Below are positions 1 through 44,153 of a stretch of DNA of 44,153 bases, piece by piece. Position numbers and translations under genes: made by a program. The notes under the pieces were generated by a model that was given only the letters and a program-made list of their open reading frames with translations, did no database searches and was not told where the DNA came from. Numbering within the stretch: the first letter of the stretch is position 1; every line of letters begins with the position of its first letter. The stretch is from a virus. Its lineage: Duplodnaviria > Heunggongvirae > Uroviricota > Caudoviricetes. The stretch is from the IMG/VR virus record IMGVR_UViG_2541047916_000003. The stretch is one strand, 5' to 3'.

Positions 1-1143
1 CTATGCTGTTTTGATATCTACGATAATCCAGTCTTTACCACGATCATCATTGTATCGGTCGGTCATTTTTCTGGATTTATGACCTAACAACTTTTGCGTA
101 TCCAGACCCTGTTCCCGATATAACCGTTCTGACAGAGATCGCTGCTCATGAAATGTGGGCGCAGTTCCTGGCTCCCATTTTATGCCACATTTTTCCCTGG
201 CCTTTTTAAAAGCCGTTGTAAGAGTATTTGCAGACACCTGGTCTCCTCTGTTTGCTTGAGAGGTAGTGTGACGGTAATGGACCAGATATTTACTAACAAC
301 AGCATCCCTGCACTGAGATATAACTTCACGAAGGGTAATATTCAGAGCATCGCATTTCAGGTTAAGCGGAATAGCAAGTTTTGAACCGGTTTTTTCCTGA
401 GTAATGTGCAACATGTCGTCCCAGATATCAGAGAATTTCAAATTGCAGATATCGCCTAAACGTTGTCCAGTGACAAGAGCAAGTAGCATCCCGCATTTTA
501 AATAGGGCTGCCGTCTGCTTACGCTGTCAAATATTGCCTGCCATTCGGGCAGTGATAATCTTTGGCGGTTTACTCGATTTCGCGGTTGTTTTGTTGCCTG
601 CGCTGGGTTAAATCCTGGCGGAACATGTCCTGCGTGTTGTGCTTCTTTGAAGACGTCGATCAACACCATTCTCACGACTTGCGCCATCCTGTTATGACCT
701 TCAGCCTTTACAGCATCAATTATTTCGGCAATATCAAGTGCGGTAATATCCTTGAGGTGTTGCATTCCACAATGCTCACGGAAAAGACGAATGGGTTTGC
801 CTTTTTGCCGATAGGAGTTGGGTCTTAGTTCATTATGTTGCAGCCTGTCCTCCTGGATAGAAATATATTTATCAAGCCATTCTGTCACCGTAATGTCTGA
901 GCGCCTGCCTTTCATTCTTTCTAGACGCTCATTGACGCTTAATATTTGTCGGGTACGTTGTTCAGCAATAATGGTATTTGCTTCAGTAGCAACTTGTTTT
1001 GCTTCATTCTCATCAGTTCCTAAGCTATGAAAACGACCGGATAGTGGATGTTTGTATTGCCAATATACCTTTCCGGTTCGCTTATCTAATTTGCAATATA
1101 AATTGGGTATAGAGATTTTGTGAGATCGGGGTCTAGCAGCCAT
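1..1143 (-). CDS. int: phage integrase, tyrosine recombinase (lambda Int family)
   Basis: 380-aa ORF; C-terminal ..TFHEQRSLSERLY..LLGHKS..RY.. resembles the lambda Int catalytic region and the N-terminus resembles its arm-binding region; overlaps xis by 11 nt as in lambda; at prophage left end. Confidence 0.9.
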   Translation of the reverse strand: MAARPRSHKISIPNLYCKLDKRTGKVYWQYKHPLSGRFHSLGTDENEAKQVATEANTIIAEQRTRQILSVNERLERMKGRRSDITVTEWLDKYISIQEDRLQHNELRPNSYRQKGKPIRLFREHCGMQHLKDITALDIAEIIDAVKAEGHNRMAQVVRMVLIDVFKEAQHAGHVPPGFNPAQATKQPRNRVNRQRLSLPEWQAIFDSVSRRQPYLKCGMLLALVTGQRLGDICNLKFSDIWDDMLHITQEKTGSKLAIPLNLKCDALNITLREVISQCRDAVVSKYLVHYRHTTSQANRGDQVSANTLTTAFKKAREKCGIKWEPGTAPTFHEQRSLSERLYREQGLDTQKLLGHKSRKMTDRYNDDRGKDWIIVDIKTA

Positions 1144-1369
1144 CAGCGATTATCCGTTGGAGTTTTGGGTTTGCGTTTATTGGGAGTTGCGGTTCTGCAA
1201 GCGTTCCTACAAAACGGGAATTTCGGTCAATCATCCAGTAGCGACCAACTTTTATAGCGGGTGGGGCCATCATTTTCCCTTGCGCGTATTTTTTCAGAAC
1301 TCGCTCACTTGGTGCTAAGTCCCCAAATTCTTCTTTAGCCCAGTCCTGTAAAGTGATTAGTCGAGACAT
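1133..1369 (-). CDS. xis: excisionase
   Basis: 78-aa ORF immediately upstream of and overlapping int; LTLQDW and PPAIKVGRYW motifs resemble lambda-type Xis. Confidence 0.75.
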   Translation of the reverse strand: MSRLITLQDWAKEEFGDLAPSERVLKKYAQGKMMAPPAIKVGRYWMIDRNSRFVGTLAEPQLPINANPKLQRIIADGC

Positions 1370-1508
1370 TTGTCCTCCTCTTAGCTGCTGAGGGAGTTTG
1401 TGACCGATATATCTGACATGATATTAAGCTCATGGCAGGTACATCTCTTGACTGGTCATAGAGATAAATTTAATGCTGAGAAATGCAGTATTGAATTTAT
1501 CAATTTTT

Positions 1509-1748
1509 CTATTTCCTGCGTATGGCACGTAACTTCTTAATGTGTTCTGCTGTTTCGATCTCTTCAGCTATCCGATCTGCGTCAGCTTTATTCACAGGTT
1601 CAAAGTCATGATTAAAGCGGAACATGCTGGCGATACATGTTCTGCCTTTTCGGATGTAGTGAACTTTGTTGTGAGTGGAACGCAGGATTTTGCAGGGAGT
1701 GCCGTGGTGGTCGACGTACCAGGTGTTAGGGTAAATCACTCTGAACAT
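1509..1748 (-). CDS. hypothetical protein (79 aa)
   Basis: ORF in the early-left accessory region; no family recognised. Confidence 0.45.
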   Translation of the reverse strand: MFRVIYPNTWYVDHHGTPCKILRSTHNKVHYIRKGRTCIASMFRFNHDFEPVNKADADRIAEEIETAEHIKKLRAIRRK

Positions 1749-1773
1749 TCTTGACCTTGTGTTGTGCGGATTG

Positions 1774-2013
1774 TTATTCAGTGCCGATATTTACCTTTAT
1801 CGCGTATACCTTTACCGGTTTATCACCGAAGTGCGGATGTGTGATTGTCTTCACTTCATATCCGTCATACGGAACATCAACTCTGCGGCTGGAATCGTCG
1901 CGCTTCGGATATCCCTTTGTGATAATCAGGCGGTCATGCTTACGGTTAACGAGGCGCTTTTTCCAGTAGTCATTACACAGGCGATACTCTTCCGTTTTCT
2001 CTCCGCGAATCAT
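1774..2013 (-). CDS. hypothetical protein (80 aa from internal ATG; track ORF extends to 2142)
   Basis: ATG at 2013 avoids a 92-nt overlap with the upstream gene that stops at 2051; the 2142 start would overlap. Confidence 0.4.
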   Translation of the reverse strand: MIRGEKTEEYRLCNDYWKKRLVNRKHDRLIITKGYPKRDDSSRRVDVPYDGYEVKTITHPHFGDKPVKVYAIKVNIGTE

Positions 2014-2050
2014 GGCATCGAAGTATTCACCTTTAACGGCAAGTTGCAGG

Positions 2051-2791
2051 TTAGCCACGGTTAACTCCTTGCTGTGTGGCGTCGAGTAATAAATCCCACA
2101 ACCGCTGAGAGCAATTTCCGCATGTACAGCGTTGACCCACAACGTTTATCGCGTTGCTGATTTCCGGCGTTACCTGTTTAGGAACCATAACCCAACCATC
2201 CGGAGTTACCGGAAGCGAGAACGGCAGCACATCTCTGTGAACAAGTTTTTGCTGTGACAGGTTATCCAGAACTTTCTGTACTGCTGCATCACCGAATACA
2301 CCAAGCGCATCTGCCATAACTCCTACAACCTGATAAGCCTCAGCGCATACCGTGGATAAACCATCCGGAATTACCGGAGAGTTGCCGGGTTCTTTAATGT
2401 GCAAGCGAGGCTCACCATCTTTTGGCTCAGGCCACTGGCGCTCCATGTTGATCTTCAATTTATCTTCCATAGCAACGGTAATTTCAGCATCGCTGATGCC
2501 AGCACGGCGCTGTGCATCCCACAACAGAAACTGCATATCAGCCCACTCGCTAAGATCGTCTGGTTCGGCTGCGGCTTCCAGTGCCTCTTTTGAGAGGTGT
2601 TTCAGTGGACCAATGGGGCCAACGCAGCCAAATGTGGAGTCAGACCATTTGGCATGCTCGTGGCGAATCTGTTCGCGTTCCAGTGATGCCAGTGCAATTC
2701 GTGCTAGTTCCATTTGTTCGCCACGAGTAAGCCCGTTTTCAAGCGGATTTTTAATGAACAATTCAATACGTTCTTTGGTAATAGTGGTCAT
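2051..2791 (-). CDS. early-region protein with MazG-like helical N-domain and P-V-I-P-D-G C-region (DUF550/DUF551-like)
   Basis: 246-aa ORF; N-terminal helical segment resembles nucleotide pyrophosphohydrolase-type domains; NSPVIPDG motif shared with neighbouring genes; ATGA coupling to downstream gene. Confidence 0.5.
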   Translation of the reverse strand: MTTITKERIELFIKNPLENGLTRGEQMELARIALASLEREQIRHEHAKWSDSTFGCVGPIGPLKHLSKEALEAAAEPDDLSEWADMQFLLWDAQRRAGISDAEITVAMEDKLKINMERQWPEPKDGEPRLHIKEPGNSPVIPDGLSTVCAEAYQVVGVMADALGVFGDAAVQKVLDNLSQQKLVHRDVLPFSLPVTPDGWVMVPKQVTPEISNAINVVGQRCTCGNCSQRLWDLLLDATQQGVNRG

Positions 2792-2997
2792 GTGTTAATC
2801 CTCAAAACTTTATGCCCGGGCGCAAAAGTACGTGTTTTGTCTTTGCTTATTCGCCACCCGTCTTTACGGGCCTCTTTTGCACAACCAGACCATGACGTAC
2901 CGATATACTCACCGAAGTCTGGCACTGGATATACACCTTCCGTACACTGGCGACAATCACAATAGAGATGCATGGTGTAACTTGCGGCAATAGCCAT
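2788..2997 (-). CDS. small Cys-rich hypothetical protein (69 aa)
   Basis: ATG at 2997 sits 1 nt after the upstream stop; C-x-C-x2-C cluster; track ORF start at 3039 would overlap the upstream gene. Confidence 0.45.
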   Translation of the reverse strand: MAIAASYTMHLYCDCRQCTEGVYPVPDFGEYIGTSWSGCAKEARKDGWRISKDKTRTFAPGHKVLRINT

Positions 2998-2998
2998 A

Positions 2999-3532
2999 TC
3001 ACTCTCTTTTTCCCTGAAGCATGGCAGCGTGGCAGGCATCCTCTACGCCCTTAACTGCATCTGCGCAGTAGTTATAGCGATTGCATTCCACTAACTTCTG
3101 CCTGAGATTTTCAATTGCTTGCGCGACATCAGCCTGTATTACAGGAACTGGCGGAACGGCTGTCTGCTGCTCTCGAACGTCATTAGTCGCTATCGGTTCT
3201 GCTGCCAACTGACTGGCATATTTGTTAATGGTAACGATAAGCTCTTGCTCAGCCTCATCCAGACAATCACCGATACCTCGCCTGTCGCCGTCAAAATCAT
3301 CGAAATCAGCACGAACTCTGGCAAATTTCAGGATTGCGGACAACACCTCACCAGGAATTACCGGAGAGTTGGTTGACGTTTCCGAAATTTCCCGAAAATT
3401 ATTGGTTGACGAATTCGCGTTTTCCCGAAAGTTTCCGGCATGAAGCATAGCCGCGCGGCAGGCGTTCCAGCCTCTCACCTCTGCAATAGCGGCAACAGCA
3501 TCGACCGCGTACATGCTAAGAGGGTTAGGCAT
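2999..3532 (-). CDS. hypothetical protein with 11-aa tandem repeat and SPVIPGE motif
   Basis: Track ORF begins at a TTG at 3607 overlapping the upstream gene; first ATG is at 3532; contains FRENANSSTNN/FREISETSTNS repeat. Confidence 0.45.
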   Translation of the reverse strand: MPNPLSMYAVDAVAAIAEVRGWNACRAAMLHAGNFRENANSSTNNFREISETSTNSPVIPGEVLSAILKFARVRADFDDFDGDRRGIGDCLDEAEQELIVTINKYASQLAAEPIATNDVREQQTAVPPVPVIQADVAQAIENLRQKLVECNRYNYCADAVKGVEDACHAAMLQGKRE

Positions 3533-3549
3533 TGGTTTTTCTTCAGGTA

Positions 3550-3804
3550 CTACTGGCACTGGCTTGGCATATATAGCGGCTGAACATACCAACCCTTTGA
3601 TAACCAACTGTCAGCAATGTTTTTACTCCTCGTTATTGCCGGAATACCTAAGCCATTGTCTGAATGCAGCCATGCCACCGGATTCTCTTCCAGCGATGCC
3701 AGAGCAATTTCATAAGCCCGGCGCTCAACATTGTCTCGCACATCCAAACTGCTGATACGCTCTTTGATTTCTTTAATCAGTTCTTTGTCGGTAAAAGTGC
3801 TCAT
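3550..3804 (-). CDS. hypothetical protein (84 aa)
   Basis: ATG at 3804 overlaps the stop of the Ea22-like gene (ATGA); shares an IALASLE motif with the 2051-2791 product. Confidence 0.45.
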   Translation of the reverse strand: MSTFTDKELIKEIKERISSLDVRDNVERRAYEIALASLEENPVAWLHSDNGLGIPAITRSKNIADSWLSKGWYVQPLYMPSQCQ

Positions 3805-3805
3805 A

Positions 3806-4570
3806 TCAATCTCCATTGGTATCAATGTTTACAGCCTGACAAGACTCTTTGAGCACCCAGTCAATAGCGTCTTTCCATGCCTCTGTTTCGACTGGTGGAT
3901 TTTCACGCTTAACCTGTTCATAGAAGCGCACTGCTTTAACCAGTCCTTCCGGTACTACTGGTGATGGCTGTTTAGCTTCTAAATCAGCAATTCTGTCAAC
4001 CACGGCATCGACAGCATCTGAAAAGCCGAACCAGTTGCTCCACTCCGGCTCATCCCCGGTTGCTGCAAAGTACATATCTGCTAAAGCAGATTCAGCATGG
4101 TCACGCTCGTTAATGAGTTGCTCTTCGCTTTTCTCCAGTTCAGCAATACGCTTACCCCCATCCGAGATAACACCTTCGTAATACTCACGCTGCTCGTTGA
4201 GTTTTGATTTTGTCTCCTCAAGCTCAACTCTCAGCTTCCCAACAGTAAGAGCAATATCCTCGTTCTCCTGGTCGCGGCGTTTTATGTATTGCTGGTTTCT
4301 TTCCCGTTCATCCAGCAGTGCCAGCACAGTAGCCGGATTGGCTGCGGCGATGAATTCAGCATTGGCCTGCTGTTCCATTTGGAAATCTTCATCGAAACCG
4401 CTTTCTGGATGCGCTCCTTCAATTCTGCAAATGGGAATATATCCAGCAACTTCACGATGAATTAGCGCATAATCACCATCAAATCGGCTCTCTCCATATT
4501 CGAGCGACCACTCACCACACGTTGCTTTTTCTGCCGCTTCACGCAGTGCCTGATAGTTAATTTCGCTCAC
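3806..4570 (-). CDS. Ea22-like coiled-coil early protein
   Basis: 254-aa ORF with a central coiled-coil-like stretch; resembles Ea22-family proteins of lambdoid prophages; GTG start overlapping the upstream stop. Confidence 0.6.
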   Translation of the reverse strand: MSEINYQALREAAEKATCGEWSLEYGESRFDGDYALIHREVAGYIPICRIEGAHPESGFDEDFQMEQQANAEFIAAANPATVLALLDERERNQQYIKRRDQENEDIALTVGKLRVELEETKSKLNEQREYYEGVISDGGKRIAELEKSEEQLINERDHAESALADMYFAATGDEPEWSNWFGFSDAVDAVVDRIADLEAKQPSPVVPEGLVKAVRFYEQVKRENPPVETEAWKDAIDWVLKESCQAVNIDTNGD

Positions 4571-4788
4571 TTCGAACCTCTCTGTTTACTGATAAGCTCC
4601 AGATCCTCCTGGCAACTTGCACAAGTCCGACAACCCTGAACGACCAGGCGTCTTCGTTCATCTATGGGATCGCCACACTCACAACAATGAGTGGCGGATA
4701 TAGTCTGGTAGTTCAGACGACGCATTTTTATTGCTGTATTGCGCTGTAATTCTTCAATTTCTGATGCTGAATCAATGATGTCCGCCAT
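4567..4788 (-). CDS. TraR/DksA-family C4 zinc-finger protein
   Basis: 73-aa ORF with CxxC..(17)..CxxC spacing (CCECG...CRTCASC) typical of phage TraR/DksA-like proteins. Confidence 0.7.
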   Translation of the reverse strand: MADIIDSASEIEELQRNTAIKMRRLNYQTISATHCCECGDPIDERRRLVVQGCRTCASCQEDLELISKQRGSK

Positions 4789-4886
4789 CTTTCATTAATC
4801 CCTGAATTGTTGGTTAATACGCTTGAGGGTGAATGCGAATAATAAAAAAGGAGCCTGTAGCTCCCTGATGATTTTGCTTTTCATGT

Positions 4887-5102
4887 TCACCGTTCCTTAA
4901 AGACGCCGTTTAACATGCCGATCGCCAGGCTTAAATGAGTCGGTGTGAATCCCATCAGCGTTACCGTTTCGCGGTGCTTCTTTAGTACGCTACGGCAAAT
5001 GTCATCGACGTTTTTATCCGGAAACTGCTGTCTGGCTTTTTTGATTTCAGAATTAGCCTGACGGGCAATGCTGCGAAGGGCGTTTTCTTGCTGAGGTGTC
5101 AC
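4887..5102 (-). CDS. hypothetical protein (71 aa from GTG; track ORF extends to ATG at 5168)
   Basis: GTG at 5102 overlaps the stop of the 27-aa peptide ORF (GTGA) with GGGG 9-12 nt upstream; the ATG at 5168 has a poor ribosome-binding site. Confidence 0.4.
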   Translation of the reverse strand: MTPQQENALRSIARQANSEIKKARQQFPDKNVDDICRSVLKKHRETVTLMGFTPTHLSLAIGMLNGVFKER

Positions 5103-5182
5103 TGAACAAGCCCCATGTCGGCAAGCATAAGCACACAGAATATGAAGCCCGCTGCCAGAAAAATGCATTCAGTGGTTGTCAT
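5099..5182 (-). CDS. 27-aa hydrophobic peptide (MTTTECIFLAAGFIFCVLMLADMGLVQ)
   Basis: Hand-found ORF below the track threshold; ATG overlaps the stop of the orf63-like gene (ATGA) and its stop overlaps the next GTG start; single predicted TM helix. Confidence 0.3.
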   Translation of the reverse strand: MTTTECIFLAAGFIFCVLMLADMGLVQ

Positions 5183-5370
5183 ACCTGGTCTCTCTCATCT
5201 GCTTCTGCTTTCGCCACCATCATTTCCAGCTTTTGTGAAAGGGATGTGGCTAACGTATGAAATTCTTCGTCTGTTTCTACTGGTATTGGCACAAACCTGA
5301 CTCCAATTTGAGCAAGGCTATGTGCCATCTCAATACTCGTTCTTAACTCAACAGGAGATGCTTTGTGCAT
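5179..5370 (-). CDS. small early protein, lambda orf63-like position
   Basis: 63-aa ORF with GGGAGG ribosome-binding site upstream of ATG at 5370; same position and size as lambda orf63. Confidence 0.55.
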   Translation of the reverse strand: MHKASPVELRTSIEMAHSLAQIGVRFVPIPVETDEEFHTLATSLSQKLEMMVAKAEADERDQV

Positions 5371-5531
5371 ACCGCCTCCCGTTTATTATTTATCTTCTCA
5401 GCCAGCCGCTGTGCTTTCAGTGGATTTCTGATAACAGAAAGGCCGGGAAATACCCAGCCTCGCTTTGTAACGGAGTAGACGAAAGTGATCGCGCCTACCC
5501 GGATATTATCGTGAGGATGCGTCATCGCCAT
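5343..5531 (-). CDS. small early protein, lambda orf60a-like position
   Basis: 62-aa ORF whose ATG lies within the last codons of exo, as for lambda orf60a. Confidence 0.5.
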
Positions 5532-6202
5532 TGCTCCCCAAATACAAAACTAATTTCAGCCAGTGCCTCGTCCATTTTTTCGATGAACTCCGGCACCATC
5601 TCGTCAAAACTCGCCATGTACTTTTCATCCCGCTCAACCACGACATAATGCAGTCCTTCACGCTTCATACGCGGGTCATAGTTGGCAAAGTACCAGGCAT
5701 CTTTTCGCGTCACCCACATGCTGTACTGCACCTGGGCCATGTAAGCCGATTTTATGGCCTCGAAACCACCGAGCCGGAACTTCATGAAATCCCGGGAGGT
5801 AAACGGGCATTTCAGCTCAAGGCCGTTGCCGTCACTGCATAAACCATCGGGAGAGCAGGCGGTGCGCATACTTTCGTCGCGATAGATGATCGGGGATTCA
5901 GTAACATTCACGCCGGAAGTAAACTCAAACAGGGCTCTGGCGTCGTTCTCGTACTGTTTTCCCCAAGCCAGCGCCTTAGCGTTAACTTCCGGAGCCACAC
6001 CGGTGCAAACCTCAGCAAGCAGGGTGTGGAAGTAGGACATTTTCATGTCAGGCCATTTCTTTCCGGAGCGGGGTTTTGCTATCACGTTGTGAACTTCTGA
6101 AGCGGTGATGACGCCGAGCCGTAATTTGTGCCATGCATCATCCCCCTGTTCGACAGCTCTCACGTCGATCCCGGTACGCTGCAGGATAATGTCCGGTGTC
6201 AT
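5522..6202 (-). CDS. exo: lambda exonuclease (Red alpha)
   Basis: 226-aa translation matches lambda Exo as recalled ([37 protein letters not shown]...); start overlaps bet stop. Confidence 0.95.
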
Positions 6203-6984
6203 GCTGCCACCTTCTGCTCAGTGGCTTTCTGTTTCAGGAATCCAAGAGCTTTCACTGCTTCGGCCTGTGTCAGTTCTGACGATGCGCGAATGTCGCGGCG
6301 AAATATCTGGGAACAGAGCGGCAATAAGTCGTCATCCCATGTTTTATCCAGGGCGATCAGCAGAGTGTTAATCTCCTGCATGGTTTCATCGTTAACCGGA
6401 GTGATGTCGCGTTCCGGCTGACGTTCTGCAGTGTATGCGGTATTTTCGACAATGCGCTCGGCTTCATCCTTGTCATAGATACCAGCAAATCCGAAGGCGA
6501 GACGGGCACACTGAATCATGGCTTTATGCCGTAACATCCGTTTGGGATGCGACTGCCACGGCCCCGTGATTTCTCTGCCTTCGCGGGTTTTGAATGGTTC
6601 GCGGCGGCATTCATCCATCCACTCGGTAACGCAGATCGGATGATTGCGGTCTTTGCGGTAAATCCGGCATGTACATGATTCATTGTCCTGCTCAAAGTCC
6701 ATACCATCAAACTGCTGGTTTTCATTGATGATGCGGGACCAGCCATCAACGCCCACCACCGGAACAATGCCGTTCTGCTTATCAGGGAAGGCGTAAATTT
6801 CTTTCGTCCACGGATTAAGGCCGTACTGGTTGGCGACGATCAACAATGCGATGAACTGCGCATCGCTGGCATCACCTTTAAATGCCGTCTGGCGAAGAGT
6901 GGTGATCAGTTCCTGTGGGTCGACAGAATCCATGCCGACACGTTCAGCCAGCTTCCCTGCCAGCGTTGCGAGTGCTGTACTCAT
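6199..6984 (-). CDS. bet: Red beta single-strand annealing protein
   Basis: 261-aa translation matches lambda Bet as recalled ([48 protein letters not shown]...). Confidence 0.95.
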
Positions 6985-6989
6985 CCGTT

Positions 6990-7286
6990 TTATACCTCTG
7001 AATCAATATCAGCCTGATGGTGAGCAATGGTTTCAACTATGTACCGGATGTGTTCTGCCATGCGCTCCTGAAACTCAACATCGTCATCAAACGCACGGGT
7101 AATGGCTTTTTTGCTGGCCCCGTGGCGTTGTAAATGATCGATGCATAGCGATTCAAACAGGTGCTGGGGCAGGCCTTTTTCCATGTCGTCTGCCAGTTCT
7201 GCCTCTTTCTCTTCACGGGCGATCTGCTGGTAGTGACGCGCCCAGCTCTGAGCCTCAAGACGATCCTGAATGTAATAAGCGTTCAT
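6990..7286 (-). CDS. gam: Gam host-nuclease (RecBCD) inhibitor
   Basis: 98-aa translation matches the short form of lambda Gam as recalled ([21 protein letters not shown]...). Confidence 0.9.
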
Positions 7287-7361
7287 GGCTGAACTCCTGA
7301 AAATGGCTGTGAAAATATCGCCCGCGAAATGCCAGGCTGATTAGGAAAACAGGAAAGGGGG

Positions 7362-7505
7362 TTAGTGAATGCTTTTGCTTGATCTCAGTTTCAGTATTAA
7401 TATCCATTTTTTATAAGCGTCGACGGCCTCACGAAACATCTTTTCATCGCCAATAAAAGTGGCGATAGTGAATTTAGTCTGGATAGCCATAATTGTTTGA
7501 TCCAT
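7362..7505 (-). CDS. kil: Kil host-killing protein (FtsZ inhibitor)
   Basis: 47-aa product from the internal ATG ([47 protein letters not shown]) matches lambda Kil as recalled; overlaps the cIII 3' end. Confidence 0.8.
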
Positions 7506-7638
7506 TTTTTGGGACTCCTGGCTGATTAAGTATGTCGATAAGGCGTTTCCATCCGTCACGTAATTTACGGGTGATTCGTTCAAGTAAAGATTCGGAAGGG
7601 CAGCCAGCAACAGGCCACCCTGCAATGGCATATTGCAT
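7474..7638 (-). CDS. cIII: CIII (FtsH inhibitor, stabilises CII)
   Basis: Hand translation [54 protein letters not shown] matches lambda CIII; 54 aa, below the track threshold. Confidence 0.85.
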   Translation of the reverse strand: MQYAIAGWPVAGCPSESLLERITRKLRDGWKRLIDILNQPGVPKNGSNNYGYPD

Positions 7639-7710
7639 GGTGTGCTCCTTATTTATACATAACGAAAAACGCCTCGAGTGAAGCGTAATTGGTATGCGGT
7701 AACGCCGCGC

Positions 7711-8079
7711 TCAGGCGGCCTTGATAGTCATATCATCTGAATCAAATATTCCTGATGTATCGATATCGGTAATTCTTATTCCTTCACTACCATCCATTGG
7801 AGGCCATCCTTCCTGACCATTTCCATCATTCCAGTCGAACTCACACACAACACCATATGCATTTAAGTCGCTTGAAATTGCTATAAGCAGAGCATGTTGC
7901 GCCAGCATGATTAATACAGCATTTAATACAGAGCCGTGTTTATTGAGTCGGTATTCAGAGTCTGACCAGAAATTATTAATCTGGTGAAGTTTTTCCTCTG
8001 TCATTACGTCATGGTCAATTTCAATTTCTATTGATGCTTTCCAGTCGTAATCAATGATGTATTTTTTGATGTTTGACAT
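7711..8079 (-). CDS. ea10: Ea10 (Ssb-like) early protein
   Basis: 122-aa translation matches lambda Ea10 as recalled; located between cIII and ral. Confidence 0.8.
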   Translation of the reverse strand: MSNIKKYIIDYDWKASIEIEIDHDVMTEEKLHQINNFWSDSEYRLNKHGSVLNAVLIMLAQHALLIAISSDLNAYGVVCEFDWNDGNGQEGWPPMDGSEGIRITDIDTSGIFDSDDMTIKAA

Positions 8080-8098
8080 CTATTCATATCCTCATAGA

Positions 8099-8124
8099 TA
8101 AAAAATCGCCCTCACACTGGAGGG
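8099..8124 (-). terminator. hairpin plus U-tract between ral and ea10 (tL-type terminator candidate)
   Basis: Minus-strand GCCCTC-cagtgt-GAGGGC stem followed by GATTTTTTAT; coordinates approximate. Confidence 0.4.
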
Positions 8125-8261
8125 CAAAGAAGATTTCCAATAATCAGAACAAGTCGGCTCCTGTTTAGTTACGAGCGACATTGCTCCGTGTATTCACTCG
8201 TTGGAATGAATACACAGTGCAGTGTTTATTCTGTTATTTATGCCAAAAATAAAGGCCACTA

Positions 8262-8462
8262 TCAGGCAGCTTTGTTGTTCTGTTTACCAAGTTCTCTGGC
8301 AATCATTGCCGTCGTTCGTATTGCCCATTTATCGACATATTTCCCATCTTCCATTACAGGAAACATTTCTTCAGGCTTAACCATGCATTCCGATTGCAGC
8401 TTGCATCCATTGCATCGTTTGAATTGTCCACACCATTGATTTGTATCAATAGTCGTAGTCAT
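8262..8462 (-). CDS. ral: Ral restriction-alleviation protein
   Basis: 66-aa translation matches lambda Ral as recalled (MTTTIDTNQWCGQFKRCNGCKLQSECMVKPEEMFPVMEDGKYVDKW...). Confidence 0.85.
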   Translation of the reverse strand: MTTTIDTNQWCGQFKRCNGCKLQSECMVKPEEMFPVMEDGKYVDKWAIRTTAMIARELGKQNNKAA

Positions 8463-8532
8463 ACGGATAGTCCTGGTATTGTTCCATCACATCTTGAGGA
8501 TGCTCTTCGAACTCTTCAAATTCTTCTTCCAT
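8446..8532 (-). CDS. 28-aa acidic peptide, lambda orf28-like position
   Basis: Hand-found ORF MEEEFEEFEEHPQDVMEQYQDYPYDYDY whose stop overlaps the ral start. Confidence 0.45.
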   Translation of the reverse strand: MEEEFEEFEEHPQDVMEQYQDYPYDYDY

Positions 8533-8675
8533 ATATCACCTTAAATAGTGGATTGCGGTAGTAAAGATTGTGCCTGTCTTTTAACCACATCAGGCTCGGT
8601 GGTTCTCGTGTACCCCTACAACGAGAAATCGGATAAACTCTATTCACCCCTACAGAGAGCAAAAGAGAAACGCCG

Positions 8676-9257
8676 ATGAACAACTCATGGTGGCAGGAAC
8701 TAATGCATTTTTTCCTGCAAGGAATGACACTTAAACAGTTGATTCATATGCTAATCATCCTGATCATATTGATTATTGTTATGCCGGTAAGCGTAAAAGA
8801 ATGGATAAACCTGCATAGTCCAGAAATCCTTCCTCATTACTGGATGTATTACATCCTGTTGTTTTGCGTTAGCTATGTGCTTAACGGCGTTGTTAATTCC
8901 GCTTATCACGCTGTGACTGAAAGAATTGAGGTATTCGCTGCTCAGAAGCGCAAATCTAAAGAAGAAAAATATGTGCAAGATTTGTTTGATTCGTTAACTC
9001 TTGGAGAAAGAGCGTATTTGGCATTCGCTGTAGCCGCTAATAACCAGCTACAAACGGAAAAGGGCGCTCATGAATCAATTTCATTGCTCAAAAAAGGACT
9101 CCTCGTTCGAAGGCCTCCTGCTGTTGGATATCCTGATACCGACCGTTTCGTTATCCCTGAAAGCTATAGACATGAGTGCTACATTAGGTTTGCCGGGAAG
9201 GCAGACAGCCTTATGGATGAACTTATCGCTCAGGATAAGCATGGCAAAAACAAGTAA
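8676..9257 (+). CDS. sieB: SieB superinfection exclusion protein
   Basis: 193-aa membrane protein; translation matches lambda SieB as recalled; sole plus-strand gene in the pL operon region. Confidence 0.85.
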   Translation: MNNSWWQELMHFFLQGMTLKQLIHMLIILIILIIVMPVSVKEWINLHSPEILPHYWMYYILLFCVSYVLNGVVNSAYHAVTERIEVFAAQKRKSKEEKYVQDLFDSLTLGERAYLAFAVAANNQLQTEKGAHESISLLKKGLLVRRPPAVGYPDTDRFVIPESYRHECYIRFAGKADSLMDELIAQDKHGKNK

Positions 9258-9273
9258 TTAGCAAATGAATTTA

Positions 9274-9546
9274 TCATCTCGCCGTCAGTTGTTTTGATTT
9301 CCGGTAGCCTGCCGCGTAAAGAGCTACGTTCGGAAGACAAGTTGAACCTTCATATTTTCTGGTCAACGTTGTCAGAGTTATCACTTCTGCTCTCATTGCT
9401 GGTTTGAGCTTGCATTGCAAGACCACTCGTGAAGGGGTTGGCCTGTGTAGCTTGTCGGAGCTGATCGCCTCCTGACTTTGCAGATTTGCGCGACGAGCTC
9501 TACGGCGAGAAGCTGCGGTGCCTTTAAATTCTGTTTTTCTGGACAT
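9274..9546 (-). CDS. N: N-type transcription antiterminator (non-lambda; P22 gene-24-like C-terminus)
   Basis: 90-aa product from ATG at 9546 with GGGAGG ribosome-binding site; arginine-rich motif SRRRARRA near the N-terminus; C-terminal VALYAAGYRKSKQLTAR resembles P22 gp24 as recalled. Confidence 0.7.
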   Translation of the reverse strand: MSRKTEFKGTAASRRRARRANLQSQEAISSDKLHRPTPSRVVLQCKLKPAMRAEVITLTTLTRKYEGSTCLPNVALYAAGYRKSKQLTAR

Positions 9547-9662
9547 GGATTCCTCCCGAATAAACTTTGGCGATGCAATCTCGAAGCTCCTCCTGAGACG
9601 GTTGCTTCGGCATTGCATCCCACAGCTTATGTGGTTGGGTGATCTGGCTTTTCAGCCACGTA

Positions 9663-9690
9663 GTCGAGAGTCGACGTTGTTTAAAGAGCC
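9663..9690 (-). promoter_or_regulatory. nutL candidate (boxA-like GGCTCTTTAAACAACG plus short hairpin)
   Basis: Minus-strand GCTCTTT..AACAACG followed by hairpin GTCGA-CTC-TCGAC; the same boxA-spacer motif occurs after cro. Confidence 0.45.
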
Positions 9691-9730
9691 TGCCAGTCTG
9701 TTCCATTTGGCTTCCAGCGTCCTGCTGACG

Positions 9731-9770
9731 GTTAAATAGTACGATATGTACTTTACAAGATCAATACAAT
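9731..9770 (-). promoter_or_regulatory. pL promoter with OL operator candidate
   Basis: Minus-strand TTGATC-(18)-TATTTA with the operator-like 15-mer AAAGTACATATCGTACT immediately upstream of the -10; same motif found at pR. Confidence 0.4.
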
Positions 9771-9982
9771 TTGTTGTAAGTTGGCGTGGTTTTTTATAAC
9801 GCTTTGTATTTAATAGTGTTGTTTTTTAGCGTGGATGTATTGCCTCGGCGATGTAAGGAGAGATCAGAATTGCGTGGTTTAGTGGGTTGCATCTATTTAT
9901 TTTTCAATAAATATAATTGGTTATGTGTTTTTAGGTGGGCGAACGTGAGGCAAAGAAAACCCGGCGCTGAGGCCGGGTTGTA

Positions 9983-10735
9983 TTATGCTGCAAGTCTCTT
10001 AACCCAAGTCTCTCTTTTGGAGAATGGTAGAACTTGGCTTGATTCATGGAAGAGTAAGGAGAGTTGTTGCATTTGATCACCAATTGCTTCGCTGTCTATA
10101 ACAACAAATCTGTTGTTATACTCCTCACTTGAAGCTTTAAGATCAATTAGTTTCCCAAGCAATGAGTAAGCACTATTCCAGCTTCCTCCGTGTTTCACGC
10201 TTGATGTAAAAACGTATTTAGGTATGTCGGTTTTTATTGTTACAGGGACGGTAATTTGATGTCCACTCAAGCCATATACGTTTTCACGAAGAGAAAGTGC
10301 GTCTCTAAGCTCTGTGTGATATAGATAATCAATAACCATACTTTCAAACTTTTCAGCTTGAACTGGCTGATACCAGTCTAACGACAAAGTTGATGCGAGT
10401 ATACCAGCTCTAATTATGTTCGATGTAATCGCACCGACATCCTTTTCTGTTGCCCAAGCAATGATTTCTCCTCGAGCATTGAGTTCTGCGCCTTCTTTAA
10501 GCAGTAATTGTCGTATCTCATCAAGTCGTTTTTTGGTAAGCGAGATCCCTCTTGCCTCCATATTCATTAAGGCATCGCATCTGTCACTAACTAAATACCT
10601 ACCATTGACTTCACGGATAAAGGCACCGACATGCTCTCCATCATCACAGTAAGTGAATGGACTGATAATTCTCAAGGTCTTGCCTATTGGATGGCATTCG
10701 AAACCTAGTTGTGAGATCACTGTTGAGCACATCAT
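9983..10735 (-). CDS. uncharacterized protein (250 aa), distal gene of a two-gene cassette in the rexAB position
   Basis: ORF on the cI strand; start ATGATG overlaps the stop of the upstream 185-aa gene; AT-rich; no family recognised. Confidence 0.7.
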   Translation of the reverse strand: MMCSTVISQLGFECHPIGKTLRIISPFTYCDDGEHVGAFIREVNGRYLVSDRCDALMNMEARGISLTKKRLDEIRQLLLKEGAELNARGEIIAWATEKDVGAITSNIIRAGILASTLSLDWYQPVQAEKFESMVIDYLYHTELRDALSLRENVYGLSGHQITVPVTIKTDIPKYVFTSSVKHGGSWNSAYSLLGKLIDLKASSEEYNNRFVVIDSEAIGDQMQQLSLLFHESSQVLPFSKRETWVKRLAA

Positions 10736-11289
10736 ATTCCAAACCCCATTTGCCCCGACTCATCTTCAAGCGGTAAAGGTATTCTCCCAGAGTAAGTTAT
10801 GTTCAGATGTTTACAGAAGTAATTCCAATACCCTACCAGGTCATCTGGGTTTATGTCATCTTCGATTGGAAACGCTATTCTATCACTATAGTATCCAGCT
10901 TCTTCATAGTATACATGGTAGTGAGCACCGTAAATGATATCTTGGTACTTCGGATGATCGACCTTGTAACTATTCGTGTGTTTGTCAAAGTGATAGGTAT
11001 CTACCGCGAAAACCCTCTTGTTATGATAGAAAGCAATAATATTTATTTTAGGGTAAGAAATCGGGTCATCAGGTTCTGAATCCTGATCTGGTTTCCATTT
11101 CAGTTCAAACTTTAGCCCTTGTATAGGTATACAATCCTCATCCAAGGGGATGATATGGGCTTGTAGCCACATATCAGAGCGACTTGGTTTCTGTTTCCAT
11201 TTAACGCCAGAAAAGTTAACTATTTTTTTACAATAAAGTACTTTATCAACTTCTACTTGGCTTGGCTGATAATCATCTATTTTTGCCAA
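10732..11289 (-). CDS. uncharacterized acidic, aromatic-rich protein (185 aa), proximal gene of the rex-position cassette
   Basis: ORF begins about 40 nt downstream of the cI stop on the same strand; Tyr/Trp/His- and Asp/Glu-rich; no TM segment; no family recognised. Confidence 0.7.
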   Translation of the reverse strand: MAKIDDYQPSQVEVDKVLYCKKIVNFSGVKWKQKPSRSDMWLQAHIIPLDEDCIPIQGLKFELKWKPDQDSEPDDPISYPKINIIAFYHNKRVFAVDTYHFDKHTNSYKVDHPKYQDIIYGAHYHVYYEEAGYYSDRIAFPIEDDINPDDLVGYWNYFCKHLNITYSGRIPLPLEDESGQMGFGI

Positions 11290-11328
11290 TGTTTACCGCC
11301 CTGTAAATTGTAGATAAAAGTGGTTTCA

Positions 11329-11988
11329 TCACCCAAACGTCTCTTCAGGCCATTGGCTGGCGATAACTTTCCCCACAACGGAACAACTCTCATTGCATGG
11401 GATCATTGGGTATTGTGGGTTTAGTGGCTGTAGAAACACCTGACCGCTATCCCTGATCAGTTTCTTGAAGGTAAATTCATCACCACCAAGTCTGGCTATG
11501 CAGAAATCGCCGGGCTCAACAGCTTGCTCAGGGTCAACCAGAATTAACATCCCGTCAGGAAAGCTGGGTTTGGAACCTGTTGGTGCGGTCATTGAGTTAC
11601 CTTCAACCTCAAGCCAGAATGCAGAGTCACTGGCTTTTTTGGTTGTGCTTACCAATCTCTCCGCATCGCCTTTGGTAAAGGTTCTGAGTTCTGGAGAGAA
11701 CATCCCAGCCTGAACATGAGAAAAAACAGGGTACTCATATTGTTTTTTAACTGGGGCCGATGAGTATTCGCCAACAGGTGAAAATGTCCCGTCGTGGTTG
11801 AATGATATGTTATCAATACCAAGGTATTTAAACACCACACCAATATCACTAAGAGATGGATGACGAGATCCGCGCAACCAGTGTCCAATCCCACCCTGCG
11901 TCATACCTAGCTCTTCGGCTAACTTCTCTTGAGTTATGCCGAGCTCTTTCATTCTGGATCTAGCCAGTTCATACCATTTCATTTTCAT
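11329..11988 (-). CDS. cI: CI prophage repressor (heterologous HTH N-domain, lambda-type S24 autocleavage C-domain)
   Basis: C-terminal ~130 aa match the lambda cI C-domain as recalled (..[29 protein letters not shown]..); N-terminal HTH differs from lambda; ATG at 11988 preceded by AAGGA. Confidence 0.85.
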
Positions 11989-11995
11989 GTCCTTA

Positions 11996-12069
11996 TTATT
12001 ACGCTCTGTACTGGAACCATCCATGCACAATGTGTATTTTTACTTGTATTCGCAAAGTACATATTGTAT
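11996..12069. promoter_or_regulatory. OR operator region with divergent pRM and pR
   Basis: pR candidate TTGTAT-(17)-TATTTT with operator-like AAAGTACATATTGTATT in the spacer; a second related copy AGTACAGAGCGTAAT lies next to the cI start. Confidence 0.45.
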
Positions 12070-12099
12070 TTTTTTATTCGTGTTTACTATGGAGGGCAT

Positions 12100-12315
12100 A
12101 TGAGCAACCTACGAAAATATCGAGAGTCACTGAATATCTCTCAAACAACACTTGCTAAGGCAGTTGGATGCACACAGGGAGCTATCGGACATTGGGAATC
12201 TGGTCGTCGCTTCCCAGACCTTAAAACATGCCGTGCTCTTGTTGCGTGCCTAAACAAGTTAGGCGCAAAAGTCAGTCTTGATGACGTGTTCCCGCCGGAA
12301 CACAAAGCCGCTTAA
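12100..12315 (+). CDS. cro: Cro-type repressor (XRE-family HTH)
   Basis: 71-aa product from ATG at 12100 with GGAGGG ribosome-binding site; recognition helix TQGAIGHW parallels TQGGIGHW in cI. Confidence 0.8.
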   Translation: MSNLRKYRESLNISQTTLAKAVGCTQGAIGHWESGRRFPDLKTCRALVACLNKLGAKVSLDDVFPPEHKAA

Positions 12316-12325
12316 TAAGCGGATC

Positions 12326-12353
12326 CGCTCTTTGTAACAACGGACATTCGTCC
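12326..12353 (+). promoter_or_regulatory. nutR candidate (boxA-like CGCTCTTTGTAACAACG plus short hairpin)
   Basis: Directly after the cro stop; hairpin GGAC-ATTC-GTCC follows the conserved AACAACG; a second GAAA-loop hairpin lies at about 12358-12371. Confidence 0.45.
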
Positions 12354-12456
12354 TACGTCGCTGAAAAGCGAGTTCCAAGATATCTGACCAACTAAGGCCA
12401 TATGCGTTTCCACGCATACCTTTCAACTAACTATTCACTATTGGAAATCTTAAGAA

Positions 12457-12753
12457 ATGGAAAGAACAAGTTACAGCAAACTATCACAGCGTGACGTTGA
12501 TCGCGCAGAAACAGATTTACTTATCAATCTGTCAGCTATTACCCAGCGCGGTCTGGCAAAGATGATTGGCTGTCATGAATCGAAGATAAGCAGAACGGAC
12601 TGGAGATTTATTGCTTCGGTCTTGTGTGCTTTCGGAATGGCATCAGACATCAGTCCGATTAGCAGGGCTTTTAAGTATGCGCTTGATGGACTCACCAATA
12701 AAAAACGCCCGGCGGCAACCGAGCGTTCTGAACAAATCCAGATGGAATTCTGA
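12457..12753 (+). CDS. cII: CII transcriptional activator (heterologous N-terminus, lambda-type C-terminus)
   Basis: 98-aa ORF ending ..TNKKRPAATERSEQIQMEF as lambda CII; N-terminal DNA-binding part differs from lambda. Confidence 0.85.
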   Translation: MERTSYSKLSQRDVDRAETDLLINLSAITQRGLAKMIGCHESKISRTDWRFIASVLCAFGMASDISPISRAFKYALDGLTNKKRPAATERSEQIQMEF

Positions 12754-12772
12754 GGTCATTACTGGATCAATC
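12697..12772 (-). ncRNA. oop: oop antisense RNA
   Basis: Minus-strand sequence across the cII 3' end closely matches lambda oop as recalled and ends in the hairpin GCCGCCGGGCG plus TTTTTTATT. Confidence 0.6.
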
Positions 12773-12785
12773 CACAGGAGTCATT

Positions 12786-13685
12786 ATGACAAATACAGCA
12801 AAAATACTCAACTTCTGCAGAGGTAACTTTGCCAAACAGGAGCGTAATGTGGCAGATCTCGATGATGGTTACGCCAGACTATCAAATATGCTGCTTGAGG
12901 CTTATTCAGGCGCAGATCTGACCAAGCGACAGTTTAAAGTGCTGCTTGCCATTCTGCGTAAAACCTATGGATGGAATAAACCAATGGACAGAATCACCGA
13001 TTCTCAACTTAGCGAGATTACAAAGTTACCCGTCAAACGGTGCAATGAAGCCAAGTTAGAACTCGTCAGAATGAATATTATCAAGCAGCAAGGCGGCATG
13101 TTTGGACCAAATAAAAACATCTCAGAATGGTGTATCCCTCAAAACGAGGGAAAATCCCCTAAAACGAGGGATAAAACATCCCTCAAATTGGGGGATTGCT
13201 ATCCCTCAAAACAGGGGGACACAAAAGACACTATTACAAAAGAAAAAAGAAAAGATTATTCGTCAGAGAATTCTGGCGAATCCTCTGACCAGCCAGAAAA
13301 CGACCTTTCTGTGGTGAAACCGGATGCTGCAATTCAGAGCGGCAGCAAGTGGGGGACAGCAGAAGACCTGACCGCCGCAGAATGGATGTTTGACATGGTG
13401 AAGACCATCGCGCCATCAGCCAGAAAACCGAATTTTGCAGGGTGGGCTAACGATATCCGCCTGATGCGTGAACGTGACGGACGTAACCATCGCGACATGT
13501 GTGTACTGTTCCGCTGGGCATGCCAGGACAACTTCTGGTCCGGTAACGTGCTGAGCCCGGCCAAACTCCGCGACAAGTGGACCCAGCTCGAAATCAACCG
13601 TAACAAGCAACAGGCAGGTGTGACAGCCTGCAAACCAAAACTCGACCTGACAAACACTGACTGGATTTACGGGGTGGATTTATGA
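12786..13685 (+). CDS. O: replication initiator O
   Basis: 299-aa translation matches lambda O as recalled; ori iterons lie within the gene. Confidence 0.95.
   Translation: MTNTAKILNFCRGNFAKQERNVADLDDGYARLSNMLLEAYSGADLTKRQFKVLLAILRKTYGWNKPMDRITDSQLSEITKLPVKRCNEAKLELVRMNIIKQQGGMFGPNKNISEWCIPQNEGKSPKTRDKTSLKLGDCYPSKQGDTKDTITKEKRKDYSSENSGESSDQPENDLSVVKPDAAIQSGSKWGTAEDLTAAEWMFDMVKTIAPSARKPNFAGWANDIRLMRERDGRNHRDMCVLFRWACQDNFWSGNVLSPAKLRDKWTQLEINRNKQQAGVTACKPKLDLTNTDWIYGVDL
13134..13219 (+). repeat. ori-lambda-type iterons (four ~18-19 bp repeats) followed by an AT-rich segment
   Basis: ATCCCTCAAAACGAGGGA-like unit repeated four times, then an A-rich tract to about 13260. Confidence 0.8.
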
Positions 13686-14383
13686 AAAACATCGCCGCAC
13701 AGATGGTTAATTTTGACCGTGAGCAGATGCGTCGGATCGCCAACAACATGCCGGAACAGTACGACGAAAAGCCGCAGGTACAGCAGGTAGCGCAGATCAT
13801 CAACGGTGTGTTCAGCCAGTTACTGGCAACTTTCCCGGCGAGTCTGGCTAACCGTGACCAGAACGAACTGAACGAAATCCGCCGCCAGTGGGTTCTGGCT
13901 TTCCGGGAAAACGGGATCACCACAATGGAACAGGTTAACGCAGGAATGCGCGTAGCCCGTCGGCAGAATCGACCATTTCTGCCATCACCCGGGCAGTTTG
14001 TTGCATGGTGCCGGGAAGAAGCATCCGTTATCGCCGGACTGCCAAACGTCAGCGAGCTGGTTGATATGGTTTACGAGTATTGCCGGAAGCGAGGCCTGTA
14101 TCCGGATGCAGAGTCTTATCCGTGGAAATCGAACGCGCACTACTGGCTGGTTACCAACCTGTACCAGAACATGCGGGCCAATGCGCTGACTGACGCGGAA
14201 TTACGACGCAAGGCTGCCGATGAACTGACCTGTATGACAGCGCGAATTAACCGTGGTGAGACGATACCTGAACCAGTAAAACAACTTCCTGTCATGGGCG
14301 GCAGACCTCTAAATCGTGTTCAGGCGCTGGCGAAGATCGCAGAAATTAAAGCTAAGTTAGGACTGAAAGGAGCAAGTGTATGA
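13682..14383 (+). CDS. P: replication protein P (DnaB helicase loader)
   Basis: 233-aa translation matches lambda P as recalled; start overlaps O stop. Confidence 0.95.
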   Translation: MKNIAAQMVNFDREQMRRIANNMPEQYDEKPQVQQVAQIINGVFSQLLATFPASLANRDQNELNEIRRQWVLAFRENGITTMEQVNAGMRVARRQNRPFLPSPGQFVAWCREEASVIAGLPNVSELVDMVYEYCRKRGLYPDAESYPWKSNAHYWLVTNLYQNMRANALTDAELRRKAADELTCMTARINRGETIPEPVKQLPVMGGRPLNRVQALAKIAEIKAKLGLKGASV

Positions 14384-14670
14384 CGGGCAAAGAGGCAATT
14401 ATTCATTACCTGGGGACGCATAATAGCTTCTGTGCGCCGGACGTTGCCGCGCTAACAGGCGCAACAGTAACCAGCATAAATCAGGCCGCGGCTAAAATGG
14501 CACGGGCAGGTCTTCTGGTTATCGAAGGTAAGGTCTGGCGAACGGTGTATTACCGGTTTGCTACCAAGGAAGAACGGGAAGGAAAGATGAGCACGAACCT
14601 GATTTTTAAGGAGTGTCGCCAGAGTGCCACGATGAAACGGATATTGGCGGTATATGGAGTTAAAAGATGA
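14380..14670 (+). CDS. ren: Ren
   Basis: 96-aa translation matches lambda Ren as recalled; start overlaps P stop. Confidence 0.85.
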   Translation: MTGKEAIIHYLGTHNSFCAPDVAALTGATVTSINQAAAKMARAGLLVIEGKVWRTVYYRFATKEEREGKMSTNLIFKECRQSATMKRILAVYGVKR

Positions 14671-14695
14671 CCATCTACATCACTGAGCTAATAAC

Positions 14696-14726
14696 AGGCC
14701 TGCAGGTAATCGCAGGCCTTTTTATT
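14696..14726 (+). terminator. rho-independent terminator (tR2 position)
   Basis: GGCCTGC-aggtaatc-GCAGGCC stem followed by TTTTTATTT between ren and ninB. Confidence 0.6.
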
Positions 14727-14743
14727 TGGGGGAGAGGGAAGTC

Positions 14744-15184
14744 ATGAAAAAACTAACCTTTGAAATTCGATCTCCGGCACATCAGCAAAACGCTATTCAC
14801 GCAGTACAGCAAATCCTTCCAGACCCAACCAAACCAATCGTAGTAACCATTCAGGAACGCAACCGCAGCTTAGACCAAAACAGGAAGCTATGGGCCTGCT
14901 TAGGTGACGTCTCTCGTCAGGTTGAATGGCATGGTCGCTGGCTGGATGCAGAAAGCTGGAAGTGTGTGTTTACCGCAGCATTAAAGCAGCAGGATGTTGT
15001 TCCTAACCTTGCCGGGAATGGCTTTGTGGTAATAGGCCAGTCAACCAGCAGGATGCGTGTAAGCGAATTTGCGGAGCTATTAGAGCTTATACAGGCATTC
15101 GGTACAGAGCGTGGCGTTAAGTGGTCAGACGAAGCGCGACTGGCTCTCGAATGGAAAGCGCGATGGGGAGATCGGGCTGCATGA
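14744..15184 (+). CDS. ninB: NinB (Orf recombination mediator)
   Basis: 146-aa product from ATG at 14744 (MKKLTFEIRSPAHQQNAIHAV...) with GGAGAGGGAAG upstream; matches lambda NinB as recalled. Confidence 0.85.
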   Translation: MKKLTFEIRSPAHQQNAIHAVQQILPDPTKPIVVTIQERNRSLDQNRKLWACLGDVSRQVEWHGRWLDAESWKCVFTAALKQQDVVPNLAGNGFVVIGQSTSRMRVSEFAELLELIQAFGTERGVKWSDEARLALEWKARWGDRAA

Positions 15185-15708
15185 CTATCAAATCAAATAC
15201 GCCAGCACACGACAAGGACTGCTGGCAAACGCCGCTTTGGCTTTTTGATGCACTGGATATTGAGTTTGGATTCTGGCTGGATTCGGCAGCGAGCGACAAA
15301 AATGCTCTGTGCGCTCACTGGCTAACTGAGGACGACGACGCGCTCAATTCTGAGTGGGTAAGCCACGGTGCAATCTGGAATAACCCACCGTACAGCAATA
15401 TCAGGCCGTGGGTGGAAAAAGCCGCTGAGCAGTGTATACAACAGCGACAGACGGTAGTGATGCTTGTGCCAGAGGATATGTCTGTCGGATGGTTCAGCAA
15501 GGCTCTGGAGAGTGTTGACGAAGTTCGTATTATCACTGATGGACGGATTAATTTTATCGAACCATCGACAGGGCTGGAGAAGAAGGGAAACAGCAAAGGC
15601 TCCATGCTGCTGATTTGGCGACCGTTCATCAGTCCTCGACGGATGTTTACTACCGTATCCAAAGCGGCATTGATGGCGATCGGGCAGGGCGTCAGGAGGG
15701 CTGCATGA
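15181..15708 (+). CDS. phage DNA N6-adenine methyltransferase (Dam family)
   Basis: 175-aa product with NPPY catalytic motif (IWNNPPYSN); ATGA overlap with ninB stop; occupies the lambda ninC position. Confidence 0.75.
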
Positions 15709-15881
15709 GACGACAGCGACGAAGCATCACCGACATAATCTGCGAAAACTGCAAATACCTTCCAACGAAACGCTCCAGAAATAAACGCAAGCTAATCCCA
15801 AAAGAATCTGACGTAAAAACCTTCAATTACACAGCCCACCTGTGGGATATCCGGTGGCTAAGATATCGTGCGAGGAAATGA
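15705..15881 (+). CDS. ninE: NinE
   Basis: 58-aa product [27 protein letters not shown].. resembles lambda NinE as recalled; ATGA overlap with the methyltransferase stop. Confidence 0.7.
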
Positions 15882-15883
15882 CA

Positions 15884-16225
15884 ATGGATTATTCACAGTT
15901 AAGTGATTTTGAAATTAACAGAATGGTAGGAGACATAATTTTTAAAGGCCTTTGGGCAAGTAAACCGGAAACATCAGGGAATAACACCAACAAATGGTAT
16001 TACGGAAATGCTGATACAACTTTTGAGCCATTAAATCATTTGCCTGACTACTGCAATGATCCGAGCGCTTCATGGCCGATTATTGAGAAATACAGGATTT
16101 CTATCTTAGACCAGTTAACTGAATGGTGTGTGGATGCAAAAGGCGTAAGCCCAATATTTGATACCAGACCTCTCCGCGCCGCCATGATTGTCTTTCTCCT
16201 GATGCAGGAGGCCAATAATGCTTAG
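15884..16225 (+). CDS. hypothetical nin-region protein (113 aa)
   Basis: ORF following ninE; GAGGAA ribosome-binding site about 6 nt upstream of the second ATG. Confidence 0.5.
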
Positions 16226-16412
16226 CCCATCTCAATCCCTTCAATACCTGAAAGAAAGCATAGAGCGGGCTTCAATGTGCACAGAGTGGATTCTATCTAG
16301 GTTTAGCGCATACAGAAGATTGCCGGTAAAGGGCATGCCAAGCAAGTCGATGCTGCATATGCAAAAGAATGCGCGCTGGAAGGTATGGCGAGAACACAGG
16401 TTATGTGGCTGA
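16218..16412 (+). CDS. NinF-like small protein
   Basis: 64-aa ORF; N-terminus [10 protein letters not shown] resembles lambda NinF as recalled, the remainder diverges. Confidence 0.4.
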
Positions 16413-16431
16413 AAGAGGGGGTTATTAAGGC

Positions 16432-16794
16432 GTGAATACCTACAGCATCACATTACCCTGGCCTCCGAGCAATAATCGCTATTACCGCCATAATCGCGGG
16501 CGCACGCACGTCAGCGCAGAGGGGCAGGCATACCGCGATAACGTCGCCCGAATCATTAAAAACGCAATGCTGGATATCGGCCTGGCTATGCCTGTGAAAA
16601 TCCGCATTGAGTGCCACATGCCGGATCGCCGTCGCCGTGACCTGGATAATCTGCAAAAAGCCGCTTTTGACGCACTCACTAAAGCAGGTTTCTGGCTGGA
16701 TGATGCTCAGGTCGTTGATTACCGCGTTGTGAAGATGCCTGTTACCAAAGGTGGGAGGCTGGAACTGACCATCACCGAAATGGGGAATGAATGA
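16432..16794 (+). CDS. rusA: RusA Holliday-junction resolvase
   Basis: 120-aa translation matches E. coli DLP12 RusA as recalled ([23 protein letters not shown]...). Confidence 0.9.
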
Positions 16795-16931
16795 TGTTTG
16801 AGTTTAATATGGCAGAACTTCTTCGCCACCGCTGGGGGCGTCTGCGCTTATATCGTTTCCTCGGTTCTGTTTTGACCGATTACCGAATACTGAAGAATTA
16901 CGCCAAAACCCTGACAGGAACAGGAGTATGA
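16791..16931 (+). CDS. ylcG: YlcG-like small protein (46 aa)
   Basis: Hand-found [49 protein letters not shown]; ATGA overlap with rusA stop; below the track threshold. Confidence 0.6.
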
Positions 16932-17016
16932 AGTCAGAGATAACAATCAACTAATACTGTTTTGTTGATTTTTGCTTGTAATTGGCGTTCTGGTCTGATT
17001 TTTGTGGAGTAAGTTG

Positions 17017-17400
17017 ATGCGTGATATTCAGATGGTTCTTGAGCGTTGGGGTGCGTGGGCGGCTAATAATCATGAAGATGTGACCTGGTCGTCCATTGCC
17101 GCCGGTTTTAAGGGATTAATTCCTTCAAAAGTAAAATCTCGCCCGCAATGTTGTGACGATGACGCGATGATCATTTGCGGGTGCATGGCCCGTCTGAAAA
17201 AGAACAACAGCGATTTACACGATTTATTAGTAGATTATTATGTATGTGGTATGACATTCATGTCACTGGCAAGTAAGCATTGCTGCTCGGATGGTTATAT
17301 CGGGAAAAGGTTACAGAAGGCTGAGGGCATAATTGAAGGGATGTTAATGGCATTAGATATCCGGTTAGATATGGATATCGTTGCTAATAATTCTAATTGA
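17017..17400 (+). CDS. Q: Q late-gene antiterminator (DLP12 QuuD-like, non-lambda)
   Basis: 127-aa product from ATG at 17017 resembles DLP12 QuuD as recalled; Cys-rich zinc-binding region [12 protein letters not shown]. Confidence 0.8.
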
Positions 17401-17421
17401 TATGCAATTGTTTACTAAAAG

Positions 17422-17451
17422 TTATTAAAAATGGGGCGTGGAAACGCCCCC
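17422..17451 (-). terminator. minus-strand hairpin plus U-tract downstream of the porin gene
   Basis: GGGGCGT-ttcc-ACGCCCC followed by ATTTTTAAT on the minus strand. Confidence 0.4.
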
Positions 17452-17537
17452 AAAATAAAGGGTAATATATAACAGAAGGTTTATATAGTAAGAAGCAAGG
17501 TAGTGCTTCTAAAGGAAGTGGCTTGAGGGCTCCACTT

Positions 17538-17577
17538 ATATGTTGCGGAGGCAAAGCCTCCCGCAACATATCTTTTT
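17538..17577 (+). terminator. strong plus-strand terminator downstream of Q (tR'-like candidate)
   Basis: About 15-bp stem ATATGTTGCGGAGGC-aaa-GCCTCCCGCAACATAT followed by CTTTTT. Confidence 0.5.
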
Positions 17578-17588
17578 CGTAAGTCAGA

Positions 17589-18671
17589 TTAGAACTGATA
17601 AACCAGACCTACAGCGACGATGTCGTCGGTATCAATACCAGCTGTTTTGGTAAACTTACTATCGTCAATTAAGTTGATTTTGTAATCAACAAAAGTGGAC
17701 ATGTTTTTATTAAAGTAGTAAGTAGCACCGACATCGACATACTTGACTAAGTCTCGGTCACCATGAACACCAAGGTCTTTACCTTTTGACTGAAGGTAAG
17801 CAACAGATGGACGCAGACCGAAGTCAAACTGATATTGTGCTACTGCTTCAAAGTTTTGTGCTTTGTTTGCAATATGGTTATTACCAAAAACGGTCATATT
17901 CTGAGTTTCAGAATATGTGGTAGCCAGATAGATATTGTTCGCATCATATTTCAGGCCTGCAGCCCATACTTCCGCATTTTTGCCGGAGGCATTGAATTTG
18001 CTCTTACCATAGGCGACCTGACCGTCAGTGCGATCTGATTTAGCATAGGTTGCACCCACGCCGAATCCTTCATACTCATAAGTAGTGGAGAAACCGAAAC
18101 CATCACCATTGGCTTCAGTTACGTCAGTGCGGTCATTTTTACCCTGATACTGAGCAGCAAAGTTCAGGCCATCGACCAGACCAAAGAAGTCGTTGTTACG
18201 ATAAGTTGCAACACCAGTAGTGCGACCAGTCATGAACACATCTGTTTGGGTCCAGGTATCACCACCGAATTCTGGCAGAACGTCAGTCCACGCACCGATG
18301 TCGTATGCTACACCGTAGTTACGGCCGTAATCGATTGAGCCGTAATCACCAAATTTCAGGCCTGCAAATGCAAGACGGGTTTTGTCTTTGGAAGAACCTT
18401 GAGATTCAGCACGGTTGCCTTTGAATTCATATTCCCACTGACCGAAACCAGTCAGTTGATCGTTGATTTGGGTTTCACCTTTGAAGCCAAGACGGGCATA
18501 AGTAGTATCACCATCATCTGCATCATTAGAGGAGAAGTAGTGCTTGGCATTAACTTTCCCGTATAGATCCAGCTTGTTACTGTCTTTATTATAAATTTCA
18601 GCTGCCTGAGCAGACATCGCCATCAGTACTGATGCAGCTACAGCAGAAATTGCCACTGTTAATTTTTTCAT
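17589..18671 (-). CDS. nmpC: outer-membrane porin (NmpC/Lc/OmpC family) moron
   Basis: Signal peptide [23 protein letters not shown]; ends in ..VGLVYQF beta-barrel terminal motif; uninterrupted; between Q and the lysis genes as in DLP12/PA-2. Confidence 0.9.
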
Positions 18672-19096
18672 TGTACGCCCTTTTTTTGAACTATTATTAA
18701 AAAATGATGTCACTGCGCGATAAATATTCATCTAATCAATGTGATTATTTCAAGATGTAAGTTTTAGTTTCTCATTTAATTTGTGAAGTAGATCTCTATT
18801 TTTATCTGAACCTTTTCTATCTAATCCTATTCATGGCTCTTGTCTGAACAAAAATAAATCTATTAGCTAATTTATATTAATGGCACTTATTTATAAGTGC
18901 TCTATAATTCTTTAGCTTAATTTAAACAAACTAAAAATAACATCGGAAATTATTAACTGGTTATTTGTTGAAGTTTTCTTATGCATTTGTGGTGGTGTTT
19001 TGAACACTCGGTGGCATTCTCACAAATATCATTTAGTAGTTTACGTACGTAAAAAATTGGTTATGCTGTTAAGAGTGGTTACTTCGTCACACAGCT

Positions 19097-19126
19097 TAAA
19101 CCCGCCGTCGAGCGGGTTTTTCCATT
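19097..19126 (+). terminator. plus-strand hairpin plus U-tract upstream of the holin gene
   Basis: AACCCGC-cgtcga-GCGGGTT followed by TTTTCCATTTTTT; coordinates approximate. Confidence 0.4.
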
Positions 19127-19259
19127 TTTTGAGTCTCGATATTAGCTGATAACCCAATACCTGAGTTATTCACTGACTCCGAATCTGTTACGTTTCTGCC
19201 TTTATTGCGATACGTAGTATCCCCTTAATTTACACCCGCTTTGTCTGCGAGGTGGGGTT

Positions 19260-19475
19260 ATGAAATCCATGGATAAGTTAACAACGGGTGTCGCCTATGG
19301 TACCTCAGCAGGTAGTGCCGGGTACTGGTTTTTACAGTTGCTCGATAAAGTCACGCCCTCACAGTGGGCGGCAATAGGTGTGCTGGGTAGCCTGGTATTT
19401 GGCCTGCTGACGTACCTGACAAACCTTTATTTCAAGATTAAAGAAGATAAGCGCAAGGCTGCGAGAGGTGAATAA
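19260..19475 (+). CDS. S: holin with dual-start motif (phage 21 S-like pinholin)
   Basis: 71-aa product with two TM segments; N-terminus MKSMDK provides Met1-Lys-Ser-Met4 dual start; resembles phage 21 S as recalled. Confidence 0.85.
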
Positions 19476-19972
19476 TGCCTCCATCATTACGAAAAGCCGT
19501 TGCTGCTGCTATTGGTGGCGGAGCAATTGCTATAGCATCAGTGTTAATCACTGGCCCAAGTGGTAACGATGGTCTGGAAGGTGTCAGCTACATACCATAC
19601 AAAGATATTGTTGGTGTATGGACTGTATGTCACGGGCATACAGGAAAAGACATCATGCTCGGTAAAACGTATACCAAAGCAGAATGCAAAGCCCTCCTGA
19701 ATAAAGACCTTGCCACGGTCGCCAGACAAATTAACCCGTACATCAAAGTCGATATACCGGAAACAATGCGCGGCGCTCTTTACTCATTCGTTTACAACGT
19801 GGGTGCTGGCAATTTCAGAACATCGACGCTTCTTCGCAAAATAAACCAGGGCGATATCAAAGGCGCATGTGATCAGCTACGTCGCTGGACATATGCTGGC
19901 GGTAAGCAATGGAAAGGTCTCATGACTCGTCGTGAGATTGAGCGTGAAATCTGTTTGTGGGGTCAGCAATGA
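19475..19972 (+). CDS. R: SAR endolysin (lysozyme with N-terminal signal-anchor-release domain)
   Basis: 165-aa product; Gly/Ala-rich hydrophobic N-terminus [18 protein letters not shown] then a T4-lysozyme-like domain; start overlaps holin stop. Confidence 0.85.
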
Positions 19973-20430
19973 ACAGAGTAACCGCGATTATCTCCGCTCT
20001 GGTTATCTGCATCATCGTCTGCCTGTCATGGGCTGTTAATCATTACCGTGATAACGCCATTACCTACAAAGCCCAGCGCGACAAAAATGCCAGAGAACTG
20101 ACGCTGGCGAACGCGGCAATTACTGACATACAGATGCGTCAGCGTGATGTTGCTGCGCTCGATGCAAAATACACGAAGGAGTTAGCTGATGCGAAAGCTG
20201 AAAATGATGCTCTGCGTGATGATGTTGCCGCTGGTCGTCGTCGGTTGCACATCAAAGCAGTCTGTCAGTCAGTGCGTGAAGCCACCACCGCCTCCGGCGT
20301 GGATAATGCAGCCTCCCCCCGACTGGCAGACACCGCTGAACGGGATTATTTCACCCTCAGAGAGAGGCTGATCACTATGCAAAAACAACTGGAAGGAACC
20401 CAGAAGTATATTAATGAGCAGTGCAGATAG
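19969..20430 (+). CDS. Rz: Rz i-spanin
   Basis: ATG at 19969 overlaps endolysin stop; N-terminal TM segment then coiled-coil periplasmic domain. Confidence 0.8.
20189..20371 (+). CDS. Rz1: Rz1 o-spanin lipoprotein (embedded in Rz, +1 frame)
   Basis: 60-aa ORF inside Rz; lipobox LVVVGC; proline-rich; AAGGAG ribosome-binding site upstream. Confidence 0.75.
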
Positions 20431-20461
20431 AGCTGCCCATATCGATGGGCAACTCATGCAA

Positions 20462-20755
20462 TTATTGTGAGCAATACACACGCGCTTCCAGCGGAGTATA
20501 AATGCCTAAAGTAATAAAACCGAGCAATCCATTTACGAATGTTTGCTGGGTTTCTGTTTTAACAACATTTTCTGCACCACCACAAATTTTTGCTGCATCG
20601 ACAGTTTTCTTCTGCCCAATTCCCGAAACGAAGAAATGATGGGTGATGGTTTCCTTTGGTGTTACTGCTGTAGGTTTGTTTCCAACAGTAAACGTCTGTT
20701 GAGCACATCCTGTAATAAGCATTGCCAGAGCGGCAGAAAACAACATTTTTTTCAT
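20462..20755 (-). CDS. bor: Bor serum-resistance lipoprotein
   Basis: 97-aa product from ATG at 20755 (MKKMLFSAALAMLITGCAQQTF...) matches lambda Bor as recalled; lipobox ITGC. Confidence 0.9.
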   Translation of the reverse strand: MKKMLFSAALAMLITGCAQQTFTVGNKPTAVTPKETITHHFFVSGIGQKKTVDAAKICGGAENVVKTETQQTFVNGLLGFITLGIYTPLEARVYCSQ

Positions 20756-21235
20756 CTTATTATCCTGCATTGTTAAAAACGGCAGAATCCTATGTGACAA
20801 CAATTAAACGATAGTTAAATGGATTGATGAAAATTAAAACTACACAGGTGGGCTCAGACTATTGGAGGAAGTTGGGGACACTCAGAATCCTGTGGAATGA
20901 AATAAACCGGTCTATCCGTCCATTACCCTTTTAGCTGCGCTGTATCGTCGCCGTATTCCCGCATTAACCATGACCGTAGCCCGACGGGGAATTCCTTCTG
21001 CGTGAGTGTGCGGGAATAATTAAAAACGATGCACACCGGGTTTTTACCGCGTTAATGATTCGCGGGTTTATCCCGGTGCGATGGTGGAAGAAACAGGAAG
21101 CTGTATTACAGAAAGTGCTACTACTGTATCCCGATGCGATGTATGTAATGTGAGTCAGATAATGGCACAGGATGTGGTGATGTGGCAGTCTGGAACACAG
21201 GATATATTGTCAGAATAAGACCCGTAGGAATAAAA

Positions 21236-21562
21236 ATGAAAAGACGCCTTTTACTACTTTTTCTGTTATCTGTCCTGGCAGTGGGATGCTCGCAGCAAAA
21301 AGCTGATGAGCCCCGGCAATTAGTGACGGTGTATCCACGATATCCGGAATATGCTGCAGCAAATTATATCAAGGGGCTGGTTGAGGTTAAGTTCGATATT
21401 GGTGCTGATGGGACTGTGACACGGATCGTTTTTCTCCGCTCAGAGCCTCATAATTTGTTTCGTGATGAAGTGGTGAAGGCCATGGCGAAATGGCGATTTG
21501 AAAAGAATCGCCCCTGTCAGGGAGTGAAGAGACAATTTATCTTTACGCCGTCACGTCCTTGA
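21236..21562 (+). CDS. lipoprotein with TonB-C-like domain
   Basis: Signal peptide plus lipobox (LAVGCSQ); YPRYPEYAAANYIKGLVEVKFDIGADGTV fits the TonB C-terminal pattern. Confidence 0.65.
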   Translation: MKRRLLLLFLLSVLAVGCSQQKADEPRQLVTVYPRYPEYAAANYIKGLVEVKFDIGADGTVTRIVFLRSEPHNLFRDEVVKAMAKWRFEKNRPCQGVKRQFIFTPSRP

Positions 21563-21925
21563 TGCTTCCAGGTAGAGAGGGGCTGGAAGCAGGAGAAAAA
21601 TGAAAGAGCCAGCGGTTATATTTTTGTCATGGCTGACGAGGAATGATGGAAGAAGGCGTTGTATGCCACACAACGCCTCACTGTTCATTTCTTCTTTTTC
21701 TCTGGTGGAACCCGATGAATAAGAGTTGCACTGGTTTCCGATGAGATGGCGATATACTCGGGCAAAGTATGCTGGCAGTTTTCCAACTGGTCAAAAATAC
21801 CTGCTCTCGTCTGTTGCAATGCCTGCAGCATGCGGCGGCAATGCGCCTTGCTTTTACTAACCATCTTTCCTTCCTCTATCAGTCGCTGCGTGAACTCATC
21901 ATGGAATACCAGGTAAATGCGGATG

Positions 21926-22177
21926 TTATCGGTTTTGGCTACGCAGCATAGTACAAAACGGACAGGTGCATCCCGGGACGGGGGAGGCGTCACATGTCCC
22001 TGTGATGGTTGTTCCGGGTAATGTACTGTGTGGGGCATAAAAATGTCCGATAATTTTACTTTCTACCGCAGTTAGTTGATTCGTTGGTCCTGGTAGCACA
22101 TTGGGCGAGGATTTAAATGCCAGGCAACTGAAGGATGATGTCGCAAGGGAGATAGCGAGAATATTTCTGATTTTCAT
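21926..22177 (-). CDS. small putative secreted protein
   Basis: ATG at 22177 gives MKIRNILAISLATSSFSCLA signal-peptide-like N-terminus; overlaps a second ORF (21685-22038) in another frame. Confidence 0.3.
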   Translation of the reverse strand: MKIRNILAISLATSSFSCLAFKSSPNVLPGPTNQLTAVESKIIGHFYAPHSTLPGTTITGTCDASPVPGCTCPFCTMLRSQNR

Positions 22178-22325
22178 TTGATGATGCCTCTGTGTGAAAT
22201 GACGGTAAACGACGCACTTGTGCCGGCACATAATAGCAAGCACCATAATAGATCAGATTCGATTCTTGCTGTAAGTGATAATTATTCTCGTTTTCGGGTC
22301 CTTTCCGTCGATCCAACAGGTTACG

Positions 22326-22337
22326 GGGCGGCGACCT
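22326..22337 (+). other. cos: cosN cohesive-end sequence
   Basis: GGGCGGCGACCT followed by CGCGGTTTTTCACTATTTATGAAAATTTT, matching the lambda left end as recalled; lies 188 nt upstream of the Nu1 start, as in lambda. Confidence 0.85.
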
Positions 22338-22513
22338 CGCGGTTTTTCACTATTTATGAAAATTTTTCAGGGAAAATCGTGTCGGTACTTCTCGAATATA
22401 ACTTTTTGTTTTTTTTAATATTGCATCCGTAAAGGTCCGACATGAAAGTGTCCGAAAATGCCTTTTTCTGGCGTTTTCATGTCGGGCCTTGTATTTGATA
22501 ATGGGTTGTTTTC

Positions 22514-23062
22514 ATGAAGGTTAATAAAAAGAGGCTTGCCGAAATTTTCAACGTGGACCCGCGGACGATTGAACGCTGGCAGTCTCAGGGACTCCCTTGC
22601 GCCTCCAAAGGTAGTAAGGGCATTGAATCTGTATTTGATACTGCCATGGCAATTCAGTGGTATGCGCAGAGGGAAACTGATATCGAAAACGAAAAGCTCC
22701 GCAAAGAACTGGACGATTTGCGTGCGGCAGCGGAGTCAGATTTACAACCCGGCACCATTGACTATGAACGCTACCGGCTCACAAAAGCGCAGGCAGATGC
22801 GCAGGAACTGAAAAATGCCCGTGAAGACGGAGTAGTGCTGGAAACTGAACTGTTTACCTTCATTCTGCAACGTGTGGCACAGGAGATTTCGGGGATACTT
22901 GTGCGTGTGCCGTTGACATTACAGCGTAAATATCCGGACATTTCACCATCACACCTTGATGTGGTGAAAACTGAAATCGCGAAAGCCTCCAATGTTGCAG
23001 CTAAGGCCGGTGAAAACGTGGGCGGGTGGATCGATGATTTCAGACGCGCAGAAGGCAGCTAA
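22514..23062 (+). CDS. nu1: terminase small subunit
   Basis: 182-aa ORF; N-terminal winged-HTH region and central ..IENEKLR..DLQPGTI.. resemble lambda Nu1. Confidence 0.9.
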
Positions 23063-24962
23063 TGCAGCCGGTGCGATAGCTACAGGGCTTTTATCTCTCA
23101 TTATTCCTGTTCCACTGACGACAGTTCAGTGGGCCAATAAACATTATTACCTTCCTAAAGAGTCGTCTTATACCCCGGGGCGATGGGAAACACTGCCGTT
23201 TCAGGTTGGCATCATGAACTGTATGGGCAACGATCTGATTCGCACGGTTAACCTGATTAAATCTGCCCGTGTTGGTTATACAAAGATGTTGCTGGGAGTG
23301 GAGGCTTATTTTATTGAGCATAAATCACGCAACAGCCTTCTTTTTCAGCCCACGGACTCAGCTGCTGAAGATTTTATGAAATCTCATGTTGAGCCAACGA
23401 TAAGGGATGTTCCTGCATTGCTGGAGCTGGCTCCATGGTTCGGAAGAAAACACCGCGATAATACGCTCACCCTGAAGCGTTTTTCCTCCGGTGTGGGGTT
23501 CTGGTGTCTGGGTGGTGCGGCAGCAAAAAACTACCGTGAAAAATCCGTGGATGTGGTCTGTTATGACGAGCTTTCCTCGTTCGAACCGGATGTTGAAAAA
23601 GAGGGTTCGCCAACCCTGCTGGGGGATAAACGTATTGAGGGCTCTGTATGGCCAAAATCCATTCGCGGCTCGACGCCTAAAATCAAAGGCTCCTGCCAGA
23701 TCGAAAAAGCCGCTAACGAGTCGGCACACTTCATGCGTTTTTATGTGCCCTGTCCGCACTGTGGGGAGGAGCAGTATCTGAAATTTGGCGATGATGCCTC
23801 GCCTTTCGGTCTTAAGTGGGAGAAGAATAAGCCAGAAAGTGTTTTCTACCTTTGTGAGCATCATGGCTGTGTGATCCATCAGTCTGAGCTTGACCAGAGT
23901 AACGGGCGGTGGATCTGTGAAAACACGGGCATGTGGACCCGTGACGGCCTGATGTTTTTCAGCGCCCGGGGTGATGAAATTCCGCCGCCGCGCTCCATCA
24001 CTTTCCATATCTGGACGGCGTACAGTCCGTTCACCACCTGGGTACAGATTGTCTATGACTGGCTGGATGCACTGAAAGATCCCAACGGCCTGAAAACCTT
24101 TGTGAACACCACGCTGGGCGAGACCTGGGAAGAGGCTGTGGGCGAAAAACTCGATCACCAGGTGCTGATGGATAAGGTTGTGCGTTACACGGCGGCGGTG
24201 CCTGCCCGGGTGGTTTATCTGACGGCGGGCATTGACTCGCAGCGAAACCGTTTTGAGATGTATGTCTGGGGATGGGCTCCGGGAGAGGAAGCCTTTCTGG
24301 TGGATAAAATCATCATTATGGGGCGTCCCGATGAGGAAGAGACGCTGTTACGTGTGGATGCGGCGATCAACAAAAAATACCGCCATGCAGACGGAACCGA
24401 AATGACCATTTCCCGTGTCTGCTGGGACATCGGGGGGATCGATGGCGAAATCGTTTATCAGAGGTCAAAAAAACACGGTGTTTTCCGGGTGCTGCCGGTA
24501 AAAGGCGCATCTGTCTATGGCAAGCCGGTGATCACCATGCCAAAAACCCGCAATCAGCGGGGCGTGTATCTGTGTGAAGTGGGGACGGACACCGCAAAAG
24601 AAATTCTCTATGCCCGTATGAAAGCCGATCCCACGCCTGTGGATGAAGCCACGTCGTATGCTATCCGTTTTCCTGATGATCCGGAGATTTTTTCGCAGAC
24701 AGAGGCGCAGCAACTGGTCGCGGAAGAGCTTGTGGAGAAGTGGGAAAAAGGAAAGATGCGTCTGCTGTGGGATAACAAAAAGCGGCGTAACGAAGCGCTG
24801 GACTGCCTGGTGTATGCCTACGCGGCATTACGTGTGTCCGTGCAACGCTGGCAGCTTGATCTGGCTGTACTGGCAAAATCCCGGGAAGAAGAGACGACCC
24901 GGCCAACCCTTAAAGAACTGGCAGCGAAGCTGTCCGGAGGAGTGAATGGTTACAGTCGCTGA
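23034..24962 (+). CDS. A: terminase large subunit
   Basis: Strong similarity to lambda gpA as recalled (..[43 protein letters not shown]..); ATG at 23034 overlaps the Nu1 3' end. Confidence 0.95.
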
Positions 24963-25152
24963 ACTGCAGGCGCTGCGTCAGGCGCGCCTTGATTTATTAA
25001 CCGGTAAACGGGTGGTGTCTGTCCAGAAAGATGGTCGCAGAATTGAATATACGGCGGCTTCTCTGGATGAGCTTAACCGGGCGATCAATGATGCGGAGTC
25101 GGTACTGGGGACAACCCGGTGTCGCCGTCGTCCGCTGGGAGTGAGGTTATGA
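24946..25152 (+). CDS. W: head-tail joining protein W
   Basis: 68-aa product with ..LTGKRVVSVQKDGRRIEYTAAS.. resembling lambda gpW. Confidence 0.85.
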   Translation: MVTVAELQALRQARLDLLTGKRVVSVQKDGRRIEYTAASLDELNRAINDAESVLGTTRCRRRPLGVRL

Positions 25153-26741
25153 AACGAACGCCTGTCCTGATTGATGTGAACGGCGTTCCGCTTCGTGAGA
25201 GTCTCAGCTACAACGGGGGCGGTGCAGGATTTGGCGGGCAAATGGCTGAGTGGTTGCCACCGGCGCAGAGTGCCGATGCGGCCCTGCTGCCCGCGTTGCG
25301 TCTGGGGAATGCCCGGGCAGATGATCTGGTGCGCAATAACGGAATAGCGGCTAATGCGGTGGCTCTGCATAAGGATCACATTGTCGGGCATATGTTTCTG
25401 ATCAGCTACCGTCCGAACTGGCGCTGGCTGGGGATGCGGGAGACCGCAGCAAAAAGCTTTGTCGATGAGGTGGAGGCGGCCTGGTCGGAATACGCCGAAG
25501 GGATGTTTGGCGAGATCGACGTGGAAGGAAAACGCACGTTCACGGAATTTATCCGTGAAGGTGTGGGCGTTCATGCGTTTAACGGCGAAATCTTTGTGCA
25601 GCCGGTCTGGGATACGGAAACCACGCAGTTATTCCGTACGCGTTTTAAAGCCGTGAGTCCGAAACGGGTGGACACGCCTGGACACGGTATGGGGAACCGT
25701 TTTCTGCGGGCCGGTGTGGAGGTCGATCGATATGGCCGTGCCGTCGCGTACCATATCTGTGAGGATGATTTTCCGTTCTCTGGTAGTGGACGATGGGAAC
25801 GGATCCCGCGTGAACTTCCCACCGGGCGTCCGGCCATGCTGCATATTTTCGAGCCGGTGGAGGACGGGCAGACCCGTGGGGCTAATCAGTTTTACAGCGT
25901 CATGGAACGGCTGAAGATGCTCGATTCCCTGCAGGCAACACAGCTTCAGTCGGCCATAGTGAAGGCGATGTATGCAGCGACGATTGAAAGTGAACTTGAT
26001 ACCGAAAAGGCCTTTGAATATATCGCCGGCGCGCCACAGGAGCAGAAGGATAATCCGCTTATTAATATTCTGGAGAAGTTTTCCAGCTGGTATGACACGA
26101 ATAACGTGACACTGGGCGGTGTCAAAATTCCGCACCTTTTCCCTGGTGATGATCTGAAACTACAGACTGCGCAGGATTCAGACAATGGATTTTCTGCGCT
26201 TGAACAGGCGCTGCTGCGGTATATCGCCGCCGGTCTTGGCGTTTCCTACGAACAGTTGTCCCGTGATTACTCGAAGGTCAGTTACTCAAGTGCCCGCGCC
26301 TCCGCCAATGAGTCGTGGCGCTATTTTATGGGGCGGCGAAAATTTATTGCGGCCCGGCTGGCCACGCAGATGTTTTCCTGCTGGCTGGAAGAGGCACTTC
26401 TTCGGGGGATTATTCGTCCGCCACGGGCACGTTTTGATTTTTATCAGGCGCGATCAGCCTGGTCACGGGCAGAGTGGATTGGTGCCGGAAGAATGGCCAT
26501 TGACGGGCTCAAGGAAGTCCAGGAATCAGTGATGCGCATTGAGGCCGGACTGAGCACGTATGAGAAAGAGCTGGCGCTGATGGGCGAGGATTATCAGGAC
26601 ATTTTCCGCCAGCAGGTCAGGGAATCTGCTGAGCGGCAAAAAGCCGGACTCTCACGTCCGGTGTGGATAGAGCAGGCGTATCAGCAGCAGATAGCGGAGA
26701 GTCGTAGGCCGGAAGAGGAGACAACACCACGTGAGACGTAA
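25149..26741 (+). CDS. B: portal protein
   Basis: 530-aa product from ATG at 25149 (ATGA overlap with W) in the lambda gpB position; family assigned by gene order and size. Confidence 0.9.
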   Translation: MKRTPVLIDVNGVPLRESLSYNGGGAGFGGQMAEWLPPAQSADAALLPALRLGNARADDLVRNNGIAANAVALHKDHIVGHMFLISYRPNWRWLGMRETAAKSFVDEVEAAWSEYAEGMFGEIDVEGKRTFTEFIREGVGVHAFNGEIFVQPVWDTETTQLFRTRFKAVSPKRVDTPGHGMGNRFLRAGVEVDRYGRAVAYHICEDDFPFSGSGRWERIPRELPTGRPAMLHIFEPVEDGQTRGANQFYSVMERLKMLDSLQATQLQSAIVKAMYAATIESELDTEKAFEYIAGAPQEQKDNPLINILEKFSSWYDTNNVTLGGVKIPHLFPGDDLKLQTAQDSDNGFSALEQALLRYIAAGLGVSYEQLSRDYSKVSYSSARASANESWRYFMGRRKFIAARLATQMFSCWLEEALLRGIIRPPRARFDFYQARSAWSRAEWIGAGRMAIDGLKEVQESVMRIEAGLSTYEKELALMGEDYQDIFRQQVRESAERQKAGLSRPVWIEQAYQQQIAESRRPEEETTPRET

Positions 26742-28236
26742 TCTTTCACACATTATTGCCGCAGCATTCAATGAACCGCTGCTTCTGGAGCCCGCCTATG
26801 CGCGGGTTTTCTTTTGCGCGCTCGGGCGCGAGATGGGGGCAGCAAGTCTTTCGGTACCACAACAGCAGGTACAGTTTGATGCTCCCGGAATGCTGGCTGA
26901 AACGGACGAGTACATGGCCGGAGGTAAACGACCGGCCCGTGTTTACCGGGTGGTGAACGGTATTGCTGTACTGCCGGTGACCGGCACGCTGGTGCACCGG
27001 CTGGGTGGTATGCGGCCATTTTCCGGAATGACAGGCTATGACGGCATTGTCGCCTGTCTTCAGCAGGCAATGGCGGATAGCCAGGTGCGGGGCGTACTGC
27101 TGGACATTGACAGTCCGGGCGGGCAGGCCGCCGGCGCGTTTGACTGCGCTGACATGATTTACCGCCTCCGTCAGCAGAAGCCGGTCTGGGCACTGTGCAA
27201 TGACACGGCCTGTTCTGCAGCCATGCTGCTGGCGTCGGCCTGCTCCCGACGGCTGGTTACCCAGACATCCCGTATCGGCTCCATTGGCGTGATGATGAGC
27301 CATGTCAGCTATGCCGGTCATCTGGCGCAGGCCGGTGTGGATATCACGCTGATTTACTCAGGGGCGCACAAGGTGGATGGCAATCAGTTTGAAGCGTTGC
27401 CGGCAGAGGTTCGCCAGGACATGCAGCAGCGGATTGATGCGGCGCGCCGGATGTTTGCCGAAAAAGTGGCGATGTATACCGGTCTGTCTGTTGATGCCGT
27501 CACGGGAACAGAGGCTGCCGTTTTTGAAGGTCAGTCCGGCATTGAGGCCGGGCTGGCGGATGAATTAATCAATGCGTCGGATGCCATCAGTGTGATGGCC
27601 ACGGCGCTGAACAGTAATGTCAGAGGAGGCACTATGCCGCAATTAACTGCAACGGAAGCCGCCGCGCAGGAGAACCAGCGAGTGATGGGGATCCTGACAT
27701 GCCAGGAAGCGAAAGGACGTGAACAGCTTGCCACGATGCTGGCAGGACAACAGGGCATGAGCGTTGAACAGGCCCGGGCGATTCTGGCCGCGGCGGCACC
27801 GCAGCAGCCGGTGGCATCCACGCAGAGTGAAGCCGATCGCATTATGGCGTGTGAAGAAGCGAACGGTCGTGAACAACTGGCGGCAACGCTGGCGGCGATG
27901 CCGGAGATGACGGTGGAAAAAGCCCGCCCGATCCTGGCTGCTTCACCGCAGGCGGATGCCGGACCATCACTCCGTGATCAGATCATGGCACTGGATGAGG
28001 CAAAAGGGGCTGAGGCGCAGGCTGAACAGCTGGCTGCCTGCCCGGGAATGACAGTGGAGAGCGCCCGGGCTGTGCTGGCTGCGGGATCAGGTAAGGCAGA
28101 ACCGGTCTCTGCATCCACAACCGCCATGTTTGAACATTTCATGGCGAACCATTCACCGGCAGCGGTACAGGGTGGCGTGGCACAGACGTCAGCAGACGGT
28201 GATGCGGACGTGAAAATGCTCATGGCCATGCCATGA
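26731..28236 (+). CDS. C: capsid maturation protease C (S49 family) with in-frame scaffold (Nu3-like) C-terminal region carrying a triplicated motif
   Basis: GTG start overlapping B stop; N-terminal two-thirds resemble lambda gpC; C-terminus has three tandem copies of an IMxxxEAxGREQLAxxLAxxPGMTVExAR motif. Confidence 0.9.
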   Translation: MRRNLSHIIAAAFNEPLLLEPAYARVFFCALGREMGAASLSVPQQQVQFDAPGMLAETDEYMAGGKRPARVYRVVNGIAVLPVTGTLVHRLGGMRPFSGMTGYDGIVACLQQAMADSQVRGVLLDIDSPGGQAAGAFDCADMIYRLRQQKPVWALCNDTACSAAMLLASACSRRLVTQTSRIGSIGVMMSHVSYAGHLAQAGVDITLIYSGAHKVDGNQFEALPAEVRQDMQQRIDAARRMFAEKVAMYTGLSVDAVTGTEAAVFEGQSGIEAGLADELINASDAISVMATALNSNVRGGTMPQLTATEAAAQENQRVMGILTCQEAKGREQLATMLAGQQGMSVEQARAILAAAAPQQPVASTQSEADRIMACEEANGREQLAATLAAMPEMTVEKARPILAASPQADAGPSLRDQIMALDEAKGAEAQAEQLAACPGMTVESARAVLAAGSGKAEPVSASTTAMFEHFMANHSPAAVQGGVAQTSADGDADVKMLMAMP

Positions 28237-28272
28237 AGTCAGTGCTGACCATCAATAGGAGGTTTTTACAAT

Positions 28273-28620
28273 ATGGTGACGAAAACCATCACTGAACAGC
28301 GTGCGGAAGTACGTATTTTTGCCGGTAATGATCCGGCTCATACCGCCACAGGCAGCAGCGGGATTTCCTCGCCAACACCGGCACTGACGCCCCTGATGCT
28401 GGATGAAGCCACCGGGAAACTGGTGGTCTGGGACGGACAGAAAGCCGGTAGTGCGGTTGGCATACTGGTACTGCCGCTTGAAGGCACAGAGACGGCGCTG
28501 ACGTATTACAAGTCGGGAACCTTTGCGACGGAGGCAATCCACTGGCCTGAAAGTGTGGATGAACACAAAAAGGCCAACGCCTTTGCTGGCAGTGCCCTGA
28601 GTCACGCGGCGCTGCCGTAA
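28273..28620 (+). CDS. D: head decoration protein D
   Basis: 115-aa product with ..DPAHTAT..TPLMLD..KLVVWDG..YKSGTF.. resembling lambda gpD. Confidence 0.9.
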   Translation: MVTKTITEQRAEVRIFAGNDPAHTATGSSGISSPTPALTPLMLDEATGKLVVWDGQKAGSAVGILVLPLEGTETALTYYKSGTFATEAIHWPESVDEHKKANAFAGSALSHAALP

Positions 28621-28677
28621 CACGTTATCAGGCCACCGCGGTGGCCTGACTGATTTCTGAATGAAAGGAACTGATTT

Positions 28678-29706
28678 ATGGGATTGTTTACGACCCGCCA
28701 GTTACTCGGTTATACCGAACAAAAAGTTAAATTTCGTGCGCTGTTTCTGGAGCTGTTTTTCCGCCGTACGGTGAATTTCCATACCGAAGAGGTGATGCTG
28801 GACAAAATTACCGGAAAAACGCCGGTGGCGGCCTATGTCTCCCCGGTTGTTGAAGGAAAAGTGCTGCGTCATCGTGGTGGTGAAACCCGCGTGTTGCGTC
28901 CGGGCTACGTCAAGCCGAAACACGAATTTAATTACCAGCAGGCGGTTGAGCGCCTTCCTGGTGAAGATCCATCTCAACTGAATGATCCGGCTTACCGCCG
29001 TCTGCGTATCATTACCGATAACCTCAAACAGGAAGAGCACGCGATTGTCCAGGTGGAAGAAATGCAGGCGGTAAATGCTGTGTTGTATGGCAAATACACC
29101 ATGGAAGGAGACCAGTTCGAGAAAATTGAGGTCGATTTTGGCAGGTCGACGAAGAATAACATCACTCAGGGTAGTGGTAAGGAGTGGTCAAAACAGGATC
29201 GTGACACGTTCGATCCTACACATGATATTGACCTCTACTGCGACCTGGCCAGCGGTCTTGTGAATATTGCCATTATGGACGGTACCGTCTGGCGTCTTCT
29301 GAATGGTTTTAAGCTGTTCCGCGAAAAACTGGATACCCGTCGCGGTTCAAATTCTCAACTCGAAACGGCAGTGAAAGATCTGGGCGCAGTGGTGTCCTTC
29401 AAGGGGTATTACGGCGATCTGGCCATTGTGGTGGCGAAAACGTCTTATATAGCAGAAGACGGTATCGAAAAACGTTATCTTCCAGATGGCATGCTGGTTC
29501 TGGGGAATACTGCTGCAGATGGGATCCGTTGTTACGGTGCCATTCAGGATGCTCAGGCGTTGTCCGAAGGTGTGGTGGCCTCTTCCCGTTATCCGAAACA
29601 CTGGCTGACGGTAGGGGATCCCGCCCGTGAATTTACCATGACGCAGTCCGCGCCGCTGATGGTGTTGCCGGACCCGGATGAGTTTGTGGTGGTACAGGTG
29701 AAATAA
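28678..29706 (+). CDS. E: major capsid protein E
   Basis: 342-aa translation resembles lambda gpE throughout (..PGYVKPKHE..KLDTRRGSNS.LETAVKDLG..GDPAREFTM.QSAPLM..). Confidence 0.95.
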   Translation: MGLFTTRQLLGYTEQKVKFRALFLELFFRRTVNFHTEEVMLDKITGKTPVAAYVSPVVEGKVLRHRGGETRVLRPGYVKPKHEFNYQQAVERLPGEDPSQLNDPAYRRLRIITDNLKQEEHAIVQVEEMQAVNAVLYGKYTMEGDQFEKIEVDFGRSTKNNITQGSGKEWSKQDRDTFDPTHDIDLYCDLASGLVNIAIMDGTVWRLLNGFKLFREKLDTRRGSNSQLETAVKDLGAVVSFKGYYGDLAIVVAKTSYIAEDGIEKRYLPDGMLVLGNTAADGIRCYGAIQDAQALSEGVVASSRYPKHWLTVGDPAREFTMTQSAPLMVLPDPDEFVVVQVK

Positions 29707-29713
29707 TCCGTGA

Positions 29714-29743
29714 GCGGGGGCGAAATGCCCCCGTGTCTTTTTT
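29714..29743 (+). terminator. hairpin plus U-tract after the major capsid gene
   Basis: GCGGGGGC-gaaat-GCCCCCG followed by TGTCTTTTTT. Confidence 0.55.
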
Positions 29744-29757
29744 CACAGGGGGCTGAT

Positions 29758-30132
29758 ATGGCAACGAAAGAGCAAAATCTGAAACGGCTTGATGAACTGG
29801 CCCTGATTCTGGGGCGTGAGCCGGATATATCCGGGAGTGCCGCAGAGATAGCGCAGCGGGTGGCAGAATGGGAAGAGGAAATGCAGTCATCCGGCGATGA
29901 TGTACAGGTTATGAATATGGATATCCGGGAGCGGGAAACCGCGGCTCATGATGTTCGTGAGGAAACATCCGGCGCGTTAACGCGCATCAGAGTTCTGACC
30001 TGCCTCCATCTCTGTGGCGTTGATGGTGAAACGGGGGAATCCGTTGAGCTTGCGGATGTTGGTCGGGTGATTCTGATTATGTCCTCAGATGCAAAAACAC
30101 ACGTTGATGGTGGAATGGCTGTTTATGCGTGA
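29758..30132 (+). CDS. FI: DNA-packaging protein FI
   Basis: ATG at 29758 after a GGGGG ribosome-binding site; in the lambda gpFI position. Confidence 0.75.
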   Translation: MATKEQNLKRLDELALILGREPDISGSAAEIAQRVAEWEEEMQSSGDDVQVMNMDIRERETAAHDVREETSGALTRIRVLTCLHLCGVDGETGESVELADVGRVILIMSSDAKTHVDGGMAVYA

Positions 30133-30478
30133 TTTTCAGAATGCCTTTGATGCCGCCCTTGCCGGGGTGGACAGTACGATTGTTGAAGTGATGGGCATCA
30201 GTGCGCAGTTCACCTCCGGTGCACAGCGTGGCGGCGAGGTTCATGGCGTTTTTGACGATCCGGAGTCGCTGGGTTTTGCCAGTAGTGGGATCCGTATTGA
30301 AGGAAGTAACCCGTCATTATTTGTGCTTACGGATACGGTTTGTGCTGTACGGCGTGGTGACACGCTGACCATTAACGGCGAGATGTTCTGGGTGGACCGT
30401 GTTTCTCCGGATGACGGAGGGAGTTGTTATCTCTGGCTCAACCGGGGGCAACCACCTGCCGCCAGCCGTCGCCGCTGA
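30125..30478 (+). CDS. FII: head-tail connector FII
   Basis: Product resembles lambda gpFII (..FWVDRVSPDDGGSC.LWL..); start overlaps FI stop. Confidence 0.85.
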   Translation: MRDFQNAFDAALAGVDSTIVEVMGISAQFTSGAQRGGEVHGVFDDPESLGFASSGIRIEGSNPSLFVLTDTVCAVRRGDTLTINGEMFWVDRVSPDDGGSCYLWLNRGQPPAASRRR

Positions 30479-30489
30479 AAGGGGGATGT

Positions 30490-31068
30490 ATGGCCATAAA
30501 AGGTCTTGAGCAGGCCGTTGAAAACCTCAGCCGTATCAGCAAAACGGCAGTGCCTGGTGCCGCCGCAATGGCCATTAACCGCGTTGCTTCATCCGCGATA
30601 TCGCAGTCGGCGTCACTGGTTGCCCGTGAGACAAAGGTACGCCGGAAACTGGTAAAGGAAAGGGCCAGGCTGAAAAGGGCCACGGTCAAAAATCCGCAGG
30701 CCAGAATCAAAGTTAACCGGGGGGATTTGCCCGTAATCAGGCTGGGTAATGCGCGGGTTGTCCTTTCGCGCCGCAGGCGTCGTAAAAAGGGGCAGCGTTC
30801 ATCCCTGAAAGGTGGCGGCAGCGTGCTTGTGGTGGGTAACCGTCGTATTCCCGGCGCGTTTATTCAGCAACTGAAAAATGGCCGCTGGCATGTCATGCAG
30901 CGTGTGGCCGGGAAAAACCGTTACCCCATTGATGTGGTGAAAATTCCGATGGCGGTGCCGCTGACCACGGCGTTTAAACAGAATATTGAGCGGATACGGC
31001 GTGAGCGTCTTCCGAAAGAGCTGGGCTATGCGCTGCAGCATCAACTGAGGATGGTAATAAAGCGATGA
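30490..31068 (+). CDS. Z: minor tail protein Z
   Basis: 192-aa product essentially matches lambda gpZ as recalled (MAIKGLEQAVENLSRISKTAVPGAAAMAINRV...). Confidence 0.9.
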   Translation: MAIKGLEQAVENLSRISKTAVPGAAAMAINRVASSAISQSASLVARETKVRRKLVKERARLKRATVKNPQARIKVNRGDLPVIRLGNARVVLSRRRRRKKGQRSSLKGGGSVLVVGNRRIPGAFIQQLKNGRWHVMQRVAGKNRYPIDVVKIPMAVPLTTAFKQNIERIRRERLPKELGYALQHQLRMVIKR

Positions 31069-31460
31069 AACATACTGAATTCCGTGCAGCCGTACTGGAT
31101 GCACTGGAAAAACATGACACCGGGGCGACGCTTTTTGATGGTCGCCCCGCTGTTTTTGATGAGGCGGATTTTCCGGCAATTGCCGTTTATCTCACCGGCG
31201 CTGAATACACGGGCGAAGAGCTGGACAGCGATACCTGGCAGGCGGAGCTGCATATTGAAGTTTTCCTGCCTGCTCAGGTGCCGGATTCAGAGCTGGATTC
31301 GTGGATGGAAAGCCGGATTTATCCGGCGATGAGCGATATCCCGGCACTGTCAGATTTGATCACCAGTATGGTGGCCAGTGGCTATGACTACCGGCGCGAC
31401 GATGATGCGGGCCTGTGGAGTTCAGCCGATCTGACTTATGTCATTACCTATGAAATGTGA
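31065..31460 (+). CDS. U: tail terminator U
   Basis: 131-aa product matches lambda gpU as recalled; start overlaps Z stop. Confidence 0.9.
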
Positions 31461-31467
31461 GGACGAT

Positions 31468-32160
31468 ATGCCAACACCAAATCCTCTGGCACCGGTGAAA
31501 GGGGCCGGAACCACACTGTGGGTTTATAACGGGAGCGGCGACCCTTATGCAAACCCGCTTTCAGACAATGACTGGTCGCGTCTGGCAAAAATTAAAGACC
31601 TGACGCCCGGCGAACTGACCGCTGAGTCCTATGACGACAGTTATCTCGATGATGAAGATGCGGACTGGACCGCGACCGGGCAGGGGCAGAAATCCGCCGG
31701 AGATACCAGCTTCACGCTGGCGTGGATGCCCGGAGAGCAGGGGCAGCAGGCGCTGCTGGCGTGGTTTAATGAAGGTGATACCCGTGCCTATAAAATCCGC
31801 TTCCCGAACGGCACGGTCGATGTGTTCCGTGGCTGGGTCAGCAGTATCGGTAAGGCGGTGACGGCGAAGGAAGTGATCACCCGTACGGTGAAGGTCACCA
31901 ATGTGGGCCGTCCGTCAATGGCAGAAGATCGCAGTACGGTGACGGCGGCAACCGGTATGACCGTGACGCCTGCCAGCTCCTCGGTGGTGAAAGGGCAGAG
32001 CACCACGCTGACCGTGGCCTTCCAGCCGGAGGGCGCAACTGACAAGAGCTTCCGTGCGGTGTCAGCGGATAAAACAAAAGCCACCGTGTCGGTCAGTGGT
32101 ATGACCATCACCGTGAACGGCGTTGCTGCGGTTGCAGAAATCACTGTCACCGACAGTTAA
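31468..32160 (+). CDS. V: major tail tube protein V
   Basis: Product matches lambda gpV as recalled over most of its length; C-terminal domain slightly shorter. Confidence 0.9.
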
Positions 32161-32175
32161 TCCGGAGAGTCAGCG

Positions 32176-32598
32176 ATGTTCCTGAAAACCGAATCATTTG
32201 AACATAACGGCGTGACCGTCACGCTTTCTGAACTGTCAGCCCTGCAGCGTATTGAGCATCTCGCCCTGATGAAACAGCAGGCAGAACAGGCGGAGTCAGA
32301 CAGCAACCGGCAGGTTACTGTGGAAGACGCCATCAGAACCGGTGCTTTTGTGGTGGCGATGTCCCTGTGGCATAACCATCCGCAGAAGACAAAGCAGCCT
32401 TCCATGAATGAAGCCGTTAAACAGATTGAGCAGGAAGTGCTTACCACCTGGCCCGCGGAGGCAATTTCTCATGCTGAAAACGTGGTGTACCGGCTGTCCG
32501 GTATGTATGGGTTTGTGGTGAATGATGCCCCTGACCAGGCAGAGGACTCCGGGCCTGCAGAGCCTGTTTCTGCGGGAAAGTGTTCGACGGTGAGCTGA
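32176..32598 (+). CDS. G: tail assembly chaperone G
   Basis: 140-aa product matching lambda gpG as recalled; contains the slippery heptamer near its 3' end. Confidence 0.9.
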   Translation: MFLKTESFEHNGVTVTLSELSALQRIEHLALMKQQAEQAESDSNRQVTVEDAIRTGAFVVAMSLWHNHPQKTKQPSMNEAVKQIEQEVLTTWPAEAISHAENVVYRLSGMYGFVVNDAPDQAEDSGPAEPVSAGKCSTVS

Positions 32599-33014
32599 GT
32601 TTTGCCCTGAAACTGGCGCGAGAGATGGGGCGACCTGACTGGCGCGCCATGCTTGCCGGGATGTCATCCACGGAGTATGCCGACTGGCACCGCTTTTACA
32701 GTACCCATTATTTTCATGATGTTCTGCTGGATATGCACTTTTCCGGGCTGACGTACACTGTGCTCAGCCTGTTTTTCAGCGATCCGGATATGCATCCGCT
32801 GGATTTCAGTTTGCTGAACCGGCGTGAGGATGACGAAGAGCCTGAAGATGATGTGCTGATGCAGAAAGCGGCAGGGCTTACCGGAGGCGTCCGCTTTGAC
32901 CCGGACGGAAATGAAGTTATCCCCGCTTCCCCGGATATGGCGGGCATGACGGAGGATGACGTAATGCTGATGACAGTATCAGAAGGGATCGCAGGAGGAG
33001 TCCGGTATGGCTGA
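32574..33014 (+). CDS. T: T-frame extension of the G-T tail assembly chaperone (made by -1 frameshift)
   Basis: Slippery G_GGA_AAG at 32574-32580 in the G frame; the -1 frame continues open to 33014 and overlaps the H start. Confidence 0.8.
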   Translation, partial: GKVFDGELSFALKLAREMGRPDWRAMLAGMSSTEYADWHRFYSTHYFHDVLLDMHFSGLTYTVLSLFFSDPDMHPLDFSLLNRREDDEEPEDDVLMQKAAGLTGGVRFDPDGNEVIPASPDMAGMTEDDVMLMTVSEGIAGGVRYG

Positions 33015-35568
33015 ACCGGTAGGCGATCTGGTCGTTGATTTAAGTCTGGATGCGGCCAGATTTGACGAGCAGATGGCCAGAGTCAGGCGTCATTTTTCCG
33101 GTACGGAAAGTGATGCGAAAAAAACAGCGGCAGTCGTTGAACAGTCGCTGAGCCGACAGGCGCTGGCTGCACAGAAAGCGGGGATTTCCGTCGGGCAGTA
33201 TAAAGCCGCCATGCGTATGCTGCCTGCACAGTTCACCGACGTGGCCACGCAGCTTGCAGGCGGGCAAAGCCCGTGGCTGATCCTGCTGCAACAGGGTGGT
33301 CAGGTTAAGGACTCCTTCGGCGGGATGATCCCCATGTTCCGGGGGCTTGCCGGTGCGATCACCCTGCCGATGGTCGGGGCCACCTCGCTGGCGGTGGCGA
33401 CCGGTGCGCTGGCGTATGCCTGGTATCAGGGTAACTCAACCCTGTCCGATTTCAACAAAACGCTGGTCCTTTCCGGCAATCAGTCGGGTCTGACGGCAGA
33501 TCGTATGCTGGTCCTGTCCAGAGCCGGGCAGGCGGCAGGGCTGACGTTTAACCAGACCAGCGAGTCACTCAGCGCACTGGTTAAGGCGGGAGTAAGCGGT
33601 GAGGCTCAGATTGCATCCATCAGCCAGAGTGTGGCGCGTTTCTCCTCTGCATCCGGCGTGGAGGTGGACAAGGTCGCTGAAGCCTTCGGGAAGCTGACCA
33701 CTGACCCGACGTCGGGGCTGACGGCGATGGCGCGCCAGTTCCATAACGTAACGGCGGAGCAGATTGCGTATGTTGCTCAGTTGCAGCGTTCCGGCGATGA
33801 ATCCGGGGCATTGCAGGCGGCGAACGAGGCCGCAACGAAAGGGTTTGATGACCAGACCCGACGCCTGAAAGAGAACATGGGCACGCTGGAAACCTGGGCA
33901 GACAGGACAGCACGGGCATTCAAATCCATGTGGGATGCGGTGCTGGATATTGGTCGTCCTGATACCGCTCAGGAGATGCTGATTAAGGCAGAGGCTGCGT
34001 TTAAGAAAGCGGACGACATCTGGAATCTGCGCAAGGATGATTATTTTGTTAACGATGAAGCGCGGGCGCGTTACTGGGATGATCGTGAAAAGGCCCGTCT
34101 TGCGCTTGAAGCCGCCCGAAAGAAGGCTGAACAGCAGAGTCAACAGGACAAAAATGCGCAGCAGCAGAGCGATACCGAAGCATCACGGCTGAAATATACC
34201 GAAGAGGCGCAGAAGGCTTACGAACGGCTGCAGACACCGCTGGAGAAATATACCGCCCGTCAGGAAGAACTGAACAAGGCACTGAAAGACGGGAAAATCC
34301 TGCAGGCAGATTACAACACGCTGATGGCGGCGGCGAAAAAGGATTATGAAGCGACGCTGAAAAAGCCGAAACAGTCCGGCGTGAAGGTGTCTGCGGGCGA
34401 TCGTCAGGAAGACAGTGCTCATGCTGCCCTGCTGACGCTTCAGGCTGAACTCCGGACGCTGGAGAAGCATGCCGGAGCAAATGAGAAAATCAGCCAGCAG
34501 CGCCGGGATTTGTGGAAGGCGGAGAGTCAGTTCGCGGTACTGGAGGAGGCGGCGCAACGTCGCCAGCTGTCTGCACAGGAGAAATCCCTGCTGGCGCATA
34601 AAGATGAGACGCTGGAGTACAAACGCCAGCTGGCTGCACTTGGCGACAAGGTTACGTATCAGGAGCGCCTGAACGCGCTGGCGCAGCAGGCGGATAAATT
34701 CGCACAGCAGCAACGGGCAAAACGGGCCGCTATTGATGCGAAAAGCCGGGGGCTGACTGACCGGCAGGCAGAACGGGAAGCCACGGAACAGCGCCTGAAG
34801 GAACAGTATGGCGATAATCCTCTGGCGCTGAATAACGTCATGTCAGAGCAGAAAAAGACCTGGGCGGCTGAAGACCTGCTTCGCGGGAACTGGATGGCAG
34901 GCCTGAAGTCCGGCTGGAGTGAGTGGGAAGAGAGTGCCACGGACAGTATGTCGCAGGTTAAAAGTGCTGCCACGCAGACCTTTGATGGTATTGCGCAGAA
35001 TATGGCGGCGATGCTGACCGGCAGTGAACAGAACTGGCGCAGCTTCACCCGTTCCGTGCTGTCCATGATGACAGAAATTCTGCTTAAGCAGGCAATGGTG
35101 GGGATTGTCGGGAGTATCGGCAGCGCTATTGGCGGGGCTGTTGGTGGCGGCGCATCCGCGTCAGGCGGTACAGCCATTCAGGCCGCTGCGGCGAAACTCC
35201 ATTTTGCAACCGGAGGATTTACGGGAACCGGCGGCAAATATGAGCCAGCGGGGATTGTTCACCGTGGTGAATTTGTCTTCACGAAGGAGGCAACCAGCCG
35301 GATTGGCGTGGGAAATCTCTACCGGCTGATGCGCGGCTATGCCACCGGCGGTTATGTCGGTGGCACCGGAAGTCCGGCGCAAATGCGGCGTTCAGAGGGT
35401 ATCAGGTTTGAGCAGAACAACAACGTGGTGATTCAGAACGACGGTACGAATGGTCTGCCAGGTCCACAGATGATGAAGGCGGTGTATGACATGGCCCGCA
35501 AGGGTGCCCGTGATGAAATCCAGGCACAGATGCGCGATGGTGGTCTGTTCTCCGGAGGTGGACGATGA
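33007..35568 (+). CDS. H: tape measure protein H
   Basis: 853-aa ORF, same length as lambda gpH; coiled-coil-rich. Confidence 0.95.
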   Translation: MAEPVGDLVVDLSLDAARFDEQMARVRRHFSGTESDAKKTAAVVEQSLSRQALAAQKAGISVGQYKAAMRMLPAQFTDVATQLAGGQSPWLILLQQGGQVKDSFGGMIPMFRGLAGAITLPMVGATSLAVATGALAYAWYQGNSTLSDFNKTLVLSGNQSGLTADRMLVLSRAGQAAGLTFNQTSESLSALVKAGVSGEAQIASISQSVARFSSASGVEVDKVAEAFGKLTTDPTSGLTAMARQFHNVTAEQIAYVAQLQRSGDESGALQAANEAATKGFDDQTRRLKENMGTLETWADRTARAFKSMWDAVLDIGRPDTAQEMLIKAEAAFKKADDIWNLRKDDYFVNDEARARYWDDREKARLALEAARKKAEQQSQQDKNAQQQSDTEASRLKYTEEAQKAYERLQTPLEKYTARQEELNKALKDGKILQADYNTLMAAAKKDYEATLKKPKQSGVKVSAGDRQEDSAHAALLTLQAELRTLEKHAGANEKISQQRRDLWKAESQFAVLEEAAQRRQLSAQEKSLLAHKDETLEYKRQLAALGDKVTYQERLNALAQQADKFAQQQRAKRAAIDAKSRGLTDRQAEREATEQRLKEQYGDNPLALNNVMSEQKKTWAAEDLLRGNWMAGLKSGWSEWEESATDSMSQVKSAATQTFDGIAQNMAAMLTGSEQNWRSFTRSVLSMMTEILLKQAMVGIVGSIGSAIGGAVGGGASASGGTAIQAAAAKLHFATGGFTGTGGKYEPAGIVHRGEFVFTKEATSRIGVGNLYRLMRGYATGGYVGGTGSPAQMRRSEGIRFEQNNNVVIQNDGTNGLPGPQMMKAVYDMARKGARDEIQAQMRDGGLFSGGGR

Positions 35569-35894
35569 AAACCTTCCGCTGGAAAGTGAAACCCGGGATG
35601 GATGTGACATCGGCTCCTTCCGTCAGGGAGGTGCGCTTTGGTGATGGCTATTCCCAGCGTGCGCCTGCCGGGCTGAACGCTGACCTGAAAACGTACAGCG
35701 TGACGCTGTCTGTCTCCCGTGAGGAGGCCACGGCGCTGGAGTCGTTTCTGGCTGAGCACGGGGGCTGGAAGGCCTTTCTGTGGACGCCGCCTTATGGTTA
35801 CAGGCAGATAAAGGTGACCTGCGCAAAATGGTCGTCGCGGGTCAGTATGCTGCGTGTTGAGTTCAGCGCAGAGTTTGAACAGGTGGTGAACTGA
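35565..35894 (+). CDS. M: minor tail protein M
   Basis: 109-aa product matches lambda gpM as recalled; ATGA overlap with H. Confidence 0.9.
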   Translation: MKTFRWKVKPGMDVTSAPSVREVRFGDGYSQRAPAGLNADLKTYSVTLSVSREEATALESFLAEHGGWKAFLWTPPYGYRQIKVTCAKWSSRVSMLRVEFSAEFEQVVN

Positions 35895-36592
35895 TGCAGG
35901 ATATCCGGCAGGAAACATTGAATGAATGCACCCGTGCGGAGCAGTCGGCCAGCGTGGTGCTCTGGGAAATCGATCTGACAGAGGTCGGTGGAGAACGTTA
36001 TTTTTTCTGTAATGAGCAGAACGAAAAAGGTGAGCCGGTCACCTGGCAGGGGCGACAGTATCAGCCGTATCCCATTCAGGGGAGTAGTTTTGAACTGAAT
36101 GGCAAAGGCACCAGTACGCGCCCCACGCTGACGGTTTCTAACCTGTACGGTATGGTCACCGGGATGGTGGAAGATCTGCAGAGTCTGGTCGGCGGAACGG
36201 TGGTCAGGCGTAAGGTTTACGCCCGTTTTCTGGATGCGGTGAACTTCGTCAACGGAAACAGCGACGCCGATCCGGAGCAGGAGGTGATCAGCCGCTGGCG
36301 CATCGAGCAGTGCAGCGAACTGAGTGCGGTCAGTGCCTCCTTTGTACTGTCCACACCGACGGAAACGGATGGTGCCGTTTTTCCGGGGCGCATCATGCTG
36401 GCTAATACCTGCACCTGGACCTATCGCGGTGATGAGTGCGGTTATCACGGTCCGGCGGTCGCGGATGAATATGATCAGCCGACTTCCGATATCACGAAGG
36501 ATAAATGCAGCAAATGCCTGAGCGGCTGTAAGTTTCGCAATAACGTCGGCAACTTTGGCGGCTTCCTTTCCATTAACAAACTTTCGCAGTAA
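35894..36592 (+). CDS. L: minor tail protein L
   Basis: 232-aa product matches lambda gpL as recalled. Confidence 0.9.
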   Translation: MQDIRQETLNECTRAEQSASVVLWEIDLTEVGGERYFFCNEQNEKGEPVTWQGRQYQPYPIQGSSFELNGKGTSTRPTLTVSNLYGMVTGMVEDLQSLVGGTVVRRKVYARFLDAVNFVNGNSDADPEQEVISRWRIEQCSELSAVSASFVLSTPTETDGAVFPGRIMLANTCTWTYRGDECGYHGPAVADEYDQPTSDITKDKCSKCLSGCKFRNNVGNFGGFLSINKLSQ

Positions 36593-36597
36593 ATCCC

Positions 36598-37341
36598 ATG
36601 ACAGAGACAGAATCAGCGATTCTGGCGCACGCCCGGCGATGTGCGCCAGCGGAGTCGTGCGGCTTCGTGGTGAGAGCGCCGGAGGGGGAAAGATATTTTC
36701 CCTGCGTGAATATCTCCGGTGAGCCGGAGGCGTATTTCCGGATGGCTCCGGAGGACTGGCTGCAGGCAGAGATGCAGGGTGAGATTGTGGCGCTGGTCCA
36801 CAGTCATCCCGGTGGTCTGCCCTGGCTGAGTGAGGCCGACCGGCGGCTGCAGGTGCAGAGTGATTTGCCGTGGTGGCTGGTCTGCCGGGGGGCGATTCAT
36901 AAGTTCCGCTGTGTGCCGCATCTCACCGGGCGGCGCTTTGAGCACGGGGTGACGGACTGTTACACGCTGTTCCGGGACGCTTACCATCTGGCGGGGATTG
37001 AGATGCCGGACTTTCATCGTGAGGATGACTGGTGGCGTAACGGCCAGAATCTCTATCTTGATAATCTGGAGGCCACAGGGCTGTATCAGGTGCCGTTGTC
37101 AGCGGCGCAGCCGGGCGATGTGCTGCTGTGCTGCTTTGGTTCATCGGTGCCGAATCATGCCGCTATTTACTGTGGTGACGGCGAGCTGCTGCACCATATT
37201 CCTGAACAACTGAGTAAACGAGAGAGGTATACCGACAAATGGCAGCGACGCACACACTCCCTCTGGCGTCACCGGGCATGGCGCGCATCTGCCTTTACGG
37301 GGATTTACAACGATTTGGCCGCCGCATCGACCTTCGTGTGA
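36598..37341 (+). CDS. K: tail tip assembly protein K
   Basis: Product in the lambda gpK position with an HSHP-containing N-terminal region; 3' end overlaps I. Confidence 0.85.
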   Translation: MTETESAILAHARRCAPAESCGFVVRAPEGERYFPCVNISGEPEAYFRMAPEDWLQAEMQGEIVALVHSHPGGLPWLSEADRRLQVQSDLPWWLVCRGAIHKFRCVPHLTGRRFEHGVTDCYTLFRDAYHLAGIEMPDFHREDDWWRNGQNLYLDNLEATGLYQVPLSAAQPGDVLLCCFGSSVPNHAAIYCGDGELLHHIPEQLSKRERYTDKWQRRTHSLWRHRAWRASAFTGIYNDLAAASTFV

Positions 37342-37910
37342 AAACGGGGGCTGAAGCCATCCGCGCACTGGCCACACAGCTCCCGGTGTTTCGTCAGAAA
37401 CTGAGCGACGGCTGGTATCAGGTACGGATTGCCGGGCGGGACGTCAGCACGTCCGGGTTAACGGCGCAGTTACATGAGACTCTGCCTGATGGCGCTGTGA
37501 TTCATATTGTTCCCAGAGTCGCCGGGGCCAGGTCAGGTGGCGTATTCCAGATTGTCCTGGGGGCTGCCGCCATTGCCGGATCATTCTTTACCGCCGGAGC
37601 CACCCTTGCAGCATGGGGGGCAGCCATTGGGGCCGGTGGTATGACCGGCATCCTGTTTTCTCTCGGTGCCAGTATGGTGCTCGGTGGTGTGGCGCAGATG
37701 CTGGCACCGAAAGCCAGAACTCCCCGTACACAGACAACGGATAACGGCAAACAGAACACCTATTTCTCCTCACTGGATAACATGGTTGCCCAGGGCAATG
37801 TTCTGCCGGTTCTGTACGGTGAAATGCGCGTGGGGTCACGCGTGGTTTCTCAGGAGATCAGCACGGCAGACGAAGGGGATGGTGGTCAGGTTGTGGTGAT
37901 TGGTCGCTGA
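37239..37910 (+). CDS. I: tail tip assembly protein I
   Basis: 223-aa product in the lambda gpI position with a Gly/Ala-rich hydrophobic region. Confidence 0.85.
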   Translation: MAATHTLPLASPGMARICLYGDLQRFGRRIDLRVKTGAEAIRALATQLPVFRQKLSDGWYQVRIAGRDVSTSGLTAQLHETLPDGAVIHIVPRVAGARSGGVFQIVLGAAAIAGSFFTAGATLAAWGAAIGAGGMTGILFSLGASMVLGGVAQMLAPKARTPRTQTTDNGKQNTYFSSLDNMVAQGNVLPVLYGEMRVGSRVVSQEISTADEGDGGQVVVIGR

Positions 37911-37927
37911 TGCAAAATGTTTTATGT

Positions 37928-37953
37928 GAAACCGCCTCCGGGCGGTTTTATCG
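37928..37953 (+). terminator. hairpin with weak U-tract between I and J
   Basis: AAACCGCC-tccg-GGCGGTTT followed by TATCGTTTAT. Confidence 0.35.
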
Positions 37954-37970
37954 TTTATGGAGCATGAGGA

Positions 37971-40900
37971 ATGGGTAAAGGCAGCAGTAAGGGGCATACC
38001 CCGCGCGAAGCGAAGGACAACCTGAAATCATCCCAGATGCTGAGCGTGATAGACGCCATCAGCGAAGGGCCGGTTGAAGGTCCGGTGGATGGATTAAAAA
38101 GCGTGCTGCTGAACAGTACGCCGGTGCTGGACAGTGAGGGGAATACCAATATATTCGGCGTCACGGTGGTGTTCCGGGCCGGTGAGCAGGAGCAGACACC
38201 GCCGGAGGGATTTGAATCCTCCGGCTCCGAGACGGTGCTCGGTACAGAAGTGAAATATGACACGCCGATCACCCGGACCATCACGTCGGCAAACATTGAC
38301 CGTCTGCGTTTTACTTTCGGCGTGCAGGCACTGGTGGAAACCACCTCAAAGGGGGACAGGAATCCATCGGAAGTCCGCCTGCTGGTTCAGATTCAACGTA
38401 ACGGTGGCTGGGTGACGGAAAAAGACATCACCATTAAGGGCAAAACCACGTCGCAGTATCTGGCCTCGGTGGTGGTGGATAACCTGCCGCCGCGCCCGTT
38501 TAATATCCGGATGCGCAGGATGACGCCGGACAGCACCACAGACCAGTTGCAGAACAAAACGCTCTGGTCGTCATACACCGAAATCATCGATGTGAAACAG
38601 TGCTACCCGAACACGGCACTGGTCGGCGTACAGGTGGACTCGGAGCAGTTCGGCAGCCAGCAGGTGAGCCGTAATTATCATCTTCGCGGGCGCATTCTGC
38701 AGGTGCCGTCGAACTATAACCCGCAGACGCGGCAATACAGCGGTATCTGGGACGGAACGTTTAAGCCAGCATACAGCAACAACATGGCCTGGTGTCTGTG
38801 GGATATGCTGACCCATCCGCGCTACGGCATGGGGAAACGTCTTGGTGCGGCAGATGTGGATAAATGGGCGCTGTATGTCATCGGCCAGAATTGCGACCAG
38901 TCAGTGCCGGACGGCTTTGGCGGCACGGAGCCGCGCATCACCTGTAATGCGTACCTGACCACACAGCGCAAGGCGTGGGATGTGCTCAGTGATTTTTGCT
39001 CGGCGATGCGCTGTATGCCGGTATGGAACGGGCAGACGCTGACATTCGTGCAGGACCGACCGTCGGATAAGGTGTGGACCTATAACCGCAGTAATGTGGT
39101 GATGCCGGATGATGGCGCGCCGTTCCGCTACAGCTTCAGCGCCCTGAAAGACCGCCATAATGCCGTTGAGGTGAACTGGATTGACCCGGATAACGGCTGG
39201 GAGACGGCGACAGAGCTTGTGGAGGACACGCAGGCCATTGCCCGTTACGGTCGTAACGTCACGAAGATGGATGCCTTTGGCTGTACCAGCCGGGGGCAGG
39301 CACACCGCGCCGGGCTGTGGCTGATTAAAACGGAGCTGCTGGAAACGCAGACCGTGGACTTCAGCGTGGGTGCAGAAGGGCTTCGCCATGTACCGGGCGA
39401 TGTCATTGAAATCTGTGATGATGACTATGCGGGGATCAGCATCGGCGGGCGCGTGCTGGCGGTGAACAACCAGACGCGGACACTGACGCTCGACCGTGAA
39501 ATCACGCTGCCATCCTCCGGCACCACGCTGATAAGCCTGGCTGACGGACAGGGGAATCCGGTCAGCGTGGAGGTCCAGTCCGTCACCGACGGCGTGAAGG
39601 TAAAAGTGAGCCGTGTTCCTGACGGCGTTGCAGAATACAGCGTGTGGGGGCTGAAGTTGCCAACGTTGCGCCAGCGCCTGTTCCGCTGTGTGAGTATCCG
39701 TGAGAACGATGACGGCACGTATGCCATCACTGCCGTGCAGCATGTACCGGAAAAAGAGGCCATCGTGGATAACGGGGCGCACTTTGACGGCGACCAGAGC
39801 GGCACGGTGAATGGTGTCACGCCGCCAGCGGTGCAGCACCTGACTGCCGAAGTCACCGCAGACAGCGGGGAATATCAGGTGCTGGCGCGCTGGGACACGC
39901 CGAAGGTGGTGAAGGGGGTGAGCTTTATGCTTCGCCTGACCGTGGCAGCGGATGACGGCAGTGAGCGGCTGGTCAGCACGGCCCGGACGACGGAAACCAC
40001 ATACCGCTTCAGGCAACTGGCGCTGGGGAACTACAGGCTGACAGTCCGGGCGGTAAATGCGTGGGGGCAGCAGGGCGATCCGGCATCGGTATCGTTCCGG
40101 ATTGCCGCACCGGCAGCGCCGTCGCAGATTGAGCTGACACCGGGGTATTTTCAGATAACCGCCACGCCGCATCTTGCGGTTTATGATCCGACGGTACAGT
40201 TTGAGTTCTGGTTCTCGGAAAAGCGGATTGCGGATATCAGGCAGGTTGAAACCACAGCACGCTATCTTGGCACGGCGCTGTACTGGATAGCCGCCAGTAT
40301 CAATATCAAACCGGGCCATGATTATTATTTTTACATCCGCAGTGTGAACACCGTTGGCAAATCGGCATTTGTGGAGGCTGTTGGCCAGCCGAGTGATGAT
40401 GCATCCGGCTATCTGAATTTTTTCAAAGGAGAGATAGGGAAAACCCATCTGGCTCAGGAGTTGTGGACGCAGATTGATAACGGTCAGCTTGCGCCTGACC
40501 TGGCTGAAATCAGGACGTCCATTACGGATGTCAGCAATGAAATCACGCAGACCGTCAATAAGAAACTGGAAGACCAGAGTGCAGCGATCCAGCAGATACA
40601 GAAGGTTCAGGTTGATACAAATAATAACCTGAACAGCATGTGGGCTGTGAAGCTGCAGCAGATGCAGGACGGACGCCTTTATATCGCGGGTATTGGTGCC
40701 GGTATTGAGAATACTCCTGACGGTATGCAGAGTCAGGTGCTGCTGGCGGCGGACAGGATTGCGATGATGAATCCTGCGAATGGCAACACAAAGCCGATGT
40801 TTGTTGGGCAGGGCGATCAGATATTCATGAACGAAGTGTTCCTGAAATATCTGACGGCTCCCACCATTACCAGCGGTGGCAATCCCCCAACGTTTTCACT

Positions 40901-41453
40901 GACACCTGATGGTCGACTTTCTGCGAAAAATGCGGATATCAGCGGTAACGTGAACGCGAACTCCGGGACGCTCAACAACGTCACGATTAATCAGAACTGT
41001 CGGATTCTGGGAAAACTGTCAGCTAACCAGATTGAAGGTGATATTGTCAAAACGGTGGGAAAAGCCTTTCCGAGAAATGGCAGTTATGCCAGCGGTACAA
41101 TAACGGTCACTGTGTACGATGACCAGGCTTTTGACCGTCAGATAGTAGTCCCCCCCGTTCTGTTTCGTGGGGGTAAGCATGAAAACTTCAACAGCAACAA
41201 CCAACAGTCATACTGGTATTCAACCTGTAAGCTGCAGGTACTGAAGAACGGACAGGAAATCTTTCAGCAACCCGCGACGGATGTCAGCAGGGTATTTTCA
41301 TCAGTCATTGATATGCCTGCCGGACACGGCCATGTCACCCTGACTTTCAATGTTTCTTCATATGGTGCTAATAACTGGACGCCAACGACCAGTATCAGCG
41401 ACCTTCTTGTTGTTGTGATGAAGAAATCTACAGCCGGTATCAGTATCAGTTGA
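37971..41453 (+). CDS. J: central tail fibre / host-specificity protein J
   Basis: 1160-aa ORF in the lambda gpJ position (lambda J is slightly shorter); GAGGA ribosome-binding site. Confidence 0.9.
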
Positions 41454-41471
41454 ATTTTATAACCCAGATAC

Positions 41472-41497
41472 GGGCGCCAGAAATGGCGCCTTTTTTA
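41472..41497 (+). terminator. rho-independent terminator after J
   Basis: GGCGCC-agaaat-GGCGCC followed by TTTTTTATTT. Confidence 0.6.
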
Positions 41498-41511
41498 TTT
41501 GTGGAGTGAAT

Positions 41512-43572
41512 ATGGCAGTACAGATTTCAGGCGTGCTGAAAGACGGTGCAGGAAAACCGATACAGAACTGCACCATTCAGCTCAAAGCAAAACGTAACAG
41601 CACCACGGTTGTGGTGAACACGGTGGCCTCAGAAAATCCGGATGAAGCCGGACGTTACAGCATGGATGTCGAGTATGGCCAGTACAGCGTTATCCTGCTG
41701 GTTGAAGGTTTTCCGCCTTCACATGCCGGGGCCATCACCGTGTATGAGGATTCTAAGCCGGGGACATTGAATGATTTTCTGGGCGCTGCAACAGAAGATG
41801 ATGTTCGTCCGGAGGCACTGTATCGTTTTGAAAAGATGGTGGAAGAGGTGGCACGCAACGCTGAAGCCGCCTCTCAGAGCGCAGCGGCAGCAAAGAAATC
41901 AGAAACAGCAGCGGCATCGTCCAGGAATGCGGCGAAAACATCAGAGACGAATGCAGGTAACAGCGCGAAAGCGGCAGCTTCTTCAAAAACAGCCGCACAA
42001 AACGCAGCAACAGCGGCAGAACGTTCAGAGACAAATGCCCGTGCGTCAGAAGAAGCCTCCGCAGACAGTGAAGAGGCTTCCCGCCGTAATGCAGAGTCAG
42101 CCGCTGAAAATGCCGGAGTCGCCACCACAAAAGCGCGGGAGGCCGCAGCAGACGCAACAAAGGCCGGGCAGAAAAAGGATGAGGCTCTGTCGGCAGCGAC
42201 ACGGGCTGAAAAGGCGGCAGACCGCGCAGAAGTCGCAGCGGAAGTGACTGCAGAGCCCTATGCGAATATAGTGCCGCCGCTGCCTGATGTGTGGATACCG
42301 TTTAACGATTCACTGGATATGATTGCGGGTTTTTCTCCGGGCTATAAAAAAATAGCTATTGGTGACGATGTGGTTCAGGTCGCCAGTGATAAACAGGTTA
42401 ATTTCAGTCGCGCATCAACGGCAACATATATCAACAAATCTGGCGAACTGAAAACGGCGGAAATTAATGAGCCGCGATTTGAGTGTGATGGCCTGCTTAT
42501 TGAGGGACAAAGAACGAACTACATGCTCAATTCGGAAAGTCCAGCCAGCTGGGGGAAGTCATCAAACATGGATGTGCCCGAAACCGGGACAGATAGTTTT
42601 GGTTTTACTTATGGAAAGTTTGTCTGCAACGATTCTCTGGTTGGGCAAACTTCGGCTATTAATATGGCATCAATTGCTGCAACAAAGTCAGTTGATGTCT
42701 CAGGCGATAACAAGTACGTGACAACCTCATGCCGTTTTAAAACAGAACGACAGGTAAGGTTACGTATACGGTTTGATAAGTATGATGGTAGTGCAACAAC
42801 TTTTCTTGGCGATGCGTACATTGATACGCAAACGCTTGAAATTAATATGACAGGTGGGGCTGCCGGCAGAATTACGGCACGAGTCAGGAAGGATAAGACC
42901 ACAGGCTGGATTTTTGCAGAGGCAACGATTCAGGCAATTGATGGTGAGTTAAAAATAGGCTCTCAGATACAGTATTCTCCTGAGCGGGGTGGGGCAACAG
43001 TATCTGGTGACTATATTTATCTTGCCACCCCACAAGTAGAGAATGGGCCGTGTGTATCATCATTTATTATTTCAGGAGGCAGCGCAACGACAAGAGCCAG
43101 TGATTTGGTTAGTATCCCCACCAGAAATAATCTTTATAAGTTACCATTTACTTTTTTACTTGAGATTCATAAAAACTGGGATATTGCACCAAACGCCGCA
43201 CCCCGCGTGTGGGATATAGCAGCAGCCAATACCGGGCAATCAGCAATTGCAGCAATCAACAGAGGTAGTGGTAAGTTATATATGAGTCTGTCAAACCCTT
43301 CAGGCTTGTATGTTAATAGCGCAGCGACAGATGTATTTGCAGAGAAAACCACATTTGGATGTATTGCAAAAGCTGATGGTCACTTTCATGTGGTGACAAA
43401 TGGTAAAGCGGTTAATGAAGTTTATTGTGAATATAATGGTGTGACCGCTGATAAAAATATCCGATTTGGAGGGCAGACGAATACTGGAGAACGACATCTG
43501 TTTGGCCATATTCGCAATTTCCGCATATGGCATAAAGAATTAAATGACAGGCAATTAAAAGAGGTCGTATGA
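41512..43572 (+). CDS. stf: side tail fibre protein (lambda Stf-like N-terminus, Ala-rich shaft, heterologous LamG/ConA-like C-terminal domain)
   Basis: N-terminus MAVQISGVLKDGAGKPIQNCTIQLKAKRNSTTVVVNTV matches lambda Stf as recalled; C-terminal ~430 aa AT-rich and unrelated to lambda. Confidence 0.8.
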   Translation: MAVQISGVLKDGAGKPIQNCTIQLKAKRNSTTVVVNTVASENPDEAGRYSMDVEYGQYSVILLVEGFPPSHAGAITVYEDSKPGTLNDFLGAATEDDVRPEALYRFEKMVEEVARNAEAASQSAAAAKKSETAAASSRNAAKTSETNAGNSAKAAASSKTAAQNAATAAERSETNARASEEASADSEEASRRNAESAAENAGVATTKAREAAADATKAGQKKDEALSAATRAEKAADRAEVAAEVTAEPYANIVPPLPDVWIPFNDSLDMIAGFSPGYKKIAIGDDVVQVASDKQVNFSRASTATYINKSGELKTAEINEPRFECDGLLIEGQRTNYMLNSESPASWGKSSNMDVPETGTDSFGFTYGKFVCNDSLVGQTSAINMASIAATKSVDVSGDNKYVTTSCRFKTERQVRLRIRFDKYDGSATTFLGDAYIDTQTLEINMTGGAAGRITARVRKDKTTGWIFAEATIQAIDGELKIGSQIQYSPERGGATVSGDYIYLATPQVENGPCVSSFIISGGSATTRASDLVSIPTRNNLYKLPFTFLLEIHKNWDIAPNAAPRVWDIAAANTGQSAIAAINRGSGKLYMSLSNPSGLYVNSAATDVFAEKTTFGCIAKADGHFHVVTNGKAVNEVYCEYNGVTADKNIRFGGQTNTGERHLFGHIRNFRIWHKELNDRQLKEVV

Positions 43573-43847
43573 AAGATTTAACTTTGAAGTTTCATGACAA
43601 ACTGCAGTTTAAGGCCTTCCTGTCATCTCTTGACTGGGAGGAGGATGAAGACCTCCAGAATAAACTGTTAGTCGATGAAATTGGTTTCACCTACACAGAA
43701 ACAGGGGTAACAGAAGAGGGAGAACCTGTCTGTGTCCGGAATGACGGTTATTTTGTCAACATTCGCATTCTTGATGACTTGTTTGATGTTTCTGTATTCT
43801 CTGATTATGTCGTGGAGCTGGAAACACCGCTTCGGGAATGGAGCTGA
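43569..43847 (+). CDS. acidic hypothetical protein (92 aa) coupled to the tail-fibre gene
   Basis: ATGA overlap with stf stop; occupies the position where a tail-fibre assembly protein is expected but is too short and unlike Tfa. Confidence 0.5.
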   Translation: MKDLTLKFHDKLQFKAFLSSLDWEEDEDLQNKLLVDEIGFTYTETGVTEEGEPVCVRNDGYFVNIRILDDLFDVSVFSDYVVELETPLREWS

Positions 43848-43859
43848 AAGGAGGAAATA

Positions 43860-44153
43860 ATGGATATAAGCCCCTTACTTCATGCGCTTTGTGCTGTGGC
43901 TGCGCAGATACTGGTTGGTCTTTTTACCGGAAACTGGGCTTACGGAGCGATAGCCGGTTGTACGTTCTTCATTGCGCGTGAACATACCCAGGCAGAATAT
44001 CGCTGGATTGAAATGTTCGGGCATGGCAAGCGAATGAATATGCCGTGGTGGGGCGGTTTTGATCCGCGAGCTTGGGATGTGGCAAGCCTGATGGATTTTG
44101 CTGTGCCGGTGGTGGCGTGTCTGCTGGTCTGGCTGTTGGTTAATCGTGGGTGA
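43860..44153 (+). CDS. small membrane protein (97 aa, about 3 hydrophobic segments)
   Basis: Strong AAGGAGG ribosome-binding site 7 nt upstream of the ATG; stop is the last codon of the window. Confidence 0.5.
   Translation: MDISPLLHALCAVAAQILVGLFTGNWAYGAIAGCTFFIAREHTQAEYRWIEMFGHGKRMNMPWWGGFDPRAWDVASLMDFAVPVVACLLVWLLVNRG

What the first reader, a model, noticed from the sequence alone, without database searches (positions are those of the whole stretch)
20950..21080. Structured non-coding segment between bor and the TonB-C-like lipoprotein gene
About 430 bp of non-coding DNA (20756-21235) contains nested inverted repeats. TATTCCCGCA (20954-20963) pairs with TGCGGGAATA (21009-21018), and CACCGGG (21034-21040) pairs with CCCGGTG (21072-21078) enclosing an imperfect ACCGCG/CGCGGG inner stem. 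This extent of complementarity in an intergenic region suggests a structured RNA (sRNA or 5'-leader control element) or a protein-binding site rather than a spacer.
Basis: seen in the sequence. Interest (0 to 1): 0.4.

Follow-up and report, generated by a model that had tools for sequence, protein, structure and literature searches.

The report
Conserved structured RNA in lambdoid late operons
The inverted repeats belong to a roughly 165-185-base RNA fold, absent from Rfam 15, that sits between the lysis and DNA-packaging genes of many lambda-like phages (lambda, 434, 21, Shiga-toxin phages, the K-12 DLP12 prophage); comparison across phages supports the fold, but its function is unknown.

Summary
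Both inverted repeats are at the stated coordinates. Taken alone they are weak: a 10-bp perfect repeat arises in 2% of shuffles and a 7-bp one in 70%.

Comparison rescues the finding. Window 20936-~21102 is a sharply bounded mosaic unit. In about 135 phage and prophage loci it always lies between R/Rz and the small terminase gene, always in late-transcript sense, with variable accessory genes (morons) on either side.

Across 49-72 distinct variants the helices co-vary:
- 96-98% of cells are paired, against 30-57% when partners are slid.
- G-U cells outnumber A-C cells 156 to 18, so the fold belongs to the + strand, most likely as RNA.

Elsewhere that segment forms an H-type pseudoknot (P5/P4) with an invariant GGAAGAA loop. 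In this phage-21-type copy a 17-nt deletion removed one pseudoknot arm.

It matches no Rfam family. It has no conserved promoter, terminator or ORF, and its downstream gene varies, so it is neither a classical sRNA gene nor a leader of the TonB-like gene. My best guess, which is inferred, is a cis-acting processing or stability element of the Q-antiterminated late mRNA.

The parts
20936..21102 (+). Whole conserved unit ('module B'), phage-21-type variant of the structured RNA motif
   Evidence: The covariance model built from 49 variants matches 20936-21102 on the + strand at 189 bits, E=1.6e-50, and it is the only copy in the window. Sharp mosaic boundaries appear in the alignments.
20942..20948 (+). 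P1 5' arm (GUAUCGU); pairs with 21026-21032
   Evidence: Alignment A3 columns 7-13 with 92-98: 98.3% of cells paired. Pair 8-97 is UG 33, UA 10, CG 3.
20954..20964 (+).
   Evidence: repeat I4. A3 columns 19-29 with 74-84: 98.1% paired and 5 of 11 pairs changed on both sides, for example lambda GCA/UGC to GGA/UCC, and ES18, SPN3UB and Raoultella UA to CG and CG to AU/UA.
20975..21002 (+). Upper part of the 5' hairpin: P2b CGUAG 20975-20979 / CUGCG 20998-21002, tip CCC 20980-20982 / GGG 20987-20989, plus conserved unpaired runs
   Evidence: Predicted in the MFE fold. The tip is 100% paired but invariant. U42/C42 opposite G66 is the only variation in P2b. The tip is deleted in L172.
21008..21018 (+). 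P2 3' arm (GUGCGGGAAUA)
21019..21032 (+). Conserved A-rich joiner AUUAAAA plus P1 3' arm ACGAUGC (21026-21032)
   Evidence: ATAAT..A.AACGAT are invariant columns.
21047..21065 (+).
   Evidence: 88.8% paired in the MAFFT alignment and 97.3% in the structure-aware alignment, with 4 of 5 pairs changed on both sides.
21034..21078 (+).
   Evidence: Perfect here, and the 3' domain folds with z = -3.0. Across the family, pair 103-158 fails in 19 of 49 variants. The stem is created by a 17-nt deletion between 21071 and 21072 relative to full-length relatives with the same flanks (L083, L032).
21072..21099 (+). Remnant of the 3' pseudoknot: P4 5' arm 21072-21076, orphan P5 3' arm GCGAU 21078-21082, loop GGUGGAAGAAA 21083-21093, P4 3' arm 21094-21099
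   Evidence: In the family, P4 is 92.8-96.1% paired with 5-6 of 6 pairs changed on both sides. P5 pairs are 147-167 CG 25/GU 16, 148-166 UA 18/UG 16/CG 11 and 149-165 CG 36/AU 6. In the window P5a is deleted and P4 keeps 3 of 5 pairs.
20462..20755 (-). bor (context: an antisense accessory gene inserted between Rz and the motif)
21236..21562 (+). TonB C-terminal-domain lipoprotein gene (context: accessory gene downstream of the motif)

Best explanation
Window 20936-~21102 encodes, on the strand of the Q-antiterminated late transcript, one copy of a conserved structured RNA domain of about 165-185 nt found in lambdoid phages. The fold has three parts. First, a long irregular hairpin: P1 of 7 bp, an internal loop, P2 of 11 bp, then P2b and a tip, with highly conserved unpaired runs (AUUAAC, UCUGCGNGAGUGUG, AUAAUCAAAAACGAU). 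Second, a variable hairpin, P3a. Third, in most relatives, an H-type pseudoknot (P5 of 5 bp crossing P4 of 5-6 bp) whose long loop is the near-invariant GGUGGAAGAAA. What is shown: the structure, the strand, the fixed position between the lysis cassette and the terminase genes, and independence from any particular neighbouring gene. What is inferred: it has no promoter or terminator of its own, so it is made as part of the late polycistronic mRNA. It most likely acts in cis as an intercistronic 'punctuation' element. That would be a nuclease entry or processing site (the coaxial P1+P2 duplex of about 18 bp with an internal loop resembles RNase III sites) and/or a compact barrier that stabilises the flanking lysis and morphogenesis mRNA segments, uncoupling their decay. 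The phage-21-type copy in this window keeps the 5' hairpin intact.
For: Structure: 96.0% of 1532 cells are paired, 14 pairs changed on both sides, 0 of 500 shuffles reach this, and slid controls give 33-55% paired. In the structure-aware alignment of 72 distinct sequences, 97.7% are paired and 16 pairs are double-changed. The pseudoknot helix P5 co-varies. In a background that preserves relatedness, 11 of 21 structure pairs meet a covariation criterion against 124 of 5855 (2.1%) of other variable column pairs. Strand: 156 G-U cells against 18 A-C cells, and RNAalifold gives -36.2 kcal/mol on the + strand against -9.3 on the - strand. Not coding: the window copy has stops in all six frames and lambda, ES18 and SPN3UB in every sense-strand frame, no frame is open across the family, and indels shift the frame. 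Context: in about 135 loci the unit always lies downstream of R/Rz and upstream of a small terminase gene, on the same strand. Four terminase types are involved (Nu1-like, 12E129-like, HK97-like with HNH, 933W-like). It starts 10 nt after the Rz stop in several Stx phages, and elsewhere follows bor, rha or KilA-N accessory genes. No sigma-70-like promoter or intrinsic terminator is found in or next to it on the + strand, and upstream flanks are unrelated between contexts. The family is common: some part of the 481-bp bor-to-TonB-like intergenic query matches in 3579 of 5426 complete E. coli genomes, a count that also includes matches to the bor-upstream segment alone. The phage-21-type form is present in 821 of them. 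K-12 DLP12 carries a copy at L173 3010-3179.
Against: No expression, end-mapping or nuclease data could be consulted, so the processing/stability mechanism is inference from anatomy and position alone. Simple stabilisers and RNase III sites do not normally need a pseudoknot or such conserved unpaired nucleotides, which points to a more specific partner. Single-sequence folding energies are unremarkable for the full-length forms (z from +0.5 to -1.0 for the 3' domains). The 3' domain is dispensable or degenerate in laboratory phages: deleted in 21 and mismatched in lambda, whose model score is 140 bits against about 220. P22, HK97 and HK022 have no clear copy, so the element is not essential. 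The variants are closely related and recombining, so cell counts overstate the number of independent events.
Confidence: 0.45

Rival explanations
1. A functional RNA in its own right: excised from the late transcript and acting in trans (for example as a host-factor decoy or binder), or a self-cleaving ribozyme or ligand-sensing domain. In this reading the conserved loops and pseudoknot form a specific tertiary fold.
For: Near-invariant unpaired nucleotides sit next to co-varying helices, and the H-type pseudoknot has an 11-nt purine-rich loop. The unit is independent of neighbouring genes and of phage protein types, which suggests a host partner or autonomous activity. It is retained in the cryptic prophage DLP12.
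Against: No similarity to any ribozyme, riboswitch or sRNA family in Rfam 15. There is no expression platform and no constant downstream gene. Viable phages 21 and lambda have damaged pseudoknots. It is not among the Hfq-bound orphan RNAs in Sakai prophages.
Confidence: 0.2
2. A single-stranded DNA structure of the + strand, such as a lagging-strand priming or primosome-assembly signal used during rightward or rolling-circle replication.
For: G-T is also the best-tolerated mismatch in DNA hairpins, so the strand asymmetry does not exclude ssDNA. Orientation relative to the origin is as constant as orientation relative to late transcription, because these genomes are collinear.
Against: Pseudoknots and long conserved loops are not typical of the known single-strand initiation signals (my own knowledge, not tested here). 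The unit sits in a heavily transcribed operon in sense orientation. No replication function has been mapped there in lambda (my own knowledge).
Confidence: 0.07
3. A DNA-level role only: the promoter or regulatory region of bor, or a conserved 'linker' that merely promotes homologous recombination between phage modules.
For: The HK630 record annotates a minus-strand promoter (TGGACA-15 nt-TACAAT) inside the P2 5' arm of the lambda-type variant. The unit has sharp mosaic boundaries, and two loci carry tandem copies flanking an inserted gene.
Against: The unit occurs without bor in Stx phages, ES18, SPN3UB and others. The lambda -10 is not conserved here (TACGGC) and no minus-strand promoter is detected in the unit. 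A better-conserved bor promoter lies closer to bor. Neither role predicts compensatory changes or G-U bias.
Confidence: 0.08
4. One reading: a stand-alone sRNA gene, a 5' leader controlling the TonB-C-like lipoprotein gene, or a duplex-DNA protein-binding site.
For: Nested complementarity lies upstream of that gene in this window.
Against: There is no promoter or terminator. The TonB-like gene follows the unit in only a minority of contexts. The arms co-vary rather than conserve sequence.
Confidence: 0.05

Closest known systems
Intercistronic RNase III processing hairpins of phage T7 (e.g. R1.1) and the lambda sib site
   Same: Phage-encoded hairpins with internal loops, placed inside or at the ends of polycistronic transcripts. 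They act in cis on mRNA processing and stability, in sense orientation only. The P1+P2 stack of about 18 bp with an asymmetric internal loop has a similar outline.
   Different: Those sites are simple hairpins of about 50-60 nt. This unit is three times larger, with a pseudoknot and long conserved unpaired runs. RNase III cleavage has not been tested here. No sequence or model similarity was found.
Operon-internal antitermination RNAs (HK022 put; Bacillus EAR element)
   Same: Structured RNA elements in the nascent transcript of long operons. They act in cis and are independent of the neighbouring gene's identity. EAR also lies between genes inside an operon.
   Different: Late transcription in these phages already relies on Q. 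put lies just downstream of the early promoters. There is no similarity to the Rfam models, and no terminator-readthrough data exist for this site.
Prophage-encoded Hfq-dependent sRNAs of EHEC/EPEC (AgvB, AsxR, HnrS, Pas sRNAs)
   Same: Non-coding RNAs carried in the late regions of lambdoid prophages of E. coli.
   Different: Those are 50-250-nt transcripts with their own start sites and intrinsic terminators. Most lie at the PR' accessory-gene site upstream of the lysis genes (PMC4104026, PMC13502914, bioRxiv 10.64898/2026.05.13.724894). This unit has neither promoter nor terminator, lies downstream of the lysis genes, and is absent from the Sakai Hfq-site list.
Classical H-type pseudoknots (T4 gene 32 operator, frameshift stimulators, preQ1/SAM-II aptamers)
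   Same: The 3' domain has the canonical topology: stem 1 of 5 bp, loop 1 of about 3 nt, stem 2 of 5-6 bp, a 1-nt junction and a purine/A-rich loop 3 of 10-11 nt.
   Different: There is no overlapping ORF or conserved slippery site, no adjacent regulated start codon, and no Rfam aptamer match.

Membership tests
Any Rfam 15 family | Covariance-model match, at the gathering score or at least a suggestive E-value | tested here: not met
   No hit overlaps the unit at E up to 10 in the window or at E up to 5 in four divergent variants: ES18, Raoultella, an Stx1 phage and lambda. The gathering scan of the window finds only Lambda_thermo at 7593-7651.
Stand-alone prophage sRNA (AgvB/AsxR/HnrS/Pas type) | Own promoter or primary 5' end | tested here: not met
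   There is no sigma-70-like site on the + strand in 20300-22600 apart from one at 22474. Upstream flanks are unrelated between contexts, and in Stx phages the unit starts 10 nt after the Rz stop codon. Primary 5' ends were not measured.
Stand-alone prophage sRNA (AgvB/AsxR/HnrS/Pas type) | Rho-independent terminator with a U-tail at the 3' end | tested here: not met
   No terminator-like site lies at or after 21100 on the + strand, and the sequences after P4 carry no U run in any class.
Stand-alone prophage sRNA (AgvB/AsxR/HnrS/Pas type) | Recovered as an Hfq-bound orphan peak in O157 Sakai | tested here: not met
   No text match to ECs1217-1219 or to coordinates 12754xx-12756xx in the supplementary files, and none of the listed Sp5 peaks in Table S2 of PMC4104026 lies near the copy at 1275441-1275624. 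That search assumed the paper's coordinates match NC_002695.2; an offset was suspected and nearby prefixes were not searched. The 177-222-nt candidates that were checked lie at the PR' accessory-gene site.
H-type pseudoknot | Two helices with crossing topology, each supported by covariation | tested here: met
   This holds for the family: P5 (columns 147-151 with 161-167) crosses P4 (154-159 with 179-184), and both show changes on both sides. It does not hold for the window copy, where P5a is deleted.
RNase III processing site | About two turns of (coaxial) duplex, with internal loops tolerated | tested here: inconclusive
   P1 (7 bp) plus P2 (11 bp) gives 18 bp separated by a 5/7-nt internal loop. 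That is compatible but not diagnostic.
RNase III processing site | rnc-dependent cleavage in vivo or in vitro | not testable with these tools
   No transcript-end data were available.
Riboswitch / cis-regulatory leader | Constant position immediately upstream of a functionally coherent gene, with an expression platform (terminator or SD sequestration) | tested here: not met
   The first downstream gene varies: TonB-like, p78(-), DUF3950(-), HNH and several TerS types, at +174 to +1800 nt. There is no terminator.
-1 frameshift-stimulating pseudoknot | Overlapping ORFs and a conserved slippery heptamer 5-9 nt upstream | tested here: not met
   No frame is open across the family. GGGUUUG is present only in some variants.
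lambda bor promoter (as annotated in HK630) | -35/-10 hexamers on the minus strand | tested here: not met
   The lambda type has TGGACA-15-TACAAT. The window has GGTCAT ... TACGGC at the aligned positions, and the scan finds no minus-strand promoter there.
Single-strand DNA initiation / primosome assembly signal | Priming activity of the folded single strand | not testable with these tools
   Only the strand bias is known, and it is compatible with either RNA or ssDNA.

The most novel reading that the evidence does not exclude
A previously unrecognised class of complex-folded RNA, made of a long conserved hairpin plus an H-type pseudoknot with an invariant purine loop, is embedded in the late operon of lambda-like phages including lambda itself and the K-12 DLP12 prophage. 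It would have a specific biochemical activity: self-cleavage, ligand sensing, or capture of a host factor such as a nuclease, RNA polymerase or a ribosome component. That activity would set the balance between lysis and virion-assembly gene expression.
Probability: 0.13. Interest if true: 0.85.

Novelty: new variant of a known kind. Interest (0 to 1): 0.6.

Why it matters
Lambda and its relatives are among the best-mapped genomes in biology, and the late operon is usually treated as one Q-antiterminated mRNA with no internal RNA signals. A conserved, co-varying RNA fold of about 180 nt at the lysis/packaging boundary would be a new, directly testable handle on how lysis and morphogenesis genes get different outputs from one transcript. 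This applies to lambda, 434, 21, Shiga-toxin phages and Salmonella phages, and some part of the bor-to-TonB-like intergenic region that contains the unit matches in about two-thirds of complete E. coli genomes (3579 of 5426). It also supplies a new candidate RNA family for Rfam-type annotation, and a marker of a recombination hot spot where accessory genes such as bor, rha, KilA-N and TonB-like lipoprotein genes are inserted.

Tried and rejected
1. Rfam: no family matches the unit.
2. Protein-coding: ORF B85/ECs_1218 in 933W-type phages and the 45-aa ORF 21081-21218 in phage 21 overlap the unit. The window copy has stops in all six frames, other variants have stops in every sense-strand frame, no frame is open across the family, and indels shift the frame.
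3. Known EHEC/EPEC prophage sRNAs (AgvB, AsxR, HnrS, Pas, the EcOnc list): different positions and anatomy.
4. Literature searches by sequence string, borD/ybcV, lambda late-transcript processing, and lambdoid plus pseudoknot found no description. A 2023 catalogue of about 10,000 phage RNA candidates (PMC10690425) may contain the unit, but this could not be checked.
5. tRNA or tmRNA: none.
6. Resemblance of P2b (ACCGUAG...GGGGAA...CUGCG) to 16S rRNA helix 45, recalled from memory: local alignment to 16S and 23S scores no better than shuffles.
7. Complement of the GGUGGAAGAAAC loop elsewhere in the window: nothing beyond chance.
8. -1 frameshift signal: no ORF and no conserved slippery site.
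9. Wider hosts: the genome-contig scan gave only Escherichia and Raoultella plus lambda control-DNA contamination. A BLAST search from the ES18 variant added no new genera.
10. Distant copies in HK97, HK022 and P22: only a weak hit (E=0.25) after Rz in HK97 and HK022, with no sequence variation available to test it.

Full report
SETTING. Over 20756-21236 the window is identical to phage 21 and to several PhiR/ev phages. The local order is:
- R, 19475-19972
- Rz and Rz1, 19957-20430
- bor on the minus strand, 20462-20755
- a 480-bp gap
- a 45-aa annotated ORF, 21081-21218
- a TonB-C-domain lipoprotein gene, 21236-21562
- further on, Nu1 at 22514

OBSERVATION.
- In this one sequence the evidence is thin. 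A perfect inverted repeat of 10 bp or more with a loop of 60 nt or less occurs in 2.1% of dinucleotide shuffles of the region, and one of 7 bp or more in 70%.
- Folding z-scores are about -2 on the + strand and -1.5 on the - strand.
- No Rfam family matches, even at E up to 10.

A MOSAIC UNIT. BLAST shows that the gap is built from separate pieces.
- Window 20756-20935 travels with bor.
- Window 20936-~21102 ('module B') also occurs without bor. In Stx phages it starts 10 nt after the Rz stop codon. In phage 1717 it follows KilA-N accessory genes. In the Salmonella phages ES18 and SPN3UB it follows rha or KilA-N genes at the right genome end. Lambda, HK630, 933W-type phages and the K-12 DLP12 prophage also carry it.
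- A neighbour survey covered about 135 loci. The unit always lies downstream of R/Rz and upstream of a small-terminase gene, on their strand.
- That survey found four unrelated terminase types and a changing set of accessory genes (morons) on either side: bor, rha, KilA-N, p78/ybcV, DUF3950/ylcI, HNH and the TonB-like gene.
- The unit is therefore not tied to bor or to the TonB-like gene.

STRUCTURE. I aligned 49 distinct variants (A3), then 72 with a covariance model (A4). RNAalifold on the + strand gives -36.2 kcal/mol against -9.3 on the - strand. The helices in window coordinates are:
- P1: 20942-48 with 21026-32
- P2b and tip: 20975-21002
- P4: A3 columns 154-159 with 179-184

Support for these helices:
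- On A3, 96.0% of cells are paired and 14 pairs are changed on both sides. No shuffle out of 500 reaches this, and sliding the 3' partners by 1-3 columns gives only 33-55% paired.
- On A4, 97.7% are paired and 16 pairs are double-changed.
- Examples in P2: lambda GCA/UGC becomes GGA/UCC. ES18, SPN3UB and Raoultella replace U-A with C-G and C-G with A-U or U-A. One pair runs C-G, U-G, U-A through a wobble intermediate.
- A control that keeps relatedness: 11 of 21 structure pairs with two variable columns meet a covariation criterion, against 2.1% (124 of 5855) of all other variable column pairs.

STRAND. G-U cells number 156 and A-C cells 18. The fold therefore belongs to the + strand, the sense of the late transcript. 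It is either RNA or, less probably, single-stranded DNA. A duplex-DNA palindrome would show no such bias and would conserve sequence rather than co-vary.

THE SECOND STEM REASSIGNED.
- It is 90.7% paired overall, but pair 103-158 fails in 19 of 49 variants.
- Column 158 co-varies with column 180 instead: GC 25, UA 16, GU 4.
- The segment just upstream of P4 pairs with the 5' part of the P4 loop. This is helix P5: CUCGC/GCGGG, GUCGC/GCGAU, GCCGC/GCGGU, GCCAG/CUGGC, and in Raoultella GCGGC/GCCGU.
- P5 and P4 cross, which gives a canonical H-type pseudoknot: 5 bp, loop 1 of about 3 nt, 5-6 bp, a 1-nt junction, and an 11-nt loop GGUGGAAGAAA that is almost invariant.

The window's copy differs from full-length relatives with the same flanks (L083, L032). 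It lacks 17 nt between 21071 and 21072. That deletion removes P5a and joins CCC to GGUG, which creates the perfect CACCGGG/CCCGGUG stem. P4 keeps only 3 of 5 pairs. Lambda and DLP12 also have weaker 3' domains, at about 140 bits against about 220. The phage-21-type form is nevertheless common, in 821 of 5426 complete E. coli genomes.

WHAT IT IS NOT.
- Not coding. The window copy has stops in all six frames; lambda, ES18 and SPN3UB have stops in every sense-strand frame; no frame is open across the family, and indels shift the frame.
- Not a promoter- and terminator-bounded sRNA. No + strand promoter or terminator is found, and the flanks are variable.
- Not one of the Hfq-bound prophage sRNAs of O157 Sakai, or of the Pas or HnrS sRNAs, which lie elsewhere and have terminators.
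- Not a tRNA or tmRNA.
- Not a frameshift signal.
- Not a mimic of 16S helix 45, an idea I checked and rejected.
- Not the bor promoter. The lambda-type variant carries an annotated minus-strand promoter inside the P2 5' arm, but those hexamers are not conserved here, and a better-conserved promoter lies next to bor.
- Not universal. P22, HK97 and HK022 lack a clear copy.

MECHANISM (INFERRED). The unit has no transcription signals of its own. It is always in sense orientation inside the Q-dependent late operon, and it ignores the identity of its neighbours and of phage proteins such as Q, holin or endolysin, and terminase type. It most probably works as part of the late mRNA, with host machinery as partner.

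My preferred reading (about 0.45) is an intercistronic processing or stability element at the boundary between the lysis and morphogenesis segments. P1+P2 would be a nuclease-recognised duplex, and the compact folds would act as barriers to exonucleases.

The conserved loops and the pseudoknot are more elaborate than such a role requires. That keeps open a dedicated activity, such as a trans-acting RNA, a ribozyme or a sensor (about 0.2). A single-stranded-DNA signal (0.07) and purely DNA-level roles (0.08) are less likely.

NOVELTY. I found no description in Rfam 15 or in the searchable literature. I cannot exclude that large automated catalogues list it.

Noticed in passing
window 20787-20821 (minus strand): Upstream of bor: CATTTA-N5-CGTTTA followed by ATAGGAT. 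This is homologous to TGTTTA-N5-TGTTTA followed by ATACGAT upstream of lambda bor and K-12 borD. It looks like a PhoP box plus a -10 element. The consensus, and PhoP control of borD, are recalled from memory and were not tested here. This is probably the real bor promoter.
   Followed up: partly
window 21071/21072: A 17-nt deletion relative to full-length relatives with identical flanks (L083, L032). It lies between short TCC repeats and defines the phage-21-type variant, which is found in 821 of 5426 complete E. coli genomes.
   Followed up: yes
window 21069-21083 and 21127-21141; ORF 21081-21218: A direct repeat, TATCCCGGTGCGATG / TATCCCGATGCGATG. A related ATCCCGATGC motif follows the unit in another downstream class. 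The 45-aa ORF annotated in phage 21 starts inside the pseudoknot loop, and its coding status is untested.
   Followed up: no
L007 5057-5238 and 6007-6188; L018 12458-12639 and 10748-10854: Two copies of the unit in tandem, flanking a single + strand gene of about 200 aa. This suggests accessory-gene insertion by recombination between copies.
   Followed up: partly
L107 4158-4336 and 5609-5652: An IS629 copy has inserted inside the unit, splitting it in the P3 region.
   Followed up: partly
L177 (HK97) 1068-1164; L178 (HK022) 1087-1183: Just after Rz and its terminator, and directly upstream of a KilA-N gene, there is a hairpin with a different 9-bp stem. It carries the same flanking motifs (ACAGAGAC, UCUGCGAGA, CAAAAA). 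The model hit is weak (E=0.25) and the fold z-score is -2.4. It may be a distant relative of the 5' domain. The available copies are nearly identical, so covariation could not be tested.
   Followed up: partly
L127-L163 (genome-contig hits): Matches in Pseudomonas, Cohnella, Flavobacterium, Kitasatospora and others, many on contigs of about 3.5 kb. These are identical to lambda and look like lambda control-DNA contamination of those assemblies.
   Followed up: no
window 7593-7651 (minus strand): The only Rfam gathering-level hit in the window is the lambda cIII thermoregulator (RF01804, 88.5 bits). Unlike the phage 21 reference record, the window has no tRNA genes.
   Followed up: no
loci with p78 or DUF3950 genes (e.g. 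L002, L164, L170): The minus-strand accessory genes p78/ybcV or DUF3950/ylcI end 174-188 nt after the unit's start. That is exactly at its 3' edge, so they converge on it.
   Followed up: no

Follow-up and report, generated by a model that had tools for sequence, protein, structure and literature searches.

A triplicated module, predicted to be helical, in the protease/scaffold gene of a phage 21-type prophage

The capsid protease gene of virus record IMGVR_UViG_2541047916_000003 (analysed here over its whole stretch of 44,153 nt, hereafter the window) ends in three diverged tandem copies of a motif of about 40–45 amino acids, which raises the question of what these copies are and what they might contribute to head assembly. 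The locus is phage 21 gene 5/gene 6: only 1 of 1,506 nt differs from phage 21 gene 5 (M81255.1), 500 of the 501 amino acids are identical (the exception being A373V), and the genes follow the order portal, protease/scaffold, decoration protein and major capsid protein expected for the phage 21 gp5/gp6 (lambda C/Nu3) type, with the end of the portal ORF and the start of the protease gene sharing 11 nt (Table 1). Compared with phage 21 itself (M81255.1; OL657228.1), which has the same nested gene 6 start, the same ribosome-binding site and three boxes at the same positions, nothing of substance differs, the only contrast being the setting, a prophage here and a laboratory phage there. The host setting is a lambdoid prophage adjoining icd in E. 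coli strains of the Nissle 1917/CFT073 type (a coordinate in the Nissle 1917 prophage locus plus 6730 gives the window coordinate), and the same gene occurs in about 1,866 of 5,426 complete E. coli genomes, or about a third, Nissle 1917 and CFT073 among them. In the protease domain, residue alignment places the predicted catalytic pair, Ser162 and Lys214, opposite Ser166 and Lys218 of lambda C, and a catalytic role for Ser166 of lambda C was reportedly described by Medina and co-workers in 2010.

Table 1 Features of the head-gene region, in window coordinates.
Feature	Coordinates	Strand	Basis
Portal protein gene, homologue of lambda B / phage 21 gene 4	25149..26741	+	ORF; start from RefSeq annotation of the identical Nissle 1917 prophage
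Prohead protease/scaffold fusion, phage 21 gene 5-type (lambda C-type), 501 aa, GTG start	26731..28236	+	ORF; phrog_53 head maturation protease, E = 2.8e-229
S49 (SppA-like) serine peptidase domain, aa ~77-293	26959..27609	+	Pfam PF01343, E = 3.7e-35, aa 146-293; SppA structures 3rst/4kwb, aa 77-290, E = 4e-16
Shine-Dalgarno sequence AGAGGAGG, 4 nt upstream of the in-frame internal ATG at 27634	27622..27629	+	Putative gene 6 RBS in M81255.1 and OL657228.1
Nested in-frame gene 6-type scaffolding protein, 200 aa, 20.5 kDa, pI 4.6 (putative)	27634..28236	+	CDS 'gp6' / 'scaffolding protein' at the equivalent position in M81255.1 and OL657228.1
Repeat 1 (Tri1), aa 312-359	27664..27807	+	Motif HMM 84.7 bits; M81255 'Tri1 box' = window 27701-27804; AF2 helices pLDDT ~80
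Repeat 2 (Tri2), aa 365-408	27823..27954	+	Motif HMM 77.7 bits; M81255 'Tri box' = window 27841-27951; AF2 helices pLDDT ~80
Repeat 3 (Tri3), aa 413-453	27967..28089	+	Motif HMM 65.9 bits; M81255 'Tri3 box' = window 27982-28095; AF2 helices pLDDT ~78-81
Non-repeated C-terminal tail, aa 454-501	28090..28233	+	One predicted helix (STTAMFEHFMAN, ~28114-28149), AF2 model residues 163-174, low pLDDT ~51-55
Head decoration protein, 100% identical to phage 21 SHP (lambda D homologue)	28273..28620	+	
Major capsid protein, 100% identical to phage 21 gp7; lambda E homologue, 60% identity	28678..29706	+	

A preliminary description of the window had placed a triplicated motif of about 40 residues at 27680-28110, in the Nu3-like scaffold portion of the protease gene, and both the motif and its location were borne out: the three peptides it quoted are found exactly (aa 318-354 at 27682-27792, aa 371-404 at 27841-27942 and aa 418-451 at 27982-28083), all within that interval. 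Smith-Waterman alignments between the units scored 83-101, where shuffled sequences averaged about 25 (SD about 5), giving z = 11.8-16.5 with none of 2,000 shuffles equalling the observed score, while alignments of the units to the lambda copy gave z = 13.6-22.4, Tri1 being the copy nearest to lambda's. Sixteen of 50 columns are invariant across the three copies, and the signature EAxG(R)E...M(T/S)V(E)xA(R/K)xxLAA is present in every one. Amino-acid identity between copies is 56-62%, DNA identity 59-67% and identity at third codon positions 35-41%, in keeping with the earlier view that the copies are old and diverged. Tandem Repeats Finder reported no tandem DNA repeat, and a DNA repeat search returned only fragments of 12-25 nt at a spacing of about 150 nt, so the Tri repeat is visible only at the protein level. 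The modules are neutral to acidic (net charge 0 to -3), and the tail that follows them has an acidic/hydrophobic end (..DADVKMLMAMP); by reading of the sequences, lambda, Gifsy-1 and distant homologues each show an F/L-x-x-x-M...P pattern a single time beyond their last repeat.

Public records already contain the triplication, which is common in E. coli prophages. It is not new, because the phage 21 entry M81255.1 annotates nested gene 6 together with three repeat_regions, 'Tri1 box', 'Tri box' and 'Tri3 box', which carry the note "function unknown" and coincide with the three copies quoted in the preliminary description; the original authors' view of the boxes is taken here from these GenBank feature notes. 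Automated resources cover the motif sparsely: Pfam has no curated match to it (only a sub-threshold hit to HHH, E = 0.095), NCBIfam has no match to the 200-aa nested protein, a PDB sequence search with the motif gave nothing usable, and only PHROG clusters such as phrog_8399 and phrog_8940 cover it, each matching in three or four stretches. The sequence of the phage 21 head genes was reportedly published by Smith and Feiss in 1993 (Gene 126:1). In the literature searched, which did not include that 1993 sequence paper, we found no description of the breadth of the Tri module, its copy-number spectrum or selection on the individual copies.

The repeats fall within a second reading of the same frame. 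The predicted gp6, beginning at Met302 of gp5, would consist of Tri1, Tri2, Tri3 and the C-terminal tail, and its translation from the internal Shine-Dalgarno sequence and ATG as a separate product, annotated in the phage 21 records, is putative here. Equivalent pairs of Shine-Dalgarno sequence and ATG are found in Gifsy-1, in a four-copy E. coli variant and in lambda (M309), and phi80 gene 6 likewise has a nested arrangement with a Shine-Dalgarno sequence. The RefSeq start of lambda nu3, Met239, corresponds to an Ile codon in the window, whereas the conserved Shine-Dalgarno/ATG pair matches lambda Met309.

Comparison with lambda shows what the expansion amounts to. Lambda C/Nu3 shares the gene position (B-C/Nu3-D-E), the S49 protease domain, the nested in-frame scaffold, the motif and a similar tail, and lambda C is 54% identical over the N-terminal ~370 aa. 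As the preliminary description stated, however, lambda C is shorter (439 aa in NC_001416, as against 501 here) and has a single copy of the motif (aa ~355-400), which follows a low-complexity spacer of about 46 aa; BLASTP aligned each of the three copies of the window with it (E = 1e-16, 1e-11 and 3e-9). That description treated the three copies as an expansion that would prove ordinary if lambda and its relatives also carried three. Lambda does not, so the expansion relative to lambda stands, but phage 21-type modules and Gifsy-1 do, and three copies are the standard state of the phage 21-type head module rather than an unusual one; its spread, which the description had proposed to establish by alignment, takes in the third of complete E. 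coli genomes noted above as well as Gifsy-1. It also suggested that an expanded scaffold or protease-docking segment might alter the stoichiometry of capsid assembly or the processing of C/Nu3. Phage 21 and lambda both make similar T=7 heads, and a gross change of capsid geometry is therefore unlikely.

Across the wider family a single copy is the rule, being found in 137 of the 144 diverse representatives. A 49-position profile of the motif matched 515 cluster representatives at E <= 1e-3, and in a 12-protein alignment of the scaffold region most of the invariant columns lie inside the module. Among enterobacterial prophages the number ranges from one to four (the E. coli copy-number sample comprised 86 genes, with 3,254 E. 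coli places in total). In the natural series lambda and phi80 have one copy, a standalone metagenomic scaffold two, phage 21 and Gifsy-1 three, and another E. coli prophage lineage four. In a homologue search that used the C-terminal 202 aa as query, most hits were pieces of the gene on draft assemblies; it served to spot two- and four-copy forms, being unfit for frequencies. The two-copy alleles (P0015, P0018 and P0021) are represented by one to three database sequences each, on short draft contigs, and finished genomes yielded a single two-copy allele, which belongs to a defective prophage with a truncated capsid gene; we accordingly make no claim for a functional two-copy form in the phage 21 lineage.

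The three-copy arrangement is old and maintained. Gifsy-1 STM2605 of Salmonella has the same architecture at 65% overall identity, and R1, R2 and R3 are each nearest to the copy at the same position in Gifsy-1 and Trabulsiella (78-80% for R1 and R2, 59-63% for R3), as against 46-56% between positions. This position-by-position orthology among phage 21, Gifsy-1 and Trabulsiella dates the triplication to before the split of these three. Purifying selection acts on all three copies: over 68 distinct alleles, dN/dS was 0.22 for R1, 0.27 for R2 and 0.12 for R3, compared with 0.11 for the protease region, 0.42 for the linkers and 0.33 for the tail.

AlphaFold2 models three helices in each repeat at a pLDDT of about 80 with linkers below 60-66, in a model whose overall confidence is low (mean pLDDT 68.8, pTM 0.27, from a shallow alignment of 25 close relatives), and the prediction is thus that every copy folds on its own as a small three-helix unit, with short, flexible Pro/Ala/Gln-rich linkers between neighbours. 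Resemblance to protein A domains, GA modules, Embp/Ebh repeats and UBA domains is of a generic kind in fold (4-13% identity) and does not suggest homology. Helical or helix-turn-helix motifs in the scaffolds of P22, phi29, SPP1 and 80alpha are reported to bind coat protein or direct assembly (PMC11565965, PMC11922011), and in lambda yeast two-hybrid assays have reported a Nu3-E interaction (PMC3224144). Conservation of the nested arrangement in Gifsy-1, the four-copy variant, lambda and phi80 is a further, indirect indication of a shell-binding role. By analogy with such systems, we favour, with confidence a little short of even, the reading that the Tri boxes of this gene 5/gene 6 locus are multivalent shell-binding modules common to gp6 and gp5. 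Each module would attach to the major capsid protein gp7 on the inside of the shell as it assembles, and one gp6 chain, being trivalent, would bridge neighbouring coat subunits during procapsid formation. Since the protease gp5 carries the same modules, it could be packaged together with the scaffold; once assembly is complete it would degrade the scaffold and itself into fragments able to leave. Copy number, between one and four in nature, would on this proposal tune the valency of the scaffold and not the geometry of the capsid.

The analogy with P22 gp8 and its counterparts in phi29, SPP1 and 80alpha, which underlies this mechanism, is functional: in each case a small helical element would act within an otherwise flexible scaffold, but P22 gp8's coat-binding domain has neither a sequence match nor a significant fold match to the Tri module. 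The positions differ as well, in that the P22 coat-binding element is C-terminal (PMC11565965, PMC11922011), at the extreme end of gp8, whereas Tri is internal, repeated and neutral to acidic, its last copy ending at aa 453 with a 48-aa tail beyond. Given this placement, coat binding could belong to the tail, and the module could have another role. The P22 helix-turn-helix is basic, and the coat-binding element of the 80alpha scaffold lies at or near the C-terminus. We consider it unlikely, but worth serious weight, that the modules serve scaffold self-association or bind another partner (scaffold, protease domain or portal) while coat binding resides in the non-repeated tail, in which case having three of them would serve to form a network of scaffold or to increase local concentration. 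The Nu3-Nu3 and Nu3-C interactions reported for lambda (PMC3224144) agree with such a role, as does the occurrence of the F-x-x-x-M...P tail helix once after the last repeat, where the P22 coat-binding element sits. The module is moreover far more conserved than would be expected were it tracking divergent coat proteins, and its strong conservation across phages with diverged coat proteins is fitted at least as well by a conserved partner or by self-association. Against self-association, AlphaFold2 models the repeats as separate and not packed on one another, which at a pTM of 0.27 is weak evidence. Phage D2 bears on the portal as a partner: there a single divergent patch, made up of the C-terminal end of the portal and the first ~90 aa of C, has been swapped, while the protease, Tri region, D and E remain 98-100% identical, so that, taken as a mosaic-boundary test for the Tri partner, the joint in D2 falls at the portal C-terminus/C N-terminus and not between the protease and the Tri region. 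The portal-linked part thus appears to be the gp5 N-terminus, which is absent from gp6.

It is also conceivable, though improbable in our judgement, that the extra copies are largely redundant, one module doing the work and the other two forming a folded spacer in place of lambda's low-complexity one. Lambda and phi80 do have a long T/S/A/Q-rich spacer before their single module where phage 21 has only about 10 residues before Tri1, copy number varies from one to four among related prophages, and in-register deletions of units and hybrids occur among database entries; lambda, furthermore, works with one copy, which means that three are not needed in principle. Redundant copies, however, would hardly be expected to show per-copy dN/dS values of 0.12-0.27, near or equal to that of the protease domain and reflecting clearly stronger constraint than in the linkers or tail, to keep positional orthology since before the phage 21/Gifsy-1/Trabulsiella split, or to retain the signature throughout, and the only two-copy allele from a finished genome is the one in the defective prophage. 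That the repeat is instead a DNA-level feature, such as regulatory sites or a recombination hotspot, or an assembly or annotation artefact, has a negligible probability and was rejected. M81255.1 does list the boxes as DNA features, and the phage 21 genome record OL657228.1 marks two matches to the CII-site pattern on the minus strand inside gene 6, but the window has 6 matches to that pattern where chance would give 10.2, third codon positions are near-random between copies with conservation lying at the amino-acid level, and the tandem-repeat search was null. As for an artefact, which the preliminary description had rightly discounted, many genomes finished independently of one another carry the identical gene, as does a phage that was sequenced separately.

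As a discovery the triplication matters little, given that it is publicly recorded and that about one finished E. coli genome in three has it. What value remains lies in the natural range of one to four copies among T=7 lambdoid head modules that otherwise resemble one another. With lambda/21 hybrids, a clean genetic test of scaffold valency is feasible in a classic system. Extending the preferred shell-binding reading, it is possible, with the balance tilted against it, that all members of the lambda-C-type S49 protease/scaffold family use Tri as their shell-binding (or assembly-nucleating) unit, in which case the natural copy-number series would be a valency series for the rate and fidelity of procapsid nucleation. 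The upper end of that series is the 538-aa E. coli prophage protease WP_096934546.1, which has the same architecture and nested start with four copies and is found in 104 of 5,426 complete E. coli genomes. Because its copies 2-4 are 81-90% identical to one another, the sequences point to a recent extra duplication or homogenisation in this variant.

The window is a lambdoid prophage in which the genes for portal, S49 peptidase, decoration protein and major capsid protein follow one another in that order, and its protease gene recurs with 100% identity in the icd-adjoining prophage of E. coli Nissle 1917 and in CFT073 and ABU 83972. An S49 (SppA-like) serine peptidase forms the N-terminal two thirds of the product (Pfam PF01343, E = 3.7e-35; SppA crystal structures, E = 4e-16), with Ser162 and Lys214 aligning to Ser166 and Lys218 of lambda C. 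When the C-terminal 202 aa were searched against GenBank phages (tblastn), M81255.1, 'Bacteriophage 21 head gene operon', matched at 99.5% identity; its feature table gives gene 5 (501 aa) and, nested in the same frame, a gene 6 for which a separate putative RBS is marked; three repeat_regions within gene 6 bear the names 'Tri1 box', 'Tri box' and 'Tri3 box' and, in each case, the note 'function unknown; putative'. Phage 21 gene 5 differs from the window gene by one nucleotide (A373V), and phage 21 SHP and gp7 are 100% identical to the downstream decoration and major capsid proteins. In the complete phage 21 genome of 2022 (OL657228.1) the products of genes 5 and 6 are entered as 'capsid protease/scaffolding protein' and 'scaffolding protein', and the window locus shows every sequence-testable trait of the phage 21 gp5/gp6 (lambda C/Nu3-type) family. 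Since M81255.1 already annotates the boxes in a near-identical gene, the triplication is, on this sequence match, a known feature rediscovered. Possibly new, and minor, are how widely the single module occurs in the family, the spectrum of one to four copies (with four in a lineage carried by ~2% of finished E. coli genomes), the orthology of the copies by position and the purifying selection on each. The identical Nissle 1917 prophage carries an ompC-like porin and an iss/bor lipoprotein as cargo and abuts sitABCD.

Features of the protease/scaffold gene in the window
Feature	Position	Strand	Remarks
Protease/scaffold ORF	26731-28236	+	GTG start, 501 aa
Nested-start region	27622-27636	+	SD+ATG, Met302
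Gene 6 annotated RBS	27623-27627	+	transferred from M81255.1
Gene 6 start (ATG)	27634	+	transferred from M81255.1
Peptide 1 of the preliminary description	27682-27792	+	aa 318-354, verbatim in ORF
Tri1 box	27701-27804	+	transferred from M81255.1
Peptide 2 of the preliminary description	27841-27942	+	aa 371-404, verbatim in ORF
Tri box	27841-27951	+	transferred from M81255.1
Peptide 3 of the preliminary description	27982-28083	+	aa 418-451, verbatim in ORF
Tri3 box	27982-28095	+	transferred from M81255.1

The preliminary description had reported three tandem copies, diverged in DNA and protein and not an assembly artefact, beside a shorter lambda C with a single copy; its factual statements all hold, because the peptides, the divergence and the lambda copy number were each confirmed, and the Tri and Tri3 boxes begin at precisely the bases it gave. 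Local alignment scores between the units are 83-101 against a shuffle mean of ~25 (SD ~5; z = 11.8-16.5), a level attained by 0 of 2,000 shuffles, and 16 of 50 aligned columns are invariant across the three copies. Lambda C (NC_001416) has 439 aa and one copy rather than three, at aa ~355-400, which aligns to each window unit at z = 13.6-22.4 against shuffles. Identity between the window copies is only 46-56% in protein and 59-67% in DNA, falling to 35-41% at third-codon positions; Tandem Repeats Finder reported no tandem DNA repeat at the gene, and a seed-based DNA repeat search recovered only 12-25-nt fragments at ~150-nt spacing. Within gene 6 the CII-binding pattern TTGYN6TTGY is matched twice (27639-27652 and 27873-27886, minus strand), and the phage 21 genome record marks both matches as CII sites, but they carry no weight because the window count does not exceed chance (6 observed versus 10.2 expected). 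A DNA-level feature or artefact is excluded by the null repeat search, the near-random third positions and the chance-level CII matches.

Gene 5 and the nested gene 6 both contain the Tri region, according to sequence and annotation. The SD+ATG of the nested product (window Met302, lambda Met309: caGGAGGgcgaATG) is kept in phage 21, Gifsy-1, the four-copy variant, lambda and phi80, and the phage 21 and phi80 records place the scaffold gene start (phi80 gene 6) there. The start that RefSeq gives for lambda nu3 (Met239 of C, 201-aa product) is absent from the window, which has Ile239 (ATT, 27445-27447); in the lambda segment L001 the counterparts of this codon and of the nested-start region are at 2200 and 2410. 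Counted from Met309, the lambda product would have 131 aa and 13.4 kDa, in agreement with the mass of purified gpNu3. These start-site comparisons suggest that the 201-aa annotation may be too long.

Of 5,426 complete E. coli genomes, 1,866 carry the full-length gene (coverage of 80% or more, identity mostly 95-100%), frequently at several places per genome. By tblastn, 113 GenBank phage records match the C-terminal region, of which 20 extend over 80% or more of the three-repeat query (phage 21, ev017, PhiR57_1, 4A7, D2, 1W, 3W, the PhiR12 series and Gifsy-1), while in lambda-, phi80- and HK225-like phages the match spans just one unit's worth. With a motif profile made from the window's three copies, a scan of 1.84 billion cluster representatives gave 515 proteins at E <= 1e-3; among the 144 representatives listed that were new to the set, 137 have one copy and seven have two or three. 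In a one-genome-per-species survey, three copies occurred only in E. coli/Shigella and Trabulsiella guamensis, and the remaining 47 loci, of which many are lambda itself, were single-copy. One copy is thus the general state of the family, and presumably the ancestral one. Three copies are found in the phage 21 type, Gifsy-1 (65% overall identity), the Trabulsiella prophage (71%) and the 505-aa metagenomic relative P0088, which has the same gene context; a 538-aa E. coli prophage protease, in 104 of the 5,426 genomes, has four. The 198-aa metagenomic protein P0140 has two and comes from a standalone gene, not one nested in-frame in a longer gene, since its start codon is preceded, two codons upstream, by a stop in the same frame. 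In the finished genome of O157:H7 strain 7636 (NZ_CP038421.1 2124428-2125786), a 452-aa two-copy allele has Tri2 precisely deleted (...ILAAAAPQ|ADAGPS...), in a degraded prophage whose truncated major capsid gene is joined to a tail gene; several further Tri-box deletions or hybrids, likewise in register, occur in the draft-assembly proteins P0009, P0015, P0018 and P0021, each backed by one to 53 database sequences.

Repeat units cluster by position, not by genome: window R1 (the first copy) is 78% identical to each R1 of Gifsy-1, Trabulsiella and P0088, R2 is 80% identical to that of Gifsy-1, and R3 is 59-63% identical to other R3s. Because same-position copies are more alike than copies within the window protein, the triplication is, by these identities, older than the split between these prophage lineages of Escherichia, Salmonella and Trabulsiella. 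Copies 2-4 of the four-copy variant, at 81-90% mutual identity, appear recent, and the two copies of P0140 are each other's nearest, which indicates an independent duplication. Over 68 distinct 501-aa alleles, dN/dS was 0.22, 0.27 and 0.12 for R1, R2 and R3, compared with 0.11 for the protease region, 0.42 for the linkers and 0.33 for the tail; all three copies are maintained as protein, with purifying selection on each.

AlphaFold2 modelling of aa 300-501, from a shallow alignment of 25 relatives, gave moderate to low overall confidence (mean pLDDT 68.8, pTM 0.27), yet a pattern of helical repeats and linkers is clear in the model: three short helices per repeat (pLDDT ~80), linkers below 60-66 and one low-confidence helix in the tail. 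Across the family, conservation of the scaffold portion is highest in the Tri module. Yeast two-hybrid contacts reported in lambda (Nu3-E, Nu3-Nu3 and Nu3-C; PMC3224144) and the short helical motifs by which otherwise flexible scaffolding proteins of other phages are reported to bind coat or direct assembly (PMC11565965, PMC11922011) lead us to the tentative but quite possible reading that each module would be an independent shell-binding unit, making gp6 a trivalent scaffold with which gp5 would be co-packaged through the modules they share.

Against shell binding, however, the module is internal, neutral to acidic and more conserved than coat-tracking predicts, and the C-terminal position, where the P22 coat-binding element sits, is taken by a tail that is not repeated and bears a recurrent F-x-x-x-M...P helix. 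The main rival, which we consider rather unlikely, is that the module serves self-association or binds another partner while the tail binds coat. That the extra copies are redundant or act as spacers is improbable, a reading weakened by the per-copy dN/dS. We caution that the shell-binding reading resembles P22 by functional analogy only; the locus falls outside the P22-type helix-turn-helix family. The preliminary description speculated that the expansion could alter capsid assembly stoichiometry or C/Nu3 processing. Altered capsid geometry is unlikely, since the heads of phage 21 and lambda are similar T=7 shells.

Phage D2 matches the window at 98-100% identity over terminase, portal, protease, D and E, bar one patch (window ~26400-27000; 57-77% identity) covering the last ~110 portal codons and the first ~90 protease codons; as the patch spans both, the alignment suggests that the portal C-terminus and protease N-terminus were exchanged as a co-adapted unit. 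D2 diverges in a second patch at about 29850-30300, in the FI/FII region. Many one-copy 'relatives' in assemblies of unrelated organisms (Neobacillus, Oceanobacillus, Kitasatospora, an Akkermansia MAG, Shewanella, Pseudomonas, Leeuwenhoekiella, Veillonella and others) give nearly the same tblastn and motif-HMM statistics as one another (54% identity to the window protein, a 494-aa open frame and a single motif at aa 410-455), often on low-coverage contigs of about 48 kb; our guess is lambda spike-in or cloning contamination. The 258-aa cluster representative P0151, a Gifsy-like scaffold, has nearly every Ala replaced by Val, with further Thr to Met/Ile, Ser to Phe/Leu, Pro to Leu, His to Tyr and Arg to Cys changes and Gln kept; it is probably a database artefact, because these substitutions fit global C-to-T conversion (for example, bisulfite-treated reads) gene-called with TAG as Gln.

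What the first reader, a model, noticed from the sequence alone, without database searches (positions are those of the whole stretch)
43569..44153. Two small genes replace the expected tail-fibre assembly gene downstream of stf
Lambda-type side fibres are normally followed by tfa, a chaperone of roughly 190 aa. Here the fibre gene is followed by a 92-aa acidic protein coupled by an ATGA overlap, then a 97-aa membrane protein with a strong ribosome-binding site whose stop is the last codon of the window. Neither looks like Tfa. They could be a novel fibre chaperone plus a membrane-associated moron (for example superinfection exclusion or receptor masking), or cargo near attR.
Basis: inference. 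Interest (0 to 1): 0.5.

Follow-up and report, generated by a model that had tools for sequence, protein, structure and literature searches.

The report
Fibre helper gene plus membrane cargo gene
The two small genes after the side-fibre gene are real and common in E. coli prophages: the first always travels with one type of sugar-binding fibre tip and probably helps build it, while the second is an independent, very conserved membrane-protein cargo gene, and neither has been studied experimentally.

Summary
The window holds a 92-aa acidic ORF (43569-43847, ATGA overlap with stf) and a 97-aa three-helix membrane ORF (43860-44153, GGAGG ribosome-binding site).

Neither gene is peculiar to this window. 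The DNA is 100% identical to phage 21 genes 23/24, phage ev017 and the E. coli type strain. 35% of complete E. coli genomes have a match, always annotated "hypothetical".

The window ends at the orfB stop only because a prophage-boundary caller cut there. In the complete phages sitDCBA, attP and int follow, and there is no tfa.

The fibre shares only its N-terminus with lambda Stf. Its C-terminal 434 aa is a different, lectin-type module.

orfA immediately follows that module, including in virulent T1-, T5-, 9g-, Dhillon- and rV5-like phages. It is best read as a dedicated fibre accessory, either a chaperone or a tip subunit. It is not homologous to Tfa.

orfB is unlinked to orfA. It occurs across Proteobacteria, partly as a chromosomal gene. 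In phages it sits in the classical cargo slots after receptor-binding genes. It carries an almost invariant polar motif and has no known relatives. The biochemical function of both remains inferred.

The parts
41472..41491 (+). Terminator-like hairpin (GGGCGCCAGAAATGGCGCC followed by a T-run) between J and stf. No comparable site lies between stf, orfA and orfB.
   Evidence: Scan of the identical phage 21 locus and the window sequence. Phage 21 annotates a terminator here.
41506..42267 (+). 5' part of the side-tail-fibre gene: lambda-Stf-like N-terminal anchor (PF08400) plus an Ala-rich shaft. The likely true start is the ATG at 41512.
   Evidence: Pfam PF08400 at E 1e-68 over residues 3-133. 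The phage 21 CDS starts at the equivalent of 41512. GGAG lies at 41503-41506.
42268..43572 (+). C-terminal 434-aa fibre module (StfC): a GTA head-spike-fibre-like domain plus a ConA/laminin-G-like lectin domain. It has no Peptidase_S74 intramolecular chaperone. This is the unit with which orfA travels.
   Evidence: NF048003 over residues 331-531 and PF13385 over 562-683. The module is found in 228 phage records. It is 54% identical in an unrelated prophage whose fibre has a different N-terminus.
43569..43847 (+). orfA: 92 aa, pI 4.1, a compact alpha/beta domain. It equals phage 21 gp23 and belongs to phrog_1361. The probable role is fibre accessory (assembly chaperone or tip subunit). Its start overlaps the stf stop (ATGA, 43569-43572).
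43848..43859 (+). 12-nt spacer with the ribosome-binding site AAGGAGG (43848-43854), 5 nt before the orfB ATG. The same spacing occurs in the phage-21-type and the 63%-identity orfA allele classes.
   Evidence: Sequence. The 'gap 16' pattern across loci.
43860..44153 (+). orfB: 97 aa, three hydrophobic helices. It carries the invariant motif AREHTQAEYRWI...R.NMPWWGGFD.R.W plus D2, H8, Q16, C34, D79 and P83. It equals phage 21 gp24 and belongs to phrog_1443. It is an independent, mobile membrane-protein cargo gene.

Best explanation
The fibre locus here is a mosaic of three units.

(1) The fibre. The side-fibre gene joins a lambda-type N-terminal anchor to a different, glycan-binding C-terminal module (StfC). 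It is not the lambda/T4-gp37-type tip that needs Tfa.

(2) orfA. This gene is the dedicated partner of the StfC module. It is translationally coupled to the fibre gene, so it should be made in step with it, and it is inherited with the module's 3' end wherever the module goes. The most likely role is a trans-acting assembly factor for the lectin-type tip. It could work as a folding or oligomerisation chaperone, possibly staying bound as a cap or tip subunit. That would fill the niche that Tfa or the Peptidase_S74 intramolecular chaperone fill for other fibres. One orfA allele serves modules that are only about 40-73% identical to the window's module. So orfA probably recognises the conserved last roughly 40 residues or the common fold, not the specificity-determining surface.

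(3) orfB. This gene is an unrelated, horizontally mobile inner-membrane protein that has landed at the end of the late operon. The same family occupies the cargo slots behind receptor-binding genes in lambdoid, P22-like and P2-like phages, and it is a resident chromosomal gene in Aeromonas and other Proteobacteria. Its invariant polar residues point to a conserved cellular target or ligand rather than a fast-evolving phage partner. These residues lie in a loop predicted to face the cytoplasm and inside the membrane helices. The most likely benefit to the phage is alteration of the envelope or of an entry step (lysogenic conversion or superinfection exclusion).

Shown: gene reality, linkage patterns, distribution and lack of homology to known families. 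Inferred: chaperone activity, membrane topology and the exclusion or conversion role.
For: Fibre:
- Stf has no Peptidase_S74 domain.

orfA linkage to the fibre module:
- In an unrelated E. coli prophage, a 671-704-aa protein with a different N-terminus carries the module at 54% identity. An orfA homologue at 57% identity follows it with a TAATG overlap, and there is no orfB.
- tblastn finds orfA in 145 phage records. In nearly every annotated row shown, the match overlaps the 3' end of a gene annotated as a tail protein or tail fibre. These include virulent T1-like (tonn gp59), T5-like (IrisVonRoten gp23), 9g-like and Dhillonvirus phages.
- Modules at only 26-39% identity in rV5-like, SP15-like and Aeromonas T5-like phages are still followed at once by small ORFs. 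Two of these match the orfA profile strongly, at hhalign probability 98.4% and 98.1%. The Aeromonas one matches weakly, at E 2e-4 and probability 45%.
- In 168 fetched loci, every orfA sits 0-3 nt after a StfC module, except copies disrupted by an IS element or a frameshift.
- orfA identity tracks the last 40 fibre residues (Spearman rho 0.72) but hardly the rest of the module (rho 0.22).
- orfA is under purifying selection and is almost always intact.
- The predicted fold is confident (pLDDT 90).

orfB independence:
- Its taxonomic range is far wider than that of orfA.
- Its contexts vary. It follows a giant GpJ in Comamonas. It stands alone between pirin and RIO1 genes in Aeromonas, where the flanking ORF pattern is similar in several species. 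It sits between two tailspike genes on a Salmonella contig, and after a P2-like fibre in Leclercia.
- In P22-like phages it lies between the tailspike gene and int, next to an OafA O-acetylase in one phage and behind a terminator-like hairpin in another.
- In phiHAP-1 it lies between a tfa-like gene and the sheath gene.
- Some lambdoid prophages have a second fibre gene between orfA and orfB.
- GC content differs: 42.7% for orfA and 53.1% for orfB.
- The K+R distribution favours a cytoplasmic loop. dN/dS is about 0.1-0.2.
Against: - No experiment or complex model links orfA physically to the fibre.
- The correlation of orfA with the last 40 fibre codons could reflect physical linkage alone.
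- In many virulent phages a second fibre gene follows orfA, which fits an adaptor role as well as a chaperone role.
- In this window orfB has no promoter-like or terminator-like site of its own. It would be transcribed with the late operon, which is not typical of a lysogenic-conversion moron.
- orfB is absent from PADLOC.
- The extreme conservation of orfB and its chromosomal copies in varied housekeeping neighbourhoods give no functional partner. The exclusion or conversion role therefore rests on position only.
Confidence: 0.55

Rival explanations
1. orfA is a structural subunit rather than a chaperone. In this reading it is a small adaptor that stays on the virion at the end of the proximal fibre. 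There it provides or stabilises the docking site for a second, distal fibre protein. In phage-21-type prophages the second fibre has been lost and the adaptor retained.
For: - In T5-like, T1-like and some lambdoid loci orfA lies exactly between the proximal fibre gene and a second fibre gene.
- Seven of the eight second-fibre proteins aligned share a conserved N-terminal peptide, MAT.TVIP.DITKLK, across these phage groups. This suggests one common docking partner.
- One orfA allele serves many different receptor-binding modules.
Against: - orfA is fully conserved and under purifying selection in the fetched prophage loci where orfB follows it after only a 12-nt spacer, leaving no room for a second fibre gene. 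It is also kept in rV5-like phages, where the next gene is a distal tail protein.
- The published AlphaFold-Multimer model of IrisVonRoten attaches Gp24 to the proximal fibre without invoking the small protein (PMC11990801).
Confidence: 0.25
2. orfB acts in the lytic cycle rather than in the lysogen. It would be a late-expressed inner-membrane factor made with the tail fibres. Possible roles are tuning envelope or glycan synthesis or lysis late in infection so that progeny are not trapped on debris.
For: - In the window it is 12 nt behind orfA with a strong ribosome-binding site. No intervening terminator-like or promoter-like site was found.
- Homologues or fragments occur in phages without integrases. 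Examples are jumbo Aeromonas phages, siphophage HC6 and a 160-kb Salmonella contig with several tailspike genes.
Against: - In the P22-like phage Gally it lies behind a terminator-like hairpin in the tailspike-int conversion slot.
- Many copies are stand-alone chromosomal genes with no phage genes nearby.
- Several copies in virulent phages are truncated or unannotated remnants.
Confidence: 0.2
3. orfA and orfB form one functional pair, with a membrane-anchored assembly platform plus chaperone that together replace Tfa.
For: They are adjacent with a fixed 12-nt spacer in the phage-21-type and 63%-identity allele classes, which make up most E. coli lambdoid copies.
Against: - orfA occurs without orfB in the T1-, T5-, rV5-like and prophage loci checked (tonn, tunus, IrisVonRoten, SP15, CarlMeissner and the pb9-type prophage).
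- orfB occurs without orfA or the module in 51 fetched loci and in chromosomes.
- A second fibre gene can separate them.
- Their GC content and taxonomic ranges differ.
Confidence: 0.04
4. The ORFs are non-functional leftovers, either chance ORFs or decaying genes.
For: No function is known, and every public annotation reads 'hypothetical'.
Against: - Strong PHROG matches.
- Hundreds of homologue clusters.
- dN/dS well below 1 and 166 of 167 copies intact.
- Confident predicted folds.
- Conserved translational coupling.
Confidence: 0.01

Closest known systems
Tail fibre assembly proteins Tfa/gpG/gpU (Pfam PF02413, Caudo_TAP) of lambda, P2 and Mu
   Same: The gene lies immediately downstream of the fibre gene, is translationally coupled to it, and moves by recombination together with the 3' end of the fibre gene. 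The niche it would fill is folding or capping of the receptor-binding tip.
C-terminal intramolecular chaperone (Peptidase_S74, PF13884) of T5 pb1, DT57C LtfA/LtfB and K1F endosialidase
   Same: It serves lateral fibres of the same phage groups (T5-like, lambdoid). The fibres that carry orfA are those lacking this domain, so orfA may be the trans-acting alternative.
   Different: The Peptidase_S74 domain is encoded in cis and removes itself by cleavage. orfA is a separate gene with no similarity to it. In several loci an S74-bearing second fibre sits just after orfA.
Transient chaperone caps on Alteromonas phage tail fibres (Gonzalez-Serrano et al. 2023, PMC10579305; cited in PMC11990801)
   Same: A small protein encoded after the fibre gene, shared between distantly related phages together with the fibre. 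It is proposed to stay on the tip and mask binding until release.
   Different: No homology was tested or seen. Whether orfA remains bound to the fibre is unknown.
Cargo genes behind receptor-binding genes. Examples are P2 Z/fun, HK97 gp15, lambda lom, Cor/Llp lipoproteins, P22 gtrABC and Sf6 oac (from established knowledge of these phages)
   Same: orfB occupies the same genomic slots: the end of the lambdoid fibre operon, the P22-like tailspike-int gap, and the P2-like fibre-sheath gap. Like several of these it is a small envelope protein.
   Different: orfB has no sequence similarity to any family in Pfam, NCBIfam or PADLOC. It has no lipobox. It is far more conserved across hosts than typical exclusion proteins. 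It also exists as a resident chromosomal gene in several genera. In this window it lacks its own promoter and terminator.
RcGTA head-spike fibre domain (NCBIfam NF048003) and galectin/ConA-like domains on lateral fibres (IrisVonRoten Gp22, PMC11990801)
   Same: The C-terminal module of the window's fibre matches NF048003 and Laminin_G_3. It is 52% identical to the C-terminal module of IrisVonRoten Gp22, whose C-terminus was modelled with a protruding galectin-like domain.
   Different: The published models and text do not mention the 92-aa product of the next gene (gp23).

Membership tests
Tfa / Caudo_TAP tail fibre assembly protein (PF02413) | Sequence match to the PF02413 profile | tested here: not met
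   hmmscan of orfA and orfB against Pfam at E<=1 gave only spurious LUD_dom and PhoR hits. NCBIfam gave none.
Tfa / Caudo_TAP tail fibre assembly protein (PF02413) | Gene directly downstream of the fibre gene and co-inherited with its 3' end | tested here: met
   orfA has an ATGA overlap with stf in the window. A 0-3 nt gap separates it from the module in all loci except disrupted copies. The arrangement is conserved in virulent phages.
Tfa / Caudo_TAP tail fibre assembly protein (PF02413) | Required for fibre folding or trimerisation, and binds the fibre tip | not testable with these tools
   This needs co-expression, pull-down or a multimer model.
Intramolecular chaperone fibres (Peptidase_S74, PF13884) | PF13884 domain at the C-terminus of the fibre | tested here: not met
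   The window's Stf has PF08400, NF048003 and Laminin_G_3 but no PF13884.
Lambda-type side tail fibre (Stf) | N-terminal prophage tail-fibre anchor domain (PF08400) | tested here: met
   PF08400 at E 1e-68 over residues 3-133.
Lambda-type side tail fibre (Stf) | Lambda/T4-gp37-like C-terminal tip that depends on Tfa | tested here: not met
   The C-terminal 434 aa match phrog_1419, NF048003 and Laminin_G_3 instead. No tfa lies downstream in the complete phages.
phrog_1361 (orfA) and phrog_1443 (orfB), both of unknown function | Full-length profile match | tested here: met
   E 8e-42 over 1-91 of 92 positions, and E 2e-58 over 1-96 of 97 positions.
Known anti-phage defence or exclusion proteins (PADLOC-DB) | Match to any PADLOC model | tested here: not met
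   No hits for either protein at E<=1.
Cor/Llp-type exclusion lipoproteins | Signal peptide with a lipobox cysteine | tested here: not met
   The only N-terminal Cys in orfB (C11, context LHALC) has Leu at position -1 and is not conserved in the family alignment.
Moron (autonomous cargo gene with its own promoter and terminator) | Own promoter and terminator flanking the gene | tested here: inconclusive
   In the identical phage 21 locus, no promoter-like or terminator-like site lies between stf and the end of orfB. In the P22-like phage Gally, a terminator-like hairpin and a weak promoter-like site precede orfB. These are consensus scans only.
Moron (autonomous cargo gene with its own promoter and terminator) | Presence or absence independent of the neighbouring structural genes, in varied phage backbones | tested here: met
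   orfB is found after lambdoid, P22-like and P2-like receptor-binding genes and after several tailspike genes on a Salmonella contig, and in chromosomes. It is absent from most virulent phages that carry orfA.

The most novel reading that the evidence does not exclude
orfB founds an unrecognised class of small inner-membrane proteins, conserved from Alpha- to Gammaproteobacteria. Through its invariant His/Asp/Glu/Arg/Trp cluster it would bind or modify a universal envelope component, such as a lipid-linked glycan intermediate or a conserved membrane enzyme. Phages of at least three architectures would have captured it repeatedly, behind their glycan-binding receptor proteins, as a new kind of conversion or exclusion factor. 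Alongside it, orfA would found a new, non-Tfa family of trans-acting chaperones or caps for lectin-type fibre tips.
Probability: 0.2. Interest if true: 0.65.

Novelty: new variant of a known kind. Interest (0 to 1): 0.4.

Why it matters
The fibre module plus orfA cassette occurs in more than 200 sequenced coliphages, Salmonella phages and Aeromonas phages. These include model phages used for host-range work (BASEL phages, phage 21, T1-, T5- and rV5-like phages), and about a third of complete E. coli genomes have a match to the two-gene stretch. Anyone who transplants or models these lateral fibres currently ignores the 92-aa gene. If the protein is needed for folding, or stays on the tip, engineered fibres will fail or behave differently without it.

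orfB is one of the better-conserved unannotated small membrane proteins in Proteobacteria. It sits where phages keep envelope-modifying and exclusion genes, so a simple expression screen could reveal a new host-surface or entry-blocking function.

The finding is not a surprise in kind. Fibre genes are normally followed by helper genes and by cargo.

Tried and rejected
- Pfam, NCBIfam, PADLOC and PDB sequence searches with the single proteins and with profiles found nothing for either protein.
Probability was 0.2%, so the hit is spurious and reflects transmembrane composition.
- Foldseek against BFVD gave only uncharacterised 80-100-aa phage proteins. The afdb50 library was unavailable.
- A search for domain fusions that might hint at function found none. 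The listed top hits are all small stand-alone proteins: 58-146 aa for orfB (150 of 438 clusters listed) and about 90-150 aa for orfA (120 of 317 listed).
- A search for a conserved operon partner of chromosomal orfB found none. The neighbours are unrelated housekeeping genes: pirin, PNPase, a porin, PFOR, a MetE-like protein, an ABC transporter and cyclopropane-fatty-acid synthase.
- I tried to use the rV5 virion proteome to see whether the orfA homologue is structural. rV5 itself lacks the module and the small ORF, because ORF41 is followed directly by ORF40, so the data do not apply.
- Literature searches found no functional statement about either protein. The sources checked were the two BASEL papers, the DT57C paper, the KanT1 paper and the phage 21 genome announcement.
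- The Synechococcus phage S-CAM4 gene downstream of a distant module is not an orfA homologue.
Full report
**1. The observation**

The coordinates are correct. The fibre gene ends at 43572, and its TGA stop overlaps the ATG of a 92-aa ORF (43569-43847) in an ATGA. Twelve bases later, after AAGGAGG, a 97-aa ORF (43860-44153) begins. Its TGA stop is the last codon of the window.

orfA is acidic, with pI 4.1 and 22 D+E against 8 K+R. orfB is hydrophobic. Its AlphaFold2 model has three long helices at residues 4-23, 26-53 and 74-96, with mean pLDDT 93. The orfA model is a compact alpha/beta domain with pLDDT 90.

Both are real genes:
- They match phrog_1361 at E 8e-42 and phrog_1443 at E 2e-58, both of unknown function.
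- They have hundreds of homologue clusters.
- 166 of 167 orfA copies in the fetched loci are intact.
- dN/dS against close alleles is 0.13-0.41 for orfA and mostly 0.1-0.2 for orfB.

Neither protein matches Tfa or anything else in Pfam, NCBIfam, PADLOC or the PDB.

**2. Where the window comes from, and why it stops here**

The 754 bases around the finding are 100% identical to phage 21 (genes CPT_21_23 "hypothetical" and CPT_21_24 "putative membrane protein"), to phage ev017 and to PhiR63_2. The first 22 kb of the window are 100% identical to ev017 and PhiR57_1, with the integrase gene at the left end. A 100% copy also sits in the E. coli type strain ATCC 11775.

In phage 21, PhiR63_2 and 4A7 the next genes are sitDCBA on the opposite strand. 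In phage 21 these are followed by small ORFs, an icd remnant, attP and int. No tfa is present.

Many IMG/VR prophage contigs stop at exactly the orfB stop codon. The window edge is therefore an artefact of prophage-boundary calling. About 5.3-5.7 kb of prophage is missing, by comparison of the orfB position with the record lengths.

A DNA match to the two-gene stretch is present in 1903 of 5426 complete E. coli genomes, up to seven times per genome. RefSeq annotates both genes as "hypothetical protein".

**3. The fibre is not a lambda-type fibre at its business end**

Only residues 3-133 are the lambda-Stf-like anchor (PF08400). After an Ala-rich shaft, the last 434 residues are a different module. 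They match the GTA head-spike-fibre domain (NF048003, residues 331-531) and a ConA/laminin-G-like lectin domain (residues 562-683), and they fall in phrog_1419. The fibre has no Peptidase_S74 intramolecular chaperone. So "tfa is missing" is better put as "the whole tip-plus-helper cassette is of another type".

**4. orfA belongs to that module**

- A 57%-identical orfA homologue lies in an unrelated E. coli prophage with a fused protease-capsid gene and pb9-like tail genes. It sits directly after a 671-704-aa protein whose N-terminus is unrelated to the window's fibre. The last 434 residues of that protein are 54% identical to the window's module. The two genes overlap in TAATG, and no orfB follows.
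- tblastn finds orfA in 145 phage records. In nearly every annotated row shown, the match overlaps the 3' end of a gene annotated as a tail protein or tail fibre. The hosts of this cassette include virulent T1-like (tonn gp59), T5-like (IrisVonRoten gp23, between Gp22 and Gp24), 9g-like (JenP1) and Dhillonvirus phages, and a 108-kb phage-plasmid.
- The module alone is found in 228 records.
- The three divergent groups checked, which the orfA tblastn had not flagged, still have a small ORF abutting the module:
  - CarlMeissner (rV5-like, module 39% identical), a 110-aa ORF, hhalign probability 98.4% against the orfA profile.
  - SP15 (T5-like, module 36% identical), an 88-aa ORF, probability 98.1%.
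  - AhP_Mru1 (an Aeromonas T5-like phage, module 26% identical), a 104-aa ORF. This match is weaker, at E 2e-4 and probability 45%.
- Across 168 fetched loci, every orfA lies 0-3 nt after a module. The exceptions are an IS66-type insertion in the 4A7 group and frameshifted copies.

This is the pattern expected of a fibre accessory. It rules out an unrelated moron.

**5. What kind of accessory**

orfA alleles do not co-vary with the variable part of the module. The 91-96% alleles also serve modules only about 40% identical to the window's. The 63% allele serves modules that are 53, 62 or 73% identical. orfA identity tracks the last 40 fibre residues (Spearman rho 0.72) far better than the rest of the module (rho 0.22). 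That may be plain linkage. It also fits binding to the conserved C-terminal strands, or to the common fold, rather than to the specificity surface.

In T1-like and T5-like phages and in some lambdoid prophages, a second fibre gene follows orfA. Seven of the eight second-fibre proteins aligned share an N-terminal peptide, MAT.TVIP.DITKLK. An adaptor or tip-subunit role is therefore a serious rival.

Against the adaptor role, orfA is kept intact in the phage-21-type prophage loci and in rV5-like phages, where no second fibre gene follows it.

My reading is a trans-acting assembly chaperone or cap of the lectin-type tip. That orfA works with the fibre is about 85% likely. That it is specifically a chaperone is about 45% likely.

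**6. orfB is a separate story**

Its family is much wider than that of orfA. It spans Escherichia, Salmonella, Citrobacter, Leclercia, Silvania, Pantoea, Aeromonas, Halomonas, Comamonas, Acidovorax, Pigmentiphaga, Chelativorans, sphingomonads and Desulfovibrio. It forms 438 clusters at 50% identity. The listed members are all 58-146 aa and none is fused to another domain.

The alignment has a striking invariant set: D2, H8, Q16, G29, C34, R40-E41, T43-I50, R58, M61-P62, G65-D68, W72, D79 and P83. Identity is still 45-60% between the E. coli prophage copy and chromosomal copies in other classes of Proteobacteria. The K+R distribution puts the conserved loop (residues 40-73) and the N-terminus in the cytoplasm. 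This is an inference from the positive-inside rule.

Its contexts:
- After a 2520-aa GpJ in Comamonas.
- Stand-alone between pirin and RIO1 genes in Aeromonas, with a similar flanking ORF pattern in several species.
- Between two tailspike genes on a 160-kb Salmonella contig.
- After a P2-like fibre in Leclercia.
- Between the tailspike gene and int in P22-like coliphages. In Gally it lies behind a terminator-like hairpin, and in 611R6 it lies next to an OafA O-acetylase.
- Between a tfa-like gene and the sheath gene in phiHAP-1.

From established knowledge of these phages, the last two positions are the slots where P22 carries gtrABC, Sf6 carries oac and P2 carries Z/fun.

Of the two ORFs upstream of orfB at 43 loci from the one-genome-per-species scan, some are tail-fibre or J proteins. 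Many others are housekeeping genes.

orfA occurs without orfB in the virulent phages checked. orfB occurs without orfA in 51 fetched loci. A second fibre gene can separate them. GC content differs, at 42.7% against 53.1%.

orfB is therefore mobile cargo that repeatedly lands behind glycan-binding receptor genes. It is not part of a Tfa replacement. Its function is unknown. The position argues for an envelope or entry-related benefit to the phage (conversion or exclusion, about 35% likely). The conservation argues for a universal cellular target or ligand.

In this window orfB has no promoter-like or terminator-like site of its own. Expression with the late operon is therefore the default, and a late lytic role is a live rival.

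**7. Comparison with the known, and novelty**

In function and position, orfA resembles Tfa, T4 gp38, the cis-acting S74 chaperone and the "chaperone caps" of Alteromonas phages. It fails the sequence and fold tests for membership of Tfa and of S74.

In position, orfB resembles Z/fun, HK97 gp15, Cor/Llp and the gtr/oac cargo genes. It matches no profile in Pfam, NCBIfam or PADLOC.

The sequences themselves are long public (phage 21 genes 23 and 24) and very common. What is new is the recognition of a conserved module-plus-orfA cassette across temperate and virulent sipho- and myoviruses, and of orfB as a broadly conserved family that occupies phage cargo slots. I rate this as a new variant of known kinds, of moderate interest.

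**8. Verdict**

- Right in spirit for both genes.
- Wrong in treating Tfa as expected here.
- Wrong in implying that the genes are unusual.
- Wrong in placing them near attR.

Noticed in passing
window 44153 (right end); L018-L022, L025-L031: The window ends exactly at the orfB stop codon, and so do many IMG/VR prophage contigs. This is a boundary-caller artefact. The real prophage continues for about 5.3-5.7 kb. In phage 21 that stretch holds the sitDCBA iron/manganese transporter cargo, small ORFs, an icd remnant and attP.
   Followed up: yes
window 41506-41514: The mechanical ORF start of stf is the GTG at 41506. The ATG at 41512, with GGAG at 41503-41506, is the start annotated in phage 21 and is more plausible. 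The fibre would then be 686 aa.
   Followed up: partly
window 41472-41491: A terminator-like hairpin followed by a T-run lies between J and stf, and phage 21 annotates it as a terminator. Fibre-operon expression may therefore depend on read-through or antitermination.
   Followed up: partly
window 41753-42247 (both strands): Long overlapping ORFs in other frames (149, 158 and 84 aa) coincide with the Ala-rich, repetitive shaft region of stf. They are almost certainly artefacts of its composition.
   Followed up: no
L221 2417-4833 (phage 4A7; also 1W, 3W, D2): A three-gene transposase insertion, which looks like an IS66-type element, truncates the 3' end of the fibre gene just upstream of orfA. 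orfA, orfB and sitDCBA remain intact.
   Followed up: partly
L172 4918-5958, L174 5286-5990, L013 4292-4966, L225 4096-4833, L224 4087-5835, L012 5289-7013: Seven of the eight second-fibre proteins aligned (encoded after orfA in lambdoid, T1-like and T5-like phages) share a conserved N-terminal peptide, MAT.TVIP.DITKLK. Their tips differ. This looks like a common docking peptide for a branched fibre.
   Followed up: partly
phage-collection hits (for example MG065692 'Campylobacter phage C13', MG065654 'C15', 'Listeria phage LM 4-11-1'): GenBank records labelled as Campylobacter or Listeria phages carry coliphage-type T5-like or rV5-like fibre cassettes at up to 100% identity to E. coli phages. 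They are probably mislabelled or contaminant records.
   Followed up: no
L228 2405-3958 (phage vB_EcoP-611R6): In this P22-like phage an OafA/YrhL-type LPS O-acetylase and a 37-aa 'tail fiber' remnant lie between the tailspike gene and orfB. This suggests that orfB arrived there with a piece of a fibre locus.
   Followed up: no
window 17589-18731 (-): A 380-aa ORF lies in the stretch that ev017 and PhiR57_1 annotate with a porin (OmpC/NmpC/OmpD-like). I did not confirm that this ORF is the porin gene. If it is, the prophage carries a further envelope cargo gene.
   Followed up: no
L005 5398-11419 (Salmonella contig ABBGAK010000009, 160 kb): An orfB homologue lies between two tailspike genes (Tail_spike_N plus pectate-lyase fold), next to baseplate-wedge genes.
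   Followed up: no
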